Shown here: positions 1-64,000 of the stretch, piece by piece
Numbering within the stretch: the stretch's first letter is position 1
How the letters are laid out: the number at the start of each line of letters is the position of its first letter
Source of the DNA: Rickettsia typhi
GTDB taxonomy: Bacteria; Pseudomonadota; Alphaproteobacteria; Rickettsiales; UBA1997
NCBI GenBank assembly: GCA_945862535.1
Contig: CAMAYG010000007.1
Span: 16,864 to 80,863 of the forward strand
Direction of reading: 5' to 3'
DNA: 64,000 bases
The notes under the pieces: generated by a model
What the model was told of the DNA's origin: nothing
Database searches by the model: none
What the model saw: only the letters and a program-made list of their open reading frames with translations
Program-made: the position numbers and the translations under genes

Positions 1-8322: not shown

Positions 8323-10200
8323 CTAATATGGTTTTTTCTTATTATTTTCTTTGGCTTTTTTTTCTAAAGTTTTTGTTGTAACGGCTTTATTTGCACCATT
8401 TTTTGTTTTAGAAGTTTTTGCCGAGACAGGAGCTTCTTCGGTTTTGCTTTGCACTTCCTTATTTGCACCACTATCGACAGCAGGAGAAACAGCTACAGAT
8501 TCTGGCGATTCTGGCAGATTTTGGTTAGTTGCAGGATCGATTAATGACGAAGTTTTGCTCTCTGGGGTCTCGCCTCCTTCGGTTTCGCTATTAATTTTTC
8601 CTAAGATTTCCCTAGTTGGGGTTTCGTTAATTATAAATTCGATATTTTTTTCTCTTGTGATATCGAAGACTAATAAATTTTCTTGAGTAAGAGGGTTTTT
8701 TCTAGCATTTTCTTCGATTGCGGAAAATAAAACAGAAATTGTTGCAAAAATAGGGTTTTCAACCTGAGAACCTACTGGTGTTTTTCCTTCCTCAGTTGCA
8801 GTGTTAGTTTTTATGGCTTCGGGGCTTGTTACTATTTTGCTTTCTATAGTTTGTTGCGGATTTACAGCATTAGGCTTTGCGGAATCGGGGCTTAAAGAAT
8901 TTTGGCTTAAAGAATTCTGGCTTACTGGGACAGATTCTTGAAAAATATTATTTTGAGAATTTTGATTACTGACGATGCCAAAAATATTTGCAACGATATT
9001 TTTAACATTTTGGAAATTTTCTAATTTAAGAGTTACGGAGCCAAAAGGCTTAGTGTCGTCTGATGCCAATTGAACTTGTCCATTTATACTGAAAGCAAAT
9101 TGAGCATTTTTTAGCTCCATTTTATTGATAAGAACTTTGTGAGCCTTAACCTTATCATCAACCTTGCTGTTATTGCTATTAGCAACAGGAGGGACCGGCA
9201 GTAAAACCTCTTTCGAATTTGCTAATTCTAGATCTAGATCGATAGTTAAGCTACTTTCTAGTGGCACCTGGTTTATTTCTTGTGTTATTTTTGCAATTTC
9301 ATCGATATTGCCCTTAGCAGGAACAACGGGATTGGCTGGATTGTTGACCGGGCCCGAGCCAGCGACTGGAGTAGCGACTGGAGTAGCGACTGGGCTAATA
9401 ACGGCGGACCGATCTTGAGCGGTGGCAACATTATTTTCTTTAACTTCTAGGGCATCTGCCTTAACTGGCTCGCCAGCTGGAGTGTTTAAGATATCTGCCG
9501 TTGCAACAGAGCCGATGTTTTTGAGGTTGATAATATTGTTTTCGTTGCCAATAAAAGATGTTAATATATTTTCTTTAAAAATCTTAGAAAAAAGCGGAGC
9601 ATTGATAGAATTAGAGTTTAAGGTGATTTTTATTTTATCTTTTTCTTCTTCTTTAGCGACAGTAATTTTTAGGCTATTTGATTTAGCTTCGAGAACATCG
9701 TTTTTGGCAGAATCTTTCATCTTAAAACCTTGGTCTTGATAGTCGAAATTGGTAATATAGCCTTGATCTATTTTAAAAGAAGCTTTTGGGACAGAATTGA
9801 ATGAAAGAGAAAAGAGAACATTATCTTTGGCATTAACATTTTCAACCAAAGTAACATCTTCATCGAATGCCACTTCAAAGTCGCTAGAGAAAACTCCGCT
9901 AATGGCATCGATTTTTTTGACAAGAATATAGTGTTTTTCTTGCTGGAGCAAGTCTTTCTTGTTGAATTTATTAGTTAAACCAACCTTAAGATTTACTATT
10001 TCTAATTTTTTCTGCAACGGAAAGCCCGAAACAGAGACGGATTCGGCAGTAATGGTTTCTGAGTGATTTTTTAGATATTGATTAGCTATTTGTTCGATTT
10101 TACTTGCCTGAAAGAACCAAATGCCAATATAGATTATTGCTAATAAAACAACAGCAATAGCAATTTTAATTGCTGAATTTTTATTTATTAAATTTTTCAT
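8323..10200 (-). CDS. Membrane-anchored hypothetical protein with low-complexity Pro/Ala/Val/Asn/Ser-rich repeats (possibly DUF2125-like N-terminus)
   Basis: N-terminal TM helix (IKIAIAVVLLAIIYIGIWFF) followed by ...SVSGFPLQ. Internal tandem repeats VATPVATPVA and QNSLSQNSLS. No enzymatic motif recognised. Confidence 0.4.
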   Translation of the reverse strand: MKNLINKNSAIKIAIAVVLLAIIYIGIWFFQASKIEQIANQYLKNHSETITAESVSVSGFPLQKKLEIVNLKVGLTNKFNKKDLLQQEKHYILVKKIDAISGVFSSDFEVAFDEDVTLVENVNAKDNVLFSLSFNSVPKASFKIDQGYITNFDYQDQGFKMKDSAKNDVLEAKSNSLKITVAKEEEKDKIKITLNSNSINAPLFSKIFKENILTSFIGNENNIINLKNIGSVATADILNTPAGEPVKADALEVKENNVATAQDRSAVISPVATPVATPVAGSGPVNNPANPVVPAKGNIDEIAKITQEINQVPLESSLTIDLDLELANSKEVLLPVPPVANSNNSKVDDKVKAHKVLINKMELKNAQFAFSINGQVQLASDDTKPFGSVTLKLENFQNVKNIVANIFGIVSNQNSQNNIFQESVPVSQNSLSQNSLSPDSAKPNAVNPQQTIESKIVTSPEAIKTNTATEEGKTPVGSQVENPIFATISVLFSAIEENARKNPLTQENLLVFDITREKNIEFIINETPTREILGKINSETEGGETPESKTSSLIDPATNQNLPESPESVAVSPAVDSGANKEVQSKTEEAPVSAKTSKTKNGANKAVTTKTLEKKAKENNKKKPY

Positions 10201-10260
10201 AATAGTTAATTTGTTTCTAATTAGATTTTATAATTCTTGATGCCAAATAAATCTACAAAA

Positions 10261-10623
10261 CTATATGGCAATATTGCGGTTTTCTTCTGGAACGGCAATA
10301 ACCAAACCATCGAGATCTGTAGTCATGACAATTTGACAACCAAGACGAGATGTTGCCGTTAGCCCAAATGCCAGATCTAGCATATCTTCTTCGTCTTCAT
10401 TGGCATTTGGCAATTTGCTATAAAATGCTTTATCGACAATAACATGACAAGTAGAGCAAGCTAAAGAGCCTTCGCAAGCACCTTCGAGCGGAATATTATT
10501 TTGATGAGCAGCCTCTAAGACAGTGGTACCAACAGGAACTGAAAAACTATTATTTTGCCCCTTAACAACAAAATTAATTGTGACTTGTTGACGATTTGCC
10601 GTGTCTTGGTTTGATTGAATCAT
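10261..10623 (-). CDS. fdx: 2Fe-2S ferredoxin, adrenodoxin type
   Basis: CEGSLACSTCHV ... LGCQI gives the Cx5Cx2C...C ligand pattern; 120 aa. Confidence 0.8.
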   Translation of the reverse strand: MIQSNQDTANRQQVTINFVVKGQNNSFSVPVGTTVLEAAHQNNIPLEGACEGSLACSTCHVIVDKAFYSKLPNANEDEEDMLDLAFGLTATSRLGCQIVMTTDLDGLVIAVPEENRNIAI

Positions 10624-11014
10624 TTTACTTATAAATATTTACTATATTGACTTAAAAGAACTCATGTGCAGTTAGATAATAGGCTAATATTAAGGGCCGA
10701 CACTTCGGTTTGCAATATTTAATTAGCAAAACATAAGGTAAAACCTAGACCTCAAAAACCTAATAACCACCATAAATTAGTGAATTTAAGTTAATTTTTA
10801 CAACTTAAAATACAAAATCAAGTATTTTTATTGCATTTATTCATAAATATTACTGAAAGCATCTTATTTATCTGTGCTAAAGGAACAAAAATACTCTCCC
10901 TAGTCTTGCCAAAACATTATAATATAAACATTAAAGCAAAATTCGCTTATTAGTGTTTTTATTTTGCTAATTTTAACATATTGCTATTGACACAGAAAAA
11001 AAACTTTGTTATTT

Positions 11015-11050
11015 TTCCATAAATTTCCATTTTTTTCGTAATTATTCCAT
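11015..11050 (+). promoter_or_regulatory. Three phased TTCCAT repeats just upstream of mraZ (candidate MraZ operator / dcw promoter region)
   Basis: TTCCAT occurs at 11015, 11025 and 11045 (10- and 20-bp phasing), 10-45 nt upstream of the mraZ start. Confidence 0.3.
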
Positions 11051-11059
11051 TTTTTTCCG

Positions 11060-11497
11060 TTGTTTTTATCTAATTTCATTAACAAAATCGACAATAAAGG
11101 CAGAGTCTCCTTACCAGCGCAATTTCGTGCCAACCTAGAAGAGGCAGAAAAAGGATCTATAATTATATATCAATCTTTTGTTAATAGTTGCATCGAGGGT
11201 TGTAGCCTAGCCAGAATCAAGAAAATAGCCGAGGCAATAGACAAGCTAGACCCTTTTTCTGAAGAGCGAGATATTTTTGCTACTACAGTTTTAGGCTGTG
11301 CAATTCAATTATCAATAGATAGCGACGGCAGAATTATTATTCCTAGCGAATTAATTAAAACATCGGAAATTAAAGATAATGTGGTTTTTGTTGGCAAGGG
11401 CACAACCTTTGAAATTTGGCAAACCGAGAAATTTAATCGTTATCTCGAAAATGCCAAAATAATTGCCAAAGAAAAACGAAATTTACTAAAAATTTAG
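11060..11497 (+). CDS. mraZ: Transcriptional regulator MraZ
   Basis: MFLSNFINKIDNKGRVSLPAQFR and a second DSDGRIIIPSELI half show the duplicated DxxGR motif. TTG start. Located upstream of rsmH. Confidence 0.85.
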   Translation: MFLSNFINKIDNKGRVSLPAQFRANLEEAEKGSIIIYQSFVNSCIEGCSLARIKKIAEAIDKLDPFSEERDIFATTVLGCAIQLSIDSDGRIIIPSELIKTSEIKDNVVFVGKGTTFEIWQTEKFNRYLENAKIIAKEKRNLLKI

Positions 11498-11509
11498 CTC
11501 TTAAGAACA

Positions 11510-12466
11510 ATGCAGATTAACTCTCCTCATGCCCCTGTTATGCTAGATGAAGTATTGACCAACCTCAATCCTCAAGATGGAAAAATATATGTCGATGGAA
11601 CTTTCGGTGCTGGTGGCTATTCAAGAGCAATACTCGAAAGCAATAAAAACTGTAAAATAATTGCAATAGATCGCGATCGCGAGGCAGAAAATTTTGCCAA
11701 TAAATTACAGCAAGAATTCTCGCCAAGATTTATTTTTTGCCAAGGAAATTTTTCTGATTTAGCCAAAATATTAAAAGATTTAGAAATTCCAAAAATTGAC
11801 GGATTAATTCTCGATATCGGGGTTTCTTCAATGCAACTCGATCTTCATTACAGAGGATTCTCCTTCGACAGCAATCATCGCCTAGATATGCGGATGGATC
11901 AAACACAAAAACTCGATGCCTTCGAGGTAGTAAATAGTTTTTCCCCTGAAGATTTGGCACAAATAATAAGAAAATTTGGCGACGAACCAAAGGCAAAACT
12001 TATTGCCAAAGAAATAGTCAAGAGAAGAGCAGATAAGCCAATTGAAACCTGTGTAGAATTAGCATCAATTGTTCGCTATTTTTACCACAAACATTACGCA
12101 AAAGACCCTGCCACCAAAACATTTCAAGCAATTAGAATTTTTGTTAACAACGAGTTGCAAGAATTAGAATTAGCACTCAACAGCTCTTCCACCCTACTTG
12201 CCGAAGGAGGAAAGCTAATTATTGTTACTTTTCATTCGCTTGAAGATAAAATAGTCAAAAAATTCTTGCAAAAAGAGGCAATGGAAAATACTGGATGCTC
12301 ACGATATCAAACAACACCAGACTCCATATCGCAAAAAAGTAATTTTGTTGAAGGGGCAGATTTTCGTATTATTACCAAGAAACCAGTAATTCCAAGCGAT
12401 GCAGAAGTTAGAACTAATCCAAGATCTCGATCTGCGAAAATGCGGGTTGCAATAAAACTAAAATAG
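11510..12466 (+). CDS. rsmH: 16S rRNA (cytosine1402-N4)-methyltransferase RsmH
   Basis: HAPVMLDEVL, DGTFGAGGYSRAIL, DIGVSSMQLD and TFHSLEDKIVK are canonical RsmH/MraW motifs. Confidence 0.9.
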   Translation: MQINSPHAPVMLDEVLTNLNPQDGKIYVDGTFGAGGYSRAILESNKNCKIIAIDRDREAENFANKLQQEFSPRFIFCQGNFSDLAKILKDLEIPKIDGLILDIGVSSMQLDLHYRGFSFDSNHRLDMRMDQTQKLDAFEVVNSFSPEDLAQIIRKFGDEPKAKLIAKEIVKRRADKPIETCVELASIVRYFYHKHYAKDPATKTFQAIRIFVNNELQELELALNSSSTLLAEGGKLIIVTFHSLEDKIVKKFLQKEAMENTGCSRYQTTPDSISQKSNFVEGADFRIITKKPVIPSDAEVRTNPRSRSAKMRVAIKLK

Positions 12467-12468
12467 TT

Positions 12469-12828
12469 ATGACCAAATATCGCTTCTATTTTTTTAATAT
12501 CTTAGTTGTCACCATGCTTATCGGCAGTGCCTTTTTTATGTTTGCAGTTCAATTTAAAACAGATGAATTAAGCAAGAAAATTGGCGAGGTCGACAAAAAA
12601 ATCTTCTCTTATCAAGAAAAAATTCAGCTCCTCGAAATAGAGTGGACTTACCTTAACAGGCCAGAAAGACTAAGAAACCTTTCTAGGCTTTATATTAAAA
12701 ACAACAACTATGTTTTTGCTCAGCAAATAAAAAATTTCCAAGAATTTGCCGAATACCAGTCTTCATATCGCAATAATCTTGCAAAAAACCAATTATCGGA
12801 TTTAGAAAATAGCAATAAACAGCTATAA
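12469..12828 (+). CDS. ftsL: Cell division protein FtsL-like
   Basis: 119 aa with a single N-terminal TM helix followed by a coiled coil. Sits directly after rsmH. Confidence 0.5.
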   Translation: MTKYRFYFFNILVVTMLIGSAFFMFAVQFKTDELSKKIGEVDKKIFSYQEKIQLLEIEWTYLNRPERLRNLSRLYIKNNNYVFAQQIKNFQEFAEYQSSYRNNLAKNQLSDLENSNKQL

Positions 12829-12874
12829 TGATGAAGCTATATCTAATAATCTCAAAACTTTAAATATCTTTGAA

Positions 12875-14089
12875 ATGTCAAAAATTGTTGCACTAATTAC
12901 CGCCTGCGGAAGGGGCTTAAGACTAGGGGTTAAAGATGGTATACCAAAGCAATACTTGCCACTAGCTGGCATAGCCATTCTTCGTCACAGTATTTTACAA
13001 TTTCTCAATCATCCTGCAATAGACGAGGTAATGTGTATCATACATCCAGACGATTTAACTCTTTACGAAGAAGCGGTAATTGGGCTAGATTTGCTCAATC
13101 CAGTTTTTGGCGGTCCTAGTCGTCAGGAATCTATCCGTATTGGGCTAGAAGCATTAAAAATTAAGAATCCTCGCAAAGTTTTAATCCACGACGGAGTTCG
13201 CCCTTTTATTTCCAAGGCAATAATTAGCGGGATAGTTGAAAAATTAAAAACTCATCCCGCAGTAATACCAGCAATATTAGTAGAAGATACCATTAAAAAA
13301 TGCGAAAATGGCACAATAGAATGGACGGTGGAACGAGAAAATATGTGGAGGGCACAAACACCGCAAGGCTTCGACTATCAAGACATTTTAGAATCGCACA
13401 GAGCTTTTAAAGACCTAACCTTTACCGATGATGCCGCCTTAAACGAATATGCAGGAATACCTGTAGCAATAATACCTGGCTCACAAAATAACTTTAAAAT
13501 TACCACAATTGAAGATTATCACCGAGCCGAACAGATGGCACAAATGTTTATCAAGCAGAGCCTTGGCTATCAAAGGTCTGGCATAGGTTTCGATGTCCAT
13601 AGTTTTTGCGAACCAAAAGAAGGAGAGGAAGGGGTGATATATCTTGGGGGAGTCGCCGTTAAACACTCCAAAAGAGTTGTTGCTCATTCAGATGGCGATG
13701 TATTAATTCATGCAATTATCGATGCAATACTTGGTGCGGCTTCTTTGGGCGATATTGGCGACTTATTTCCGCCAAATGATGAAAAATGGCGGAATATTAG
13801 CTCGGTTATCTTATTAGAAAAGGTCGATAATCTGCTAAGAAAAAATGGCAATATTATTGTTAATATCGATGCCACAATAATTTGCGAAGAGCCAAAATTA
13901 TTTTATTGCAAGGCGATAATCAAAGAATCACTGGCAAAAATATTAAAAATCGAAGAACAGCAAGTAAGTGTCAAAGCAACAACAACCGAAAAGCTTGGCT
14001 TTCTTGGCAGGGGCGAAGGAATAGCGGCACAAGCCATTGTTAATATTGTTAAATCAAATAACTATTGTCAAGGCTTCGAGGTTGCTTAA
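12875..14089 (+). CDS. ispDF: Bifunctional IspD/IspF (MEP cytidylyltransferase / MEcPP synthase)
   Basis: The N-terminal half has ITACGRGLRLG...PKQYL (IspD). The C-terminal half has IGFDVHSF...VVAHSDGDVLIHAIIDA...GDIG (IspF). Confidence 0.9.
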   Translation: MSKIVALITACGRGLRLGVKDGIPKQYLPLAGIAILRHSILQFLNHPAIDEVMCIIHPDDLTLYEEAVIGLDLLNPVFGGPSRQESIRIGLEALKIKNPRKVLIHDGVRPFISKAIISGIVEKLKTHPAVIPAILVEDTIKKCENGTIEWTVERENMWRAQTPQGFDYQDILESHRAFKDLTFTDDAALNEYAGIPVAIIPGSQNNFKITTIEDYHRAEQMAQMFIKQSLGYQRSGIGFDVHSFCEPKEGEEGVIYLGGVAVKHSKRVVAHSDGDVLIHAIIDAILGAASLGDIGDLFPPNDEKWRNISSVILLEKVDNLLRKNGNIIVNIDATIICEEPKLFYCKAIIKESLAKILKIEEQQVSVKATTTEKLGFLGRGEGIAAQAIVNIVKSNNYCQGFEVA

Positions 14090-14194
14090 CTAAAAGCATT
14101 TTCAATTTTATTTTAAATATGAAATGCCATTGAAGAATTAAAATATTAAGCATTAAAACACTGGAAAAATTAAAACACTAATTGAAAAGTAAAT

Positions 14195-15328
14195 ATGAAC
14201 ATTAAAGACAGAGACTACGATTTTATTAGGCTAGCAATGTCAATTAGTAGAAAAAATGCTGGCATGACCGCAGAAAATCCTAGTGTTGGCTGTGTTATAG
14301 TTCATAATAACGAAATAATTGCCTCGGCAATTACTGCATTAGGTGGCAGACCACATGCAGAATCAATTGCCATTGCTTTAGTTGCCAATAAAGAAATATT
14401 AAAAGAATCGACGATTTATATTAGCCTAGAGCCATGTTGTCATTTCGGTAAAACTCCCCCTTGTGTATTAGAAATTATTAAATATCGCTTCGCTAAAGTG
14501 GTGATTGGGGCAATAGATCGAGACCAAAGAGTAAATGGCAAATCGATTCAATTGCTAAAAGAAAATAATATTACAGTGAAATATCTAGAGCTAGACCAAT
14601 ATTTCGAGGCAATCAACCCGAGTTTTGCAATTCGATCGCAACAAGCAATTCCGAAAATTATTGGCAAAATTGCTACCTCTATCGACGGCAAAATTGCCAC
14701 CCATAATTTTGCTAGCAAATGGCTTAGCAACGAGCATTCTCGTCAATTTGTGCATTATTTACGATCGCAAGTTGATGCGGTAATGATTGGCTCCAACACT
14801 CTAAGATTCGACAACCCCCAATTAAATTGCCGATTAGCAGGCTTTGAAGATAAAAAATTAAGAAAAATCATTGTTGCCAATCACAATAACTTTAACAAGA
14901 ATTTAACTCTTCTGCAAAACCCCAAAGATTTAGTTATTATCACTCAAAACCCTCTAGAATGGCAAGATCTAGAAAAAGCAAAGGCTCAAATTATAGATTG
15001 CTCAAAAATATTAATCGCAGAAAAAGAAGCTTTTACCGATAAAACTTACTTATCGATAGATTTTGGTAGAATTTTAGAAATATTTCGTCAGCTCGACCTT
15101 TATTACATCTTGGCAGAAGGCGGTTCTAGCCTTATCACTAGCCTATTAAAACAGAATATTTTTAGCGAGCTTTATTGGTTTTCGGTTAATAAAATTATTG
15201 GCAATGACGGAATTTCTGCTATAGGAAATTTGGGGCACAATTCAATAAAAAATATGGAAAATTTACAACTAGAACTAAGTAGATCGTTCGGCGATGACAT
15301 TATGCACAAATACACCGCAATCAGTTAA
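14195..15328 (+). CDS. ribD: Riboflavin biosynthesis protein RibD (deaminase/reductase)
   Basis: HAE...LEPCCHFGKTPPC deaminase zinc motif, plus a C-terminal reductase domain (IGKIATSIDGKIAT). Confidence 0.85.
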   Translation: MNIKDRDYDFIRLAMSISRKNAGMTAENPSVGCVIVHNNEIIASAITALGGRPHAESIAIALVANKEILKESTIYISLEPCCHFGKTPPCVLEIIKYRFAKVVIGAIDRDQRVNGKSIQLLKENNITVKYLELDQYFEAINPSFAIRSQQAIPKIIGKIATSIDGKIATHNFASKWLSNEHSRQFVHYLRSQVDAVMIGSNTLRFDNPQLNCRLAGFEDKKLRKIIVANHNNFNKNLTLLQNPKDLVIITQNPLEWQDLEKAKAQIIDCSKILIAEKEAFTDKTYLSIDFGRILEIFRQLDLYYILAEGGSSLITSLLKQNIFSELYWFSVNKIIGNDGISAIGNLGHNSIKNMENLQLELSRSFGDDIMHKYTAIS

Positions 15329-15440
15329 GGTAGAATTATTTACTAAATTTATAGCAACAGAAACAGAAGGAATAAGAAAAAAAGCGATTCGCTAAGAATA
15401 TGACTAGAATGAGATGGTTACCTAAGATAGTGACCAGAGA

Positions 15441-15515
15441 TGGTGACCCCTACGGAATTCGAATCCGTATCGCCACCGTGAAAGGGTGGCGTCCTAACCG
15501 TTAGACGAAGGGGCC
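15441..15515 (-). tRNA. tRNA-Glu (anticodon TTC)
   Basis: The reverse complement GGCCCCTTCGTCTAACGGTTAGGACGCCACCCTTTCACGGTGGCGATACGGATTCGAATTCCGTAGGGGTCACCA folds as a cloverleaf with anticodon loop CTTTCAC. Confidence 0.9.
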
Positions 15516-15590
15516 TTAAAAATATATAGAATAGAGATATTAAAAATCATTTTTTTAATTGCAAGTGTTTTAATTAGATTAATTGCATTT

Positions 15591-16079
15591 TTATAACTCG
15601 CAAATCATAATTACATCATCATAAAATTCATCATCAATTTTTGTATAATTCGGCCTTGTACCATAAATCTTAAAACCGCATTTACGATAAAAGTTAATTG
15701 CAGGAAGATTATTCGCACTACACCCTAAATGGAACTGCCTAACATCTGTCGGCACGATGCTTTTTAGGTAATTCATTAGTTGCATCGATATTCCTAAGCC
15801 ACGAAAACTTGGCTTGACATACATGGCAAAAACTGTTCTTAGATGAGCAAGCTTGGCTCTTTTTTCGTCGAAAAGCCCAACTACCGCCACAATAGCATTT
15901 TCTGCAGTAAAGTAACCAAATAGGTTGTTAGTTGCAACAATTTCTTGCCATTTGTTATTTTCAAATTCGGCCTCTTCGGCAAATGTCGAAATAAAATTAT
16001 AAGGATTATCTTTTAGAGCTTCCAGCCTAATTGATTTATAACTTAAATAATCTGAAATTTCTAGTTTTCTTATTATCAT
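15591..16079 (-). CDS. GNAT-family N-acetyltransferase
   Basis: 162 aa. VKPSFRGLGISMQLM resembles the acetyl-CoA binding R/Q-x-x-G-x-G/A motif, with YRKCGFK near the C-terminus. Confidence 0.7.
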   Translation of the reverse strand: MIIRKLEISDYLSYKSIRLEALKDNPYNFISTFAEEAEFENNKWQEIVATNNLFGYFTAENAIVAVVGLFDEKRAKLAHLRTVFAMYVKPSFRGLGISMQLMNYLKSIVPTDVRQFHLGCSANNLPAINFYRKCGFKIYGTRPNYTKIDDEFYDDVIMICEL

Positions 16080-16095
16080 CTAAAGCAATTACAAG

Positions 16096-17940
16096 TTAGG
16101 CAGGAACTTCACCAATTGGCGATGTTGCTGGTTTTGGCTCTTTTTCGATATTGATATATCTTTGACTAATCAATTGCTTAATCTGATCGCCCGTAAGAGT
16201 TTCGTATTCGAGTAAGGCTTTAGCAAGAATTTCTAGGTCTTCTCTCTTGTTGTTGATAATTTGCCGTGCTTTTTCAAGGGAGTTTTCAACAATTTTCCGT
16301 ACTTCGTTGTCGATATTATTTGCCGTCGTATCAGAAAATTGTTGCTGGGAAATGCCGTAACGATCGACTTTAGAATCGTAGTCTACAGTGCCTAGTAGAT
16401 CGCTCAACCCCCAGCTAATCACCATTTTTCTAGCAATATTTGTTGCCTGCTCAATGTCGGACGAGGCACCAGTAGTGACTTGGTCGTGACCAAAGATAAT
16501 TTCTTCGGCAGCCCTTCCGCCCATTGCCACAACAAGATCGTCAAGTAATTTTGCTCGAGTTACCGAGAAGCGATCTTGTTCGGGTATTCGCATAACTAAA
16601 CCCAATGCTCTTCCGCGAGGAATTATTGTTGCTTTATGAATAGGATCGGAATTTGGCGAATTAATTGCGGTAATAGCATGACCCGCTTCGTGATATGCCG
16701 TTAGCTTCTTTTCGGCATCTTGCATAATCATAGTTCTTCTTTCTGGGCCCATCATGATTTTATCTTTAGCATCTTCTAGGCTTTTCATTGTTACATTTAC
16801 TTGGTTATTACGAGCGGCCATTAGCGCTCCTTCGTTAATAAGATTCGCTAAATCTGCACCCGCAAAACCGGGGGTTCCTCTTGCAAGAATTTTGATATCG
16901 ACATCGCTAGAGGCAACAATTTTCTTGATATGAACTTTTAGAATTTGCTCTCTACCGTTTATATCTGGGTTTGGCACATTAATTTGGCGATCGAACCTGC
17001 CCGGCCTTAGCAATGCCTTGTCTAAAACATCGGGACGATTTGTTGCCGCAACCACTACCACACCTTCATTTTCAGAGAAACCGTCCATTTCAACTAGTAA
17101 TTGATTTAAAGTTTGCTCTCTTTCGTCGTTGCCACCACCAACTCCACTGCCACGATGACGACCTACCGCATCTATTTCATCGATAAATAAAATGCAGGGG
17201 GAAGATTTTTTTGCCTGCTCGAACATATCACGAACCCTACTCGCCCCAACACCTACAAACATTTCGACGAAATCGGAACCAGAAATAGAAAAAAACGGCA
17301 CACCAGCTTCGCCAGCAATTGCCCTTGCAAGCAAAGTTTTACCAGTTCCTGGGGAACCGATTAGGAGGCAACCCCTTGGAATCCTTGCTCCAATGTCAAT
17401 ATACTTCTTTGGCTCTTTTAAGAAATCGACAATTTCAGATAATTCTTGCTTAGCTTCATCGATACCAGCAACATCTACAAAAGTGACTTTACTTTTACTT
17501 TCTTGCAATAGTTTTGCCCTTGATTTGCCAAAACTTAGGGCTTTATTGCCTCCGGAAGATATACCTTTAGCAAGAAAAAACCACAGAGCAATCATTACAA
17601 CCAGTGGCAACCAACCTAATAACCCGCCAACAAGTTTCTCTGTTTTGCTAACAAGTGGCAAAACTTCGATTTCGACATTATTCTCCTTGAGGAGATCGAC
17701 TAAATTGGGATAATGTGTAAGATTGGTAAAAAACTTCGAGCCATCTTTAAGTGTTCCGTAGAGCTCGTCTCCTTTTATTTCTACTTTTGTAACTTCTTGT
17801 TTTTCTGCTTTCGCTAAAAATTCACTAAAAACTACCTTTTTCGAATTGTTATTGCCGTCAAAAACTTGCGATAAAATAAAGACTCCCGCCAATACTAGAA
17901 GCCAGATAATGAAATTTTTACGATGATTTTTATTGGGCAT
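16096..17940 (-). CDS. ftsH: ATP-dependent zinc metalloprotease FtsH
   Basis: Walker [14 protein letters not shown], Walker [12 protein letters not shown] region, and zinc motif HEAGHA. Confidence 0.95.
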
Positions 17941-18197
17941 TATTTTAGTGTTAAAATTATGACAATGCTAAATATGATAATAATTAAGCTGTCGTCGATT
18001 AAGTTGCGATATTTTACCAAATATATTAGGCAAGAATATTGTTTCCGATGTTGAAAGAAATTATAGCCAAATCTTTAAACCAAAAATATGAGTTTAGAAC
18101 TTGGTTAATTCAATGTAAATTTTAACATTAGAAACGACATAATATCTTGTGTGATAAAAATTTAAACATCGTGAAGTAATTTTCAAGGGCAGAGTTG

Positions 18198-18890
18198 CTA
18201 ATAATTGTAACTTTCTAAGAATTTTTTTAACTTGCTAAATGCTAGACTTCTGTGTGAAATACTATTTTTTTGCTCCGAGCTAATTTCTCCGAATGTTAAC
18301 CTGCCCCCATTAGGGACAAATATCGGATCGTAGCCAAAGCCATTTCCCCCTCTGGGCGGAAAAGACAAGAAGCCGTCAATCCTGCCCTCAAAAGAGAAAT
18401 GGCTCTTGTTGTTGTAGTTGTAAAAAGTAAGATTGCAAATAAAATAACAAGAAATAGCGGTATTATTATCGTTATTAACAGTTTTGTAATTTGCATTTGG
18501 TGAATCATTATAGCTCTCGGCAATAATATTTTGAATTTTTTCAAATGCCCAAGGGTAATTGGTTTTGCCAGTGGCATCAATTGCAAATCTTGCGGAATGA
18601 ACACCAGGTAAATCGCCAATTGCAGGGATGACAAAGCCAGAATCGTCGGCAATGGCATTAAAGCAAAAAGATTCTGCATAATATTTTGCTTTAATTAGTG
18701 AGTTATCAGCAAAAGAATCGCCATTTTCAACAGGTTCGCCAATGTTATTTTTGGCGATTAAATCTCCGGCGAAAAGCAGGTTAAAATCTGTTAATTTTGT
18801 TGATATTACACTTTCGGCATTATCTTTGAACAACTGGCTAATTTCCAAAAATTTATCACTATTATTGGTGGCTATAAGAATTGGCAACAT
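18198..18890 (-). CDS. rdgB: dITP/XTP pyrophosphatase (RdgB/HAM1 family)
   Basis: IATNNSDKFLE, DDSGFVIPAIGDLPGVHSARF and GGNGFGYDPIF are HAM1 signatures, with an internal Asn-rich insertion. Confidence 0.75.
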   Translation of the reverse strand: MLPILIATNNSDKFLEISQLFKDNAESVISTKLTDFNLLFAGDLIAKNNIGEPVENGDSFADNSLIKAKYYAESFCFNAIADDSGFVIPAIGDLPGVHSARFAIDATGKTNYPWAFEKIQNIIAESYNDSPNANYKTVNNDNNTAISCYFICNLTFYNYNNKSHFSFEGRIDGFLSFPPRGGNGFGYDPIFVPNGGRLTFGEISSEQKNSISHRSLAFSKLKKFLESYNY

Positions 18891-18903
18891 ATTAAGCGGT
18901 AAT

Positions 18904-19266
18904 TTATTGATAATCGTTGCTAGATTTACCTAGGAAACTGAAAAGTCTTCTAATATTTTGTAAAAGATTTTTTATTAGGGTGGCAATAAATTGATAATTA
19001 ACTTCTTTATTCCTGATGTATCTTCTACTTATCACAAATAATATTGAAAACTGCACAGTAAGAGCAGAAATACCAGAAATTATTTGGCTAGTATTGGGAG
19101 TTACCACCCCCCAGATAAACCAAAATATACCGCTAATAGTAAATAAACCATAAATCGCAAATTGTATCAAAGGCAAATCTTTTGTTCTCAAGATATAATA
19201 TCCCTCAAGATAAATGGCAATGTTAAGAAATATATCGCCAATATGCATTATGGTGTCTGGACTCAT
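18904..19266 (-). CDS. Small integral membrane protein, function unknown
   Basis: 120 aa with three hydrophobic segments. No diagnostic motif. Confidence 0.35.
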   Translation of the reverse strand: MSPDTIMHIGDIFLNIAIYLEGYYILRTKDLPLIQFAIYGLFTISGIFWFIWGVVTPNTSQIISGISALTVQFSILFVISRRYIRNKEVNYQFIATLIKNLLQNIRRLFSFLGKSSNDYQ

Positions 19267-19297
19267 TGTGATTTAATTAAATTATAACAATAAAAAG

Positions 19298-20464
19298 TTA
19301 GCAAAGATTTTGAATTTTCGCTATTAAAGATACATTTTCCCAACTAAAACCACCGTCTTGGTCTGGATTGCGGCCAAAATGCCCAAAAGCTGCTGTTCTC
19401 TGATATATAGGGCGATTAAGCTTAAGATGCCCCCTAATGGCTCTAGGAGATAAATCAACAAGCTGATTAATGATGTTAATGATCTTGCTATCGGCAATTT
19501 TTGAGGTGTTGTGAGTGTTAACATAGAGCGACAAAGGTTTGGCAATGCCAATTGCATATGAAATTTGAATGGTGCAACGATCGGCAATTCCACTTGCGAC
19601 AATATTTTTTGCAAGATAACGAGCCATATAAGCGGCCGATCGATCTACTTTTGTTGGATCTTTGCCAGAAAAAGCCCCACCGCCATGAGGAGCGGCTCCA
19701 CCATAAGTATCAACAATAATTTTTCTGCCAGTTAGGCCAGCATCTCCGTCTGGACCGCCAATCACAAATTTACCCGTTGGATTAACTAAAAATTTTTCTG
19801 GCTGACACATCCAGCCTTCTGGTAAAGAATCGATTACAATTGGCATAATTAAGTTTCGGACTTCATCGATGCTAATAGATTCTTTATGTTGTATTGAAAC
19901 CAAGATATTTTCTGCTCTAATAGGCTTGCCATCGTGATATTCTAGAGTTACCTGACTTTTTGCATCTGGCCCCAGCCCTTTTAATGATGGATTGCTTTTT
20001 GTGGCTTTAATGATGTTTTCGATAATGCGATGAGCATAATATATTGGGGCAGGCATTAAGGCTAAAGTTTCGTTGCAGGCATAGCCAAACATAATTCCCT
20101 GATCGCCAGCTCCCTCATCTTTATTAACACCAGCATCTACTCCCATGGCAATGTCTGGCGATTGCTTATGTAAAAGATTGGTGATTTCTAGATTTTTCCA
20201 GTGAAAACCCGGTTGTTCATAGCCAATCTCCTTAACAACCTGACGAACCTTCTCTTCGATAAGATCTTGACTAATTTCAACGGTGCGAATTTCTCCGCCA
20301 ATGATGATTCGGTTAGTGGTAGCAAATGTCTCGATTGCTAGCCTTGCTACAGGATCGACCTGAAGATATAAATCTACCAAGGCATCGGATATTTGATCGC
20401 ATATTTTGTCTGGATGACCGTTTGATACGGATTCTGAAGTAAAAAGGAAGTTTTTAGAAAACAT
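19298..20464 (-). CDS. metK: S-adenosylmethionine synthase
   Basis: [33 protein letters not shown] and [19 protein letters not shown]. Confidence 0.95.
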
Positions 20465-20563
20465 AATTTTGCATCTTAGTGCTAGTTATGGAAGGCTTTC
20501 CTGATTTATATTATTGGCAACATTAACTAGCAATCAATAGGCGATTGCTAGTTTCATGATTAG

Positions 20564-21205
20564 CTACTTCTTAGAAGGTGTCGCAGATTTTTTATCGGCA
20601 CCACTAGCTGCTGCTGTTTCGGTAGCAGAATCTTCTTTTGATGCACGGCCTGTAATACTGGCAATTAGGGCTTCCGATTTAGTTTCGAGAGTTACTCCTT
20701 CTGGCAAGACTAGGTCTAGGGCCCGAACCTTCTGAGCAACTCTTAAGTTTGAAATATCGTAAAATACTTCTGCCGGAACTTCGGTTCCTGCTTTGCAAAT
20801 AACTTTAATTTTTCTTTTTACAACATTTAAAAAGCCACCTCTTTTTAAACCCAGAGATTTATCGGCATTAGTAAAAGTAACTTTCGGCTGAGCTTTAAAA
20901 TATTCTTGATTGCAATTAAAGAAGTCTATGTGAATTGGGCGATCGGTTACTGGATCTAGCTCTATTTTATGAGAAATTGCTTTTATTGTTTTTCCTTCTA
21001 GCAATATTTCTACAATTGTAGTTTGCAAATTTCCTTTAAAATATTCTTGCTCGAACTGCTTTACATCGACAGAAATATTGATGCTACCAGAATTTTTGTT
21101 AGAATATATTATTGCAGGAATTCTGCTAGTGCGACGAAGTTTTTTGGTTGCTAAAGTGCCAGTTTTTTGACGAGGCTCGGCATTAAATATTGTTACAGCA
21201 GACAT
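20564..21205 (-). CDS. rplY: 50S ribosomal protein L25 (Ctc form)
   Basis: LRRTSRIPAIIY..., HKIELDPVTDRPIHIDF and a long C-terminal tail typical of the Ctc-type L25. Confidence 0.85.
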   Translation of the reverse strand: MSAVTIFNAEPRQKTGTLATKKLRRTSRIPAIIYSNKNSGSINISVDVKQFEQEYFKGNLQTTIVEILLEGKTIKAISHKIELDPVTDRPIHIDFFNCNQEYFKAQPKVTFTNADKSLGLKRGGFLNVVKRKIKVICKAGTEVPAEVFYDISNLRVAQKVRALDLVLPEGVTLETKSEALIASITGRASKEDSATETAAASGADKKSATPSKK

Positions 21206-21499
21206 ATTTACTAGATGATTATAGTTAATTAATTATTACAAAGCGAATAAATAAATTATAAGACCTTTATTATATAAGGCTTGAAATTGATTCGAAAAAA
21301 ACTTGTAATGTAAGTTTTGATAGCAAAATTCTTTTCAAAACGAAAAAAATATAAGATTGTTTTTTTAAATCAAGTAATTTTTTATTTTATTATTGCTTTT
21401 TGAAAAACTGGCAAGAATATAGTGTTTTTACTAAAGCTTTAATAGAAATTATAGGCAAAATATAATTAGGCATTTTATTAATTAGGCAAATCTACCAAA

Positions 21500-22678
21500 A
21501 TGAAAATGATTAATCACCTAGAATTAAGGCATTTTCGTAATTTTACCAGAATTGCACTAGATTTTGACTCTTCTTTAGTGTTAATTATTGGCGATAATGG
21601 CACCGGCAAAACCTCGATTCTAGAATCTCTAAGCCTTATTGGTCGTAGCGAGAATCTGCTTGAAAATACTTTAGCAGAGCTCGTTTGCTTTAACCACAAC
21701 ACTTTGGAAAATTCTCAAAATGGCAATCCAGAGCGATATATTGAAAATCAAGGCTTCTCAATATATACCAAGCTAAATCATCAATATTATCAAGATCTGA
21801 TCCTTAATTTTTATCAAAAAGAAGGGAAGAAAATCTTTATTGTCAATGGTCAGGCGGTTGCTAAAAACAAAATTGCCGAATATCGCAAGTACTTTATCAA
21901 CTTCATCTTCTTAACACCTCAAATCGAACAATTATTCATCACCAATAAATCAGAAAGAAGGAGCTATCTCGATAAAATTGTTGGCGATATAGACTTAGAG
22001 CATCATCACAGAATTAGCCAATATCAGAAGCTACTCAAAGAAAGAATGGCGATATTGCTAAATCAACAACAGAATCCAGAAGCGAAAAATTTAATTTGGC
22101 TAAAAATTATCGAAGAAAAAATTGCCGAAATCGCCGTTGCCATTGCTTTTGCAAGGGTCGAAGCGGTAATATTTTTTAATAAAGCCATTGGTGAATTTGA
22201 CTCGGAATTTCCAAAATTAACCTTAAAAATTACAGGCGAAACAGAAGAAAAAATCGACCAATTAAATCTGGTCAATGCCGTCGAATTAGAACTTGAATAC
22301 CGAGAAAAATTAGAAAAATCAAGAGGTCACGACATGTTTTCAAAAAAAAGTAACTTCGGGGTGCATAAAAGCGACTTTATGGCGATATTGCTGAAAAACA
22401 AGATCTTGGCTAGTCAATGTTCTACGGGCGAACAGAAGTCGATAATGATGGCAATCACTATTGCCAGAGCTAGAATTTCGTCTCTCTATAAGCAACAGCC
22501 TACGGTTTTGTTGCTAGACGAAGTCTTTTCTCACCTTGATAACGACAAAATTAGGGCAATTTTTAACGAAATTATCAATTGCAATTTGCAATGCTTTCTT
22601 ACCGCGACTAATAGTAAATTTATTGAAAGTGCAAATTTAGAACACAAGCTAATTCAAATCATTAACTTGTCGCAATAA
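21500..22678 (+). CDS. recF: DNA replication and repair protein RecF
   Basis: LELRHFRNF...IIGDNGTGKTSILESL (Walker A), signature-like STGEQKSIMMAI, and Walker B LLLDEV. Confidence 0.8.
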   Translation: MKMINHLELRHFRNFTRIALDFDSSLVLIIGDNGTGKTSILESLSLIGRSENLLENTLAELVCFNHNTLENSQNGNPERYIENQGFSIYTKLNHQYYQDLILNFYQKEGKKIFIVNGQAVAKNKIAEYRKYFINFIFLTPQIEQLFITNKSERRSYLDKIVGDIDLEHHHRISQYQKLLKERMAILLNQQQNPEAKNLIWLKIIEEKIAEIAVAIAFARVEAVIFFNKAIGEFDSEFPKLTLKITGETEEKIDQLNLVNAVELELEYREKLEKSRGHDMFSKKSNFGVHKSDFMAILLKNKILASQCSTGEQKSIMMAITIARARISSLYKQQPTVLLLDEVFSHLDNDKIRAIFNEIINCNLQCFLTATNSKFIESANLEHKLIQIINLSQ

Positions 22679-22936
22679 TTTATTTTAGTTTTTAGTAATT
22701 TTAACAACAAATAAAGCTTGATTTATTTTTTTTAGATTTTACGATACTGCATCGTTTAAGATTAAGTAGGTTTCATAATAATCTACAAAGTCTAATAATT
22801 GAAAGTCAAATAATTGCAAGTTTTAATTTATTAGCGATTATTTCATTTGCCTGAAAGACTATTTACCCGAAAGCTATTTACCCGAAAGAGCAGATAAAAT
22901 AATCAATACCTAAATAATCAATAAAATCATAAAACA

Positions 22937-23158
22937 ATGGGCACTAAGAATAACCCGAAGAATCGCGGAAAAAATAATCAAAAAAGAAAGTTCAACGGCA
23001 AGGAAATCGAGCCAGTTCTTTACTATGGAAACGCAGTTGGACACGGAAAATATATGGCTGCAAAATATATTGGCACCACTCAACTAGTGTTCTTGCCAAA
23101 TGTAACATCTCCTGCCGAATGGAGTCAGCTTGATCGCAACGAAAACAAGGAAGAGTAA
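22937..23158 (+). CDS. Small basic hypothetical protein
   Basis: 73-aa ORF in an otherwise empty intergenic gap, with a Lys/Asn-rich N-terminus. Supported only by ORF length and position. Confidence 0.3.
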   Translation: MGTKNNPKNRGKNNQKRKFNGKEIEPVLYYGNAVGHGKYMAAKYIGTTQLVFLPNVTSPAEWSQLDRNENKEE

Positions 23159-23215
23159 TAATCGACAATCCTAATTGGGCTTTATCGCTTAATCTTATCA
23201 CTCAATTTGTAAAAT

Positions 23216-23983
23216 ATGTCTGAAGTCATTATCAATGGACCTGCTGGTAGAATAGAGGGCAGATATCATCAAAACGAAAATCCTAAAGCACCAATAGCCC
23301 TTGTTCTTCATCCGCATCCTCTTTATGGTGGCACGATGAATAACAAAATTACCTATCATCTTTACAAAGCATTTGTCGATAACGGTTTTTCGGTCTTGCG
23401 AATTAATTTTCGTGGAGTTGGTAAATCGGAAGGTAAATTCGATAATGGCAACGGCGAACTAATAGATGCAACGGTTGTAATGAACTGGCTTCACGACCAA
23501 AATCTTCAGGCAACAGACTTCTGGGTTGCAGGATTTTCTTTTGGCTCTTGGATAGCACTACAACTAGCAATGCGAAGACCAGAAATTGAAAATTATATTC
23601 TTGTCGCTCCTCCTGTTTCAAAATACGACTTCAACTTTATCGTTCCTTGCGATGCCTCTGCACTAATCATCCAAGGAGACAAAGACGATATAAGCAAGGA
23701 AGTCGACACCTCAAGAATGGTAGAAAAACTTAGTAGTAGAAAAACCGCCTCGGTAGAATATCAGATTATTAACAATGCTGGTCACTTCTTCGAAGAAAAA
23801 ATCGACGAACTAATTGTTATCACCAATTCTCACATCAAAACAAAAATCAACCTCGACGAAACCAAAATAAGAAAAGTCAAGAGAGATCGTCGCCGTCGTC
23901 GCCGTAAAAAAATCATTGCCGAAATAAAACCAGAACGGAACCACTTTCCTGTTAAACCTCTTTCTAGTTTCGAAGATTTTTAG
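23216..23983 (+). CDS. Alpha/beta hydrolase (COG2945-like) with a highly basic C-terminal extension
   Basis: GPAGRIEGRY...LVLHPHPLYGGTMNNK...LRINFRGVGKSEG...GFSFGS (nucleophile elbow). The C-terminal tail contains KRDRRRRRRKK. Confidence 0.7.
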   Translation: MSEVIINGPAGRIEGRYHQNENPKAPIALVLHPHPLYGGTMNNKITYHLYKAFVDNGFSVLRINFRGVGKSEGKFDNGNGELIDATVVMNWLHDQNLQATDFWVAGFSFGSWIALQLAMRRPEIENYILVAPPVSKYDFNFIVPCDASALIIQGDKDDISKEVDTSRMVEKLSSRKTASVEYQIINNAGHFFEEKIDELIVITNSHIKTKINLDETKIRKVKRDRRRRRRKKIIAEIKPERNHFPVKPLSSFEDF

Positions 23984-23987
23984 CCTA

Positions 23988-24122
23988 ATGATGCCAAAAT
24001 ATCGCAATTACACTGTTTTAATATTAATAATATTGCTAATTTTAAATATTAGCAGTTGTGGCAGAAAGACAGATCCAGAGCCAATAACAGATCTCAGGCC
24101 AAATTTTGAAAATGTTTATTAA
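23988..24122 (+). CDS. Small lipoprotein (44 aa), LptM/YifL-like; below the ORF-track length cutoff
   Basis: MMPKYRNYTVLILIILLILNISSCGRKTDPEPITDLRPNFENVY. It has a hydrophobic signal, a lipobox-like ISSC, and a Cys-Gly-(R/K)-K...P mature start. Confidence 0.45.
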   Translation: MMPKYRNYTVLILIILLILNISSCGRKTDPEPITDLRPNFENVY

Positions 24123-24169
24123 ATCTTGCAAATCAAGACCACATTAAAAATTCACTACGACAAAGCAAA

Positions 24170-25390
24170 ATGACAAAAGAAATCTCGATCAGTCAAATTT
24201 TTCTACAAGAAATCGAACAAGAATTGGCAGATCTAAAAAAACAAGGATTATATAAAACAGAACATCCAATTTACAGCCCCCAATCGTCAAAAATACAACT
24301 AGATATCGATAAATCGCAAGATTATCTTAATTTTTGCTCAAATAACTATCTTGGACTTGCCAATAATCCCAAATTAAAAACGGTCGCTAAAGAAACTATC
24401 GATAAATACGGAATTGGCACCGCCTCGGTTCGCTTCATTTGCGGAACGACAGCAATTCATCAAGAACTAGAAAAAAAACTTGCTAATTTTCTTGGTTTTG
24501 AAGATGTCATAACTTACTCTTCTTGTTTTGCCGCCAATGGAGCGGTTTTCTCGACATTATTAGGAGAAAAAGATGCCATAATCTCTGCCGACCTAAATCA
24601 TGCAAGCCTAATTGACGGAATCAGGCTCTCGAAAGCCAAAAGATTTTTCTACAAATACAACGATATGGCGGAATTAGAGCAGAAACTAATAGAATCGCAA
24701 AGTAGTCGCTATCGCCTTATAGTAACCGATGGAGTTTTTTCGATGGATGGCGATATCGCTAATTTACAAGAAATCTGCAAATTAGCGAAACAATATAACT
24801 CACTCCTAATGGTCGACGATTCTCATGCTACAGGATTCGTTGGCAAAACTGGGCGAGGCACAGCAGAACATTGCGCGGTAATTGACGGTGTCGATATTTT
24901 AAGCGGAACTTTAGGCAAGGCTCTTGGCGGTGGTGGCGGGGGTTTTATTGCCTCGAAACATTTAATTATCGACAAACTTCGTAACAAATCTCGGCCATAT
25001 TTATTTTCTAACAACTTATTGCCAATGGTTGTAGCAACATCAATTTCAGCTATAGATTTAATTGCCACAAGCCCAGAATTAATCAATAAAATCAACGAAA
25101 ACACTAATTATTTTCGCCAAAAAATGTTAAGTAATAATTTCGATCTGAGAGACCCTAAAGCAACACATCCTGTAGTGCCAGTAATGCTTTACGATGCAGT
25201 TCTTGCAAGTAATTTTGCCAAAAAAATGATCGAAGAACATAAAATATTCGTTATCGCTTTTGCTTTCCCGGTTGTGCCAATGAATGAGGCAAGAATCAGG
25301 GTGCAAATTTCTGCCGATCATAATTTTTCAGACATCGATAAAGCGGTCGAAGCTTTTATTGCTGTTCGTAACGAATTACAAAACAGCTAA
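24170..25390 (+). CDS. kbl: Glycine C-acetyltransferase (2-amino-3-ketobutyrate CoA ligase)
   Basis: NFCSNNYLGLANNP, ASVRFICGT, YSSCFAANG, LNHASLIDGIRL, DGVFSMDGD, VDDSHATGF and SGTLGKALGG are nearly collinear with Kbl as I recall it. Confidence 0.8.
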   Translation: MTKEISISQIFLQEIEQELADLKKQGLYKTEHPIYSPQSSKIQLDIDKSQDYLNFCSNNYLGLANNPKLKTVAKETIDKYGIGTASVRFICGTTAIHQELEKKLANFLGFEDVITYSSCFAANGAVFSTLLGEKDAIISADLNHASLIDGIRLSKAKRFFYKYNDMAELEQKLIESQSSRYRLIVTDGVFSMDGDIANLQEICKLAKQYNSLLMVDDSHATGFVGKTGRGTAEHCAVIDGVDILSGTLGKALGGGGGGFIASKHLIIDKLRNKSRPYLFSNNLLPMVVATSISAIDLIATSPELINKINENTNYFRQKMLSNNFDLRDPKATHPVVPVMLYDAVLASNFAKKMIEEHKIFVIAFAFPVVPMNEARIRVQISADHNFSDIDKAVEAFIAVRNELQNS

Positions 25391-25393
25391 AAT

Positions 25394-26203
25394 ATGAAAA
25401 CATTAAATAATAAGCCAGTTCTAGTAATAATTCCTGCTCGACTAGCATCAACAAGGCTTCCAAATAAACCTTTAGCAAATATCAATGGTCAATCGATGAT
25501 TTCACGAGTGGCAAAAAGGGCTTTACTAGCCAATGTTGGCAAGGTTATTGTGGCATGCGATTCTGCGATAATTGCTCAGGAAGTCGCTAAATTAGGAGTA
25601 GAAGCAATTATCACCAATCCAGACTTACCTTCTGGCACAGACCGCATATATCGGGCACTCACCATATTTTTAGAACAAACAAATGCTAAAATAGCAGATT
25701 TTTCGGCAATTATCAATTTACAAGGCGACCTACCATTAATCAACCCAGAAATGTTGCAAATATTGGCTCTAGCAACAATTAACAGCGATTCCGACATTAC
25801 TACTTTGGCAGCGGAAATCGTTGAAGAGGCAGAAATAAATAATCCTAATGTTGTAAAAATTGCTATTGCTAATATTACAAGGCAGAATCTCGAAAATCGC
25901 TTACTTGATATTGGCAATGCACTATATTTTTCTCGATCACCCATACCACATTCTTTAAAAGGCAAAGAAAAGGCAAGTTTTTATCATCACATTGGTATTT
26001 ACGGCTATAAACCATTGTCATTGGCAAAATTTATTAGCTTGGAGCCATCTAATCTCGAAAAAATTGAAAGCTTAGAGCAGTTAAGAGCCTTAGAAAATAA
26101 AATGTCGATTGGAGTTGCAATTGTCAACGAAGTTCCTGTTTCGGTAGATGACGAGGCAGATCTAGAAAAAGCAATAAAATTATCACAAAACCAAAATATT
26201 TAA
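25394..26203 (+). CDS. kdsB: 3-deoxy-manno-octulosonate cytidylyltransferase
   Basis: VIIPARLASTRLPNKPLANI, NLQGDLPLI, and HIGIYGYK. Confidence 0.85.
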   Translation: MKTLNNKPVLVIIPARLASTRLPNKPLANINGQSMISRVAKRALLANVGKVIVACDSAIIAQEVAKLGVEAIITNPDLPSGTDRIYRALTIFLEQTNAKIADFSAIINLQGDLPLINPEMLQILALATINSDSDITTLAAEIVEEAEINNPNVVKIAIANITRQNLENRLLDIGNALYFSRSPIPHSLKGKEKASFYHHIGIYGYKPLSLAKFISLEPSNLEKIESLEQLRALENKMSIGVAIVNEVPVSVDDEADLEKAIKLSQNQNI

Positions 26204-26211
26204 TTACAGCC

Positions 26212-27132
26212 ATGTCCACTAATCTATCGACAGCCGCAAAAGATCGGCTTTCCGAAGTTATTTACAACCCCAAAAAAATCAATATTTCCTTCGAATTTTT
26301 TCCACCAAAAAATCTTACAATGGAAGAAGAGTTGTGGCAATCAATTACCAGCTTGGCAAATCTTCAGCCAGAATTTGTTTCGGTAACATTTGGAGCAGGA
26401 GGAAGCACCAGAGAAAGAACTCACAACACCATAGCCCGTATTATCAAAGAAACCGCATTAAAGCCAGCACCGCATCTTACTTGTGTCGCATCATCAAAGC
26501 AGGAAATCGAGGAAATTGCCAGAAACTACTGGGATATTGGCGTTAAACACATTGTTGCCCTCAGAGGAGATATGCCTTCGCAAAGCCCAAATTATCAACT
26601 TCATCCTGATGGCTATAATTTTGCCAATGAATTGGTTTATGCCTTAAAAAAAATCGCTAATTTTGAAATATCGGTTGCAGGCTATCCAGAAAAACACCCC
26701 GAAGCAAGAGATTTAGCAAGCGATATCGACAATTTAAAGCGGAAAATCGATGCTGGAGCAGATCGGGTAATTACTCAATTTTTTTTTGACACCGAATATT
26801 TCTTTGAATTTATTAATCTGTGCGAAAAGAAGCAGATAAAAACCCCAATAGTTCCGGGGATTCTGCCAGTTGCCAATATCACTCAAGTGCAACATTTTGC
26901 TAAAATGTGCGGAACAAAAATTCCTGAATGGCTTAATAAAATATTTTATGGCCTAGAAGATAAGGCAGAAACAAGAAAGCTAATCGCCACTGTAGTCGCA
27001 GTTGAAATAAGCAGAATCTTATATCAAAACGGTGTTAATAACTTTCATTTTTATACCTTAAATCGGTCAGACATTACCACGGCAATTTGCCATATTCTTG
27101 GGGTTTCTAACAACCCGCTAATCAATCAATAA
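26212..27132 (+). CDS. metF: 5,10-methylenetetrahydrofolate reductase
   Basis: ISFEFFPPK, VSVTFGAGGSTRERTH, ALRGD, and ITQFFFD. Confidence 0.85.
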   Translation: MSTNLSTAAKDRLSEVIYNPKKINISFEFFPPKNLTMEEELWQSITSLANLQPEFVSVTFGAGGSTRERTHNTIARIIKETALKPAPHLTCVASSKQEIEEIARNYWDIGVKHIVALRGDMPSQSPNYQLHPDGYNFANELVYALKKIANFEISVAGYPEKHPEARDLASDIDNLKRKIDAGADRVITQFFFDTEYFFEFINLCEKKQIKTPIVPGILPVANITQVQHFAKMCGTKIPEWLNKIFYGLEDKAETRKLIATVVAVEISRILYQNGVNNFHFYTLNRSDITTAICHILGVSNNPLINQ

Positions 27133-27138
27133 CAACAG

Positions 27139-27579
27139 ATGATGGCTTATTGGCAGTTATTTTTTAGCAGCTTTACCACCAATTTAATATTTTTTCCTTG
27201 GCTTAAAGATTTTGCTTTAGCCACAATGCTGTTAAATGGCAATTACGATTCCTTAGCAATTTATGCTGTGGTTATTTTGGCGACAACCATCGCCTCTTTT
27301 GCTAATTATTTTCTTGGCTGGCTTTTAATGATTTGCAATAATATTTATCGAATAAAATTGCAAAAACCAGCAAAAACCGCCTTAAAATACAAAACTTTTG
27401 GCTATTTTTTCTTGCCAATTGGTTTTTTGTCTATTATCGGCGAATCAATTAGTTTGTTAGGAGGATTTTTAAGACTAAATTTTATTAGATTTTTACTGAT
27501 TAATATTGCGATTAGATTGATATTTTTCTACCTATTAATTTTTAAAAATATCAATATCGATTTTCTTGAAAAATTTTAA
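27139..27579 (+). CDS. Integral membrane protein, function unknown
   Basis: 146 aa with four hydrophobic segments. No diagnostic motif. Confidence 0.4.
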   Translation: MMAYWQLFFSSFTTNLIFFPWLKDFALATMLLNGNYDSLAIYAVVILATTIASFANYFLGWLLMICNNIYRIKLQKPAKTALKYKTFGYFFLPIGFLSIIGESISLLGGFLRLNFIRFLLINIAIRLIFFYLLIFKNINIDFLEKF

Positions 27580-27589
27580 TTCCAGAAAT

Positions 27590-28483
27590 CTAGAAATCGA
27601 ATTCTTTATTTTCCTCTTTCTTGACCTCGCTAGTATTGGCGGAATTAGCACTCTTCCTTTCTAACTCTTGCTTCTTTACTAAATTTATCACTTCCTTGCC
27701 CTCGACAACAGATTTACTACCTAAAACAAAAGTCTGATTTGGCATTAGAGTGAATCTTGTTTCAACATTGTTTTCGGCATTAACTTGAGGCGGAATATCT
27801 AGCTTTTTCTTGCCAGAAATGATTTGCCATTTACTAAGTGGCATTTGCCACAAAATATTAGCAAGATCTTTTGTTAGGCTAATAACATATAATTCTTTTT
27901 TCTTGCTATTATTTTTATTGGTAATTTTTTGTTCATTAATCCAAATTGCCCAATTATTGTTATTCTCAAATAGTATCGAGGCCAAATAAATATAAGCTTT
28001 CTCATTAGCTAAATTTTCCTCTTGTTTTTTTGCCTCTAAGTCTTTCTTTTTTTGTTCAAGATTTTTTCTTTCTTCATCTGTCATATATTCGTCGTTTTCA
28101 ATAGCAAAGGTCTCTGAGCCACCGTTTTTCGCTACTTTAATCGCTTTTTTAAGGTTTTTTTTAGCACTCTTATTTAGCATAATCGATTTATAATTCTCAT
28201 TTTCTAGCAATTCACCAACTTCCTCAGCAATACCTTTGCTGTTGCCTTTTAATTCGCTAATTAATTCTTGCGAATTGACAATTTCTTTCAGATCTGCTAC
28301 TTTATCAATCACTTCCTTAGTTTCTTCTGATATTTTTCTAGAAATAGACGGGTCTTTCTTGACTCGATCCTCTATTGTGGCTTCTTGTTGGCAATAGGCT
28401 TCATTACAACAAAAAACGACTGCCAAAGCAATGATTTTTTGCTGGAAAAAGCGATATATTGTTTTAAAATTTAGCAACATCAT
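27590..28483 (-). CDS. Secreted coiled-coil protein, PilP-like by architecture
   Basis: Signal-like N-terminus (IIALAVVFCCNEAYCQQ), a Lys/Glu-rich coiled coil, and a C-terminal beta-rich segment (YLASILFENNNNWAIWINEQKI...). Last gene of a three-gene operon. Confidence 0.35.
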   Translation of the reverse strand: MMLLNFKTIYRFFQQKIIALAVVFCCNEAYCQQEATIEDRVKKDPSISRKISEETKEVIDKVADLKEIVNSQELISELKGNSKGIAEEVGELLENENYKSIMLNKSAKKNLKKAIKVAKNGGSETFAIENDEYMTDEERKNLEQKKKDLEAKKQEENLANEKAYIYLASILFENNNNWAIWINEQKITNKNNSKKKELYVISLTKDLANILWQMPLSKWQIISGKKKLDIPPQVNAENNVETRFTLMPNQTFVLGSKSVVEGKEVINLVKKQELERKSANSANTSEVKKEENKEFDF

Positions 28484-28504
28484 AATGGCTGAAATATATT
28501 TTAG

Positions 28505-29206
28505 TTACTGTTTTATTTGTTCTACTTTGGGCAATGTTGTATTTTGTGGCTTTTCCTGGCTTTTATTTGCAGTATTTTCAACCTCTTTATCGCGGTAACT
28601 ATACCAAAAAAACTTAATTATTACATTAAAAATAGGGACAAAATCTGTGCTATTATTAGCAATTTTAATAAAATCTTCTTCTTTATATTCTCGCCCCTTT
28701 TTGATCTCAATACTCTTAAAAAGCAAGAACCCTGCAATTTTATTGTCTAAATCTTCAATGAAACTAAAAACTTCGTTATCGCTATGAGCATTAAGAATAA
28801 TTGTTACCTCGGTACTAAAAAGATTCAGCGGACTCTTATCTGCACTGCCCAAAGGGAGAATTTCTGGCAAAGGAATTGCCATATTAACAACTTTCAACAT
28901 ATGAGTTTTAGCAAGATTGTCAATTAGGGCTTTAAACTCTTCCGCCTTCACTCCGTCGAGCTTTTTCTTGGAATTTGGCAATTTATTCCATAAAATACGA
29001 TATTTTTTTAAATCTTCCGCTTTCTTCTTTATGTCGACAATTTTTTGACTTATCTGCTCTGCTTCAACCTTATAATTATTGCTTTGAGCGATCATATCTA
29101 GATGCCTTTTATTGACAAAAAAATATGACGAAGCAAAAGCCAGCAAAATAATCAAAGACAAAGTTACATTTAAATAAATACGCTTTTGAAGAGTAGTAAT
29201 TTTCAT
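28505..29206 (-). CDS. Bitopic membrane protein, PilO/GspM-like by architecture
   Basis: N-terminal TM helix, a coiled coil, then a ferredoxin-like pattern (VTIILNAHSDNEVFSFIEDLDNKIAGFLLFKSIEIKK...FNVIIKFFWYSY). Its start overlaps the upstream gene by 4 nt. Confidence 0.4.
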   Translation of the reverse strand: MKITTLQKRIYLNVTLSLIILLAFASSYFFVNKRHLDMIAQSNNYKVEAEQISQKIVDIKKKAEDLKKYRILWNKLPNSKKKLDGVKAEEFKALIDNLAKTHMLKVVNMAIPLPEILPLGSADKSPLNLFSTEVTIILNAHSDNEVFSFIEDLDNKIAGFLLFKSIEIKKGREYKEEDFIKIANNSTDFVPIFNVIIKFFWYSYRDKEVENTANKSQEKPQNTTLPKVEQIKQ

Positions 29207-30903
29207 TTATTTTTTGTTACCTTGAATTGAATTTGAGTCTCGTAGTATTTTTTGCTAAAGTCGATATCCCTAGGTAATTCGCGGTTCGTTATCTCGAAAT
29301 CGACAAATTCTTTTTTAACATTTTGGGTAAAACCATCAAAATTTTTAAACAATTCTTCTACGTCCCCTGTTTTATTAAATAAAGTGCCATAAAATGCCAA
29401 ATTATAATTATCGACTTTTCGAGGATTTTTCTGCTCTAACATTGGTTTTTCATATAAAAATCCCGTAATATTAACATCGAACTTATTCAAAATCTCAAGT
29501 TTCTTATAGATCTCCATATGGTGATAAGGCTCGACCCCAAGGGCTTCGTAAAGCTTGCCAATATCGATAATTTTCTCCACGGTAATCTTAGATTCGGCAA
29601 TTTTATCTTGACCATCGTCTTCTGGAGTCAATTGCTGATTATCTACATCTTCTAGCTTCTCCTTAAGGGCATTTTTATTGATATTTACTAGCTTATTGCT
29701 TAGTAAAAATTTTTCTTCCGACACCTTGTCTAGAGTATCTAATAACTCAAAATCGCTAATAACTGCATATGCCACAAAACACAACAGACCAACCAAAAAA
29801 ACTAGATTAAAAATTTTACTAACTTTAATTATTGCAACAAGACGATCGACTATTTTCATTTTAGCATTAACAAATCTTATCGACAATTTACGGCCAGCAA
29901 AAAGTGCTGTAAATAGCGAGTCACAGAGGCTCTCGCTAGAATCTTTATATTGCTTAAAATTAAGCTCTTTAGCAAATTCTGGTAGCAAAAAATATTTGAT
30001 CTCAAAATCAGAATCTTTATCTTGCCTTAAATTCTCTAATATTTCACTAGAAAATATTGCCACAACCATAAAATTTTCGTAGAGAATATTGGGATAAATT
30101 CTTTTTAAATATTCAAAAGATCGATAAATGTCTTTATTAAATTTATGGGCGAAATCTTTATCCGCTATTTTGTAGTCAACAATTCTAGTAAAAATTAAAC
30201 CAAATTCCGATGAAATAAGGAATCTTAACCCTCCAGCCTGTGTAGCAAATACAAGGCACTGGAAACCTCTTTTACTCAGGCTTTGACTTAAGATGTTTTT
30301 ATTTGCCAAAACCTCTTGGGCGTTTTTGCCCTTCAGGAGTTTTTTACTATCTTTAACTTCTTTTGCTAATTGTGCTTTAAAAAATTTGCTGTAATTATTA
30401 GAATATATCTTCTCGATCTCAACAGGAACAAGATATAATCCCGCTAGATAATTTGGCATTTCTAGAATTATATTTAACAAATTTTCTAGCTCTTTTGAAA
30501 CACTAAGGGAAGTAAAAATTATATCGAAAGACTGTTTTTTGATAGTTAATTTTGTGCTTTGTTGCTTGCCATAGCTACTATTAGGAACTTTAAAAATTTC
30601 GTATTTTCTTAGCAGTGCCTTGTTTGGGTTGCTATTAATTTCTTTTTCGGCCAGATTAATTATATCGCTTTTATTGCTTGCGCTATAGTTTTTTCTGTGA
30701 AATGTAGATTCGCCATCATCAACCAGAATCGAAATATTCGCTGAGCGATTTTTTAGGCACAGCTTTTCTATTTGCTTTTTATTATCTTCATTTAGTTGAG
30801 AAAACGAGATTTTACTTAGCAAATTCTTACCCCGATACAGAAAAAAAGTTATTCCGCCATTGCCGAAGGTTATCAAAAATTGCTTTGCAGAAAAAATAGA
30901 CAA
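29203..30903 (-). CDS. PilM/GspL-like actin-fold domain fused to a TM helix and periplasmic domain (PilM-PilN-like)
   Basis: Two RNaseH-like starts (ITFGNGGITFFLY... and CLVFATQAGGLRFLISSEFGLIFTR), one TM helix (IFNLVFLVGLLCFVAYAVI), and a ~180-aa C-terminal domain. Confidence 0.4.
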   Translation of the reverse strand: MSIFSAKQFLITFGNGGITFFLYRGKNLLSKISFSQLNEDNKKQIEKLCLKNRSANISILVDDGESTFHRKNYSASNKSDIINLAEKEINSNPNKALLRKYEIFKVPNSSYGKQQSTKLTIKKQSFDIIFTSLSVSKELENLLNIILEMPNYLAGLYLVPVEIEKIYSNNYSKFFKAQLAKEVKDSKKLLKGKNAQEVLANKNILSQSLSKRGFQCLVFATQAGGLRFLISSEFGLIFTRIVDYKIADKDFAHKFNKDIYRSFEYLKRIYPNILYENFMVVAIFSSEILENLRQDKDSDFEIKYFLLPEFAKELNFKQYKDSSESLCDSLFTALFAGRKLSIRFVNAKMKIVDRLVAIIKVSKIFNLVFLVGLLCFVAYAVISDFELLDTLDKVSEEKFLLSNKLVNINKNALKEKLEDVDNQQLTPEDDGQDKIAESKITVEKIIDIGKLYEALGVEPYHHMEIYKKLEILNKFDVNITGFLYEKPMLEQKNPRKVDNYNLAFYGTLFNKTGDVEELFKNFDGFTQNVKKEFVDFEITNRELPRDIDFSKKYYETQIQFKVTKNK

Positions 30904-31185
30904 ATTAATTATAAATTTTGATTAACAATAACATTAATTGTGGATTAACAATTACTAAAAACTAACAAGATAAAAAATAAAAACAACTTGATTTTATCGA
31001 TTTTGCATCTAAAAACAATTTATAACAAAATATTGTTATAATAAAAATTTTTTAAAAAAACAAAGCCTTGTGTTATAAGGCTTAAGCCTTTCTGAAAACA
31101 GACAAAGTTAGCATTTGATAACTTGCCTATCTTTAAAAATAGGAGGCCGTGTTATGGAATCTAATTTAGCAATGCTTATTTTTCA

Positions 31186-31671
31186 ATGATCTACGGAAAC
31201 GGAATTGACATAGTCTCAATCGACAGAATTGCCAAAATCTACAACCATTTTGGCGATATTTTTGTAAATAAAATTCTCACAAATTCCGAATTTACAACAC
31301 TAAAACAACATAAAAACTATGAAAAACAAGGCATTGTAAACCAAGATTGGATGGTTAATTTTTTAGCCAAAAGATTTGCGGCAAAAGAGGCTACAGCCAA
31401 GGCTTTGGGCACTGGTATTGGCGGTTGTTTTTCTTTCCAAGATATTGAGGTGTTTTCAAATAACAGCGGAAAGCCAATATTAATCATCAATCACGATAAA
31501 TTGACATCTTTCCTTGCTCAATCAAGCGATATTTCTAACTTTAAGGCAAAAATGACAATTCCGCAGGCAATAATTTGGCAGGATTTCCGCTTTCATCTAT
31601 CAATTAGCGACGAAACAAAGATAGACAAAGGTTTTGCAATTGCAAATGTAATTGCCGAGATTATCATCTAA
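31186..31671 (+). CDS. acpS: Holo-[acyl-carrier-protein] synthase
   Basis: GNGIDIVSIDRI, FAAKEATAKALGTGIG and DIEVFSNNSGKP, with an internal insertion. Confidence 0.8.
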   Translation: MIYGNGIDIVSIDRIAKIYNHFGDIFVNKILTNSEFTTLKQHKNYEKQGIVNQDWMVNFLAKRFAAKEATAKALGTGIGGCFSFQDIEVFSNNSGKPILIINHDKLTSFLAQSSDISNFKAKMTIPQAIIWQDFRFHLSISDETKIDKGFAIANVIAEIII

Positions 31672-31717
31672 AACAGAAAAGGTTTTAAGAGCCTTATTTT
31701 AATCAAGTATTTTTACA

Positions 31718-32827
31718 ATGGACCAACAAAATAAGTCAGACACAAAAATTGCCGTTATCGGCACTGGTAGCTGGGGCACGGCAATTGCCAATCTAATAGC
31801 ACAGAAACAAAAGGTAACAATATTTGGTCGCAATAACTCGACAATAGACGAAATTAATCAAGCACGATCTAATCAAAAATATCTACCAAATATTCGGCTT
31901 TCTAGCAATATTACTGCGACAACAAATTATGCCTTAATCGGGGGTTTCGATTTAATATTTATCGCTGTGCCAGTTGCTTCATTCTGCGAAACACTAGAAT
32001 CATTATCGCAAAATTTATTGCCCGAGATAAAACAAAACTCAATAGTAATTTGTAGCAAAGGCATCACTAATTACGAATCTGGCAATCCAATGTTTTTAAG
32101 CGAAATCGTTCAGGCAAAACTACCAAAAGCAAATCTTGCCATATTAAGCGGGCCGAATTTTGCTCTGGAAGTGGCTTTAGGTAAATTTACCATCACTACA
32201 ATCGCAAGCGACAACGACGAATTTGCTAATAAAGTTGCCATTATTCTTAATCAACAAAATTTTTGCTGTGAAATTAGCAACCAAATGCTCTCTTGCGAAC
32301 TTTTTGCTACAATTAAGAATATTCTGGCAATAGCCTGCGGAATTGTCGACGGCATGAATCTTGGCGAAAATTTTAAAGCGGCAGTTGTTGCCTGTGGCAT
32401 AAAGGAGCTAGCAAAGATTTCTGCAATATTTTTTTCTAGAAAAAACGATGTTAAATTGCCATTTGAGCCTAGCAACCTTCATAATAACAATATTTTTAGC
32501 ATTTTTAGTGCCGGATTTGGCGATATATTTCTTACCTGCTCTTCAACCACTTCCCGCAACTATCTCTTAGGAAAAAATATTGCTAATTTTGGCTTAAAAA
32601 CCAGTTTATACCAAGAAACTCGCCAATTTGCAAATTTTAATAGTCACTGCGAGGGCATAAATTCTACTAAGCAACTATTAAACCTGCTACAAATTCGCTA
32701 TATTCATATCGACTTCGGCAGTGAAATACCGCTAATCAGCACTGTTAATAAAATAATTGACAACCAAATTAGTAATCAGAAAATAATAGAACAGCTGACC
32801 AATGCCATTAAAAAAGATTTTAGTTAA
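31718..32827 (+). CDS. gpsA: NAD(P)H-dependent glycerol-3-phosphate dehydrogenase
   Basis: IAVIGTGSWGTAIA, NQKYLPN, SKGI, LSGPNFALEV and KNILAIACGI. Confidence 0.85.
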   Translation: MDQQNKSDTKIAVIGTGSWGTAIANLIAQKQKVTIFGRNNSTIDEINQARSNQKYLPNIRLSSNITATTNYALIGGFDLIFIAVPVASFCETLESLSQNLLPEIKQNSIVICSKGITNYESGNPMFLSEIVQAKLPKANLAILSGPNFALEVALGKFTITTIASDNDEFANKVAIILNQQNFCCEISNQMLSCELFATIKNILAIACGIVDGMNLGENFKAAVVACGIKELAKISAIFFSRKNDVKLPFEPSNLHNNNIFSIFSAGFGDIFLTCSSTTSRNYLLGKNIANFGLKTSLYQETRQFANFNSHCEGINSTKQLLNLLQIRYIHIDFGSEIPLISTVNKIIDNQISNQKIIEQLTNAIKKDFS

Positions 32828-32845
32828 AAATAAATTTAATCAAAA

Positions 32846-34135
32846 ATGAACCAACCTACTCAAATTATTTATCAAAAATTTTTGGTAAATTTTAATAAAA
32901 TATTCGACAGCTCAAGTTTTTATTGGCAATCTGTAATTATATGCATCTGCCTAATTACTGCCTATCTTGGCTATTTATTTATTATTTCTCGTATTTTTCC
33001 AAAAATAATTGAAAAATCTAAGAATAACGAAATATCAGACATCATTAATCATCACCTTGCTCCAATACTCTACCAGATTCTATCAATTATTCATCTAATT
33101 ATCGCCTTGGCAATTTATCGACAATTCGCTGGGAATGACTTAATTTTTCTTATCACCTTAAAACTTATAACTCTTTTTCTTTTCTTGAAACTGCTACGGT
33201 TAGCCGCAGATAGTTCGGTCATTCCAAATATTGTTGGCTTTATTCTTTTACCAGCAATGGTTTTAGATATTTTTGGTGCCTTTAAGCCAATTAGTATCTA
33301 TCTCGATAGCTATGCCCTAGAAATTGGTAAATTCAAGATTTCACTTTATCTATTTTTAAAGGCTTTAATCGTGTTGCTAATAGTTTTTCTCTTGCTTAAC
33401 ATTAGCAGAAAGAAGCTTAAAAAAATTCTTAAAAATTCTGATAATCTTAATTTAGCCTCGCAAAATATTGCCATTAAATTCATTGATATCGCATTTTATC
33501 TTTTGCTTGCCATTATCACTTTACAAACTATTGGCATAGACATTACCACTCTTGCAGTTTTAGGCGGAGCAATTGGTGTTGGTATTGGTTTGGGGTTGCA
33601 GAAAATTGCATCAAATTTTATTGGCGGAATTATCTTATTAATGGAAAAATCAATGGAAATTGGCGATTTGATTGAAATCGAAAATGGCAAAATATTTGGT
33701 ACAATTAAGGAATTTGCTGGCAGATACACAATTATCGAAGCCTTTGACGGCAAAGAAATTATTGTTCCCAATGAAGATTTGATCACTAATAAAATTACTA
33801 ACTGGACATATAGTAGCAACAGGGCCAGAATCGAAATTAACATTGGTGTTAGCTATAAATCTAATTTAAAATTAGTTCAGCAACTAATGACTGAAGCGGC
33901 ACAAACAAGCAATAAATGCTTAAAACACCCCGAAGTAGAGTGCTATTTAACAGAATTCGCCGAATATGATGTTAAATTTATTCTTTATTTTTGGATTGAA
34001 GACATTTTGCAAGGTCGCAACATTGCTAAAAGCGAGGTATTATTTAATATTTGGCAACTTTTTGCAAAACACGATATTGAAATACCTTTGCCACAAAGAG
34101 AAATAACCCTTTTTAATCAACAATCAACCAACTAA
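32846..34135 (+). CDS. Mechanosensitive ion channel, MscS family
   Basis: Multiple N-terminal TM helices, then LGGAIGVGIGLGLQKIASNFIGGIILLMEK...GDLIE and VPNEDLITNKITNW. Confidence 0.8.
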   Translation: MNQPTQIIYQKFLVNFNKIFDSSSFYWQSVIICICLITAYLGYLFIISRIFPKIIEKSKNNEISDIINHHLAPILYQILSIIHLIIALAIYRQFAGNDLIFLITLKLITLFLFLKLLRLAADSSVIPNIVGFILLPAMVLDIFGAFKPISIYLDSYALEIGKFKISLYLFLKALIVLLIVFLLLNISRKKLKKILKNSDNLNLASQNIAIKFIDIAFYLLLAIITLQTIGIDITTLAVLGGAIGVGIGLGLQKIASNFIGGIILLMEKSMEIGDLIEIENGKIFGTIKEFAGRYTIIEAFDGKEIIVPNEDLITNKITNWTYSSNRARIEINIGVSYKSNLKLVQQLMTEAAQTSNKCLKHPEVECYLTEFAEYDVKFILYFWIEDILQGRNIAKSEVLFNIWQLFAKHDIEIPLPQREITLFNQQSTN

Positions 34136-34136
34136 T

Positions 34137-34928
34137 ATGACACAATTTTCAACCGTTATCCAGGAAGAGGTAAATAAATTTAGCCGCATTGCCAAAGAAT
34201 GGTGGGATCCGAACGGCAAATTTAAACCATTGCATCAATTTAATCCAATTAGAATCTTATATTTACAAGAACGAATTAATAGCTATTTCTTCAACATTAA
34301 CAGTAATTTAGCGGTTAAGGAGCAGTGGCAAAAGCTTAAAATCCTCGATCTTGGCTGTGGTGGCGGTTTAGTTGCCGAGGCAATGGCAAGAAATGGGGCT
34401 CAAGTTGTGGCAATTGATGCCAGCGAAAAAAATATCGAGGTGGCAAAAACTCATCTGCAAGAATCTTCGCCAGATTTAAATATTAATTATCAAAATTTAA
34501 GCATCGAAGAATTTGTTAGCCTTTATCCAGAAGAAAAGTTCGACATTATTCTTGCCTTAGAAATAATTGAGCATGTCGATAATCAAGAAATATTTATTCA
34601 ATATTGCCAACAGGCACTGAAAAGCAAAGATTCTATATCGTTAAACAAGGGTGGAGGTCTGTTATTTATTGCCACAATTAACCGTAATATCAAATCTTTA
34701 TTAACCGCAAAATTCGCTGCCGAATATTTATTGCGATGGCTCCCAATCGGCACCCACCAATGGCATAAATTTCTTAAACCAAGCGAGATAAACAGCTTTG
34801 CTAGCCGTTATTATTTACAACTGAACGAGATTTGTGGCTTTAAATATTGCTTATTAAAGCAAAAATGGGGGAAGTCGCCCAAAGATTCGAGCATTAATTA
34901 CATTATAGACTTCTGCTCTAAACAATAA
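34137..34928 (+). CDS. ubiG: Ubiquinone biosynthesis O-methyltransferase
   Basis: WWDPNGKFKPLHQFNP, ILDLGCGGGLVAE and LEIIEHV. Confidence 0.85.
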   Translation: MTQFSTVIQEEVNKFSRIAKEWWDPNGKFKPLHQFNPIRILYLQERINSYFFNINSNLAVKEQWQKLKILDLGCGGGLVAEAMARNGAQVVAIDASEKNIEVAKTHLQESSPDLNINYQNLSIEEFVSLYPEEKFDIILALEIIEHVDNQEIFIQYCQQALKSKDSISLNKGGGLLFIATINRNIKSLLTAKFAAEYLLRWLPIGTHQWHKFLKPSEINSFASRYYLQLNEICGFKYCLLKQKWGKSPKDSSINYIIDFCSKQ

Positions 34929-35021
34929 ATCGCATCTTGACTATTTGCATAAAAACCCTAGATTTACCAATAAATTCAAATTCTTTCAACAAATTTTTAT
35001 AATTGAATACTCACAATAACT

Positions 35022-35780
35022 ATGGCCGGACATTCGCAATTTGCCAATATTAAGCATCGCAAAGGAGCTCAAGATGCAAAAAAGGCAAAATTATTTACTA
35101 AAATTCTTCGTGAAATTACTGTTGCCACAAAAAACGGACAACCAGACCCAAATTTTAACCCAAGACTCAGAAATGCTATTATCGAGGCACGAAATAACAA
35201 TATGCCAAAAGATAAGGTTGAAACAGCAATTAAAAAGGTGACTAGTGGCAATGACAATAATAATTTCGAAGAGATACGATACGAAGGCTATGGCATTGGC
35301 GGTGTTGCAGTAATAGTCGAGGCACTAACCGACAACCGTAATCGCACCGCAAGTGAAGTGCGAAGTATTTTTACAAAAAATGGTGGTAGCCTAGGCGAAA
35401 CTGGTTCCGTAGGCTTTATGTTCGAAAAAATTGGCTATATCGAATTTGCCAATAACAATATTGCCATTACAACATTGCTCGAAACCTCGATAAATCTAGA
35501 GGCTCAAGATATTATCGAAGGAGAAGAATCGACAATTATCATTACCAGCCCAGAACTTTTCATTAACATTCGCGACAAATTAACCGAAGAATTTGGCGAC
35601 CCGCTATCGGCAAAACTTCACTGGCAAGCAAAAAACCACAGCGAAATAGATTACGAACAAGCAAAAACGATAATCAAAATGATAGATTCTCTAGAAGATT
35701 GCGACGATGTCCAAAATGTTGTGACTAACTATCAATTAAGCAAAGAAAACATCAAAAAGCTTAATCAGGAGATTGATTAA
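35022..35780 (+). CDS. yebC: YebC/PmpR-family transcriptional regulator
   Basis: MAGHSQFANIKHRKGAQDAKKAKLFTK and YEGYGIGGVAVIVEALTDNRNRTASEVR. Confidence 0.9.
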   Translation: MAGHSQFANIKHRKGAQDAKKAKLFTKILREITVATKNGQPDPNFNPRLRNAIIEARNNNMPKDKVETAIKKVTSGNDNNNFEEIRYEGYGIGGVAVIVEALTDNRNRTASEVRSIFTKNGGSLGETGSVGFMFEKIGYIEFANNNIAITTLLETSINLEAQDIIEGEESTIIITSPELFINIRDKLTEEFGDPLSAKLHWQAKNHSEIDYEQAKTIIKMIDSLEDCDDVQNVVTNYQLSKENIKKLNQEID

Positions 35781-35827
35781 TTAAGCGATATCAAATTAAA
35801 TAATAAATTTACCAATTATAACTTAAT

Positions 35828-35900
35828 TTGCCAATATATTTGGCAATGCCGAAGCCGATCTTAATTATAAATTTGTTATATTGATAATTAAGATCGGGCT
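35828..35900. terminator. Two hairpins between convergent genes (candidate bidirectional terminator)
   Basis: ttgccaa-tatat-ttggcaa has a 7-bp stem. agccgatcttaatta...taattaagatcgggct has a ~15-bp stem with one bulge. They lie between the yebC stop (35780) and the stop of the minus-strand gene (35907). Confidence 0.5.
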
Positions 35901-35906
35901 TAAGTC

Positions 35907-36764
35907 TTAGCGAACAATATATTTCTTATTGGAATTTGCTACTTGATTTGTAACCCTATTTCTAGGAGTGTCCTCGACAATCTGCAAGTTAACTTGTTGA
36001 TTACTAACTGCTTCATTATCATTACTAAATTGAGGCAATGCTACTGGTTGGCTAGGTGCTCCTGATTGGCTAGGTGGTTGAGGCAATGCTCCTGATTGGT
36101 TAGGTTGAGCACTTTCAACTCCCTGCGCTGCACCTGGCCTTTCTTTACAATATTTGACACATGTTGCTACTCCTACAATAACTGCTGAAAATGCCATAAT
36201 TCCTCCAACAGCTGCTGCACCGATAATTACATTCTTTATATTTTCCTTGGCTTCTAAATCTTTTTCGCTGTTAAAATTATTATCTCTATTAATCTTTACG
36301 AAATCACCGCCAACATCAAGAAACCAAGCCTTATCAATATCTGAGGTATTTTTTAAAGTAATAGTGTTATAAGATTTTTTTTGATTGTCTAATACTGCAA
36401 TAATCAAATCATTTCCTTTTTTAGCAATATTAAGATGTTCAAAATTAATGCCATTACCGCCACTAATTTTCATTGTTTTAGGGTCAAAATTCTCTATCAC
36501 TTGCGAATTTTCGCCCCAACCAAGATTGTATTTTTGAGGCTCGGCTATGACTTGAGATTCTTCTAAGTTTTCTTCTTTGCTAATTATATGGCTACTCCAG
36601 TCATATGAATCTTGAGACGGAAGCGATGTTAACGTTGTATTATTTAGTATTATCTTATCCTGAATAGCGCTTGGTGCTATTGAGAAGTCTGTTTGAGAGT
36701 TATTTGCATTGGCTTTGTTAAGTGCAGTAGCTGCCCCTAACGTTAGTAATATCAATTTTTTCAT
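35907..36764 (-). CDS. Signal-peptide protein with one W..ENFDP..module, a TM anchor and a Pro/Gln-rich tail (paralog of the island proteins)
   Basis: LGWGENSQVIENFDPKTMKISGGNGINFEHLNIAKKGNDLIIAVL matches the module in the 47572-50790 and 46020-47558 proteins. TM helix VIIGAAAVGGIMAFSAVIVGVATCV. Tail QPNQSGALPQPPSQSGAPSQP. Confidence 0.4.
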   Translation of the reverse strand: MKKLILLTLGAATALNKANANNSQTDFSIAPSAIQDKIILNNTTLTSLPSQDSYDWSSHIISKEENLEESQVIAEPQKYNLGWGENSQVIENFDPKTMKISGGNGINFEHLNIAKKGNDLIIAVLDNQKKSYNTITLKNTSDIDKAWFLDVGGDFVKINRDNNFNSEKDLEAKENIKNVIIGAAAVGGIMAFSAVIVGVATCVKYCKERPGAAQGVESAQPNQSGALPQPPSQSGAPSQPVALPQFSNDNEAVSNQQVNLQIVEDTPRNRVTNQVANSNKKYIVR

Positions 36765-36792
36765 TTTATTTAATATTGTTTAATAAGGATAT

Positions 36793-36827
36793 AATGTTAA
36801 TATTTTTAATATAAAAATATTAACATT
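36793..36827. promoter_or_regulatory. Perfect 15-bp-arm AT-rich palindrome (candidate operator or weak terminator)
   Basis: aatgttaatattttt-aatat-aaaaatattaacatt, 29-63 nt upstream of the 35907-36764 gene start and downstream of the znuA stop. The half-site ATGTTA resembles Zur/Fur-type boxes. Confidence 0.3.
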
Positions 36828-36951
36828 AATAATTGATATAATTACTAATATGTCAATATAAATTTATACTTTTTATGATAAAATGAATAATTATGTTGAT
36901 TTTATTGTACTGAGGTAAAATAAAGTTTCAAAAATATTTATTTATCTGCAA

Positions 36952-37884
36952 TTAATAACATTGCTGTGCCATATTTTTCATAATAAAATAAATGCCTTGG
37001 TGATACTTATTGCCAAATTCTATATTAGGTCTTTTCCACAGATTGTCGATTATTACCAGCTGAAGATTTTGACTATTGGCAATTTTACCCGCATCTTTTA
37101 TTTTATTAACTTCATCGACAATTAAGCATTTTGCCAATTGGCGATTTTTTAAGGCATATAACTGCCCCAAAGCTTTAGAGCTTACGGCATCTTCGTGATC
37201 GTCTTTTAAAATGACTGCTGGTTGTAATTTAAAAAAATCTTCGAAATATCGGAATCCATTATGAAAAAAGATATATTTACCACTAATATGCACCCGATCT
37301 AATGTTTTATTAGCTTCGGCGATTAATTTTTTATGTTCTTTCAAAAACTTTACTAGTTTTTCTTGATATTTATTACGATTCTTAGGATCGCTCTTTATCA
37401 GATCGGCAACAAGATAATTAGCGACAACCACAGCATTATCTGGGCTCAGCCATAAATGCCAATCGTTATCGTTATTATAAAAGTTTTTTAATATTTTTAT
37501 TTGTGGTAAATTTTCAATATAAATTTGCTTGACTTGGCTATTTCTAAGGATTTTATTAATAGGGCTACGACCATTTTGGTTAATTGTTACAACAATAGTT
37601 GCACCTTCTATTTGTTTTAGATCGTAGGCATTAAAATGCTGATGATGATCGTGGCTACCGCCAATAACTGCAACCTGATCTTCGCTAATGGTAATTGATT
37701 TTGCTATTGCCGCTAATGGCTCTAGATTAGTTATAATCTTTGGTAAATGTTGCTGTGACAAATTATTTACTTGTGTCGAAGCAAATAAATATTTGCCGTT
37801 AGAAAAAGTTTTTATTGAAAATAATAGCAATATTAAACAAAATATTTTAATGTTTTTTGTAGTTTTATAATTATTTTTTAGCAT
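36952..37884 (-). CDS. znuA: Zinc ABC transporter substrate-binding protein ZnuA-like
   Basis: Cluster-9 metal SBP pattern with a His-rich stretch (GGSHDHHQHFNAYD) and FFHNGFRYFE. I place the start at the ATG of MLKNNYKTTKNIKIFCLILLLF (signal peptide), which removes the tracked overlap with znuC. Confidence 0.75.
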   Translation of the reverse strand: MLKNNYKTTKNIKIFCLILLLFSIKTFSNGKYLFASTQVNNLSQQHLPKIITNLEPLAAIAKSITISEDQVAVIGGSHDHHQHFNAYDLKQIEGATIVVTINQNGRSPINKILRNSQVKQIYIENLPQIKILKNFYNNDNDWHLWLSPDNAVVVANYLVADLIKSDPKNRNKYQEKLVKFLKEHKKLIAEANKTLDRVHISGKYIFFHNGFRYFEDFFKLQPAVILKDDHEDAVSSKALGQLYALKNRQLAKCLIVDEVNKIKDAGKIANSQNLQLVIIDNLWKRPNIEFGNKYHQGIYFIMKNMAQQCY

Positions 37885-37959
37885 TTTGCTGTTGTAATTT
37901 TGTAATAACCTATCACAATATGGGCCGGTAAAAAGGGCTGGTAAAAATTTAAATCGACT

Positions 37960-38709
37960 ATGACTAACATCTCTCAACTTCAAAATCAAACTGGCAATAA
38001 CAACCTTACTAGCAAAAATGCCTTAATAATCGCTAATAATCTTGGCTTAGAAATCGCCAATAAAGTAATTCTTAGCAATATTAGCCTCAAGATAGAAACG
38101 GCAGAAATTACCACAATTATTGGGCCAAATGGCGGTGGCAAAACCTCTCTGCTCAGAATGTTGCTAGGCTTAACCAATTCTAGCTCTGGTAATTTATGGA
38201 CCAAGCCTAAAATTAGCATCGGCTATATGCCCCAGAAACTAAGTCTCGAAAAAACCATTCCGCTTAAAGCCATAGACCTGCTTTGCTTATTAAGTAACAA
38301 AAGCATTGCCCGGCTAAAGTCTCACAAACTTTTTCATAAATTAACCAAAAAGCTAAAAATAGAATCTCTGCTTAACAATTCGGTTCATCAGCTCTCTGGG
38401 GGGCAAATGCAAAAGCTAATCTTAATTCAGGCAATTATTAGTGGCAAAGATTTATTAATTCTCGATGAGCCGACTCAATGCCTCGATGTAGATGCTATAG
38501 AAAGTTTTTATCAAATTATTGGCGAATTAAGGCAAGATTTTGGCTTGTCAATTGTTTTGGTATCTCACGATTTGCATTCTGTAATGAGTAAAAGCGATGT
38601 GGTAATTTGCATTAATCAACATATTTGCTGTGCAGGAAGTGCCGAAGCGGTAAATCGCCATCCTGCATATTTAACATTATTCTCTCACCAACATCATCAC
38701 AAACACTAA
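37960..38709 (+). CDS. znuC: Zinc ABC transporter ATP-binding protein ZnuC-like
   Basis: Walker A GPNGGGKTSLL, signature LSGGQMQK, Walker B LLILDEP, H-loop VSHD, and a His-rich C-terminus. Confidence 0.8.
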   Translation: MTNISQLQNQTGNNNLTSKNALIIANNLGLEIANKVILSNISLKIETAEITTIIGPNGGGKTSLLRMLLGLTNSSSGNLWTKPKISIGYMPQKLSLEKTIPLKAIDLLCLLSNKSIARLKSHKLFHKLTKKLKIESLLNNSVHQLSGGQMQKLILIQAIISGKDLLILDEPTQCLDVDAIESFYQIIGELRQDFGLSIVLVSHDLHSVMSKSDVVICINQHICCAGSAEAVNRHPAYLTLFSHQHHHKH

Positions 38710-39459
38710 TTAAACCATTAGCATTCCGCCATTAACATGTAGTGTAATGCCATTAATATAAGAAGATTCTTCACTTGCTAAAAACAGCACTGAAGTAGCG
38801 ATTTCTTTGGCTTCGCCCATCCTTCCCGCAGGAATTTTTTGCAATATCTGCTGTTTTTGCTGATCGTTTAAAATATCGGTCATGTTGCTTGCAATGAAAC
38901 CCGGAGCAATACAATTAACGGTAATATTTCTGCTTGCAACTTCGCAAGCAATTGATTTAGTCATGCCAATAATCCCAGCCTTTGAAGCAACATAATTTGC
39001 TTGCCCAGGGTTGCCAGAAACCCCAACCACTGAAGCGATATTGATTATTCTGCCATATTTTCTGCGAACCATTTTCTTTACAGCATTACGATTAATAACA
39101 AAAGTTGACTTTAAATTAATGTCAATCACCCGATCAAAATCTTCGTCCTTCATTCTTAAGATTAGATTATCGTGAGTAATACCAGCATTACAAATGACAA
39201 TATCGATATTGCCAGCCTTTTCTTCGGCAATATCAAAAAGATTATTCACCTCGCTTCTGCTAGATAAATCGCAGGCCAAAGCAATATGTTCGCCGTCGGA
39301 TTTTTGCGGTAGAGTTTTAATTAATTCTAAGATTTTGTCTTCTTTTGTTGCAGAAAGAACCATTCTAGCACCTTGCTTGGCAAGGCATTCGGCAATAGCA
39401 CTACCAAGACCTCCGGTAGCCCCAGTTAGTAAAACATTTTTATTTTTTAGTGAAAACAT
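38710..39459 (-). CDS. fabG: 3-oxoacyl-[ACP] reductase FabG
   Basis: TGATGGLGSAIA, NAG and YVASKAG (YxxxK) motifs. Start placed at the ATG of MFSLKNKNVLLTGA, removing the overlap with the next gene. Confidence 0.85.
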   Translation of the reverse strand: MFSLKNKNVLLTGATGGLGSAIAECLAKQGARMVLSATKEDKILELIKTLPQKSDGEHIALACDLSSRSEVNNLFDIAEEKAGNIDIVICNAGITHDNLILRMKDEDFDRVIDINLKSTFVINRNAVKKMVRRKYGRIINIASVVGVSGNPGQANYVASKAGIIGMTKSIACEVASRNITVNCIAPGFIASNMTDILNDQQKQQILQKIPAGRMGEAKEIATSVLFLASEESSYINGITLHVNGGMLMV

Positions 39460-39502
39460 ATACGGTAAGTTGTTAGGTTGCGAAGCGTTGATTTTGTTTG
39501 GT

Positions 39503-40315
39503 TTAGCTAGTTTTTTGATTATTATCAATAGCTTTAATGGCGAAAGTTAAAAATATTACAGTAATAAAGTAACCGATAAACTGGCTTGCCGAAGGTTGAT
39601 CGATATAGCCAAATAGATTATTGAGAATTTGCCCAAAAAAGCTTTTTTGCGGTAATATTAACGAGAGATTGAATATTGGATCGACAATAGGGGCAATTAT
39701 TTCTGCATCTTGCCACAAGCCAATTCCAGAGGCAATAAGACCTGCCGAAAGAAATATTAACAAAATAGTAGTGATTTTAAAGAAGTAACGACCAAATGCT
39801 TTAATTATCCCAAAGTAAGTTGCAAAGCCAACCAACGTTCCAGTTAAGAGGCCAGCGATAAATCCTAGAAACAATTGCTCTAGTGGCACATCGGCAAGAT
39901 AAGAACTATAAAGAAAAAGAACAATTTCTGCCCCCTCTCTTAATGTTGCAAGCATAACGATAATTGCCAAAGATTTTGGCGGTTTCTGACCGCTTAAAAC
40001 CTTGTTGCCAATGTTTCTTAGTTTGTTACCAATATTCTTTGAGTGCTGTTTCATCCAGATTACGGTGTAGCCAATCATTAAAGCGGTGATAATTAGAATG
40101 GCACCATTAAATAGCTCTTGCCCTAAATTATTCATTGCACTGCTAATGAAATCTGTAGCAAATGCCAAAGCAACAGCTCCAGAAACTCCTAACAGAAAGC
40201 CCAAAACTAGCCAAGAGCTTCTCTTGCTTACCGCCCTAGTGGCGGCGGCAAGAATACCAATAATTATTGCGATTTCAATAACTTCGCGAAAAACAACAAT
40301 TGCAATTTGTAGCAT
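39503..40315 (-). CDS. FTR1/EfeU-family high-affinity iron permease
   Basis: Two RExxE motifs (FREVIEI and LREGAEI) within a 7-TM-like protein. Confidence 0.75.
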   Translation of the reverse strand: MLQIAIVVFREVIEIAIIIGILAAATRAVSKRSSWLVLGFLLGVSGAVALAFATDFISSAMNNLGQELFNGAILIITALMIGYTVIWMKQHSKNIGNKLRNIGNKVLSGQKPPKSLAIIVMLATLREGAEIVLFLYSSYLADVPLEQLFLGFIAGLLTGTLVGFATYFGIIKAFGRYFFKITTILLIFLSAGLIASGIGLWQDAEIIAPIVDPIFNLSLILPQKSFFGQILNNLFGYIDQPSASQFIGYFITVIFLTFAIKAIDNNQKTS

Positions 40316-40412
40316 TTTATCTGATATTGATGGTTTAATTTGATAATTAGTATCAAATAATTGCTATCATTTTGCTATGGCGAAAATAAAAGTCAAGAAT
40401 ATAGAAACATTA

Positions 40413-40498
40413 TTAACTATATTTTTTGCTTGAGTTTGAGTATTTTGAGTAAGGCTAAATTAGCAAAACCGCCTTTGTTTTTGTAATTTGTTGCCGTT
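40413..40498 (-). pseudogene. Decayed duplicate of the ribH 3' end (candidate distal att-site remnant)
   Basis: Hand alignment to 51290-51384. Identical blocks are ttaactatatt, gcttgagtttgag, attttgagt, aggctaaa, tagcaaa, cctttgttttt, aattt and ttgcc, with roughly 85 percent identity. Small indels break the ribH reading frame. Confidence 0.7.
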
Positions 40499-40561
40499 AT
40501 TGAAATTTTAATGCCATTTTATTAGACCAGATATTTCTTTGCAGAAATTTTATACCCCCGA

Positions 40562-41377
40562 TTAAGAAGCTTGGCGAAACAATTTGCCCTTGATATCGTT
40601 AATTGTCAGATCTGCAAATTCTATCTGTGCTTGAGTAATTCTTTTTTGCACAATTCTGGTGATGGTTTTTTCACTAATTGCTGTGCCGTAATTATTGTTA
40701 GAAAAAGAGATAAATATCGATTCTAGCTTTGTAATATCTAGGTTCTTGCGACCTAGACCTTGAGTAATAAGATCGATATATTTTATTAGTAAAGTTTTAA
40801 GATTTTTCTTAATGGTAATAGATTTTATCTTATCCTTTTTGCCCTTACTCGAAATAAATATTTTAGTAACTCCTTCGTTTTTTGATATATCAAAAATCGT
40901 TAATCTTACTAATTGCGAAGCGGAAAGATTGTGATATAATATCAGATTAAGGACGATTAAATCTCGCAAATCTTCAGCACCTGCAACAGCGAAATTAACC
41001 AGCTTCAACAACTCTCCATGAGCTATATCTTTGTAATTATCTACAACTAGGCCTCTTTGCTTCGTTAGATGAGGTAAATTTATGTTAATTTCACTATCGA
41101 TAATATTGGTGGCAATTCCCCAAGTTAGAACCTGCTGTAATGCCGAAGAATAGGAAATAAAAGTGTTGTAACTATAGATTTTTTCAAGAAAGTTGTAGTA
41201 ATATAGCGAACCTTCGCAACAATCTTCAAATTTGCTACGATGAACCTCGATATAATGAAGAAAATGATTGATTGCTATTAAATATAGCCTGCTGGTGCTT
41301 TTAGGAAAGTCGCTATTCTTTGTAAATTCTTCTATTATTTTTTGTAAATTCAAAATTTCTCGATCGATTTTAAGCAT
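40562..41377 (-). CDS. Tyrosine-recombinase (Xer/phage-integrase)-like protein, truncated and lacking catalytic residues
   Basis: Collinear with XerD through LRDLIVLNLILYHNLSASQLVRLTIFDIS...SSKGKKDKIKSITI...LFISFS. The first catalytic Arg is replaced (NLSAS), the HxxR box reads NDIKG, and the protein ends before the catalytic Tyr. Start placed at ATG 41377, which overlaps the hlyD stop (ATGCTTAA). Confidence 0.6.
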   Translation of the reverse strand: MLKIDREILNLQKIIEEFTKNSDFPKSTSRLYLIAINHFLHYIEVHRSKFEDCCEGSLYYYNFLEKIYSYNTFISYSSALQQVLTWGIATNIIDSEININLPHLTKQRGLVVDNYKDIAHGELLKLVNFAVAGAEDLRDLIVLNLILYHNLSASQLVRLTIFDISKNEGVTKIFISSKGKKDKIKSITIKKNLKTLLIKYIDLITQGLGRKNLDITKLESIFISFSNNNYGTAISEKTITRIVQKRITQAQIEFADLTINDIKGKLFRQAS

Positions 41378-42671
41378 CGCGAAACGACTTGTTAATTTGT
41401 TGTAATAAAGGCTCAAACAATATTGTTGCAAAGCTCTTCTTACCAACAACAATAAATGCTTCAACCTGCATGCCAGGATATAAGGTAAAATTATTAATTT
41501 TTGCCTTTTCTTTAGGATCTATCTTGATTCTAGCGATGTAATACATTCGACCATTTTGCTCTTTGGTAATATCTGGATCGAGATATATCAACTTTCCTGA
41601 TAGTTTTTTTGCAATTTTTGACTGTAAGGCACTAAAATTAATAATAACCGACATGTTGAGATGAACTACATCGATATCTTTTGGCTCAATTTTAACCTCA
41701 ACAAGAAGATCGTCACTTTGCGGAACGATATCGAGCAAATCTTGTCCAGATCTTAAGACCCCACCAATAGTAAAAACTTGTATATTGCGAATCATACCGC
41801 CAACAGGAGCAATAACCACAAGTCTTTGATTTACTTCTTTAGAGTTGTTATATTGTTTTTCTGCATCTTGCAACTGGCGAAGGTCTTCGCTGAGTTTATT
41901 TTGTAGGTTTCTACGATATTCAGTGTTAAGATTCTGGATTTTCATATTGATTTCAGTAATGCTTTGTGATGTTTTAGCTATTTCCGATTCATTGTTAATA
42001 AGGGCAATTTTTGCTTCTTGAGTTTGCTTGAGCGAATCTATCATTTTTTGCCTAGTGGTGTTGTTGCTTTTATACAATTCATCAATAGTTTTATTTTCTT
42101 TTTGTAGAAGACTAAGTTTTTCTTGCAAAATCACTCTTTGCTCTTGTAGATATATTTTTCTTTGCTTAGTGTCTGCGATTTGATTAGACAAGGCTCGCAG
42201 GTTTTCCTGGTGATTCATTTTTTCACTCTCTGCTATTGACATCTGTAGTTCGATTATCTTTTCTGGATATTCCTTGATTAGTGATTTGAGGTCTATATTG
42301 GAGTTGTTAATTTGACTTTTTATTCTTTCGACTTCCACCTTAAGATTTTCTAGCTGATATTTATTTGCTTTCAGGTTTTCAGAGCCTTGAACTTCTGAAA
42401 GCCTAATTAGTTCTTGACCCTGCTTGACAATATCGCCATTTTTTACCAGAATTTCCTTAACTATACCACCTTCAAGATGTTGCACAGTTTTTTTATTAAA
42501 GTCGATTACCACCTGACCGGGAGCGACCGCAGCGGTGTTTATTTTAAAAAAGAATAAACAAAATACTATAACAAAAACACAAAGAAAAACTGTGAGCGAA
42601 GCTTTTCGTAGATATTTATTTATGATTTGCCATTCTTTGGCAATGACCTGTTCTGTGCTCTGATTTGACAT
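41370..42671 (-). CDS. Type I secretion membrane fusion protein (HlyD family)
   Basis: N-terminal TM helix, APGQVVIDFNKKTVQHLEGGIVKEILVKNGDIVKQGQELIRL (lipoyl-like), a long coiled coil, VIAPVGGMI, and a C-terminal beta domain. Confidence 0.85.
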   Translation of the reverse strand: MSNQSTEQVIAKEWQIINKYLRKASLTVFLCVFVIVFCLFFFKINTAAVAPGQVVIDFNKKTVQHLEGGIVKEILVKNGDIVKQGQELIRLSEVQGSENLKANKYQLENLKVEVERIKSQINNSNIDLKSLIKEYPEKIIELQMSIAESEKMNHQENLRALSNQIADTKQRKIYLQEQRVILQEKLSLLQKENKTIDELYKSNNTTRQKMIDSLKQTQEAKIALINNESEIAKTSQSITEINMKIQNLNTEYRRNLQNKLSEDLRQLQDAEKQYNNSKEVNQRLVVIAPVGGMIRNIQVFTIGGVLRSGQDLLDIVPQSDDLLVEVKIEPKDIDVVHLNMSVIINFSALQSKIAKKLSGKLIYLDPDITKEQNGRMYYIARIKIDPKEKAKINNFTLYPGMQVEAFIVVGKKSFATILFEPLLQQINKSFRDA

Positions 42672-42688
42672 TTGTTCGTTTCAACATT

Positions 42689-44323
42689 TTAGTGTTTTAT
42701 TAAGCCATTCTCTAAATAAAACACCTTATCGGATATTTTTAACAATTCAAGGCTTTTTCCAGACATTATTGTCGTTACTCCTTGCTTTCTTAGATCTAAA
42801 AGCAATTTTGATATTACCAAAACCTCTTGTTCGCCTTCAACATCAACATCATCTAATATCAAGATCTTTGGATCGCTATAAATTGTACTCGCAAAAGCAA
42901 TTCTTCTGGAAAGACTAAAGCCAAGATTGCAACCATTATCGATAATTTTAGTATTATAGCCGCTCTCAAAACTATTAATCAAATTATGACAATTAAGCTT
43001 TTGACTAGCCTTAATAACATTATCGATATTTGCTTTCTGATCTAGTCTAGCAATAGATTCTCTAATGTTATCACCTACTAATTTCTGATCTATGATTTGA
43101 GGCAAATAGCCAATTATCTTGCCCAAGCTTTCCTTGCTCACTAAAGATAAATCTATTTGATCGTATTTCACCATGCCAGATATTGGCTTATAAATTCCCG
43201 CAAGCAATTTTAGCATTGTGCTCTTGCCAGACATTGATGAGCCAGTTATAAGGTTAATAGTTGCTGAGGCTATTTCAATATTGGCGCCTTTGAGTATTGG
43301 CTTTTTAGTTTCTGGGTAAATAAATATCAACCTCTCGCCACTAATTTTTCCACTAAATTTAGAAATCTCTATCGGCTTTTTACTTTCATGGGTGACTTTA
43401 ATATTTTTAACCAAACTACGATAGGCAGATCTTGCCTCGGGCAAATTTGCAAAAGCTGTCGAGAATTTAGCAAATAGAGTGAGAGCTTTACTACTTAGAA
43501 TTGAAGAGGCAATTATTGCCCCTGTGGTTAGCTGATCTTGTAAAATTAAATATCCACAAAGGCCCGTGGTTAAGATCTGCAAGATGGTTCTTGTTGCATT
43601 GGTTGCTTCGTTGTATCTGTTTTGAGTTGCCTTTTGATCTAATTTATTCAGCCCTTCTTCCTGTTTAAAAAAACTAAATCTTTGCAACAAATTGCCAATT
43701 ATACCATTTGCCTGAGCTACTCCACCAAGTTTTTTTATTGATTCGATCTGATTATTAGCAAGATAATTATATTTATAAGCAACTTTCTGACTAGATTTAG
43801 ACAGGATTTTACCCAATTCGGTTAAAGCAAAAATTAGAAAACCACCAAAAATAGTTAAAAACCCAACAAAAGGATGGAGAAAAAACAAGAATAAGAGATA
43901 AATTAACACAAATGGCCCCTCAATCAAACCCACCAGAAACGACACAATAAAATTATGCAGTTTTTTAAAATATTCGACATTGTCGGCAACGATATTTTCA
44001 TTCTGGTAAATCACATTCTGACTAACCGTTTCGTTTGCAACCATAGAAACCAATAGTCCAGAAAATATGTAGTCGATACGGTTAATAACTTTTTGTTTTA
44101 TTTTTTCTAAAATAGTGCTAAAAATAATTGCAACAACAATAACAAAAGTCAATACCAATAAGGTTTCGAGGCTACGAGAACCGATAACTTTATCCATCAC
44201 TTGCAAAGAATACATTGGCACCGCAAGTTGCAAAATATGTGAGACACCGCTAATTAAGGCAATAGGGACGATGGTTTTCTTGATGCGAATTAGGTTATTT
44301 TCTATTAAATGTTGCTTATCCAT
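42689..44323 (-). CDS. Type I secretion ABC transporter (PrtD/HasD-like, no C39 domain) with degenerate nucleotide-binding motifs
   Basis: 544 aa with a six-TM region plus an NBD. Walker A GSSMSGKST and Q-loop GYLPQ are retained. The signature reads LGFSLSRR instead of LSGGQ, Walker B is ILILDD-V (no catalytic Glu), and the H-loop position reads MSGK (no His). Confidence 0.8.
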   Translation of the reverse strand: MDKQHLIENNLIRIKKTIVPIALISGVSHILQLAVPMYSLQVMDKVIGSRSLETLLVLTFVIVVAIIFSTILEKIKQKVINRIDYIFSGLLVSMVANETVSQNVIYQNENIVADNVEYFKKLHNFIVSFLVGLIEGPFVLIYLLFLFFLHPFVGFLTIFGGFLIFALTELGKILSKSSQKVAYKYNYLANNQIESIKKLGGVAQANGIIGNLLQRFSFFKQEEGLNKLDQKATQNRYNEATNATRTILQILTTGLCGYLILQDQLTTGAIIASSILSSKALTLFAKFSTAFANLPEARSAYRSLVKNIKVTHESKKPIEISKFSGKISGERLIFIYPETKKPILKGANIEIASATINLITGSSMSGKSTMLKLLAGIYKPISGMVKYDQIDLSLVSKESLGKIIGYLPQIIDQKLVGDNIRESIARLDQKANIDNVIKASQKLNCHNLINSFESGYNTKIIDNGCNLGFSLSRRIAFASTIYSDPKILILDDVDVEGEQEVLVISKLLLDLRKQGVTTIMSGKSLELLKISDKVFYLENGLIKH

Positions 44324-44348
44324 AAATGATATTTATTGTTTTGTTATT

Positions 44349-45995
44349 TTACAGCTGATCGATATTCGCTTCACCAAGAAGCTCGAGAATATTATAAAAA
44401 CCAATTGCGAGATCTGTGTTGACATTGATTAATTCATCGCTCTTTGAATAGAGATTATTGATAAAATACAATAATTCAAAGTTATCTTTAAGTCCATTGC
44501 TAAATTCAATAAAAGCATTGTCATATATCTTGCTTGCAACCTGATAATTTCTTTTTGAAGCAATTAGCAATTTGCGATTAATATTAAAACGAGCAATCTC
44601 CGACTGAATCGCAGACAAAACACCAAGAGAATCTTCGCGGTATTTTGCCATAACAGCACGATAATCGGCATTAGTCGAGTTAAGATTATATTTATCTTGC
44701 CAAGAATCAAAGACAGGCAAAGAAACCTTAATATTTATCGATCTTTCGTTTTGATTGTAATTTTGCTGAGCATTTGCCTGAGTGTCATATTGATTTTTTG
44801 CTAATGAAGCATCGAAATCAACTCTAGGCATAAAGTTAGATTTGGCAATATTTCTTAATGATTTTTTTAGCGAGACTTCGGTTTTTGACTGCTTAATTCT
44901 TGGTGAGCTTTTAATGTGAAGCTCGATATCTTGGCTTATTTTTGCTACTTCCGTTTCAAAAGATGATAATTTATTTTCAATAAAATTAGCTATTTCTTCC
45001 CGATTTTCCAATGCTAAATAAGTGTCTTGTTGCTGATTTAGCATTTGCCTTAAACGATATTTTTCTTGGAATATTTGCTGATTTATTCTTTCTTGCTTTA
45101 TTATTGCATTGTTTAAGCTTACCTCGACTTGTAAAAAATCGCTCTTGGTTATTTCGTATTTCGACAATTTTTGGCGACTATTTTCTAGATGTTGCTGATA
45201 AACTAGAAGCTCTTGCTTGGCATTTTTAAGCAATTCATTTAGCCTAAGAAAATTAAGATAAGACTTTACAACACCAACAATTAGAGACTGCTGTTGGGCT
45301 TTGAAATCGTATTTAGCAATTTCTAGGCGACTAGATTCTGCACTTAAGCGATTTAGACCCGCAAAACCTTCAAATAGATTTTGTCTTAGTAGTATTTGTC
45401 TCGTGTTTTCATTGGTGGTAAATTTATCGATATTATTCGCAGAAGATTTTTTATAGCTATTGTCCGATGACTGATATTCTAAGCTAATTTTTGGCATCAT
45501 TGCCGAAACTTTTGCATCTCGTTGCCAGTTCTGCGAACTTACTAATTCTTCCTTTTGTTTAAGGGCATTATTATTTGCCAATGCAACACTGATTAGGTTT
45601 TTTAAACTATTGCTAATGTTTTCTGAAGAATTGGCTCTTGCTGAATCTTGTTTTGATAAATCATTTTTTTCTTCGCCAACAACTATTGCAAGACTATTAA
45701 CGGCCTTGAGGTTGGGAGAAGGAGCAAGATTTATCCTATTAATATTTGCATCTTTTTGCTTTTCTTTGCTGTTGTAATTATTAGCTTTATTAGCTTTATT
45801 GACAATTTTATAACTTGAAACTTTGGGCAGGGCAATCTTATTATTTACTTTTTTACCCTCTGCAAGAACAGGAAATTGTTTATTAGCATTCTCTGCCCTA
45901 GTGTCAAGATTTAGCACAAATGCCAAAATAAACGAAAATAAGAATAATATTTTGCTTTTTATGTTAAAATTATGCAAGCATTGTTTAATAAGCAT
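44349..45995 (-). CDS. TolC-family outer membrane efflux protein
   Basis: Signal peptide, a ~120-aa low-complexity Asn/Lys-rich extension, then a duplicated coiled-coil/beta pattern typical of TolC (e.g. NNNALKQKEE...QNWQRDAK). Confidence 0.75.
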   Translation of the reverse strand: MLIKQCLHNFNIKSKILFLFSFILAFVLNLDTRAENANKQFPVLAEGKKVNNKIALPKVSSYKIVNKANKANNYNSKEKQKDANINRINLAPSPNLKAVNSLAIVVGEEKNDLSKQDSARANSSENISNSLKNLISVALANNNALKQKEELVSSQNWQRDAKVSAMMPKISLEYQSSDNSYKKSSANNIDKFTTNENTRQILLRQNLFEGFAGLNRLSAESSRLEIAKYDFKAQQQSLIVGVVKSYLNFLRLNELLKNAKQELLVYQQHLENSRQKLSKYEITKSDFLQVEVSLNNAIIKQERINQQIFQEKYRLRQMLNQQQDTYLALENREEIANFIENKLSSFETEVAKISQDIELHIKSSPRIKQSKTEVSLKKSLRNIAKSNFMPRVDFDASLAKNQYDTQANAQQNYNQNERSINIKVSLPVFDSWQDKYNLNSTNADYRAVMAKYREDSLGVLSAIQSEIARFNINRKLLIASKRNYQVASKIYDNAFIEFSNGLKDNFELLYFINNLYSKSDELINVNTDLAIGFYNILELLGEANIDQL

Positions 45996-46019
45996 TATGA
46001 GATAAGATGATTTGTTAAT

Positions 46020-47558
46020 TTAGTTTTCAAGATAATCAACTTGATCGTCGTTTGAGTAATCGCTGTAATCGGCATCGTCGCTATAATAATTATCTGGAAT
46101 ATCGTCGCTGAATTGAGCTTTTTTTAAATTTTCTTGCTCTATATAATTAACTTCTTGCACTATTTCGTAGTCCTGAACTTCTGTATTTTGTTGATATGAA
46201 CTTAGCTGACTTACTTCCTTAACGGCAATATCATAATCAACAAGATACTCAATTTTAAAAATATCTGACCTAGTCGGATTGTCCCAGTCGATAAAATTTG
46301 TGATATTTAACTGCGAAACCGCAATGCCAGAAAAAAACAACGATAAAAAGTTTGGATTGGTGTAATATTCTATCAAAACACCAGACTCACCATTAACAAA
46401 GTCGTTTTTAATAAGAAATGTTCCAGGGTAATAGGTATTTGGGTCGAAGTCAAAATCTATTTTATCAATATTGGGGTTAAAATTTTTGATGATAAATTTT
46501 GATTCTTGATATTTTATCAAATCAACATCTTTATTATTATATCCACTACTTCTATCGATATAATAAGTTTTGCTGAAAGCTCTAGTAACATCGTTTTGTG
46601 ACTCTGGAGCTGGTTCTGGCTCTTGATATGAGGCTTTTACCTTGTCGATTTCTAAAACTATCCGACTGGCTTCTTCGTTATAAGAACTTTGATTAAATTC
46701 GTAAGAATCTTGCTCGGGTTGCTGATAGATATTTGCAAGTTTTGTTGCCGATTCTGAATTACTGAATCTCTCAATGCCTTCTTTGGAGGATGGCACAGAG
46801 GACGATTTAGCATCTTGATTGCTAATATCTTGGCTCTGCGATATGGCAATATTAACTATCGCCTTATTAGTGAATTTTTCTGGGGTTGAATTTTGCTCTT
46901 TTGCAGGGCTTGATAGTTCGCCAGAGTTTTTATTTACAGCGGTCTTTTTATCTTTTATTTTATTATTAGCAAAATTTACTGAATTTTCTTTATTGCTAGA
47001 GATTAAATGATTGTCTTTTACTAGGTTCTTGCTACTTAATTCTGGTAATATTTGCTCCTTCTCTCTTGGTTTTTGGTATAATAATTGTTGACGATTGTAA
47101 TCATCGACATCCAAAACCTCGGCACCTTCTGTATTTGATAATTCATTATCTTGATTACTTATGATTTTGACATTATTTTGCTTTGACGCCTTAGGATCTT
47201 TTAGCTCTCGATGTTCTTTGGCATTTAATTCTTTTATCGCTACATCCTGATTAAAAACTCCAACCATCACGGCAAGACCAGCTGTTAGGTCGTTTGCCGA
47301 TTGCGAACTAGACTTCTCTTTTTCTTCTTGAGATTTACGATTTTGTATTTTGATATTATGAGCTTCGCTACTAATTTGATTTGCGATATTTTGAGAATCG
47401 GAGCTTTGACTTGTCTCTATTGCCAGTAATTCTGCATTTATTAGCAGATCGGAATCGAGAACTGAATTGTTATTGCTATTGTTATTATCGCGATCTTGCG
47501 ATAAAGAATTTTTACTCTTATTAACCGCAAGATCGGATTTATTGTCATCTATCGTCAC
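46020..47558 (-). CDS. Acidic low-complexity protein with one C-terminal NFNP..DKID module; putative T1SS passenger
   Basis: GTG start 14 nt after the upstream stop. FIIKNFNPNIDKIDFDFDP...SGIAVSQLNITNF matches the module of the upstream gene. The C-terminus is strongly acidic (DDADYSDYSNDDQVDYLEN). Confidence 0.4.
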   Translation of the reverse strand: MTIDDNKSDLAVNKSKNSLSQDRDNNNSNNNSVLDSDLLINAELLAIETSQSSDSQNIANQISSEAHNIKIQNRKSQEEKEKSSSQSANDLTAGLAVMVGVFNQDVAIKELNAKEHRELKDPKASKQNNVKIISNQDNELSNTEGAEVLDVDDYNRQQLLYQKPREKEQILPELSSKNLVKDNHLISSNKENSVNFANNKIKDKKTAVNKNSGELSSPAKEQNSTPEKFTNKAIVNIAISQSQDISNQDAKSSSVPSSKEGIERFSNSESATKLANIYQQPEQDSYEFNQSSYNEEASRIVLEIDKVKASYQEPEPAPESQNDVTRAFSKTYYIDRSSGYNNKDVDLIKYQESKFIIKNFNPNIDKIDFDFDPNTYYPGTFLIKNDFVNGESGVLIEYYTNPNFLSLFFSGIAVSQLNITNFIDWDNPTRSDIFKIEYLVDYDIAVKEVSQLSSYQQNTEVQDYEIVQEVNYIEQENLKKAQFSDDIPDNYYSDDADYSDYSNDDQVDYLEN

Positions 47559-47571
47559 CTAATTATATATT

Positions 47572-50500
47572 TTATTGATATTCATCTTGAGATTCTTGAT
47601 AGTCGTGTTGGATAATACTATCGGCAGAATTGTCATCTTCTAGGTTGCCAATAGCCACTTCGTAGCCAGATTGACTTCCTTCAACCTCTGCAACAAGAGC
47701 TGTGTCAATATCGACATCATTAGCAATCTCGCTATCAGATGAAGAAGGTGTAAGGTTGATGCTTTTTGAATCTACCACCGCTTTATCATATCCTGTAATA
47801 TTTTTAAAATTACCAATTTCGCCACCAAAATTTAGGCTTGTCAGCTGGTCGGCACTAACTCCTGTTAATAGGACCTTCACAAATTGCGAACCTTCGCTAT
47901 AACGAACATCTTGCAAAGATAGGCCTTCGTTAGTTTGTACTATTTTATAGACTTGGGCAAAGAATGGCAATTCCAAAACATCTTTTGCCGGATCAAATTT
48001 GATAATATAATCTGGCTCAAGCTTATTATTGCTGTCGTAGCCTTTATATTGAGGCAGTTTAAATACTTTGCCACCCTGACTAGATGAAACATTGCTTTCG
48101 CTTTTAATCGACATAAAATCTTGTTCTTTTGTTGTTGTGTTTATTTTGTTGCTATCGATATTCGCATTATTGTTATCGGTCGTGCTGCTAATGTCTTTAT
48201 TTTCAACCGCCTCAGGTAATTTTTCTTTGCCAATATTAGAATCGATAGCAGTGTGAGAATCGACAGCATCAGAACTGTTGCTAATAACCGATTCTATTGC
48301 TTCGACATATGAATGCGACATTTCGTCGCGAACAAAACTTCCGCCTGGTTGGAAACCGCTAAAATTATCGAGACCAATATCATTTGCAGATATGCCCTTA
48401 AGAATAATACCGTTTTCTGCATTTTCAAGCACAATCTTTGCATTATTATTTCCTAAATCAATAACCTTTATCTGACTCAAATTCATCCAGCCATTAGCAC
48501 TAATAGAATTAGTTGCGATATTAAAGTTTTCGACAACAGTATCTTTATTGTACCACCACTCAACTTTAATAACTTCATTTTTATTAATTGTGCTGTTATT
48601 GCTATTAACATTATTTTGCGGGTTGGTTGGCTGATTCTGGACAATATTTTGTTCGACTGCAGGCTTAATCTCTTCAGCTATTGGTTTAGTCTCTTCGACA
48701 ATCTCCCGCCCCTTGATAATTTTTATATATTCAATCTCTTCTTGAAACTTTACTGGAGTATTAAAAACAATATCGGGCAAATCTTGTTCGATAACATCGG
48801 GAAAAATAAAATAATCGCTTGTATCATTATTTGCCGTAATAATTTGGCTATTGTTAGCAGTTTTACCATCGCTAAATTTTCCAGCAAAACCAAAAAAGTT
48901 ATTTTGCCCTAATGCCGAAGCCTTAACTCCCGCTAGCACAATACCAAAATCTTTTTGTGAGCCGTAGCAGATCATCGCTCCCTCTGCGGTATCTTTAACG
49001 GTAATTTGCGATAAATCCATACCACCAGTACTAGCCCCGATAGAATCGGTGTCAGGATCAAAGTTTTCAATCGGAGTCTGCTTCGACCAATAGCTCCAAG
49101 TCATTTTTGCTTCGATATTAACCTGGCCCATAGCCGAGAAAAAGCCAGTTACCCCAGTAAACATTTTTTGGCTAATCTGACTTACAGAAACACCTTTTAA
49201 CTCAATATATGCATGCATCCCGCCATCTTCACCAATAGAGCCAACCTTAACACTATTGCCGTCTTGAACAACTCTTAGATCTTTAAAGTCTATACCGCTG
49301 GTCCCTTGTATTTTATCGAACTGAGGATTGAAATTTTCAACTACATCCTTACCGCTCCAGCCAATTTTATAAAAATTAGAATTAGCAGTAATTTTATTAA
49401 GATTTATAGATAGTCGATCTTTGGTCACTCCTTCAAATTCTAATTCATAATTACCAACTTTTAAAGTAGCATTGCCATTTTTTTCGCCAATAATTTTCTC
49501 TTTTGCTATATCGCCAAAATTTCTGAAGACAATGTTATCTTTATTAAAATCGAAATCTTTTAACAAAGTTGTTCCACCACCTTTGCCATCGTTTTCTATG
49601 ATAACAGAGTCGTTGCCCTCGCCAGTAACAATAGAGTTATTTCCAGAGCTAGGAGTAAATTCTTCCGAATATTTATCACCAACTAAGATATCATTAACAT
49701 TCGAGCCAAAGATAGTATTATGACCACCAAAATCGTAAAGATATTTCAAATTCGAAGTGCCAGTTTCATCAACTCGAAAAATGCCAGTCAAGAGAGTATC
49801 TGCCGCTCCCCAAGCTCCAGTTAAGTGAGCCATTGCTAATATTCCCGACATCGTAACTTTTACCGTTGTAGTAACTTCAGCTTCTGTGGTTTTTAAAGTG
49901 CCATTATAAGATTCCTTGCCAAGAGTAATTTTGATATTCAGATCTTTCGCTTTCAGCTCGGCAATTTGTTCATCTGTATAAGAAGACTTAAAGCTATAAG
50001 GATATTCCTTATTTAGGATATCGCCAAGGCTTTTGTCATTTTTTGTAAAAATATCTTTGATAACATTGAGATTAAATTTCATTACTTCGCGAATTGCCAT
50101 TTCTTGCTTTGCTGGGTCGGTTAAATCGTCAAAATTATTGATACCATATTTTCCAGTGAAGCTACCCTTCCATTGATTCGAGTTAGTAATGACAAATTTT
50201 GCATTGGCCTGATTTGTTACCTCTAATTTATCATAACTAGCGTTCCACTTCATAAATTTTTCGGTTTCGCCCGGGCCAAATGCCGTGCCATCGGTCCACA
50301 TATAATATTTAGGCAGACTTGCTCCAGAGCCATTTTTAAGACCGCTATCTTGCGGTGTATATATTCCCGCATCAATCAAAACAGCTTCTCCAAGCTGATA
50401 ACCAACAAAACCCCAAGGATTCACCACTTTATATTGAATCGACTCAACAACTTTAGTTGCTTGCTCTAGTAATTCTGGCTTAATATTTTGGTTGCTATCA

Positions 50501-50790
50501 AGAGCAGTGCTTTTAACTTTAAGATTTTCATCGAAAATTCCTAGTTTTTTCATTTCGTTTTCGAAAATTCTAGCGGTATGTAATTTAGTAAAATATTTTT
50601 GAATTGTTCCCTCTTCAGGAATAATTTTGTTTTGATATAATAAGCCATTTTCATCGAGCTTGGCATATTTTATCACCGCTCCTTGATTATAATTGGTAAT
50701 ATACCATTGAGTTAGAGCGGGATTGGTTCCGGATTCAAAAGCCCTCAAGCTAGTGAGAAAGCTTTGGATATTAGTATTAGGGTTTTTCAT
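47572..50790 (-). CDS. Large (1072 aa) putative T1SS substrate: lysozyme-like N-terminal domain, two degenerate RTX-like nonapeptides, five W..ENF[ND]P modules, acidic C-terminus
   Basis: No N-terminal signal peptide. N-terminal motifs are LRAFESG, GFVGYQLGEAVLIDAGIY and GILAMAHLTGAWGA. GSNVNDILVGD and TGEGNDSVII are RTX-like. Five repeated modules are quoted in the findings. First gene of the T1SS operon. Confidence 0.5.
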   Translation of the reverse strand: MKNPNTNIQSFLTSLRAFESGTNPALTQWYITNYNQGAVIKYAKLDENGLLYQNKIIPEEGTIQKYFTKLHTARIFENEMKKLGIFDENLKVKSTALDSNQNIKPELLEQATKVVESIQYKVVNPWGFVGYQLGEAVLIDAGIYTPQDSGLKNGSGASLPKYYMWTDGTAFGPGETEKFMKWNASYDKLEVTNQANAKFVITNSNQWKGSFTGKYGINNFDDLTDPAKQEMAIREVMKFNLNVIKDIFTKNDKSLGDILNKEYPYSFKSSYTDEQIAELKAKDLNIKITLGKESYNGTLKTTEAEVTTTVKVTMSGILAMAHLTGAWGAADTLLTGIFRVDETGTSNLKYLYDFGGHNTIFGSNVNDILVGDKYSEEFTPSSGNNSIVTGEGNDSVIIENDGKGGGTTLLKDFDFNKDNIVFRNFGDIAKEKIIGEKNGNATLKVGNYELEFEGVTKDRLSINLNKITANSNFYKIGWSGKDVVENFNPQFDKIQGTSGIDFKDLRVVQDGNSVKVGSIGEDGGMHAYIELKGVSVSQISQKMFTGVTGFFSAMGQVNIEAKMTWSYWSKQTPIENFDPDTDSIGASTGGMDLSQITVKDTAEGAMICYGSQKDFGIVLAGVKASALGQNNFFGFAGKFSDGKTANNSQIITANNDTSDYFIFPDVIEQDLPDIVFNTPVKFQEEIEYIKIIKGREIVEETKPIAEEIKPAVEQNIVQNQPTNPQNNVNSNNSTINKNEVIKVEWWYNKDTVVENFNIATNSISANGWMNLSQIKVIDLGNNNAKIVLENAENGIILKGISANDIGLDNFSGFQPGGSFVRDEMSHSYVEAIESVISNSSDAVDSHTAIDSNIGKEKLPEAVENKDISSTTDNNNANIDSNKINTTTKEQDFMSIKSESNVSSSQGGKVFKLPQYKGYDSNNKLEPDYIIKFDPAKDVLELPFFAQVYKIVQTNEGLSLQDVRYSEGSQFVKVLLTGVSADQLTSLNFGGEIGNFKNITGYDKAVVDSKSINLTPSSSDSEIANDVDIDTALVAEVEGSQSGYEVAIGNLEDDNSADSIIQHDYQESQDEYQ

Positions 50791-51289
50791 TGGAAAATAT
50801 AATATTTTGTTTCTTAAAATTATAAAGCTATATTATTGTGCCTTCGTTTTCTTTTAGTTTTGATATAAGACTTATTTTGATAATATTTTAGCTAGAGTAA
50901 AATAAAAACGAAAGCAAAAAAAATCTTAAACTTAATATTTTATGTGTCAATAAAAAAATAACAGACATTGAAAATTTTTTTAAAATATTTACGATCGCCT
51001 TTTAAGCTAGTATTTTCCTAGATGTAATGGCTATTTTATTAAATTTTTTAAAATATTTCTAGAAAATTATTTTAAATTTTTAATAAAAACAATGCTAGTT
51101 CCCTTGTTAATCATAGTATTTTTTGAGAAAATGAAGATTATAATCATATAGTTGATTATATTTCCCAGCTTTTTCAAAATTTAGAGCCGAAATATGTTTA
51201 GAGTAGAAAGTAAGGCCTACAACTATTTGGTTATTTAAATAGTTCGTTCTTTATTGGAAATAATGCAAGAAATATTGTTAATCGTTGAA

Positions 51290-51778
51290 TTAACTATATT
51301 CTTGCTTGAGTTTGAGCATTTTGAGTGAGGCTAAAGTAGCAAAGCCACCTTTGTTTTTTTGCAATTTACTTGCCCTTGCGGTTGCTTGCTGATGGTTTTC
51401 TACGGTAATAATGCCATTGCCAATTGGCAACAGATGGTTTATTGCCAAATTATTGATACCTCTGGCACTTTCATTGCAAACAATATCGTAATGGCTAGTT
51501 TCGCCACGAATCACACAGCCTAAGGCAACAAAAGCAATATTGTTGATTTTAGAAATCTCGATATTATTATTTTTGGCAATTGAGTTGGCGATTATATTAA
51601 TTGCCGTTGGTATTTCTAATGCCCCATCGACAGATACAATTTCGCAATCGATAGATTCGGCAAAAATATTTTGATTTTTTATTGCCTCTTCCGCCCCTTC
51701 AAGCAACAAAGCAGAGATGTCTTTGTAGAAATTTGCCTGAATAATAAAAACTTTAACCACTTTAGCCACTTTAACCAT
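51290..51778 (-). CDS. ribH: 6,7-dimethyl-8-ribityllumazine synthase
   Basis: IIQANFYKDISALLLEGA, ALGCVIRGETSHYDIV and ANGIITVEN-type motifs. Its last ~31 codons (51290-51384) form the proximal copy of the island repeat. Confidence 0.85.
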   Translation of the reverse strand: MVKVAKVVKVFIIQANFYKDISALLLEGAEEAIKNQNIFAESIDCEIVSVDGALEIPTAINIIANSIAKNNNIEISKINNIAFVALGCVIRGETSHYDIVCNESARGINNLAINHLLPIGNGIITVENHQQATARASKLQKNKGGFATLASLKMLKLKQEYS

Positions 51779-51792
51779 TAGAGAATTGTAAA

Positions 51793-53220
51793 TTAGCTAT
51801 GAATCGCTCTTTTATCTACTGCCAAACAAGCCTCTTTAATTGCCTCGTTATAAGTAGGGTGGGCATGGCAGGTTCTTGCTAAATCTTCGGCACTACCGCC
51901 AAATTCCATTGCTACTACCGCCTCGTGAATCATATTTCCTGCCTCTCTTGCCACAATATGCACCCCAAGAAGACGATCGGTCTTGGCACAAGCTAAAACC
52001 TTAACTAAACCTTGTTCGTCGAATGTTGCTCTGGCACGAGAATTTGCCATCATCGAAAATTTACCAACTTTATATTCGATTTTACTAGCCTTTAATTCTT
52101 CTTCATTCGCTCCAACGGAAGCAACTTCTGGATAGGTGTAGACAACATTTGGGATTATCGAATAGTTAATATGAGGCTTTTGCCCTGCAATCATTTCTGC
52201 AACAGCAACACCTTCGTCTTCGGCCTTGTGGGCAAGCATTGGCCCAGTAGTGGCATCGCCAATTACCCAAATATTTTCAACATTGGTTTTAAGATGATTA
52301 TTTTCAACAAAACCTCTTTTATCGAGAATAACCCCAATATCTTCAAGACCAAGATTTGCGGTATTTGGCTTTCTGCCAACAGCAACTAGCACGACATCGG
52401 CAGTAATTTTACTAGGGTTTTCGCCATTAGCATCGGCAATTTCAATTTCGGCAATTTCGGCAATTTCCTTATTGCCCGATTTCTTTTTGCTCACCGCTAA
52501 AACTTTGGTAGCAAGGCGGAATTTGATATTTTGTTTTTCGAGAATTTTTTGAAAATTACGAGATATTTCGGCATCGAGATTTGGGGTAATGCGATCGAGA
52601 TATTCTATTACCTCGACCTCTGCTCCAAATCTGCTCCATACCGAGCCCAATTCTAAACCGATAACTCCGGCACCAATAACAATCATCTTTTTTGGCACAG
52701 CACGAAGCTCTAGGGCACCTGTCGAAGAAACTATTACTTTTTCGTCAATTACTACATTTGGCAAGCTTATTACTTGCGAACCAGTGGCAATAATAAAGTT
52801 TTTCGCACTAATTATTTTGCTTTCTGTTTTGCCAGTAATTTCAACCTGATTTTTATTGATAAATTTTGCTAAACCTTGTATGTGAGTTACCTTGTTTTTC
52901 TTCAAAAGACCAGCGATACCGCCTGTAAGACCAGCGATAATTTTGTTTTTATTTTCCAAAACTTTATTAAGGTTGAGAGAGATATTTTTTGCTTCAATTC
53001 CCAATTCGGCAAATTGATGATTAGCATCGTGATATTTATGCGAAATTTCGAGCATCGCTTTAGATGGAATGCAACCTACATTTAAACAGGTTCCACCAAG
53101 GCTAGAATCTTTTTCAATACAAGCGGTTTTAAGACCTAATTGGGCAGCCCTGATTGAGGCAACATAACCACCAGGGCCAGCACCAATAATAACAACATCG
53201 AAATCGAAAGAATTAGTCAT
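51793..53220 (-). CDS. lpdA: Dihydrolipoyl dehydrogenase
   Basis: VIIGAGPGGYVASIRAAQLG, the redox disulfide GGTCLNVGCIPSK, and C-terminal HAHPTYNE. Confidence 0.9.
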   Translation of the reverse strand: MTNSFDFDVVIIGAGPGGYVASIRAAQLGLKTACIEKDSSLGGTCLNVGCIPSKAMLEISHKYHDANHQFAELGIEAKNISLNLNKVLENKNKIIAGLTGGIAGLLKKNKVTHIQGLAKFINKNQVEITGKTESKIISAKNFIIATGSQVISLPNVVIDEKVIVSSTGALELRAVPKKMIVIGAGVIGLELGSVWSRFGAEVEVIEYLDRITPNLDAEISRNFQKILEKQNIKFRLATKVLAVSKKKSGNKEIAEIAEIEIADANGENPSKITADVVLVAVGRKPNTANLGLEDIGVILDKRGFVENNHLKTNVENIWVIGDATTGPMLAHKAEDEGVAVAEMIAGQKPHINYSIIPNVVYTYPEVASVGANEEELKASKIEYKVGKFSMMANSRARATFDEQGLVKVLACAKTDRLLGVHIVAREAGNMIHEAVVAMEFGGSAEDLARTCHAHPTYNEAIKEACLAVDKRAIHS

Positions 53221-53343
53221 AATAATAGATTTAAAGTTACAGCGGTAAGTAGATTCACTTAAAAAAACAGAAATATAATTTTAAAAGATAAATTATAAAG
53301 TCAAGCAAAATAGCATTATTTTAAGCAATAAAACTCTTAAAAA

Positions 53344-54066
53344 CTATCTTGCTATTTCGATTATTTGCTTAATTCCCCAAATTGTTAAGAACAATAAAAT
53401 TATCGCTAGACTACAAATAATTGTAAAATTATTGGTAAAATCGTTAAAAATTGCCACCTGACTCACCAAAATTGTTGGGATAAGCATTGGCACAGCAATA
53501 ATTGTTGCTAATGCCATCTGATTGTTTTGACGATTTTTTATTAAAGCAAAACTGCCACAAAAGGCGGTAATTAAAGAAATATTAAAACTGGCAACAATGG
53601 TTATAAGGATAATATGCAAAAAAATTGTTGAACCCTTTAAATTTAAAAGCCTATCGCTATTATTTGCCAAAATTATCGCATCGAGATCGGTCATCGATAA
53701 ATAGCATATTAAAACTAATAATATTGGCACTATCTGCCTAAGCCAACCCACAATTAAACGAACAAAAATAATAATTTCAAGATGACGGACTGCCAAAATC
53801 ATTTGGTCTAAGCTACCCTCTTCCATTCTATTGACAAGAAATTTTTGATTGTCGCTTTGCGAATTGCTAATAATTGTAAAAATAGCAATGGCAAAAATTT
53901 GAAGCAGACGATCAATTGGCTGTAGCGGTTGTGGCAGAATTATTTGCAAGATAATCATCGTGGTCACAAAAAACAATAAATTAATTGCGAGATTTTGCCA
54001 ATAACGATAATCGATTCTCGCCTCATAACAAAGCAAAATCAACAGATTTCTAAGAATTTTTTGCAT
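53344..54066 (-). CDS. ccmB: Heme exporter protein CcmB
   Basis: Six hydrophobic segments and the EEGSLDQMILA motif typical of CcmB. No ccmA or ccmC is adjacent. Confidence 0.7.
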   Translation of the reverse strand: MQKILRNLLILLCYEARIDYRYWQNLAINLLFFVTTMIILQIILPQPLQPIDRLLQIFAIAIFTIISNSQSDNQKFLVNRMEEGSLDQMILAVRHLEIIIFVRLIVGWLRQIVPILLVLICYLSMTDLDAIILANNSDRLLNLKGSTIFLHIILITIVASFNISLITAFCGSFALIKNRQNNQMALATIIAVPMLIPTILVSQVAIFNDFTNNFTIICSLAIILLFLTIWGIKQIIEIAR

Positions 54067-54095
54067 ATTATAATGTAATTTTAAGCATAAAATGA

Positions 54096-54746
54096 TTATT
54101 TGCTAAAAATCTCAATACCGCCAAAACCTTTAAAACCAAGCTTTGGCAATATTTTGATGTTTTTTTTATTGATTCCACCAAGAGCAAAAATATTAGCATT
54201 TTCTTTTAGCTGGTTTTTAATCATAAATTTTGTTAATTGCAACAACGGAATTGGCTTTTGTTGCGGGTGACTTTTCGTGCTAAAAACTGGCGAGATAAAA
54301 ATAATGTCGATGTCGCGATTTTTACTTGCTTGCAACAAGCTTTTAAAACTATGGCTTGCAAAAGTTACTAGCCTTTTGCTGTTGCGGTATCTTTTTGCCA
54401 ATTGTAAAAATTGTAGCTTTGCCGATGCCGATTTTCTGCGGTCGGAACTGTGAATGCCACACCGCAAGAACGAGCTAGAAATATTATAATGATGAGCATT
54501 GATTAAAATTAGTTGATTTTTATCGAATGATCGATAAATTTCGCTAAGTTCGGCTTTGCGATTTGTTTTGTCTAGGTCGTATTCGCGGTAAATTACTGCT
54601 TTTTTTTGCGATTTATCAACAAATCTTAATAAAAATCGGGGCAAATCGCCAATTCTAGCCCGATCGCTAAACAAAACAATATTGGGCCTTGGCTTATTAA
54701 CCGCTAAATTAGCTTTTAAACCATTATTATCAAACATATTAATCAT
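54096..54746 (-). CDS. Thiamine-phosphate synthase (ThiE/TenI)-like protein
   Basis: The C-terminal IFISPVFSTKSHP...IFALGGINKKNI...GFGGIEIF matches the ThiE-fold phosphate-binding pattern. Start moved to ATG 54746 (tracked start 54854 overlaps yggS). Confidence 0.55.
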   Translation of the reverse strand: MINMFDNNGLKANLAVNKPRPNIVLFSDRARIGDLPRFLLRFVDKSQKKAVIYREYDLDKTNRKAELSEIYRSFDKNQLILINAHHYNISSSFLRCGIHSSDRRKSASAKLQFLQLAKRYRNSKRLVTFASHSFKSLLQASKNRDIDIIFISPVFSTKSHPQQKPIPLLQLTKFMIKNQLKENANIFALGGINKKNIKILPKLGFKGFGGIEIFSK

Positions 54747-54751
54747 TATCG

Positions 54752-55588
54752 ATGACAGAAATAAATTTAAAAAATATCGAGGAAAGCAAAAATCAACAAA
54801 TCTCGGGACAAATCTCGACAACTTCTCTGGATATTGCAACAAATTTAACAACAATTAGAGCCGAAGTTGCTAAAGCTTGCCAAATTATTAACAGACCGGC
54901 AGATCTGGTGAATCTGATGGCAGTAAGCAAAAAAGTTAGTATCGAAAGAATTATCGAGGCAATAAATTGTGGCTGTAACTATTTTGCCGAAAATTATGTG
55001 CAAGAAGCCAAGGAAAAATGGACAGAAATTGCCAATCGAGGTTTTTTCAATCAATTCCCGAATCTTAAACTTGCTTTTATTGGCAAAATACAAAGTAATA
55101 AGGTTCCTGAAATTGTCAAATTATTTTCAATTGTTGAAGGAGTTGATAATATAAAAATTGCTACAGCATTAAATCTAGAGGCACAAAAACAGCAAAAAAA
55201 ATTAACAATATTAATTCAGGTAAATGTTGGTGAGGAAGAGCAAAAATCTGGGGTAATGCCTGCCGATTTAGCAACTTTAATAGATTTCGTTCGCAGTCAG
55301 GAGTATTTGATTTTAAAGGGCTTAATGGCAATTCCGCCCGTGCCAAAAAACTATGTTCCAGCAAAACCAGCACCAGAAGAACAAATGGAAGACCCAGCAC
55401 CAGAAGAACAAGCTCCAGAAAAGCAAGTAAACGAAACCGCACTTTATTTTGCCTTATTAAATCGCCTTGCCAAAAAACATAAAATCGACTATTTATCCAT
55501 GGGGATGAGTGGCGATTATTTGCTTGCCATTAATTGCGGTAGCAATGAAATTAGGCTTGGAACTGCAATATTTGGGGCAAGAAGCTAG
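54752..55588 (+). CDS. yggS: PLP-homeostasis protein YggS (COG0325) with a Pro/Glu-rich insertion
   Basis: NLMAVSKK, YFAENYVQEA, IGKIQSNK, LSMGMSGDY and IRLGTAIFG. Insertion PAKPAPEEQMEDPAPEEQAPEKQ. Confidence 0.8.
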   Translation: MTEINLKNIEESKNQQISGQISTTSLDIATNLTTIRAEVAKACQIINRPADLVNLMAVSKKVSIERIIEAINCGCNYFAENYVQEAKEKWTEIANRGFFNQFPNLKLAFIGKIQSNKVPEIVKLFSIVEGVDNIKIATALNLEAQKQQKKLTILIQVNVGEEEQKSGVMPADLATLIDFVRSQEYLILKGLMAIPPVPKNYVPAKPAPEEQMEDPAPEEQAPEKQVNETALYFALLNRLAKKHKIDYLSMGMSGDYLLAINCGSNEIRLGTAIFGARS

Positions 55589-55839
55589 TTTTCTTCTTTG
55601 CTAATTTGTTGTAATTTAAGCTTTAACTTATAGCTTTTAACAACCGTTACCACTAGCAAAATAGCCAAAATTAGCAAGGTAATAAAAAAGGCACGATTAA
55701 CAAAAAAACTATAATCTTTTGGCTGGTATTTTGTATCTACCCCATAAGTCAAAATATTATCTTTATTAACTTCCTGACCCGTGGAATTATTAACGGAATT
55801 ATTAACTGAATTATTGGTTGAATTATTAGAATTCTTCAT
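55585..55839 (-). CDS. Small Asn-rich protein with a C-terminal TM helix, unknown function
   Basis: ATG at 55839. NNSVNNSVNNS repeat and TM helix FFITLLILAILLVVTVV. Support is ORF-level only. Confidence 0.3.
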   Translation of the reverse strand: MKNSNNSTNNSVNNSVNNSTGQEVNKDNILTYGVDTKYQPKDYSFFVNRAFFITLLILAILLVVTVVKSYKLKLKLQQISKEEN

Positions 55840-55970
55840 AAATAGAAAAAAAATCAATTGAGGGCTTGCAAAAAAAAATATTTGTTTTAAGTTATTGCCA
55901 AATTGTTAATTTGCAATGCTAATTTAGCCAATAAATCAACAGAGTTTTATATCTGCAAATAAAAAGAGAA

Positions 55971-56046
55971 GCCTAGATAGCTCAGTCGGTAGAGCAAAGG
56001 ACTGAAAATCCTTGTGTCGGCGGTTCGATTCCGTCTCTAGGCACCA
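55971..56046 (+). tRNA. tRNA-Phe (anticodon GAA)
   Basis: GCCTAGATAGCTCAGTCGGTAGAGCAAAGGACTGAAAATCCTTGTGTCGGCGGTTCGATTCCGTCTCTAGGCACCA. Cloverleaf with CCA end and anticodon loop CTGAAAA. Confidence 0.95.
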
Positions 56047-56133
56047 CTCCCTCATAATGCAAATTAAGAATAAGCTATAATTTAAAATCTAAGCTTAAAC
56101 TCCTAGTTAAACACCAAATAACAGCTAAATAAT

Positions 56134-64000: not shown

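Follow-up and report, generated by a model that had tools for sequence, protein, structure and literature searches.

Between ribH and a core gene for an iron permease of the FTR1/EfeU family lies a block of about 11 kb with six co-oriented genes, all of them on the minus strand, which is enclosed by two copies of the ribH 3' end (Table 1; positions are those of the window, i.e. the whole stretch of 64,000 nt that was analysed). ORF calls and profile matches confirmed the gene list of the first-pass annotation: a 1072-aa protein, a 512-aa protein, TolC, ABC, HlyD and a recombinase-like ORF. The target gene ribH is intact, and its score against TIGR00114 (96.8 bits) is above the cut-off of 84.6. 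The best promoter-like match in the leader of the island is TTGACA-16-TAAGAT at 50950-50923, from a consensus scan in which the number of matches was not above chance. No excisionase, relaxase, conjugation or transfer genes were found among the six ORFs with the Pfam and NCBIfam profiles, and the island has no recognisable core or arm sites.

Table 1. Features of the ribH-FTR1 region, in window coordinates.
Feature	Position	Strand	Description
FTR1/EfeU-family iron permease	39503-40315	-	Core gene beyond the insertion; Pfam FTR1 E 3.6e-38
Native ribH-FTR1 spacer, "beta" flank	40316-40410	-	Conserved in all lineages; promoter-like match for FTR1
Repeat copy A, attR-like junction	40411-40518	-	Decaying ribH 3' fragment, out of frame, joined to the native ribH-FTR1 spacer
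Frameshifted relic tail	40519-40575	-	+1 frame, AKLLNRGYKISAKKYLV then TAATAA; ends exactly where the ribH fragment starts
Tyrosine-recombinase relic	40562-41377	-	271 aa; Pfam Phage_integrase 27.1 bits, profile 3-125 of 172
HlyD-family type I secretion adaptor	41370-42671	-	TIGR01843 295.3 bits, above cut-off 208.65
PrtD-type type I secretion ABC permease/ATPase	42689-44323	-	Degenerate ATPase motifs; TIGR01842 E 2.6e-101
TolC-family outer-membrane channel	44349-45995	-	Pfam OEP E 2.4e-32
512-aa acidic low-complexity protein	46020-47558	-	Putative second substrate; no Pfam or NCBIfam match
1072-aa putative secreted protein	47572-50790	-	N-terminal domain, RTX-like beta-roll, repeats, acidic C-terminus
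AT-rich island leader	50791-51264	-	GC 0.28
25-nt "alpha" junction	51265-51289	-	TTCAACGATTAACAATATTTCTTGC (ribH sense); just past the ribH stop
Repeat copy B, attL-like junction	51288-51418	-	Final ~129 nt of ribH with its stop codon; still coding
ribH, 6,7-dimethyl-8-ribityllumazine synthase	51290-51778	-	Target gene, intact, 162 aa; Pfam DMRL_synthase E 5.6e-36

The ribH 3' end (copy B) recurs as a decayed direct repeat (copy A), and the repeat begins at the ribH stop codon, TTA on the plus strand at 51290-51292. The similarity had been claimed to be far above chance, and the local alignment with shuffling that was proposed as a check bears this out: 40380-40520 against 51270-51420 scores 110, to be compared with a mean of 17.5 (sd 2.5) and a maximum of 33 in 2000 shuffles, and with a maximum of 30 among 3000 random pieces of the window. 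A repeat search over 38-54 kb found no other strong direct repeat than this one (60 nt, 90%). The repeat had been placed correctly at the outset, but it is longer than was claimed. Past a deletion of 24 nt in copy A both copies have the motif AATGGCATTA, ribH codons NGI (40509-40518 and 51409-51418), and the score of this extension was reached in 27 of 3000 shuffles. In the other direction, a junction comparison gave no significant similarity between the sequences just beyond the two stop codons, and a weak extension of the repeat past them in a MAFFT alignment was dropped for that reason. Copy A has decayed: per 100 nt it has about 5 substitutions specific to its lineage, and it also has three small indels and the 24-nt deletion. 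As a negative control we scanned ribH loci of GTDB species representatives, and none of 80 had a second copy of its own ribH 3' end within 10 kb. Among these representatives the best ribH match has an identity of about 53-55%, and the window therefore has no close relative there.

For the view of the first-pass annotation that the in-gene copy was supplied by the element, a single informative site is all that speaks; copy B would be element-derived. Two synonymous differences in copy B, GGTGGC/GGCGGT, were considered as a further sign of such an origin and then rejected, because a relative (L093) has an intermediate state. An inverted repeat over the ribH stop codon, GTTAAT-N6-ATTAAC, was tried as the core site of the recombinase and rejected as well: its spacer differs between the junctions, and a crossover there would be incompatible.

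The recombinase ORF overlaps the stop codon of the HlyD gene by 8 nt at its start and ends 43 nt from copy A. It matches a tyrosine-recombinase profile and also Xer families in NCBIfam, and when the frameshifted tail is appended the Pfam score rises up to 31.0 bits and the profile match reaches out to 148 of 172. Even so corrected, the match stops before His-II and the catalytic tyrosine. Arg-I is a serine, with GLRVSEL of XerD aligned to NLSASQL, and at the place of HxxR we read, by eye from the sequence, NDIK. These replacements, together with a 3' end that is frameshifted and cut off before the tyrosine, agree with the earlier view that the recombinase is catalytically dead. Several catalytic residues are gone and the repeat has diverged by only some 5%, which is why the recombinase had probably lost its activity, or diverged strongly, before the repeat was formed. 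Homologues of the relic were found neither in 5.8 billion proteins nor in 50,697 phage records. The gene lies at the island end far from the intact ribH, a placement that is the rarer one among islands in tRNA genes.

By its sequence the cargo is a divergent type I secretion system with RTX-like putative substrates. ABC, HlyD and TolC genes are encoded together and form the gene set of such a system, with HlyD above its NCBIfam cut-off and the other two below theirs (ABC 339.8 bits in TIGR01842, cut-off 510; TolC 117.6 bits and E 6.7e-34 in its best match TIGR01844, cut-off 225). In a comparison with the Aquifex PrtD structure 5l22 and with ABCB1, the ATPase retains Walker A and the Q-loop, and has LGFSL for LSGGQ, Asp for the Walker-B Glu and Lys for the H-loop His. 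The degenerate motifs make the secretion activity of the island uncertain. The best matches of the secretion genes in plasmid records are alphaproteobacterial at 26-29% identity, which is uninformative for phylogenetic placement.

Both putative substrates have acidic C-termini, and from the gene content we infer that both are secreted. The larger one starts with a domain of about residues 1-355 that has no significant fold match in the PDB, and it contains five degenerate repeats of about 85 aa, from about residues 410, 484, 574, 753 and 929; the repeat unit and the N-terminal domain are both absent from Pfam and NCBIfam. The profile of its homologues matches the RTX beta-roll of a family I.3 lipase (E 1.4e-6), and its AlphaFold model (pLDDT 85) matches LipA, PML lipase, the AlgE6 R-module and block V of CyaA with E 4e-5 to 6e-4. 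Pfam gave no HemolysinCabind match in the window proteins; some homologues of the 1072-aa protein do have PF00353. In the 512-aa protein the unit of about 85 aa occurs once, near residue 357, and the description of the pair as two giant repeat proteins therefore fits the first with its five units, but not the second.

There is no frame disruption in the approximately 10 kb of island ORFs, as had been noted from the start. Since the adjoining copy A has decayed while these ORFs are intact, the reading frames of the cargo have clearly been maintained under selection. A comparison of composition gave no foreign signal: GC, GC3, codon usage and tetranucleotide distance of the island are all within the range of the flanks.

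Contigs from related metagenome populations show the same site in other states. An empty site, with ribH directly followed by FTR1, had been predicted and was found in L092 (ENA ERZ27280299). This contig, about 93% identical to the window, has lpdA, ribH, 95 nt and FTR1, and one copy of the repeat. Its positions 1-1204 correspond to window 52506-51294 (93.7%) and 1121-1848 to window 40498-39783 (92.1%), and the 84-nt overlap of the two matches is the duplicated segment. From this empty site it follows that the 11 kb block is an insertion; the topology ((window, L092), (L089, L087)) is unrooted, as is the direction of change, insertion or loss in L092. A contig from Lake Mendota (JGI 3300059473) with a ribH-FTR1 spacing of 96 nt hints at a second empty site, and other contigs of that sample have further arrangements. 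The alpha junction is missing from the empty site.

A sister lineage (L089, L090, L091 and L093) is without the secretion genes and the recombinase, and has in their place a different cassette of about 0.8 kb with one gene (245 aa). Its left junction is the same 25-nt alpha as in the window (25/25), seen in L093 and in the blastn match of L089, which reaches window position 51265. Copy A of the window runs directly into the spacer and FTR1 that L092, L089 and L090 also have. In all four secretion-less contigs a ribH-like fragment stands before FTR1, with a score of 40 against a shuffle maximum of 32, an outcome that the first-pass annotation had itself named as a refutation. The repeat therefore marks a site that is reusable or has long been occupied, and not this cargo in particular. 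In a third lineage (L087) the divergence sets in directly at the ribH stop codon. In view of the sister lineage and L087, the ribH-FTR1 junction is a variable hot spot for insertions, in a small clade of freshwater alphaproteobacteria that are uncultured and AT-rich, and the repeat is not uniquely tied to the cargo found here. In clusters at 90% identity FTR1 and ribH include several other samples, and all six island genes are confined to the window's own species; the other assemblies that bear the island are all at least 99.9% identical to the window. A scan of metagenome contigs with 23 nt of the native spacer gave two chance matches only, and a scan of viral contigs with the alpha junction and the repeat core found nothing.

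The explanation we find probable is that of a genomic island of the e14/icd type, fixed in the 3' end of ribH. It would have entered by recombination within the last approximately 130 nt of the gene, as e14 and phage 21 do in icd of Escherichia coli, and the incoming DNA would have brought a ribH-like 3' end of its own, so that ribH stayed intact with copy B as its end. The displaced native end, copy A, would have stayed on the old ribH-FTR1 spacer and decayed since. The most likely agent is the recombinase gene beside copy A, which would have catalysed a site-specific recombination and later lost its 3' end by a deletion that reached the edge of copy A; with the recombinase now a relic, the island would be fixed in place. 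The co-oriented genes are probably transcribed from the AT-rich leader.

A repeat of this kind could also arise without a site-specific enzyme. A circular DNA with a segment of ribH, for instance an excised island, or a piece of a plasmid from a related strain, may have entered by a single RecA-dependent crossover of the Campbell type inside ribH, which would have doubled the segment in common, or the whole ribH-FTR1 interval may have been swapped by way of homology in the flanking core genes, with the relic as passive cargo. We regard this as unlikely, though it is the strongest competitor: the island has the composition of its host, which fits a donor of the same clade, the recombinase has seemingly been dead for long, and three different contents are found between the same core genes. 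Varied contents between core genes are the usual pattern of a hot spot that is maintained by flanking homology. The repeat is long (at least 108-131 nt) and may formerly have extended further, since its 5' edge is formed by a deletion scar. Of the 23 nt at 40528-40550, 20 agree with ribH codons 16-23, a score that about 0.4% of real-sequence controls reach, and if real it would imply that most of ribH was once duplicated; the same 23-mer is however explained at least equally well as part of the frameshifted recombinase tail. Against homologous recombination speak also the tyrosine-recombinase gene that abuts the repeat, as in att-type elements, and the end of the repeat at the stop codon, which is expected of a replacement gene end. 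Otherwise both mechanisms predict an identical structure, and the present data cannot separate them.

Somewhat less credible still is a history in two steps, where an older, small element made the ribH-fragment repeat and the alpha junction in a common ancestor of the window and L089, and its cargo was later exchanged, in the window lineage, for the secretion genes and the relic. The sister lineage would fit either one old integration of this kind or several elements that use the site in common. With one old integration and a replacement of cargo, the present recombinase and cargo need not have created the repeat, which would then not be the footprint of this island. Alpha, identical in 25 of 25 positions, and a ribH fragment are indeed found in both lineages with unrelated cargo, and copy A has diverged by about 5%, which is comparable in magnitude to the neutral divergence per lineage (dS 0.18 between the window and L089, about 0.09 for each). 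However, there are no obvious derived changes common to the two fragments, the one in L089 is far more decayed, with 12-nt slippage repeats, and independent events fit equally well. At 92% identity we estimate that all 25 positions would be identical by chance in about 12% of cases. The relic stands exactly at the edge of the fragment, as expected of an original attP-int module, and a mechanism of replacement is not evident. More doubtful than this is the idea that the ribH stop codon is an attachment site for exchangeable cassettes, from the 245-aa gene to the 11 kb island, that share the 25-nt alpha and are mobilised in trans by a recombinase from another locus, while the relic, whose translation is coupled to that of HlyD, would have been retained as a DNA-binding protein without catalysis. 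If it were true, it would amount to an integron-like exchange site at the end of a housekeeping gene. An assembly artefact or a chance repeat in AT-rich DNA is extremely improbable. The window does come from a short-read metagenome assembly, as the k141 contig names tell, but the alignment score is far beyond shuffles and real-sequence controls, the two copies differ, which makes a collapse impossible, and the assembler's final k of 141 exceeds the length of the repeat, so that mis-joins are not expected. Both junctions are also seen in other assemblies of the species, made independently and at least 99.9% identical (L002 and L003 on the ribH side, L086 on the FTR1 side), which makes an artefact unlikely in itself.

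The locus illustrates cleanly, and in nature, how genes are acquired at a housekeeping gene's 3' end in an almost unsampled, AT-rich lineage of freshwater alphaproteobacteria, with empty, occupied and alternatively occupied sites all present in related metagenome populations. The decaying ribH fragment serves as a neutral clock inside the locus, and measured against it the secretion genes are under selection. The top-ranked results of a literature search did not name ribH as an attachment site. The cargo raises two smaller questions, namely the role of a domain that is common to chitin-binding proteins, and how an ABC transporter works with replaced catalytic motifs.

Among known secretion systems the nearest are those of the PrtD/LipB class, e.g. 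for LipA of Serratia, the PML lipase of Pseudomonas and the serralysins. They too have an ABC protein without an N-terminal peptidase domain, HlyD and TolC beside likely substrates, and the putative beta-roll region of the 1072-aa protein matches those lipases and block V of CyaA; the C-termini are acidic. They differ in that the window proteins lack a HemolysinCabind match, that ABC and TolC fall short of the NCBIfam cut-offs, and that the signature, the catalytic Glu and the H-loop His of the ABC protein are replaced. Over its first approximately 640 residues, about 59% of the query, the 1072-aa protein aligns at 30-35% identity with the CBM_5_12 carbohydrate-binding proteins of about 725 aa from chitinolytic Andreprevotia, Pseudoalteromonas rubra and Photobacterium, and many columns of the alignment are invariant. 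In those proteins the CBM_5_12 module is C-terminal, whereas the 1072-aa protein has extra repeat units instead of a chitin-binding module.

As to the mode of insertion, the island SGI1 inserts site-specifically at the 3' end of trmE, as stated in PMC8409611. Like the ribH island, those of the SGI1 type sit at the 3' end of a conserved gene, are bounded by direct repeats, bring accessory cargo and occupy their site in some relatives but not in others; however, they have intact integrases, excisionases, mobilisation functions and short repeats, none of which is found here. The e14 element is flanked by icd and by icdC, a C-terminal pseudogene (PMC13626634), and its loss leaves one hybrid copy of icd (PMC13626634; Hill et al. 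1989, cited therein). Unlike the ribH island, with its dead recombinase and without phage genes, e14 is what remains of a prophage, has a functional integrase and is excised on SOS induction; the ribH island differs also in its target, in its cargo of a secretion system, and in a displaced fragment that is out of frame and partly deleted. In both e14 or phage 21 at icd and the island at ribH, an element sits in the 3' end of a housekeeping protein-coding gene, the gene is intact, and a C-terminal fragment stands at the far end beside the native downstream DNA. The ribH island is a clear but ordinary case of a known route of gene gain, and it leaves the understanding of genomic islands as it was.

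Compared with a genuine empty site, the block of about 11 kb between ribH and the FTR1 gene is an insertion. The first-pass annotation had expected such a site among relatives, and it is found on the metagenome contig L092 (ENA ERZ27280299), where the order is lpdA, ribH, 95 nt and FTR1. Positions 1-1204 of this contig align with 52506-51294 of the window at 93.7% identity and positions 1121-1848 with 40498-39783 at 92.1%, and a single copy of the repeated segment is common to both alignments. Because the divergence is even on both sides, and because the assembler's final k, 141 according to the contig names, exceeds the length of the ribH repeat, a mis-join in L092 is unlikely. The island extends from the ribH stop codon to a ribH 3' fragment that adjoins the native ribH-FTR1 spacer, which is the geometry proposed earlier, with the displaced ribH end at the far side. 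The six genes in between (1072-aa protein, 512-aa protein, TolC, ABC, HlyD and recombinase relic) had been listed correctly.

The ribH 3' end is repeated far beyond chance, as had been claimed. A local alignment of 40380-40520 with 51270-51420 scores 110, against a mean of 17.5 and a maximum of 33 for 2000 shuffles, and a maximum of 30 for 3000 random pieces of the window. When 38-54 kb was scanned for repeats, it stood out as the sole strong direct one (60 nt at 90%), the remaining ones being short and about 70% identical. The two copies are similar from the ribH stop codon inwards, and there is no significant likeness between the DNA just past the two stops. The repeat also reaches deeper into ribH than first reported: AATGGCATTA (ribH codons Asn-Gly-Ile) is present at both 40509-40518 and 51409-51418, beyond a 24-nt deletion in the distal, decayed copy (copy A), which gives the extents listed in the table for this copy and for the end of the intact ribH (copy B). 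Independent assemblies of this species also contain both junctions, with at least 99.9% identity, so an assembly artefact is not a serious option. Among ribH loci of distant alphaproteobacteria, 80 were examined and not one has a second ribH 3' end nearby.

Features of the ribH-FTR1 locus in the window and in contigs of relatives
Feature	Position	Strand	Remark
Copy A	40411-40518		out of frame
23-mer AAATTTCTGCAAAGAAATATCTG	40528-40550	-	in recombinase tail
Type I secretion ABC protein	42689-44323	-	altered motifs at residues ~460-525
1072-aa protein, N-terminal domain	47572-50790, residues 1-355	-	family outside Pfam
Copy B	51288-51418		coding
Alternative cassette gene, 245 aa	L090 125-862		N-terminal membrane segment
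rmlC-like gene	L088 633-815		18 nt after ribH

There is no close relative among the GTDB species representatives, where the best ribH match is ~53-55% identical, and the relatives' contigs were chosen via protein clusters at 90% identity. The ribH and FTR1 clusters include members from several other samples, and those of all six island genes hold the window's own species only. Among lineages with 92-98% identity in the genes on either side, the locus occurs in four states, of which the empty site is state 0 and the window with its island state 1. In state 2 (contigs L089, L090, L091 and L093) the 25 nt after ribH (TTCAACGATTAACAATATTTCTTGC) are the same as in the window, followed by an unrelated ~0.8 kb with one 245-aa gene, and at the far side of this cassette by a short slippage-expanded ribH-like fragment (score 40, shuffle maximum 32), the native spacer and FTR1. 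L090 has an intact copy of the cassette gene and L089 one that is broken into two ORFs, and the protein has no Pfam match on record and nothing similar in the window. State 3, contig L087, is 97% identical to L089 as far as the stop codon, beyond which 131 nt (within 1816-1946) have no match among the sequences compared; this stretch contains a small GC-rich hairpin, then T's, then the ORF start MSNAKLISHA. The more distant contig L088 (69% ribH identity) has the order lpdA, ribH, rmlC, so the ribH-FTR1 adjacency is specific to the close clade; the rmlC-like call is our own reading of what we take to be a dTDP-4-dehydrorhamnose epimerase motif. Contigs from Lake Mendota suggest that there are still other arrangements, among them an ORF whose end lies 96 nt ahead of FTR1, as at the empty site, and the habitat, a freshwater lake, is known from one Lake Mendota sample.

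The last ribH codons readily undergo slippage. In L092 a 12-nt duplication (1190-1220) gives ...KQKYRQKYS, and the ribH fragment of L089, L090 and L091 (L089 5505-5566) contains several 12-nt periodic copies (TAGGCAAAAACT, CAAGCAAAGATT, CAGGCAAAAATA and so on). An inverted repeat lies across the ribH stop in the window (51270-51295, minus strand) and in L089 (GTTAAT-TCAACG-ATTAAC), as well as in L087 (1808-1835, GTTAAT-AAGGCA-ATTATC). It is missing in the alignment of the empty site in L092, and may be due to chance in AT-rich DNA.

The integration reading was largely right, but the repeat is not uniquely tied to the secretion cargo, and the locus is a hot spot of variable content. Relatives in state 2 keep a ribH-like fragment without having the secretion genes, a finding that had been named beforehand as one that would refute the integration reading. 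Either there was one old integration followed by turnover of the cargo, or several elements have used one site. The unrooted tree of the flanks is ((window, L092), (L089, L087)), with a dS of 0.18 between the window and L089 and of 0.20 between the window and L092, and the substitutions of copy A itself, about 5 per 100 nt, are comparable in magnitude with the part of the flank dS that falls to one lineage.

The recombinase-like gene, called as 271 aa with a start that overlaps the HlyD stop by 8 nt, matches Pfam Phage_integrase at threshold (27.1 bits, profile positions 3-125 of 172) and, weakly, the XerA, XerC and XerD models. Judged from its sequence the recombinase is dead, as had been stated: the first catalytic arginine (XerD GLRVSEL) is a serine (NLSASQL), the HxxR position is NDIK in our own reading, and the ORF ends ahead of the second histidine and the tyrosine. 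With the +1-frame continuation (AKLLNRGYKISAKKYLV, then TAATAA) appended, the Pfam score is 31.0 bits and the match extends to profile position 148, so that the gene has a 3' frameshift and was cut off by a deletion exactly at the edge of copy A. The 5' edge that copy A has today is the scar of this deletion, and the crossover need not have happened there. No homologues of the recombinase were found in 5.8 billion proteins or in phage records. Its many active-site changes, when compared with a repeat that is only about 5% diverged, suggest that by the time the repeat was formed it had already lost its activity or diverged strongly, and its candidacy as the agent of integration is weakened, though it still stands. 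The 23-mer in its tail agrees with ribH codons 16-23 at 20 of 23 positions (peptide NFCKEISGL versus NFYKDISAL), a score reached by about 0.4% of real-sequence controls, and would be either a piece of ribH or, in another frame, recombinase tail.

Of the two giant repeat proteins described earlier, the 1072-aa protein does have five degenerate units of ~85 aa, but the 512-aa protein has one. The first ~640 residues of the former are 30-35% identical to ~725-aa chitin-binding-module proteins of chitinolytic bacteria, and its nearest relative is a 1500-aa metagenome protein (66%). Its family profile matches the beta-roll of family I.3 lipases, and the AlphaFold model (pLDDT 85, pTM 0.80) matches LipA, PML lipase, the AlgE6 R-module and CyaA RTX block V (E 4e-5 to 6e-4), with no PDB fold match for the N-terminal ~355 residues. 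Over 150 cluster representatives match this N-terminal domain with E values under 1e-10, and many of these are stand-alone proteins of ~290 aa; the family has invariant acidic residues and a histidine. The C-termini of both proteins are acidic, and it is plausible that both are substrates of the adjacent secretion system.

That type I system is divergent. HlyD clears the NCBIfam type I adaptor cut-off, and the best matches of ABC and TolC are NCBIfam type I models with scores under the cut-offs. In the ABC protein, Walker A and the Q-loop are retained. Alignments to each of two structures show LSGGQ replaced by LGFSL, the Walker-B catalytic Glu by Asp and the H-loop His by Lys, and the reading frame is maintained despite this. 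A homodimer would have two degenerate sites. Outside the island, a 286-aa ORF (35907-36764, minus strand) with a transmembrane segment has one ~85-aa unit like those of the 1072-aa protein (31% over 87 aa, E 1.7e-6, tblastn). Its neighbours are ZnuA and the TACO1/YebC gene, which in a Lake Mendota relative are 18 nt apart, so the 286-aa gene is lineage-specific too and co-occurs with the secretion island.

Copy A has taken three small indels and the 24-nt deletion in about 110 nt, whereas the island ORFs, about 10 kb, have no frame disruption besides the recombinase tail. The reading frames of the cargo are maintained, and the earlier view that it is under selection agrees with this. In the comparison with the flanks that had been proposed earlier, GC, GC3, codon usage and tetranucleotide frequencies of the island are all inside the flanking range. 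The best plasmid-borne ABC relatives in plasmid records are alphaproteobacterial (26-29% identity), and neither these nor the composition point to a distant donor. Either the island is old or its source was the same clade.

None of the top-ranked literature results names ribH as a target gene. The island is fixed and belongs to a known kind of genomic island, in which an element in the 3' end of a protein-coding gene leaves a C-terminal pseudogene fragment at its far end. Its nearest parallel is the E. coli element e14, which has icd on one flank and the C-terminal pseudogene icdC on the other (PMC13626634).

What the first reader, a model, noticed from the sequence alone, without database searches (positions are those of the whole stretch)
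46020..50790. A repeated ~70-aa W..ENF[ND]P..D.I module family in two adjacent giant acidic proteins heading the T1SS operon
The 1072-aa protein holds five related units: LLKDFDFNKDNIVF...ELEFEGV; GWSGKDVVENFNPQFDKIQGTSGIDFKDLRVV...IELKGVSVSQISQKMF; WSYWSKQTPIENFDPDTDSIGASTGGMDLSQITV...IVLAGVKASALGQNNF; WWYNKDTVVENFNIATNSISANGWMNLSQIKV...IILKGISANDIGLDNF; and IIKFDPAKDVLELP...VLLTGVSADQLTSLNF. The 512-aa protein ends with one unit (IIKNFNPNIDKIDFDF...FSGIAVSQLNITNF). The motif echoes the DF..G.DKIDLS element found near the C-termini of many T1SS passengers. Canonical GGxGxD nonapeptides, however, are reduced to two degenerate copies (GSNVNDILVGD and TGEGNDSVII, about 49601-49725). Both proteins lack signal peptides and have very acidic C-termini, as expected for T1SS cargo. 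I do not recognise the module as a named domain.
Basis: partly seen in the sequence, partly recalled or inferred. Interest (0 to 1): 0.65.

Follow-up and report, generated by a model that had tools for sequence, protein, structure and literature searches.

The report
RTX "C-cap" modules multiplied without RTX repeats
The repeated ~65-residue unit is real, but it is the known "C-cap" that normally closes the calcium-binding RTX beta-roll of type I secreted proteins; here it is copied five times in one protein, once in its neighbour and once in a third protein, almost without the calcium-binding repeats.

Summary
ORF A (47572..50790, minus strand, 1072 aa) has five related ~60-70-aa units. ORF B (46020..47558, minus strand, 512 aa) has one weaker copy. 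Both head a tightly packed operon with TolC-like, PrtD-type ABC and HlyD genes.

The unit matches no Pfam or NCBIfam model, but it is not a new fold. Profiles and AlphaFold/Foldseek place it with the "C-cap" that ends RTX beta-rolls:
- the last 67 residues of family I.3 lipases, including the VTLVG secretion motif;
- the C-terminal half of AlgE R-modules;
- the post-RTX part of serralysins.

A unit profile finds 2771 representative proteins. Most of the best hits are classical RTX giants in which the unit directly follows GGxGxD runs. About 16% of the top hits carry it without any RTX repeats, as here.

Residues 1-640 of A belong to a widespread uncharacterised family. One member, IGB42_04172 of Andreprevotia ripae, is among the most abundant secreted proteins on chitin. 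Those homologues have Sec leaders, cysteines and a CBM5/12 module. A has none of these; it has two extra caps and an acidic tail instead.

Two things were missed. A seventh copy sits on a Sec-exported, membrane-anchored protein (35907..36764). The T1SS ABC protein has degenerate ATPase motifs.

Verdict: a new variant of a known kind, of moderate interest.

The parts
49711..50790 (-). Protein A residues 1-360: N-terminal 'FESG' domain (motifs FESG, WGFVGYQLGE, TMSGILAxAHLxGAWG, DExGTS). Function uncharacterised; no signal peptide.
   Evidence: 31-34% identity to ~725-aa 'carbohydrate-binding proteins'. Invariant residues are listed. AF2 pLDDT is mostly 80-95. No Pfam or PDB sequence match. Weak hints of a phage tail-lysozyme or peptidoglycan-binding fold. 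hhalign against hen lysozyme was negative.
49585..49710 (-). Protein A residues 361-402: degenerate RTX remnant (GSNVNDILVGD / SSGNNSIVT / TGEGNDSVII).
   Evidence: PF00353 reaches only 10-12.7 bits in A. 24 of 31 homologues hit PF00353; in those scanned individually the hit lies at the corresponding position. The family profile aligns this stretch plus unit A1 to MIS38 lipase residues 492-611, E about 1e-6.
49402..49584 (-). Unit A1 (residues 403-463): C-cap module directly after the RTX remnant.
   Evidence: 14.3 bits with the non-window profile. The equivalent unit is found in every homologue.
49156..49362 (-). Unit A2 (residues 477-545).
   Evidence: 33.6 bits. z 10-12 against A3 and A4. 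The single-unit AF2 model has pLDDT 87.5. Foldseek top hits are MIS38 lipase, Serratia LipA and the AlgE4 R-module.
48892..49092 (-). Unit A3 (residues 567-633).
   Evidence: 34.3 bits. z 18 against A4.
48358..48555 (-). Unit A4 (residues 746-811), isolated between two low-complexity linkers.
   Evidence: 24.4 bits. 50% identical to the P0002 counterpart, while the flanking linkers are 19-27% identical.
47827..48012 (-). Unit A5 (residues 927-988), the last cap before the tail.
   Evidence: 16.6 bits. The 189-aa alignment that spans this unit is 54% identical in the fragment from the related MAG.
47572..47826 (-). Protein A acidic C-terminal tail (residues 989-1072, net charge -16) plus stop codon. 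Putative uncleaved T1SS signal region.
   Evidence: Composition. Poorly conserved (26% identical to P0002), which is usual for T1SS signals. Its function is inferred, not shown.
46509..47558 (-). Protein B residues 1-350: low-complexity, N/S/Q/K/E-rich, poorly conserved region.
   Evidence: Only a short SSSQS..GL.V.V patch is conserved with P0041.
46290..46505 (-). Unit B1 (residues 352-423): divergent C-cap module.
   Evidence: 11.7 bits with the non-window profile, aligned to positions 7-66; shuffles gave a 99th percentile of 3.7 bits. z 4.5-6 against A2, A3 and A5. This is the best-conserved part of B against P0041.
46020..46289 (-). Protein B acidic C-terminal tail (residues 424-512, net charge -18) plus stop codon.
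   Evidence: The DDYYSDDADY motif is conserved in P0041.
44349..45995 (-). TolC-family outer-membrane protein.
   Evidence: PF02321 112.7 bits. TIGR01844 E 6.7e-34, below its curated cut-off.
42689..44323 (-). PrtD-type T1SS ABC permease/ATPase without an N-terminal C39 or CLD domain. The nucleotide-binding motifs are degenerate.
   Evidence: TIGR01842 339.8 bits against a cut-off of 510. Full-length match to Aquifex PrtD 5L22, E 4e-59. In that alignment LSGGQRQR is LGFSLSRR, ILDEPD is ILDDVD, and the H-loop SHR is GKS.
41370..42671 (-). HlyD-family type I secretion adaptor.
   Evidence: TIGR01843 295.3 bits, above its cut-off of 208.65.
36300..36527 (-). Seventh module copy, in protein C (ORF 35907..36764, 285 aa). 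The protein has a Sec-type leader, one cap module, a transmembrane helix and a P/Q-rich tail.
   Evidence: 27.6 bits with profile A3 in a six-frame scan. BLASTP against A2 gives 31% identity over 87 aa, E 7e-9. Sequence. No Pfam match.

Best explanation
The ~65-residue unit is the C-cap module of RTX beta-rolls. This is the short beta-sheet segment (consensus GW.G...V.DF.p..D.I...g..f.dL.i.q.g....i......i.L.GV.a..L....F) that normally follows a run of GGxGxDxUx nonapeptides and shields the end of the roll. In lipases and proteases it carries the C-terminal secretion-signal region.

In this freshwater alphaproteobacterium (uncultured; nearest named AtpD relatives are Rickettsiales- and Pelagibacterales-labelled MAGs) the cap has been multiplied and separated from the calcium-binding repeats.

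Protein A is built as follows:
- an uncharacterised N-terminal 'FESG' enzyme-like domain;
- a three-turn RTX remnant;
- three consecutive caps, separated by short (13-21-residue) spacers;
- two further caps on disordered linkers;
- an acidic tail.

Protein B is a disordered acidic protein that ends in one divergent cap and an acidic tail.

Shown: the units are real and under purifying selection. They are homologous in sequence profile and in predicted fold to the caps of family I.3 lipases, AlgE R-modules and serralysins. A and B have the hallmarks of T1SS cargo and sit in one operon with a PrtD-type T1SS.

Inferred:
- 'Last cap plus acidic tail' is the one feature A and B share, so it is the region recognised by the ABC/MFP complex.
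- After C-terminus-first export the caps fold one after another outside the cell and act as folding nuclei that prevent back-sliding, as in the CyaA ratchet model. They also stiffen the stalk that carries the N-terminal domain.
- The ancestral Sec/CBM5/12 or T1SS state of the family was exchanged in this lineage: the leader, the cysteines and the CBM are absent, and caps plus a tail are present.
For: Reality of the units.

Homology to caps:
- The broadened unit profile hits AlgE6 R3 residues 82-157 (E 7e-6) and AlgE6 R2 (E 1.7e-5).
- It hits MIS38 lipase residues 550-616 of 617, aligning ...SVTLVGV...LSADGIVI (E 5e-5), and serralysins (E 1e-3 to 0.03).
- The family profile hits the same lipase at residues 492-611, E about 1e-6.
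- The single-unit AF2 model (pLDDT 87.5) has as best PDB matches MIS38 lipase (TM 0.66, probability 1.0), Serratia LipA (TM 0.59, probability 1.0) and the AlgE4 R-module (TM 0.56).
- The 660-residue model's significant hits are all RTX proteins.

Context in other proteins:
- The unit profile finds 2771 representatives.
- Of the 145 best hits, 122 contain GGxGxD motifs. In these, 546 of 642 units start within 25 residues of a nonapeptide.
- Pfam shows HemolysinCabind and Peptidase_M10_C in such hits.

[quoted passage not shown] The VTLVG motif is described as involved in type I secretion in PMC7745013, citing Angkawidjaja & Kanaya 2006.

Cargo hallmarks. Operon.

Synteny: the order A-B followed by a further downstream ORF recurs on a contig of a second MAG; that short downstream ORF was not compared with TolC.

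Contrast with homologues: 32 Gamma/Betaproteobacterial homologues have hydrophobic leaders and 4-8 Cys. A has no leader and one Cys.
Against: - Nothing shows secretion, calcium binding or recognition by the transporter.
- The same three caps occur in homologues that carry Sec signal peptides and have no T1SS genes within 10 kb.
- A single cap occurs on a Sec-exported membrane-anchored protein in this same window. The cap therefore cannot be, in itself, a T1SS determinant.
- The ABC protein lacks the canonical signature motif, the catalytic Glu and the H-loop His. This raises doubt about normal ATP-driven export.
- The tails of A and B do not end in the Asp-plus-hydrophobic motif typical of PrtD/LipB substrates.
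- The Asp of the 'D.I' half-turn is replaced in A4 (by N) and in protein C (by M), so Ca2+ binding by the caps is uncertain.
- The match for B1 is weak.
Confidence: 0.6

Rival explanations
1. The caps are simply structural or ligand-binding modules with no role in secretion. They could be a rigid stalk, or a polysaccharide- or Ca-mineral-binding module like the AlgE R-modules. Only the extreme acidic tails would then matter for T1SS export.
For: The modules are conserved in Sec-dependent CBM5/12 homologues that have no adjacent T1SS. One module sits on a signal-peptide/TM protein. The best sequence-level PDB match is the AlgE6 R-module. From my own knowledge, not checked here, AlgE R-modules are reported to bind alginate. 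The homologue IGB42_04172 is an abundant chitin-induced secreted protein (PMC8802321).
Against: The matching segment of family I.3 lipases is exactly the segment that carries the secretion motif. The one feature shared by A and B is a terminal cap plus tail. No binding data exist.
Confidence: 0.28
2. The T1SS operon is decaying or non-canonical, and A and B are not exported by it, because the ABC ATPase is catalytically dead.
For: Against Aquifex PrtD the signature reads LGFSLSRR, Walker B and the catalytic residue read ILDDVD, and the H-loop reads GKS. The TIGR01842 and TIGR01844 scores are below their curated cut-offs.
Against: All five ORFs are intact and tightly packed. Walker A and the Q-loop are present. 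HlyD scores above its cut-off. The locus recurs in several lake metagenomes. The A-B gene order recurs in a second MAG.
Confidence: 0.1
3. The unit is a new domain unrelated to RTX proteins, and its resemblance to the DF..G.D.IDLS element is convergent.
For: No Pfam or NCBIfam hit for any unit. The first unit profile reached only E about 0.7 against PDB sequences.
Against: After one round of profile broadening the PDB hits are significant and full-length. Foldseek probability is 1.0 to the same proteins. There is a continuous series of intermediates in RTX giants sharing the same W/DF/D.I/L.GV/F signature.
Confidence: 0.03

Closest known systems
C-terminal segment (C-cap) of family I.3 lipases: Pseudomonas sp. 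MIS38 PML (2Z8X) and Serratia LipA (2QUA)
   Same: There is a full-length profile match to PML residues 550-616 (E 5e-5). The unit's I.L.GV aligns with the VTLVG motif and its ..L....F aligns with LSADGIVI. PML and LipA are the best structural matches of a single unit (TM 0.59-0.67). These lipases are T1SS substrates of an ABC protein without an N-terminal peptidase-like domain.
   Different: In the lipases there is one cap per beta-roll, each preceded by 5-8 canonical nonapeptides. The last cap ends the protein with an acid-plus-hydrophobic motif. Here there are five caps with only one degenerate RTX remnant, and an ~85-residue acidic tail follows the last cap.
R-modules of Azotobacter AlgE4/AlgE6 mannuronan C5-epimerases (2AGM, 2ML1-3)
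   Same: The C-terminal half of the R-module (ILDFDPSQDRIDVS...VALEGDHAAALSADN) is the best sequence-level PDB match (E 7e-6). The modules are repeated within one secreted protein, downstream of an enzyme domain.
   Different: Each R-module keeps 4-7 nonapeptides in front of its cap. The N-terminal enzyme domain is unrelated.
Serralysin C-terminal domain (Pfam PF08548, InterPro IPR011049) and the C-terminal cap of CyaA RTX block V
   Same: The profile hits alkaline proteases at residues ~384-450 (E 1e-3 to 0.03). Foldseek hits serralysins and CyaA block V. PF08548 co-occurs with the unit in two of the eight unit-profile hits that were scanned against Pfam (P0047 and P0048). The capping and ratchet roles are described in PMC6891781.
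   Different: PF08548 itself does not match A or B. The canonical Ca-binding turns are absent from units A2-A5 and from B1.
IGB42_04172 of Andreprevotia ripae and the ~725-aa 'carbohydrate-binding protein' family of chitinolytic Gamma/Betaproteobacteria
   Same: 31-34% identity over A residues 5-641: the same N-domain, RTX stretch and three caps. The homologue is experimentally among the most abundant secreted proteins on chitin (PMC8802321).
   Different: The homologues have Sec leaders, 4-8 Cys and a C-terminal CBM5/12, and no T1SS genes within 10 kb. A lacks all of these. It adds two caps on linkers plus an acidic tail, and it is T1SS-linked.

Membership tests
RTX protein / T1SS substrate | Tandem GGxGxDxUx nonapeptides (Pfam PF00353 at gathering score) | tested here: not met
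   A scores 10.1-12.7 bits against a cut-off of 23. B has none. Only a three-turn remnant remains at A residues 362-398. 24 of 31 homologues do hit PF00353.
RTX protein / T1SS substrate | No N-terminal signal peptide, acidic pI, few or no cysteines | tested here: met
   pI 4.65 and 4.49; 1 and 0 Cys; no hydrophobic N-terminus.
RTX protein / T1SS substrate | Genetic linkage to ABC, MFP and OMP genes | tested here: met
   Gene order is A-B-TolC-ABC-HlyD with 13-25 bp gaps.
RTX protein / T1SS substrate | Functional uncleaved C-terminal secretion signal; transporter-dependent export | not testable with these tools
   This needs a secretion assay. The tails are acidic but lack the Asp-plus-hydrophobic ending of PrtD/LipB substrates.
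RTX beta-roll C-cap (lipase I.3, AlgE R-module, serralysin) | Sequence-profile similarity to the capping segment of solved T1SS substrates | tested here: met
   AlgE6 R3 E 7e-6, AlgE6 R2 E 1.7e-5, PML residues 550-616 E 5e-5, serralysins E 1e-3 to 0.03. The query profile contained 4 window units and 39 others.
RTX beta-roll C-cap (lipase I.3, AlgE R-module, serralysin) | Same fold | tested here: met
   Based on a predicted model only. Foldseek probability is 1.0 with TM 0.59-0.67 to PML and LipA, and TM 0.56 to AlgE4-R.
RTX beta-roll C-cap (lipase I.3, AlgE R-module, serralysin) | Position directly after a nonapeptide run, capping a beta-roll | tested here: not met
   True only for A1. Units A2-A5, B1 and the copy in protein C have no preceding nonapeptides. 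In RTX-rich hits, 546 of 642 units do follow a nonapeptide.
Pfam PF08548 Peptidase_M10_C | Match to the model | tested here: not met
   No hit for A, B or any of the 27 units at E up to 10.
IGB42_04172-like 'carbohydrate-binding protein' family | N-terminal FESG domain, RTX stretch and three caps | tested here: met
   E 5e-83 to 1e-71, 30-34% identity over residues 5-641.
IGB42_04172-like 'carbohydrate-binding protein' family | Sec signal peptide and C-terminal CBM5/12 | tested here: not met
   A has no leader and no PF02839 match.
PrtD-type T1SS ABC exporter | Full-length similarity, no C39/CLD N-terminal domain | tested here: met
   Aquifex PrtD 5L22 matches over residues 4-543, E 4e-59. TIGR01842 is the best NCBIfam hit, though below its cut-off.
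PrtD-type T1SS ABC exporter | Intact Walker B/catalytic Glu, LSGGQ signature and H-loop His | tested here: not met
   The sequences read LGFSLSRR, ILDDVD and GKS at the aligned positions.

The most novel reading that the evidence does not exclude
Cap modules freed from RTX repeats may be autonomous, Ca-independent folding and interaction units. This lineage would use them in two ways: as repeated export and anti-backsliding elements for a T1SS with a degenerate ATPase, and as a cap-to-cap docking pair. In the second role the Sec-exported, membrane-anchored single-cap protein C would retain or receive the secreted cap-bearing proteins A and B. In addition, the N-terminal FESG domain would be a new family of chitin- or cell-wall-active enzymes.
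Probability: 0.1. Interest if true: 0.7.

Novelty: new variant of a known kind. Interest (0 to 1): 0.42.

Why it matters
The C-cap is usually treated as an appendage of the RTX beta-roll. Here, and in about one sixth of the best database hits, it occurs as a free-standing, repeated module without calcium-binding nonapeptides. It is also found on Sec-dependent proteins.

This gives a natural test of which part of the 'RTX plus signal' region is needed for folding, for ratcheting and for recognition by the transporter. It also shows that a very common module (at least 2771 protein clusters) has no Pfam model of its own.

The work further links a T1SS cargo of an uncultured freshwater alphaproteobacterium to an uncharacterised, widespread family. 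One member of that family is among the most abundant proteins in a chitin secretome, which makes the N-terminal domain a worthwhile target for enzymology.

Tried and rejected
- Self-BLASTP of A gave only the identity hit, so I used unit-by-unit alignments with shuffles instead.
- Pfam, NCBIfam and per-unit Pfam scans found nothing for the units.
- The first narrow unit profile against PDB sequences gave only non-significant hits (E about 0.7). It became significant only after the profile was broadened with units from RTX proteins.
- N-domain: the profile found nothing in PDB sequences and the per-member Pfam scan found nothing. hhalign against hen lysozyme gave probability 0.1. The 'FESG = lysozyme or SLT catalytic motif' idea is therefore unsupported at sequence level. 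It rests only on weak BFVD and PHROG hints.
- No rRNA gene is present in the window for taxonomy. AtpD gives only uncultured alphaproteobacterial MAGs (labelled Rickettsiales, Pelagibacterales or unclassified) at ~86% identity.
- The genome-contig scan found no close relative of the operon.
- Two metagenome-contig scans, one with the ABC protein and one with the B+P0041 alignment, found nothing.
- No RNA runs hold the gene.
- T1SS genes were sought next to 73 homologous loci and next to four RTX-free or leaderless relatives. None was found.
- Chance or low complexity as an explanation is rejected by the shuffles and by the higher conservation of units than of linkers.
Full report
**1. What is there**

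The minus strand carries five tightly packed ORFs:
- A, 47572..50790, 1072 aa;
- B, 46020..47558, 512 aa;
- a TolC-family protein, 44349..45995;
- a 544-aa ABC permease/ATPase, 42689..44323;
- a HlyD-family adaptor, 41370..42671.

The gaps between them are 13-25 bp. Upstream of A lies a 500-bp AT-rich spacer with a TTGACA-16-TAAGAT promoter-like site. HlyD passes its NCBIfam cut-off: TIGR01843 scores 295 bits against 208.65. The ABC protein is PrtD-type but below cut-off: TIGR01842 scores 339.8 bits against 510. TolC matches PF02321. Neither A nor B matches any Pfam or NCBIfam family.

The contig comes from lake-water metagenomes and recurs in several studies. AtpD is ~86% identical to MAGs labelled Rickettsiales, Pelagibacterales or Alphaproteobacteria. 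G+C content is about 35% throughout.

**2. The repeat is real**

In pairwise Smith-Waterman alignments against 300 shuffles:
- A2, A3 and A4 give z = 10-18;
- A5 and B1 give z = 4.5-6 against A2 and A3;
- A1 gives only z = 3.1.

Independent profiles settle the weak copies. A profile built from homologues' units, without any window or near-window sequence, scores A1 6.9, A2 64, A3 35.6, A4 29.3, A5 12.6 and B1 4.5 bits. The maximum over 1000 shuffles was 6.6 bits. A second profile, built from 39 units taken mostly from unrelated RTX proteins, scores A1 14.3, A2 33.6, A3 34.3, A4 24.4, A5 16.6 and B1 11.7 bits. For B1 the shuffle 99th percentile was 3.7 bits, with one outlier at 13.5 in 1000.

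Between A and its closest relative P0002 (66% identity overall), the units are 44-64% identical and the linkers and acidic tail 19-27%. The units are therefore the selected parts.

**3. What the unit is**

An AF2 model of A residues 1-660, built with 30 homologues, has pLDDT 81 and pTM 0.76. Its only significant PDB matches are RTX proteins secreted by T1SS: Serratia LipA, Pseudomonas MIS38 lipase, CyaA RTX block V, AlgE6 R-modules and serralysins.

A model of a single unit has pLDDT 87.5. Its best matches are the same proteins:
- MIS38 lipase, TM 0.66, probability 1.0;
- LipA, TM 0.59, probability 1.0;
- AlgE4 R-module, TM 0.56.

At sequence level, the whole-family profile aligns the RTX remnant plus unit A1 to lipase residues 492-611, E about 1e-6. 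A unit profile broadened with units from other proteins gives full-length hits:
- AlgE6 R3 residues 82-157, E 7e-6;
- AlgE6 R2, E 1.7e-5;
- the last 67 residues of the MIS38 lipase (550-616 of 617), E 5e-5;
- serralysins, E 1e-3 to 0.03.

In the lipase alignment the unit's I.L.GV lies on VTLVG, the five-residue motif reported to be involved in type I secretion (PMC7745013, citing Angkawidjaja & Kanaya 2006). The unit's final ..L....F lies on LSADGIVI(A), the extreme C-terminal motif.

The review PMC6891781 calls this element the 'C-cap'. It notes that LipA has two, one per beta-roll, that the cap includes the secretion signal, and that capping of the C-terminal edge is required for Ca-induced folding and for the Brownian-ratchet export of CyaA.

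**4. How common it is**

The unit profile was searched against 1.84 billion representative proteins. It finds 2771 proteins at E <= 1e-3 and 452 at E <= 1e-10. Some have up to 17 copies in proteins of about 6800 aa.

Of the 145 best non-family hits, 122 contain GGxGxD motifs, often dozens of them. In these, 546 of 642 units begin within 25 residues of a nonapeptide. Pfam sees only HemolysinCabind in them, and sometimes Peptidase_M10_C. The cap therefore has no model of its own.

Twenty-three of the 145 have no GGxGxD at all. At least ten of these start with the same N-terminal FESG domain as A, have no leader and carry 0-1 Cys. RTX-free cap arrays attached to this domain are thus a recurrent architecture that, as far as I could find, has not been described.

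**5. Protein A belongs to a larger family**

Residues 5-641 (N-domain, RTX remnant and A1-A3) are 30-34% identical to ~725-aa 'carbohydrate-binding proteins'. These occur in Andreprevotia, Rheinheimera, Pseudoalteromonas, Photobacterium, Vibrio, Aeromonas, Microbulbifer, Iodobacter and others: 73 loci in species-representative genomes.

Those homologues end in CBM5/12. They have hydrophobic leaders and 4-8 cysteines. Searching their 10-kb flanks with the window's transporter proteins gave only three weak ABC hits and one HlyD hit, each alone and at E between 1e-5 and 1e-15, and no TolC/ABC/HlyD set at any locus. [quoted passage not shown] A has no leader, one Cys and no CBM. Instead it has two extra caps on low-complexity linkers and an 84-residue tail with net charge -16.

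The order A-B followed by a further downstream ORF recurs on a contig of a second MAG; that short ORF was not compared with TolC. B's only conserved part is its cap and tail.

The N-domain itself has no Pfam or PDB sequence relative. Three weak hints point to a cell-wall-active fold:
- BFVD 'peptidoglycan-binding' protein, probability 0.97;
- BFVD 'baseplate hub + tail lysozyme', probability 0.66;
- PHROG 27932, E 1.9e-4.

An hhalign test against hen lysozyme was negative.

**6. Mechanism**

Shown: module identity, purifying selection on the units, the hallmarks of T1SS cargo, and the operon context.

Inferred:
- The feature shared by A and B, a terminal cap plus an acidic tail, is the region presented to the PrtD-type transporter.
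- After C-terminus-first export the caps fold sequentially. They act as folding nuclei and anti-backsliding stops, and as a stalk for the N-terminal domain.

I put about 0.85 on the identity of the module, about 0.65 on A and B being cargo of this T1SS, and about 0.35-0.4 on a secretion or ratchet role for the internal caps.

The main rival is that the caps are structural or ligand-binding modules irrelevant to export. It is supported by their presence in Sec-dependent homologues and in protein C.

**7. Cautions and extras**

The ABC protein aligns end to end with Aquifex PrtD (5L22, E 4e-59). In that alignment it reads LGFSLSRR for LSGGQRQR, ILDDVD for ILDEPD, and GKS for the H-loop SHR. A homodimer would then have two degenerate ATP sites.

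A six-frame scan with the unit profile found a seventh copy in ORF 35907..36764, at 27.6 bits and 31% identical to A2 over 87 aa. That protein has a Sec-type leader, a transmembrane helix and a P/Q-rich tail. The cap is therefore not in itself a T1SS determinant.

**8. Verdict**

The 'unnamed module' is the known RTX C-cap, here in an unusual RTX-poor, multiplied form. It is attached to a widespread uncharacterised enzyme-like domain that has switched secretion route. This is a new variant of a known kind, of moderate interest.

Noticed in passing
window 35907..36764 (minus strand): A 285-aa ORF ('protein C'). It has a Sec-type signal peptide (MKKLILLTLGAATALNKANA) and one cap module very like A2 (YNLGWGENSQVIENFDPKTMKISGG...). 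A transmembrane helix (VIIGAAAVGGIMAFSAVIVGVATCV) and a P/Q-rich tail follow. This is a seventh copy of the module, on a protein that is not a T1SS substrate. No Pfam match.
   Followed up: partly
window 42689..44323 (minus strand): The T1SS ABC protein has degenerate nucleotide-binding motifs relative to Aquifex PrtD. The signature LSGGQRQR reads LGFSLSRR, the Walker B/catalytic stretch ILDE reads ILDD, and the H-loop His is absent (GKS). Walker A and the Q-loop are intact.
   Followed up: partly
window 49711..50790 (minus strand); also P0049, P0053, P0060, P0062, P0065, P0066, P0069, P0107, P0122, P0138: The N-terminal 'FESG' domain of A is a widespread uncharacterised family. It heads many RTX-free cap arrays that lack leaders and cysteines. 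P0002 carries two copies. Invariant residues include E19, S20, G21, N124, W126, Q132, E135, H322, D341 and E342.
   Followed up: partly
window 40562..41464 (minus strand): A phage-integrase/Xer-like ORF (PF00589, 26.8 bits, just under the cut-off). It lies immediately downstream of HlyD and, with its longest start, overlaps the end of HlyD. It might mark the operon as part of a mobile island, although G+C content is not deviant.
   Followed up: no
L078 12118..20828 and L079/L080 (loci of the leaderless homologues P0035 and P0036): The homologue sits next to a conserved cluster: a ROK regulator, a peptidase M20, two periplasmic binding proteins, a permease, an alanine-racemase-like YhfX, an ABC ATPase and a SIS-domain protein. 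The cluster looks like amino-sugar or muropeptide uptake and catabolism.
   Followed up: no
L002 2623..4251 against window 44349..45995: A strain variant from a second sample encodes an identical protein B but a TolC of 542 aa instead of 548 aa.
   Followed up: no
window 58611..59669 (plus strand): The ORF downstream of atpC has not been identified. It carries a short in-frame tandem duplication (NLTAENLTAENLT).
   Followed up: no
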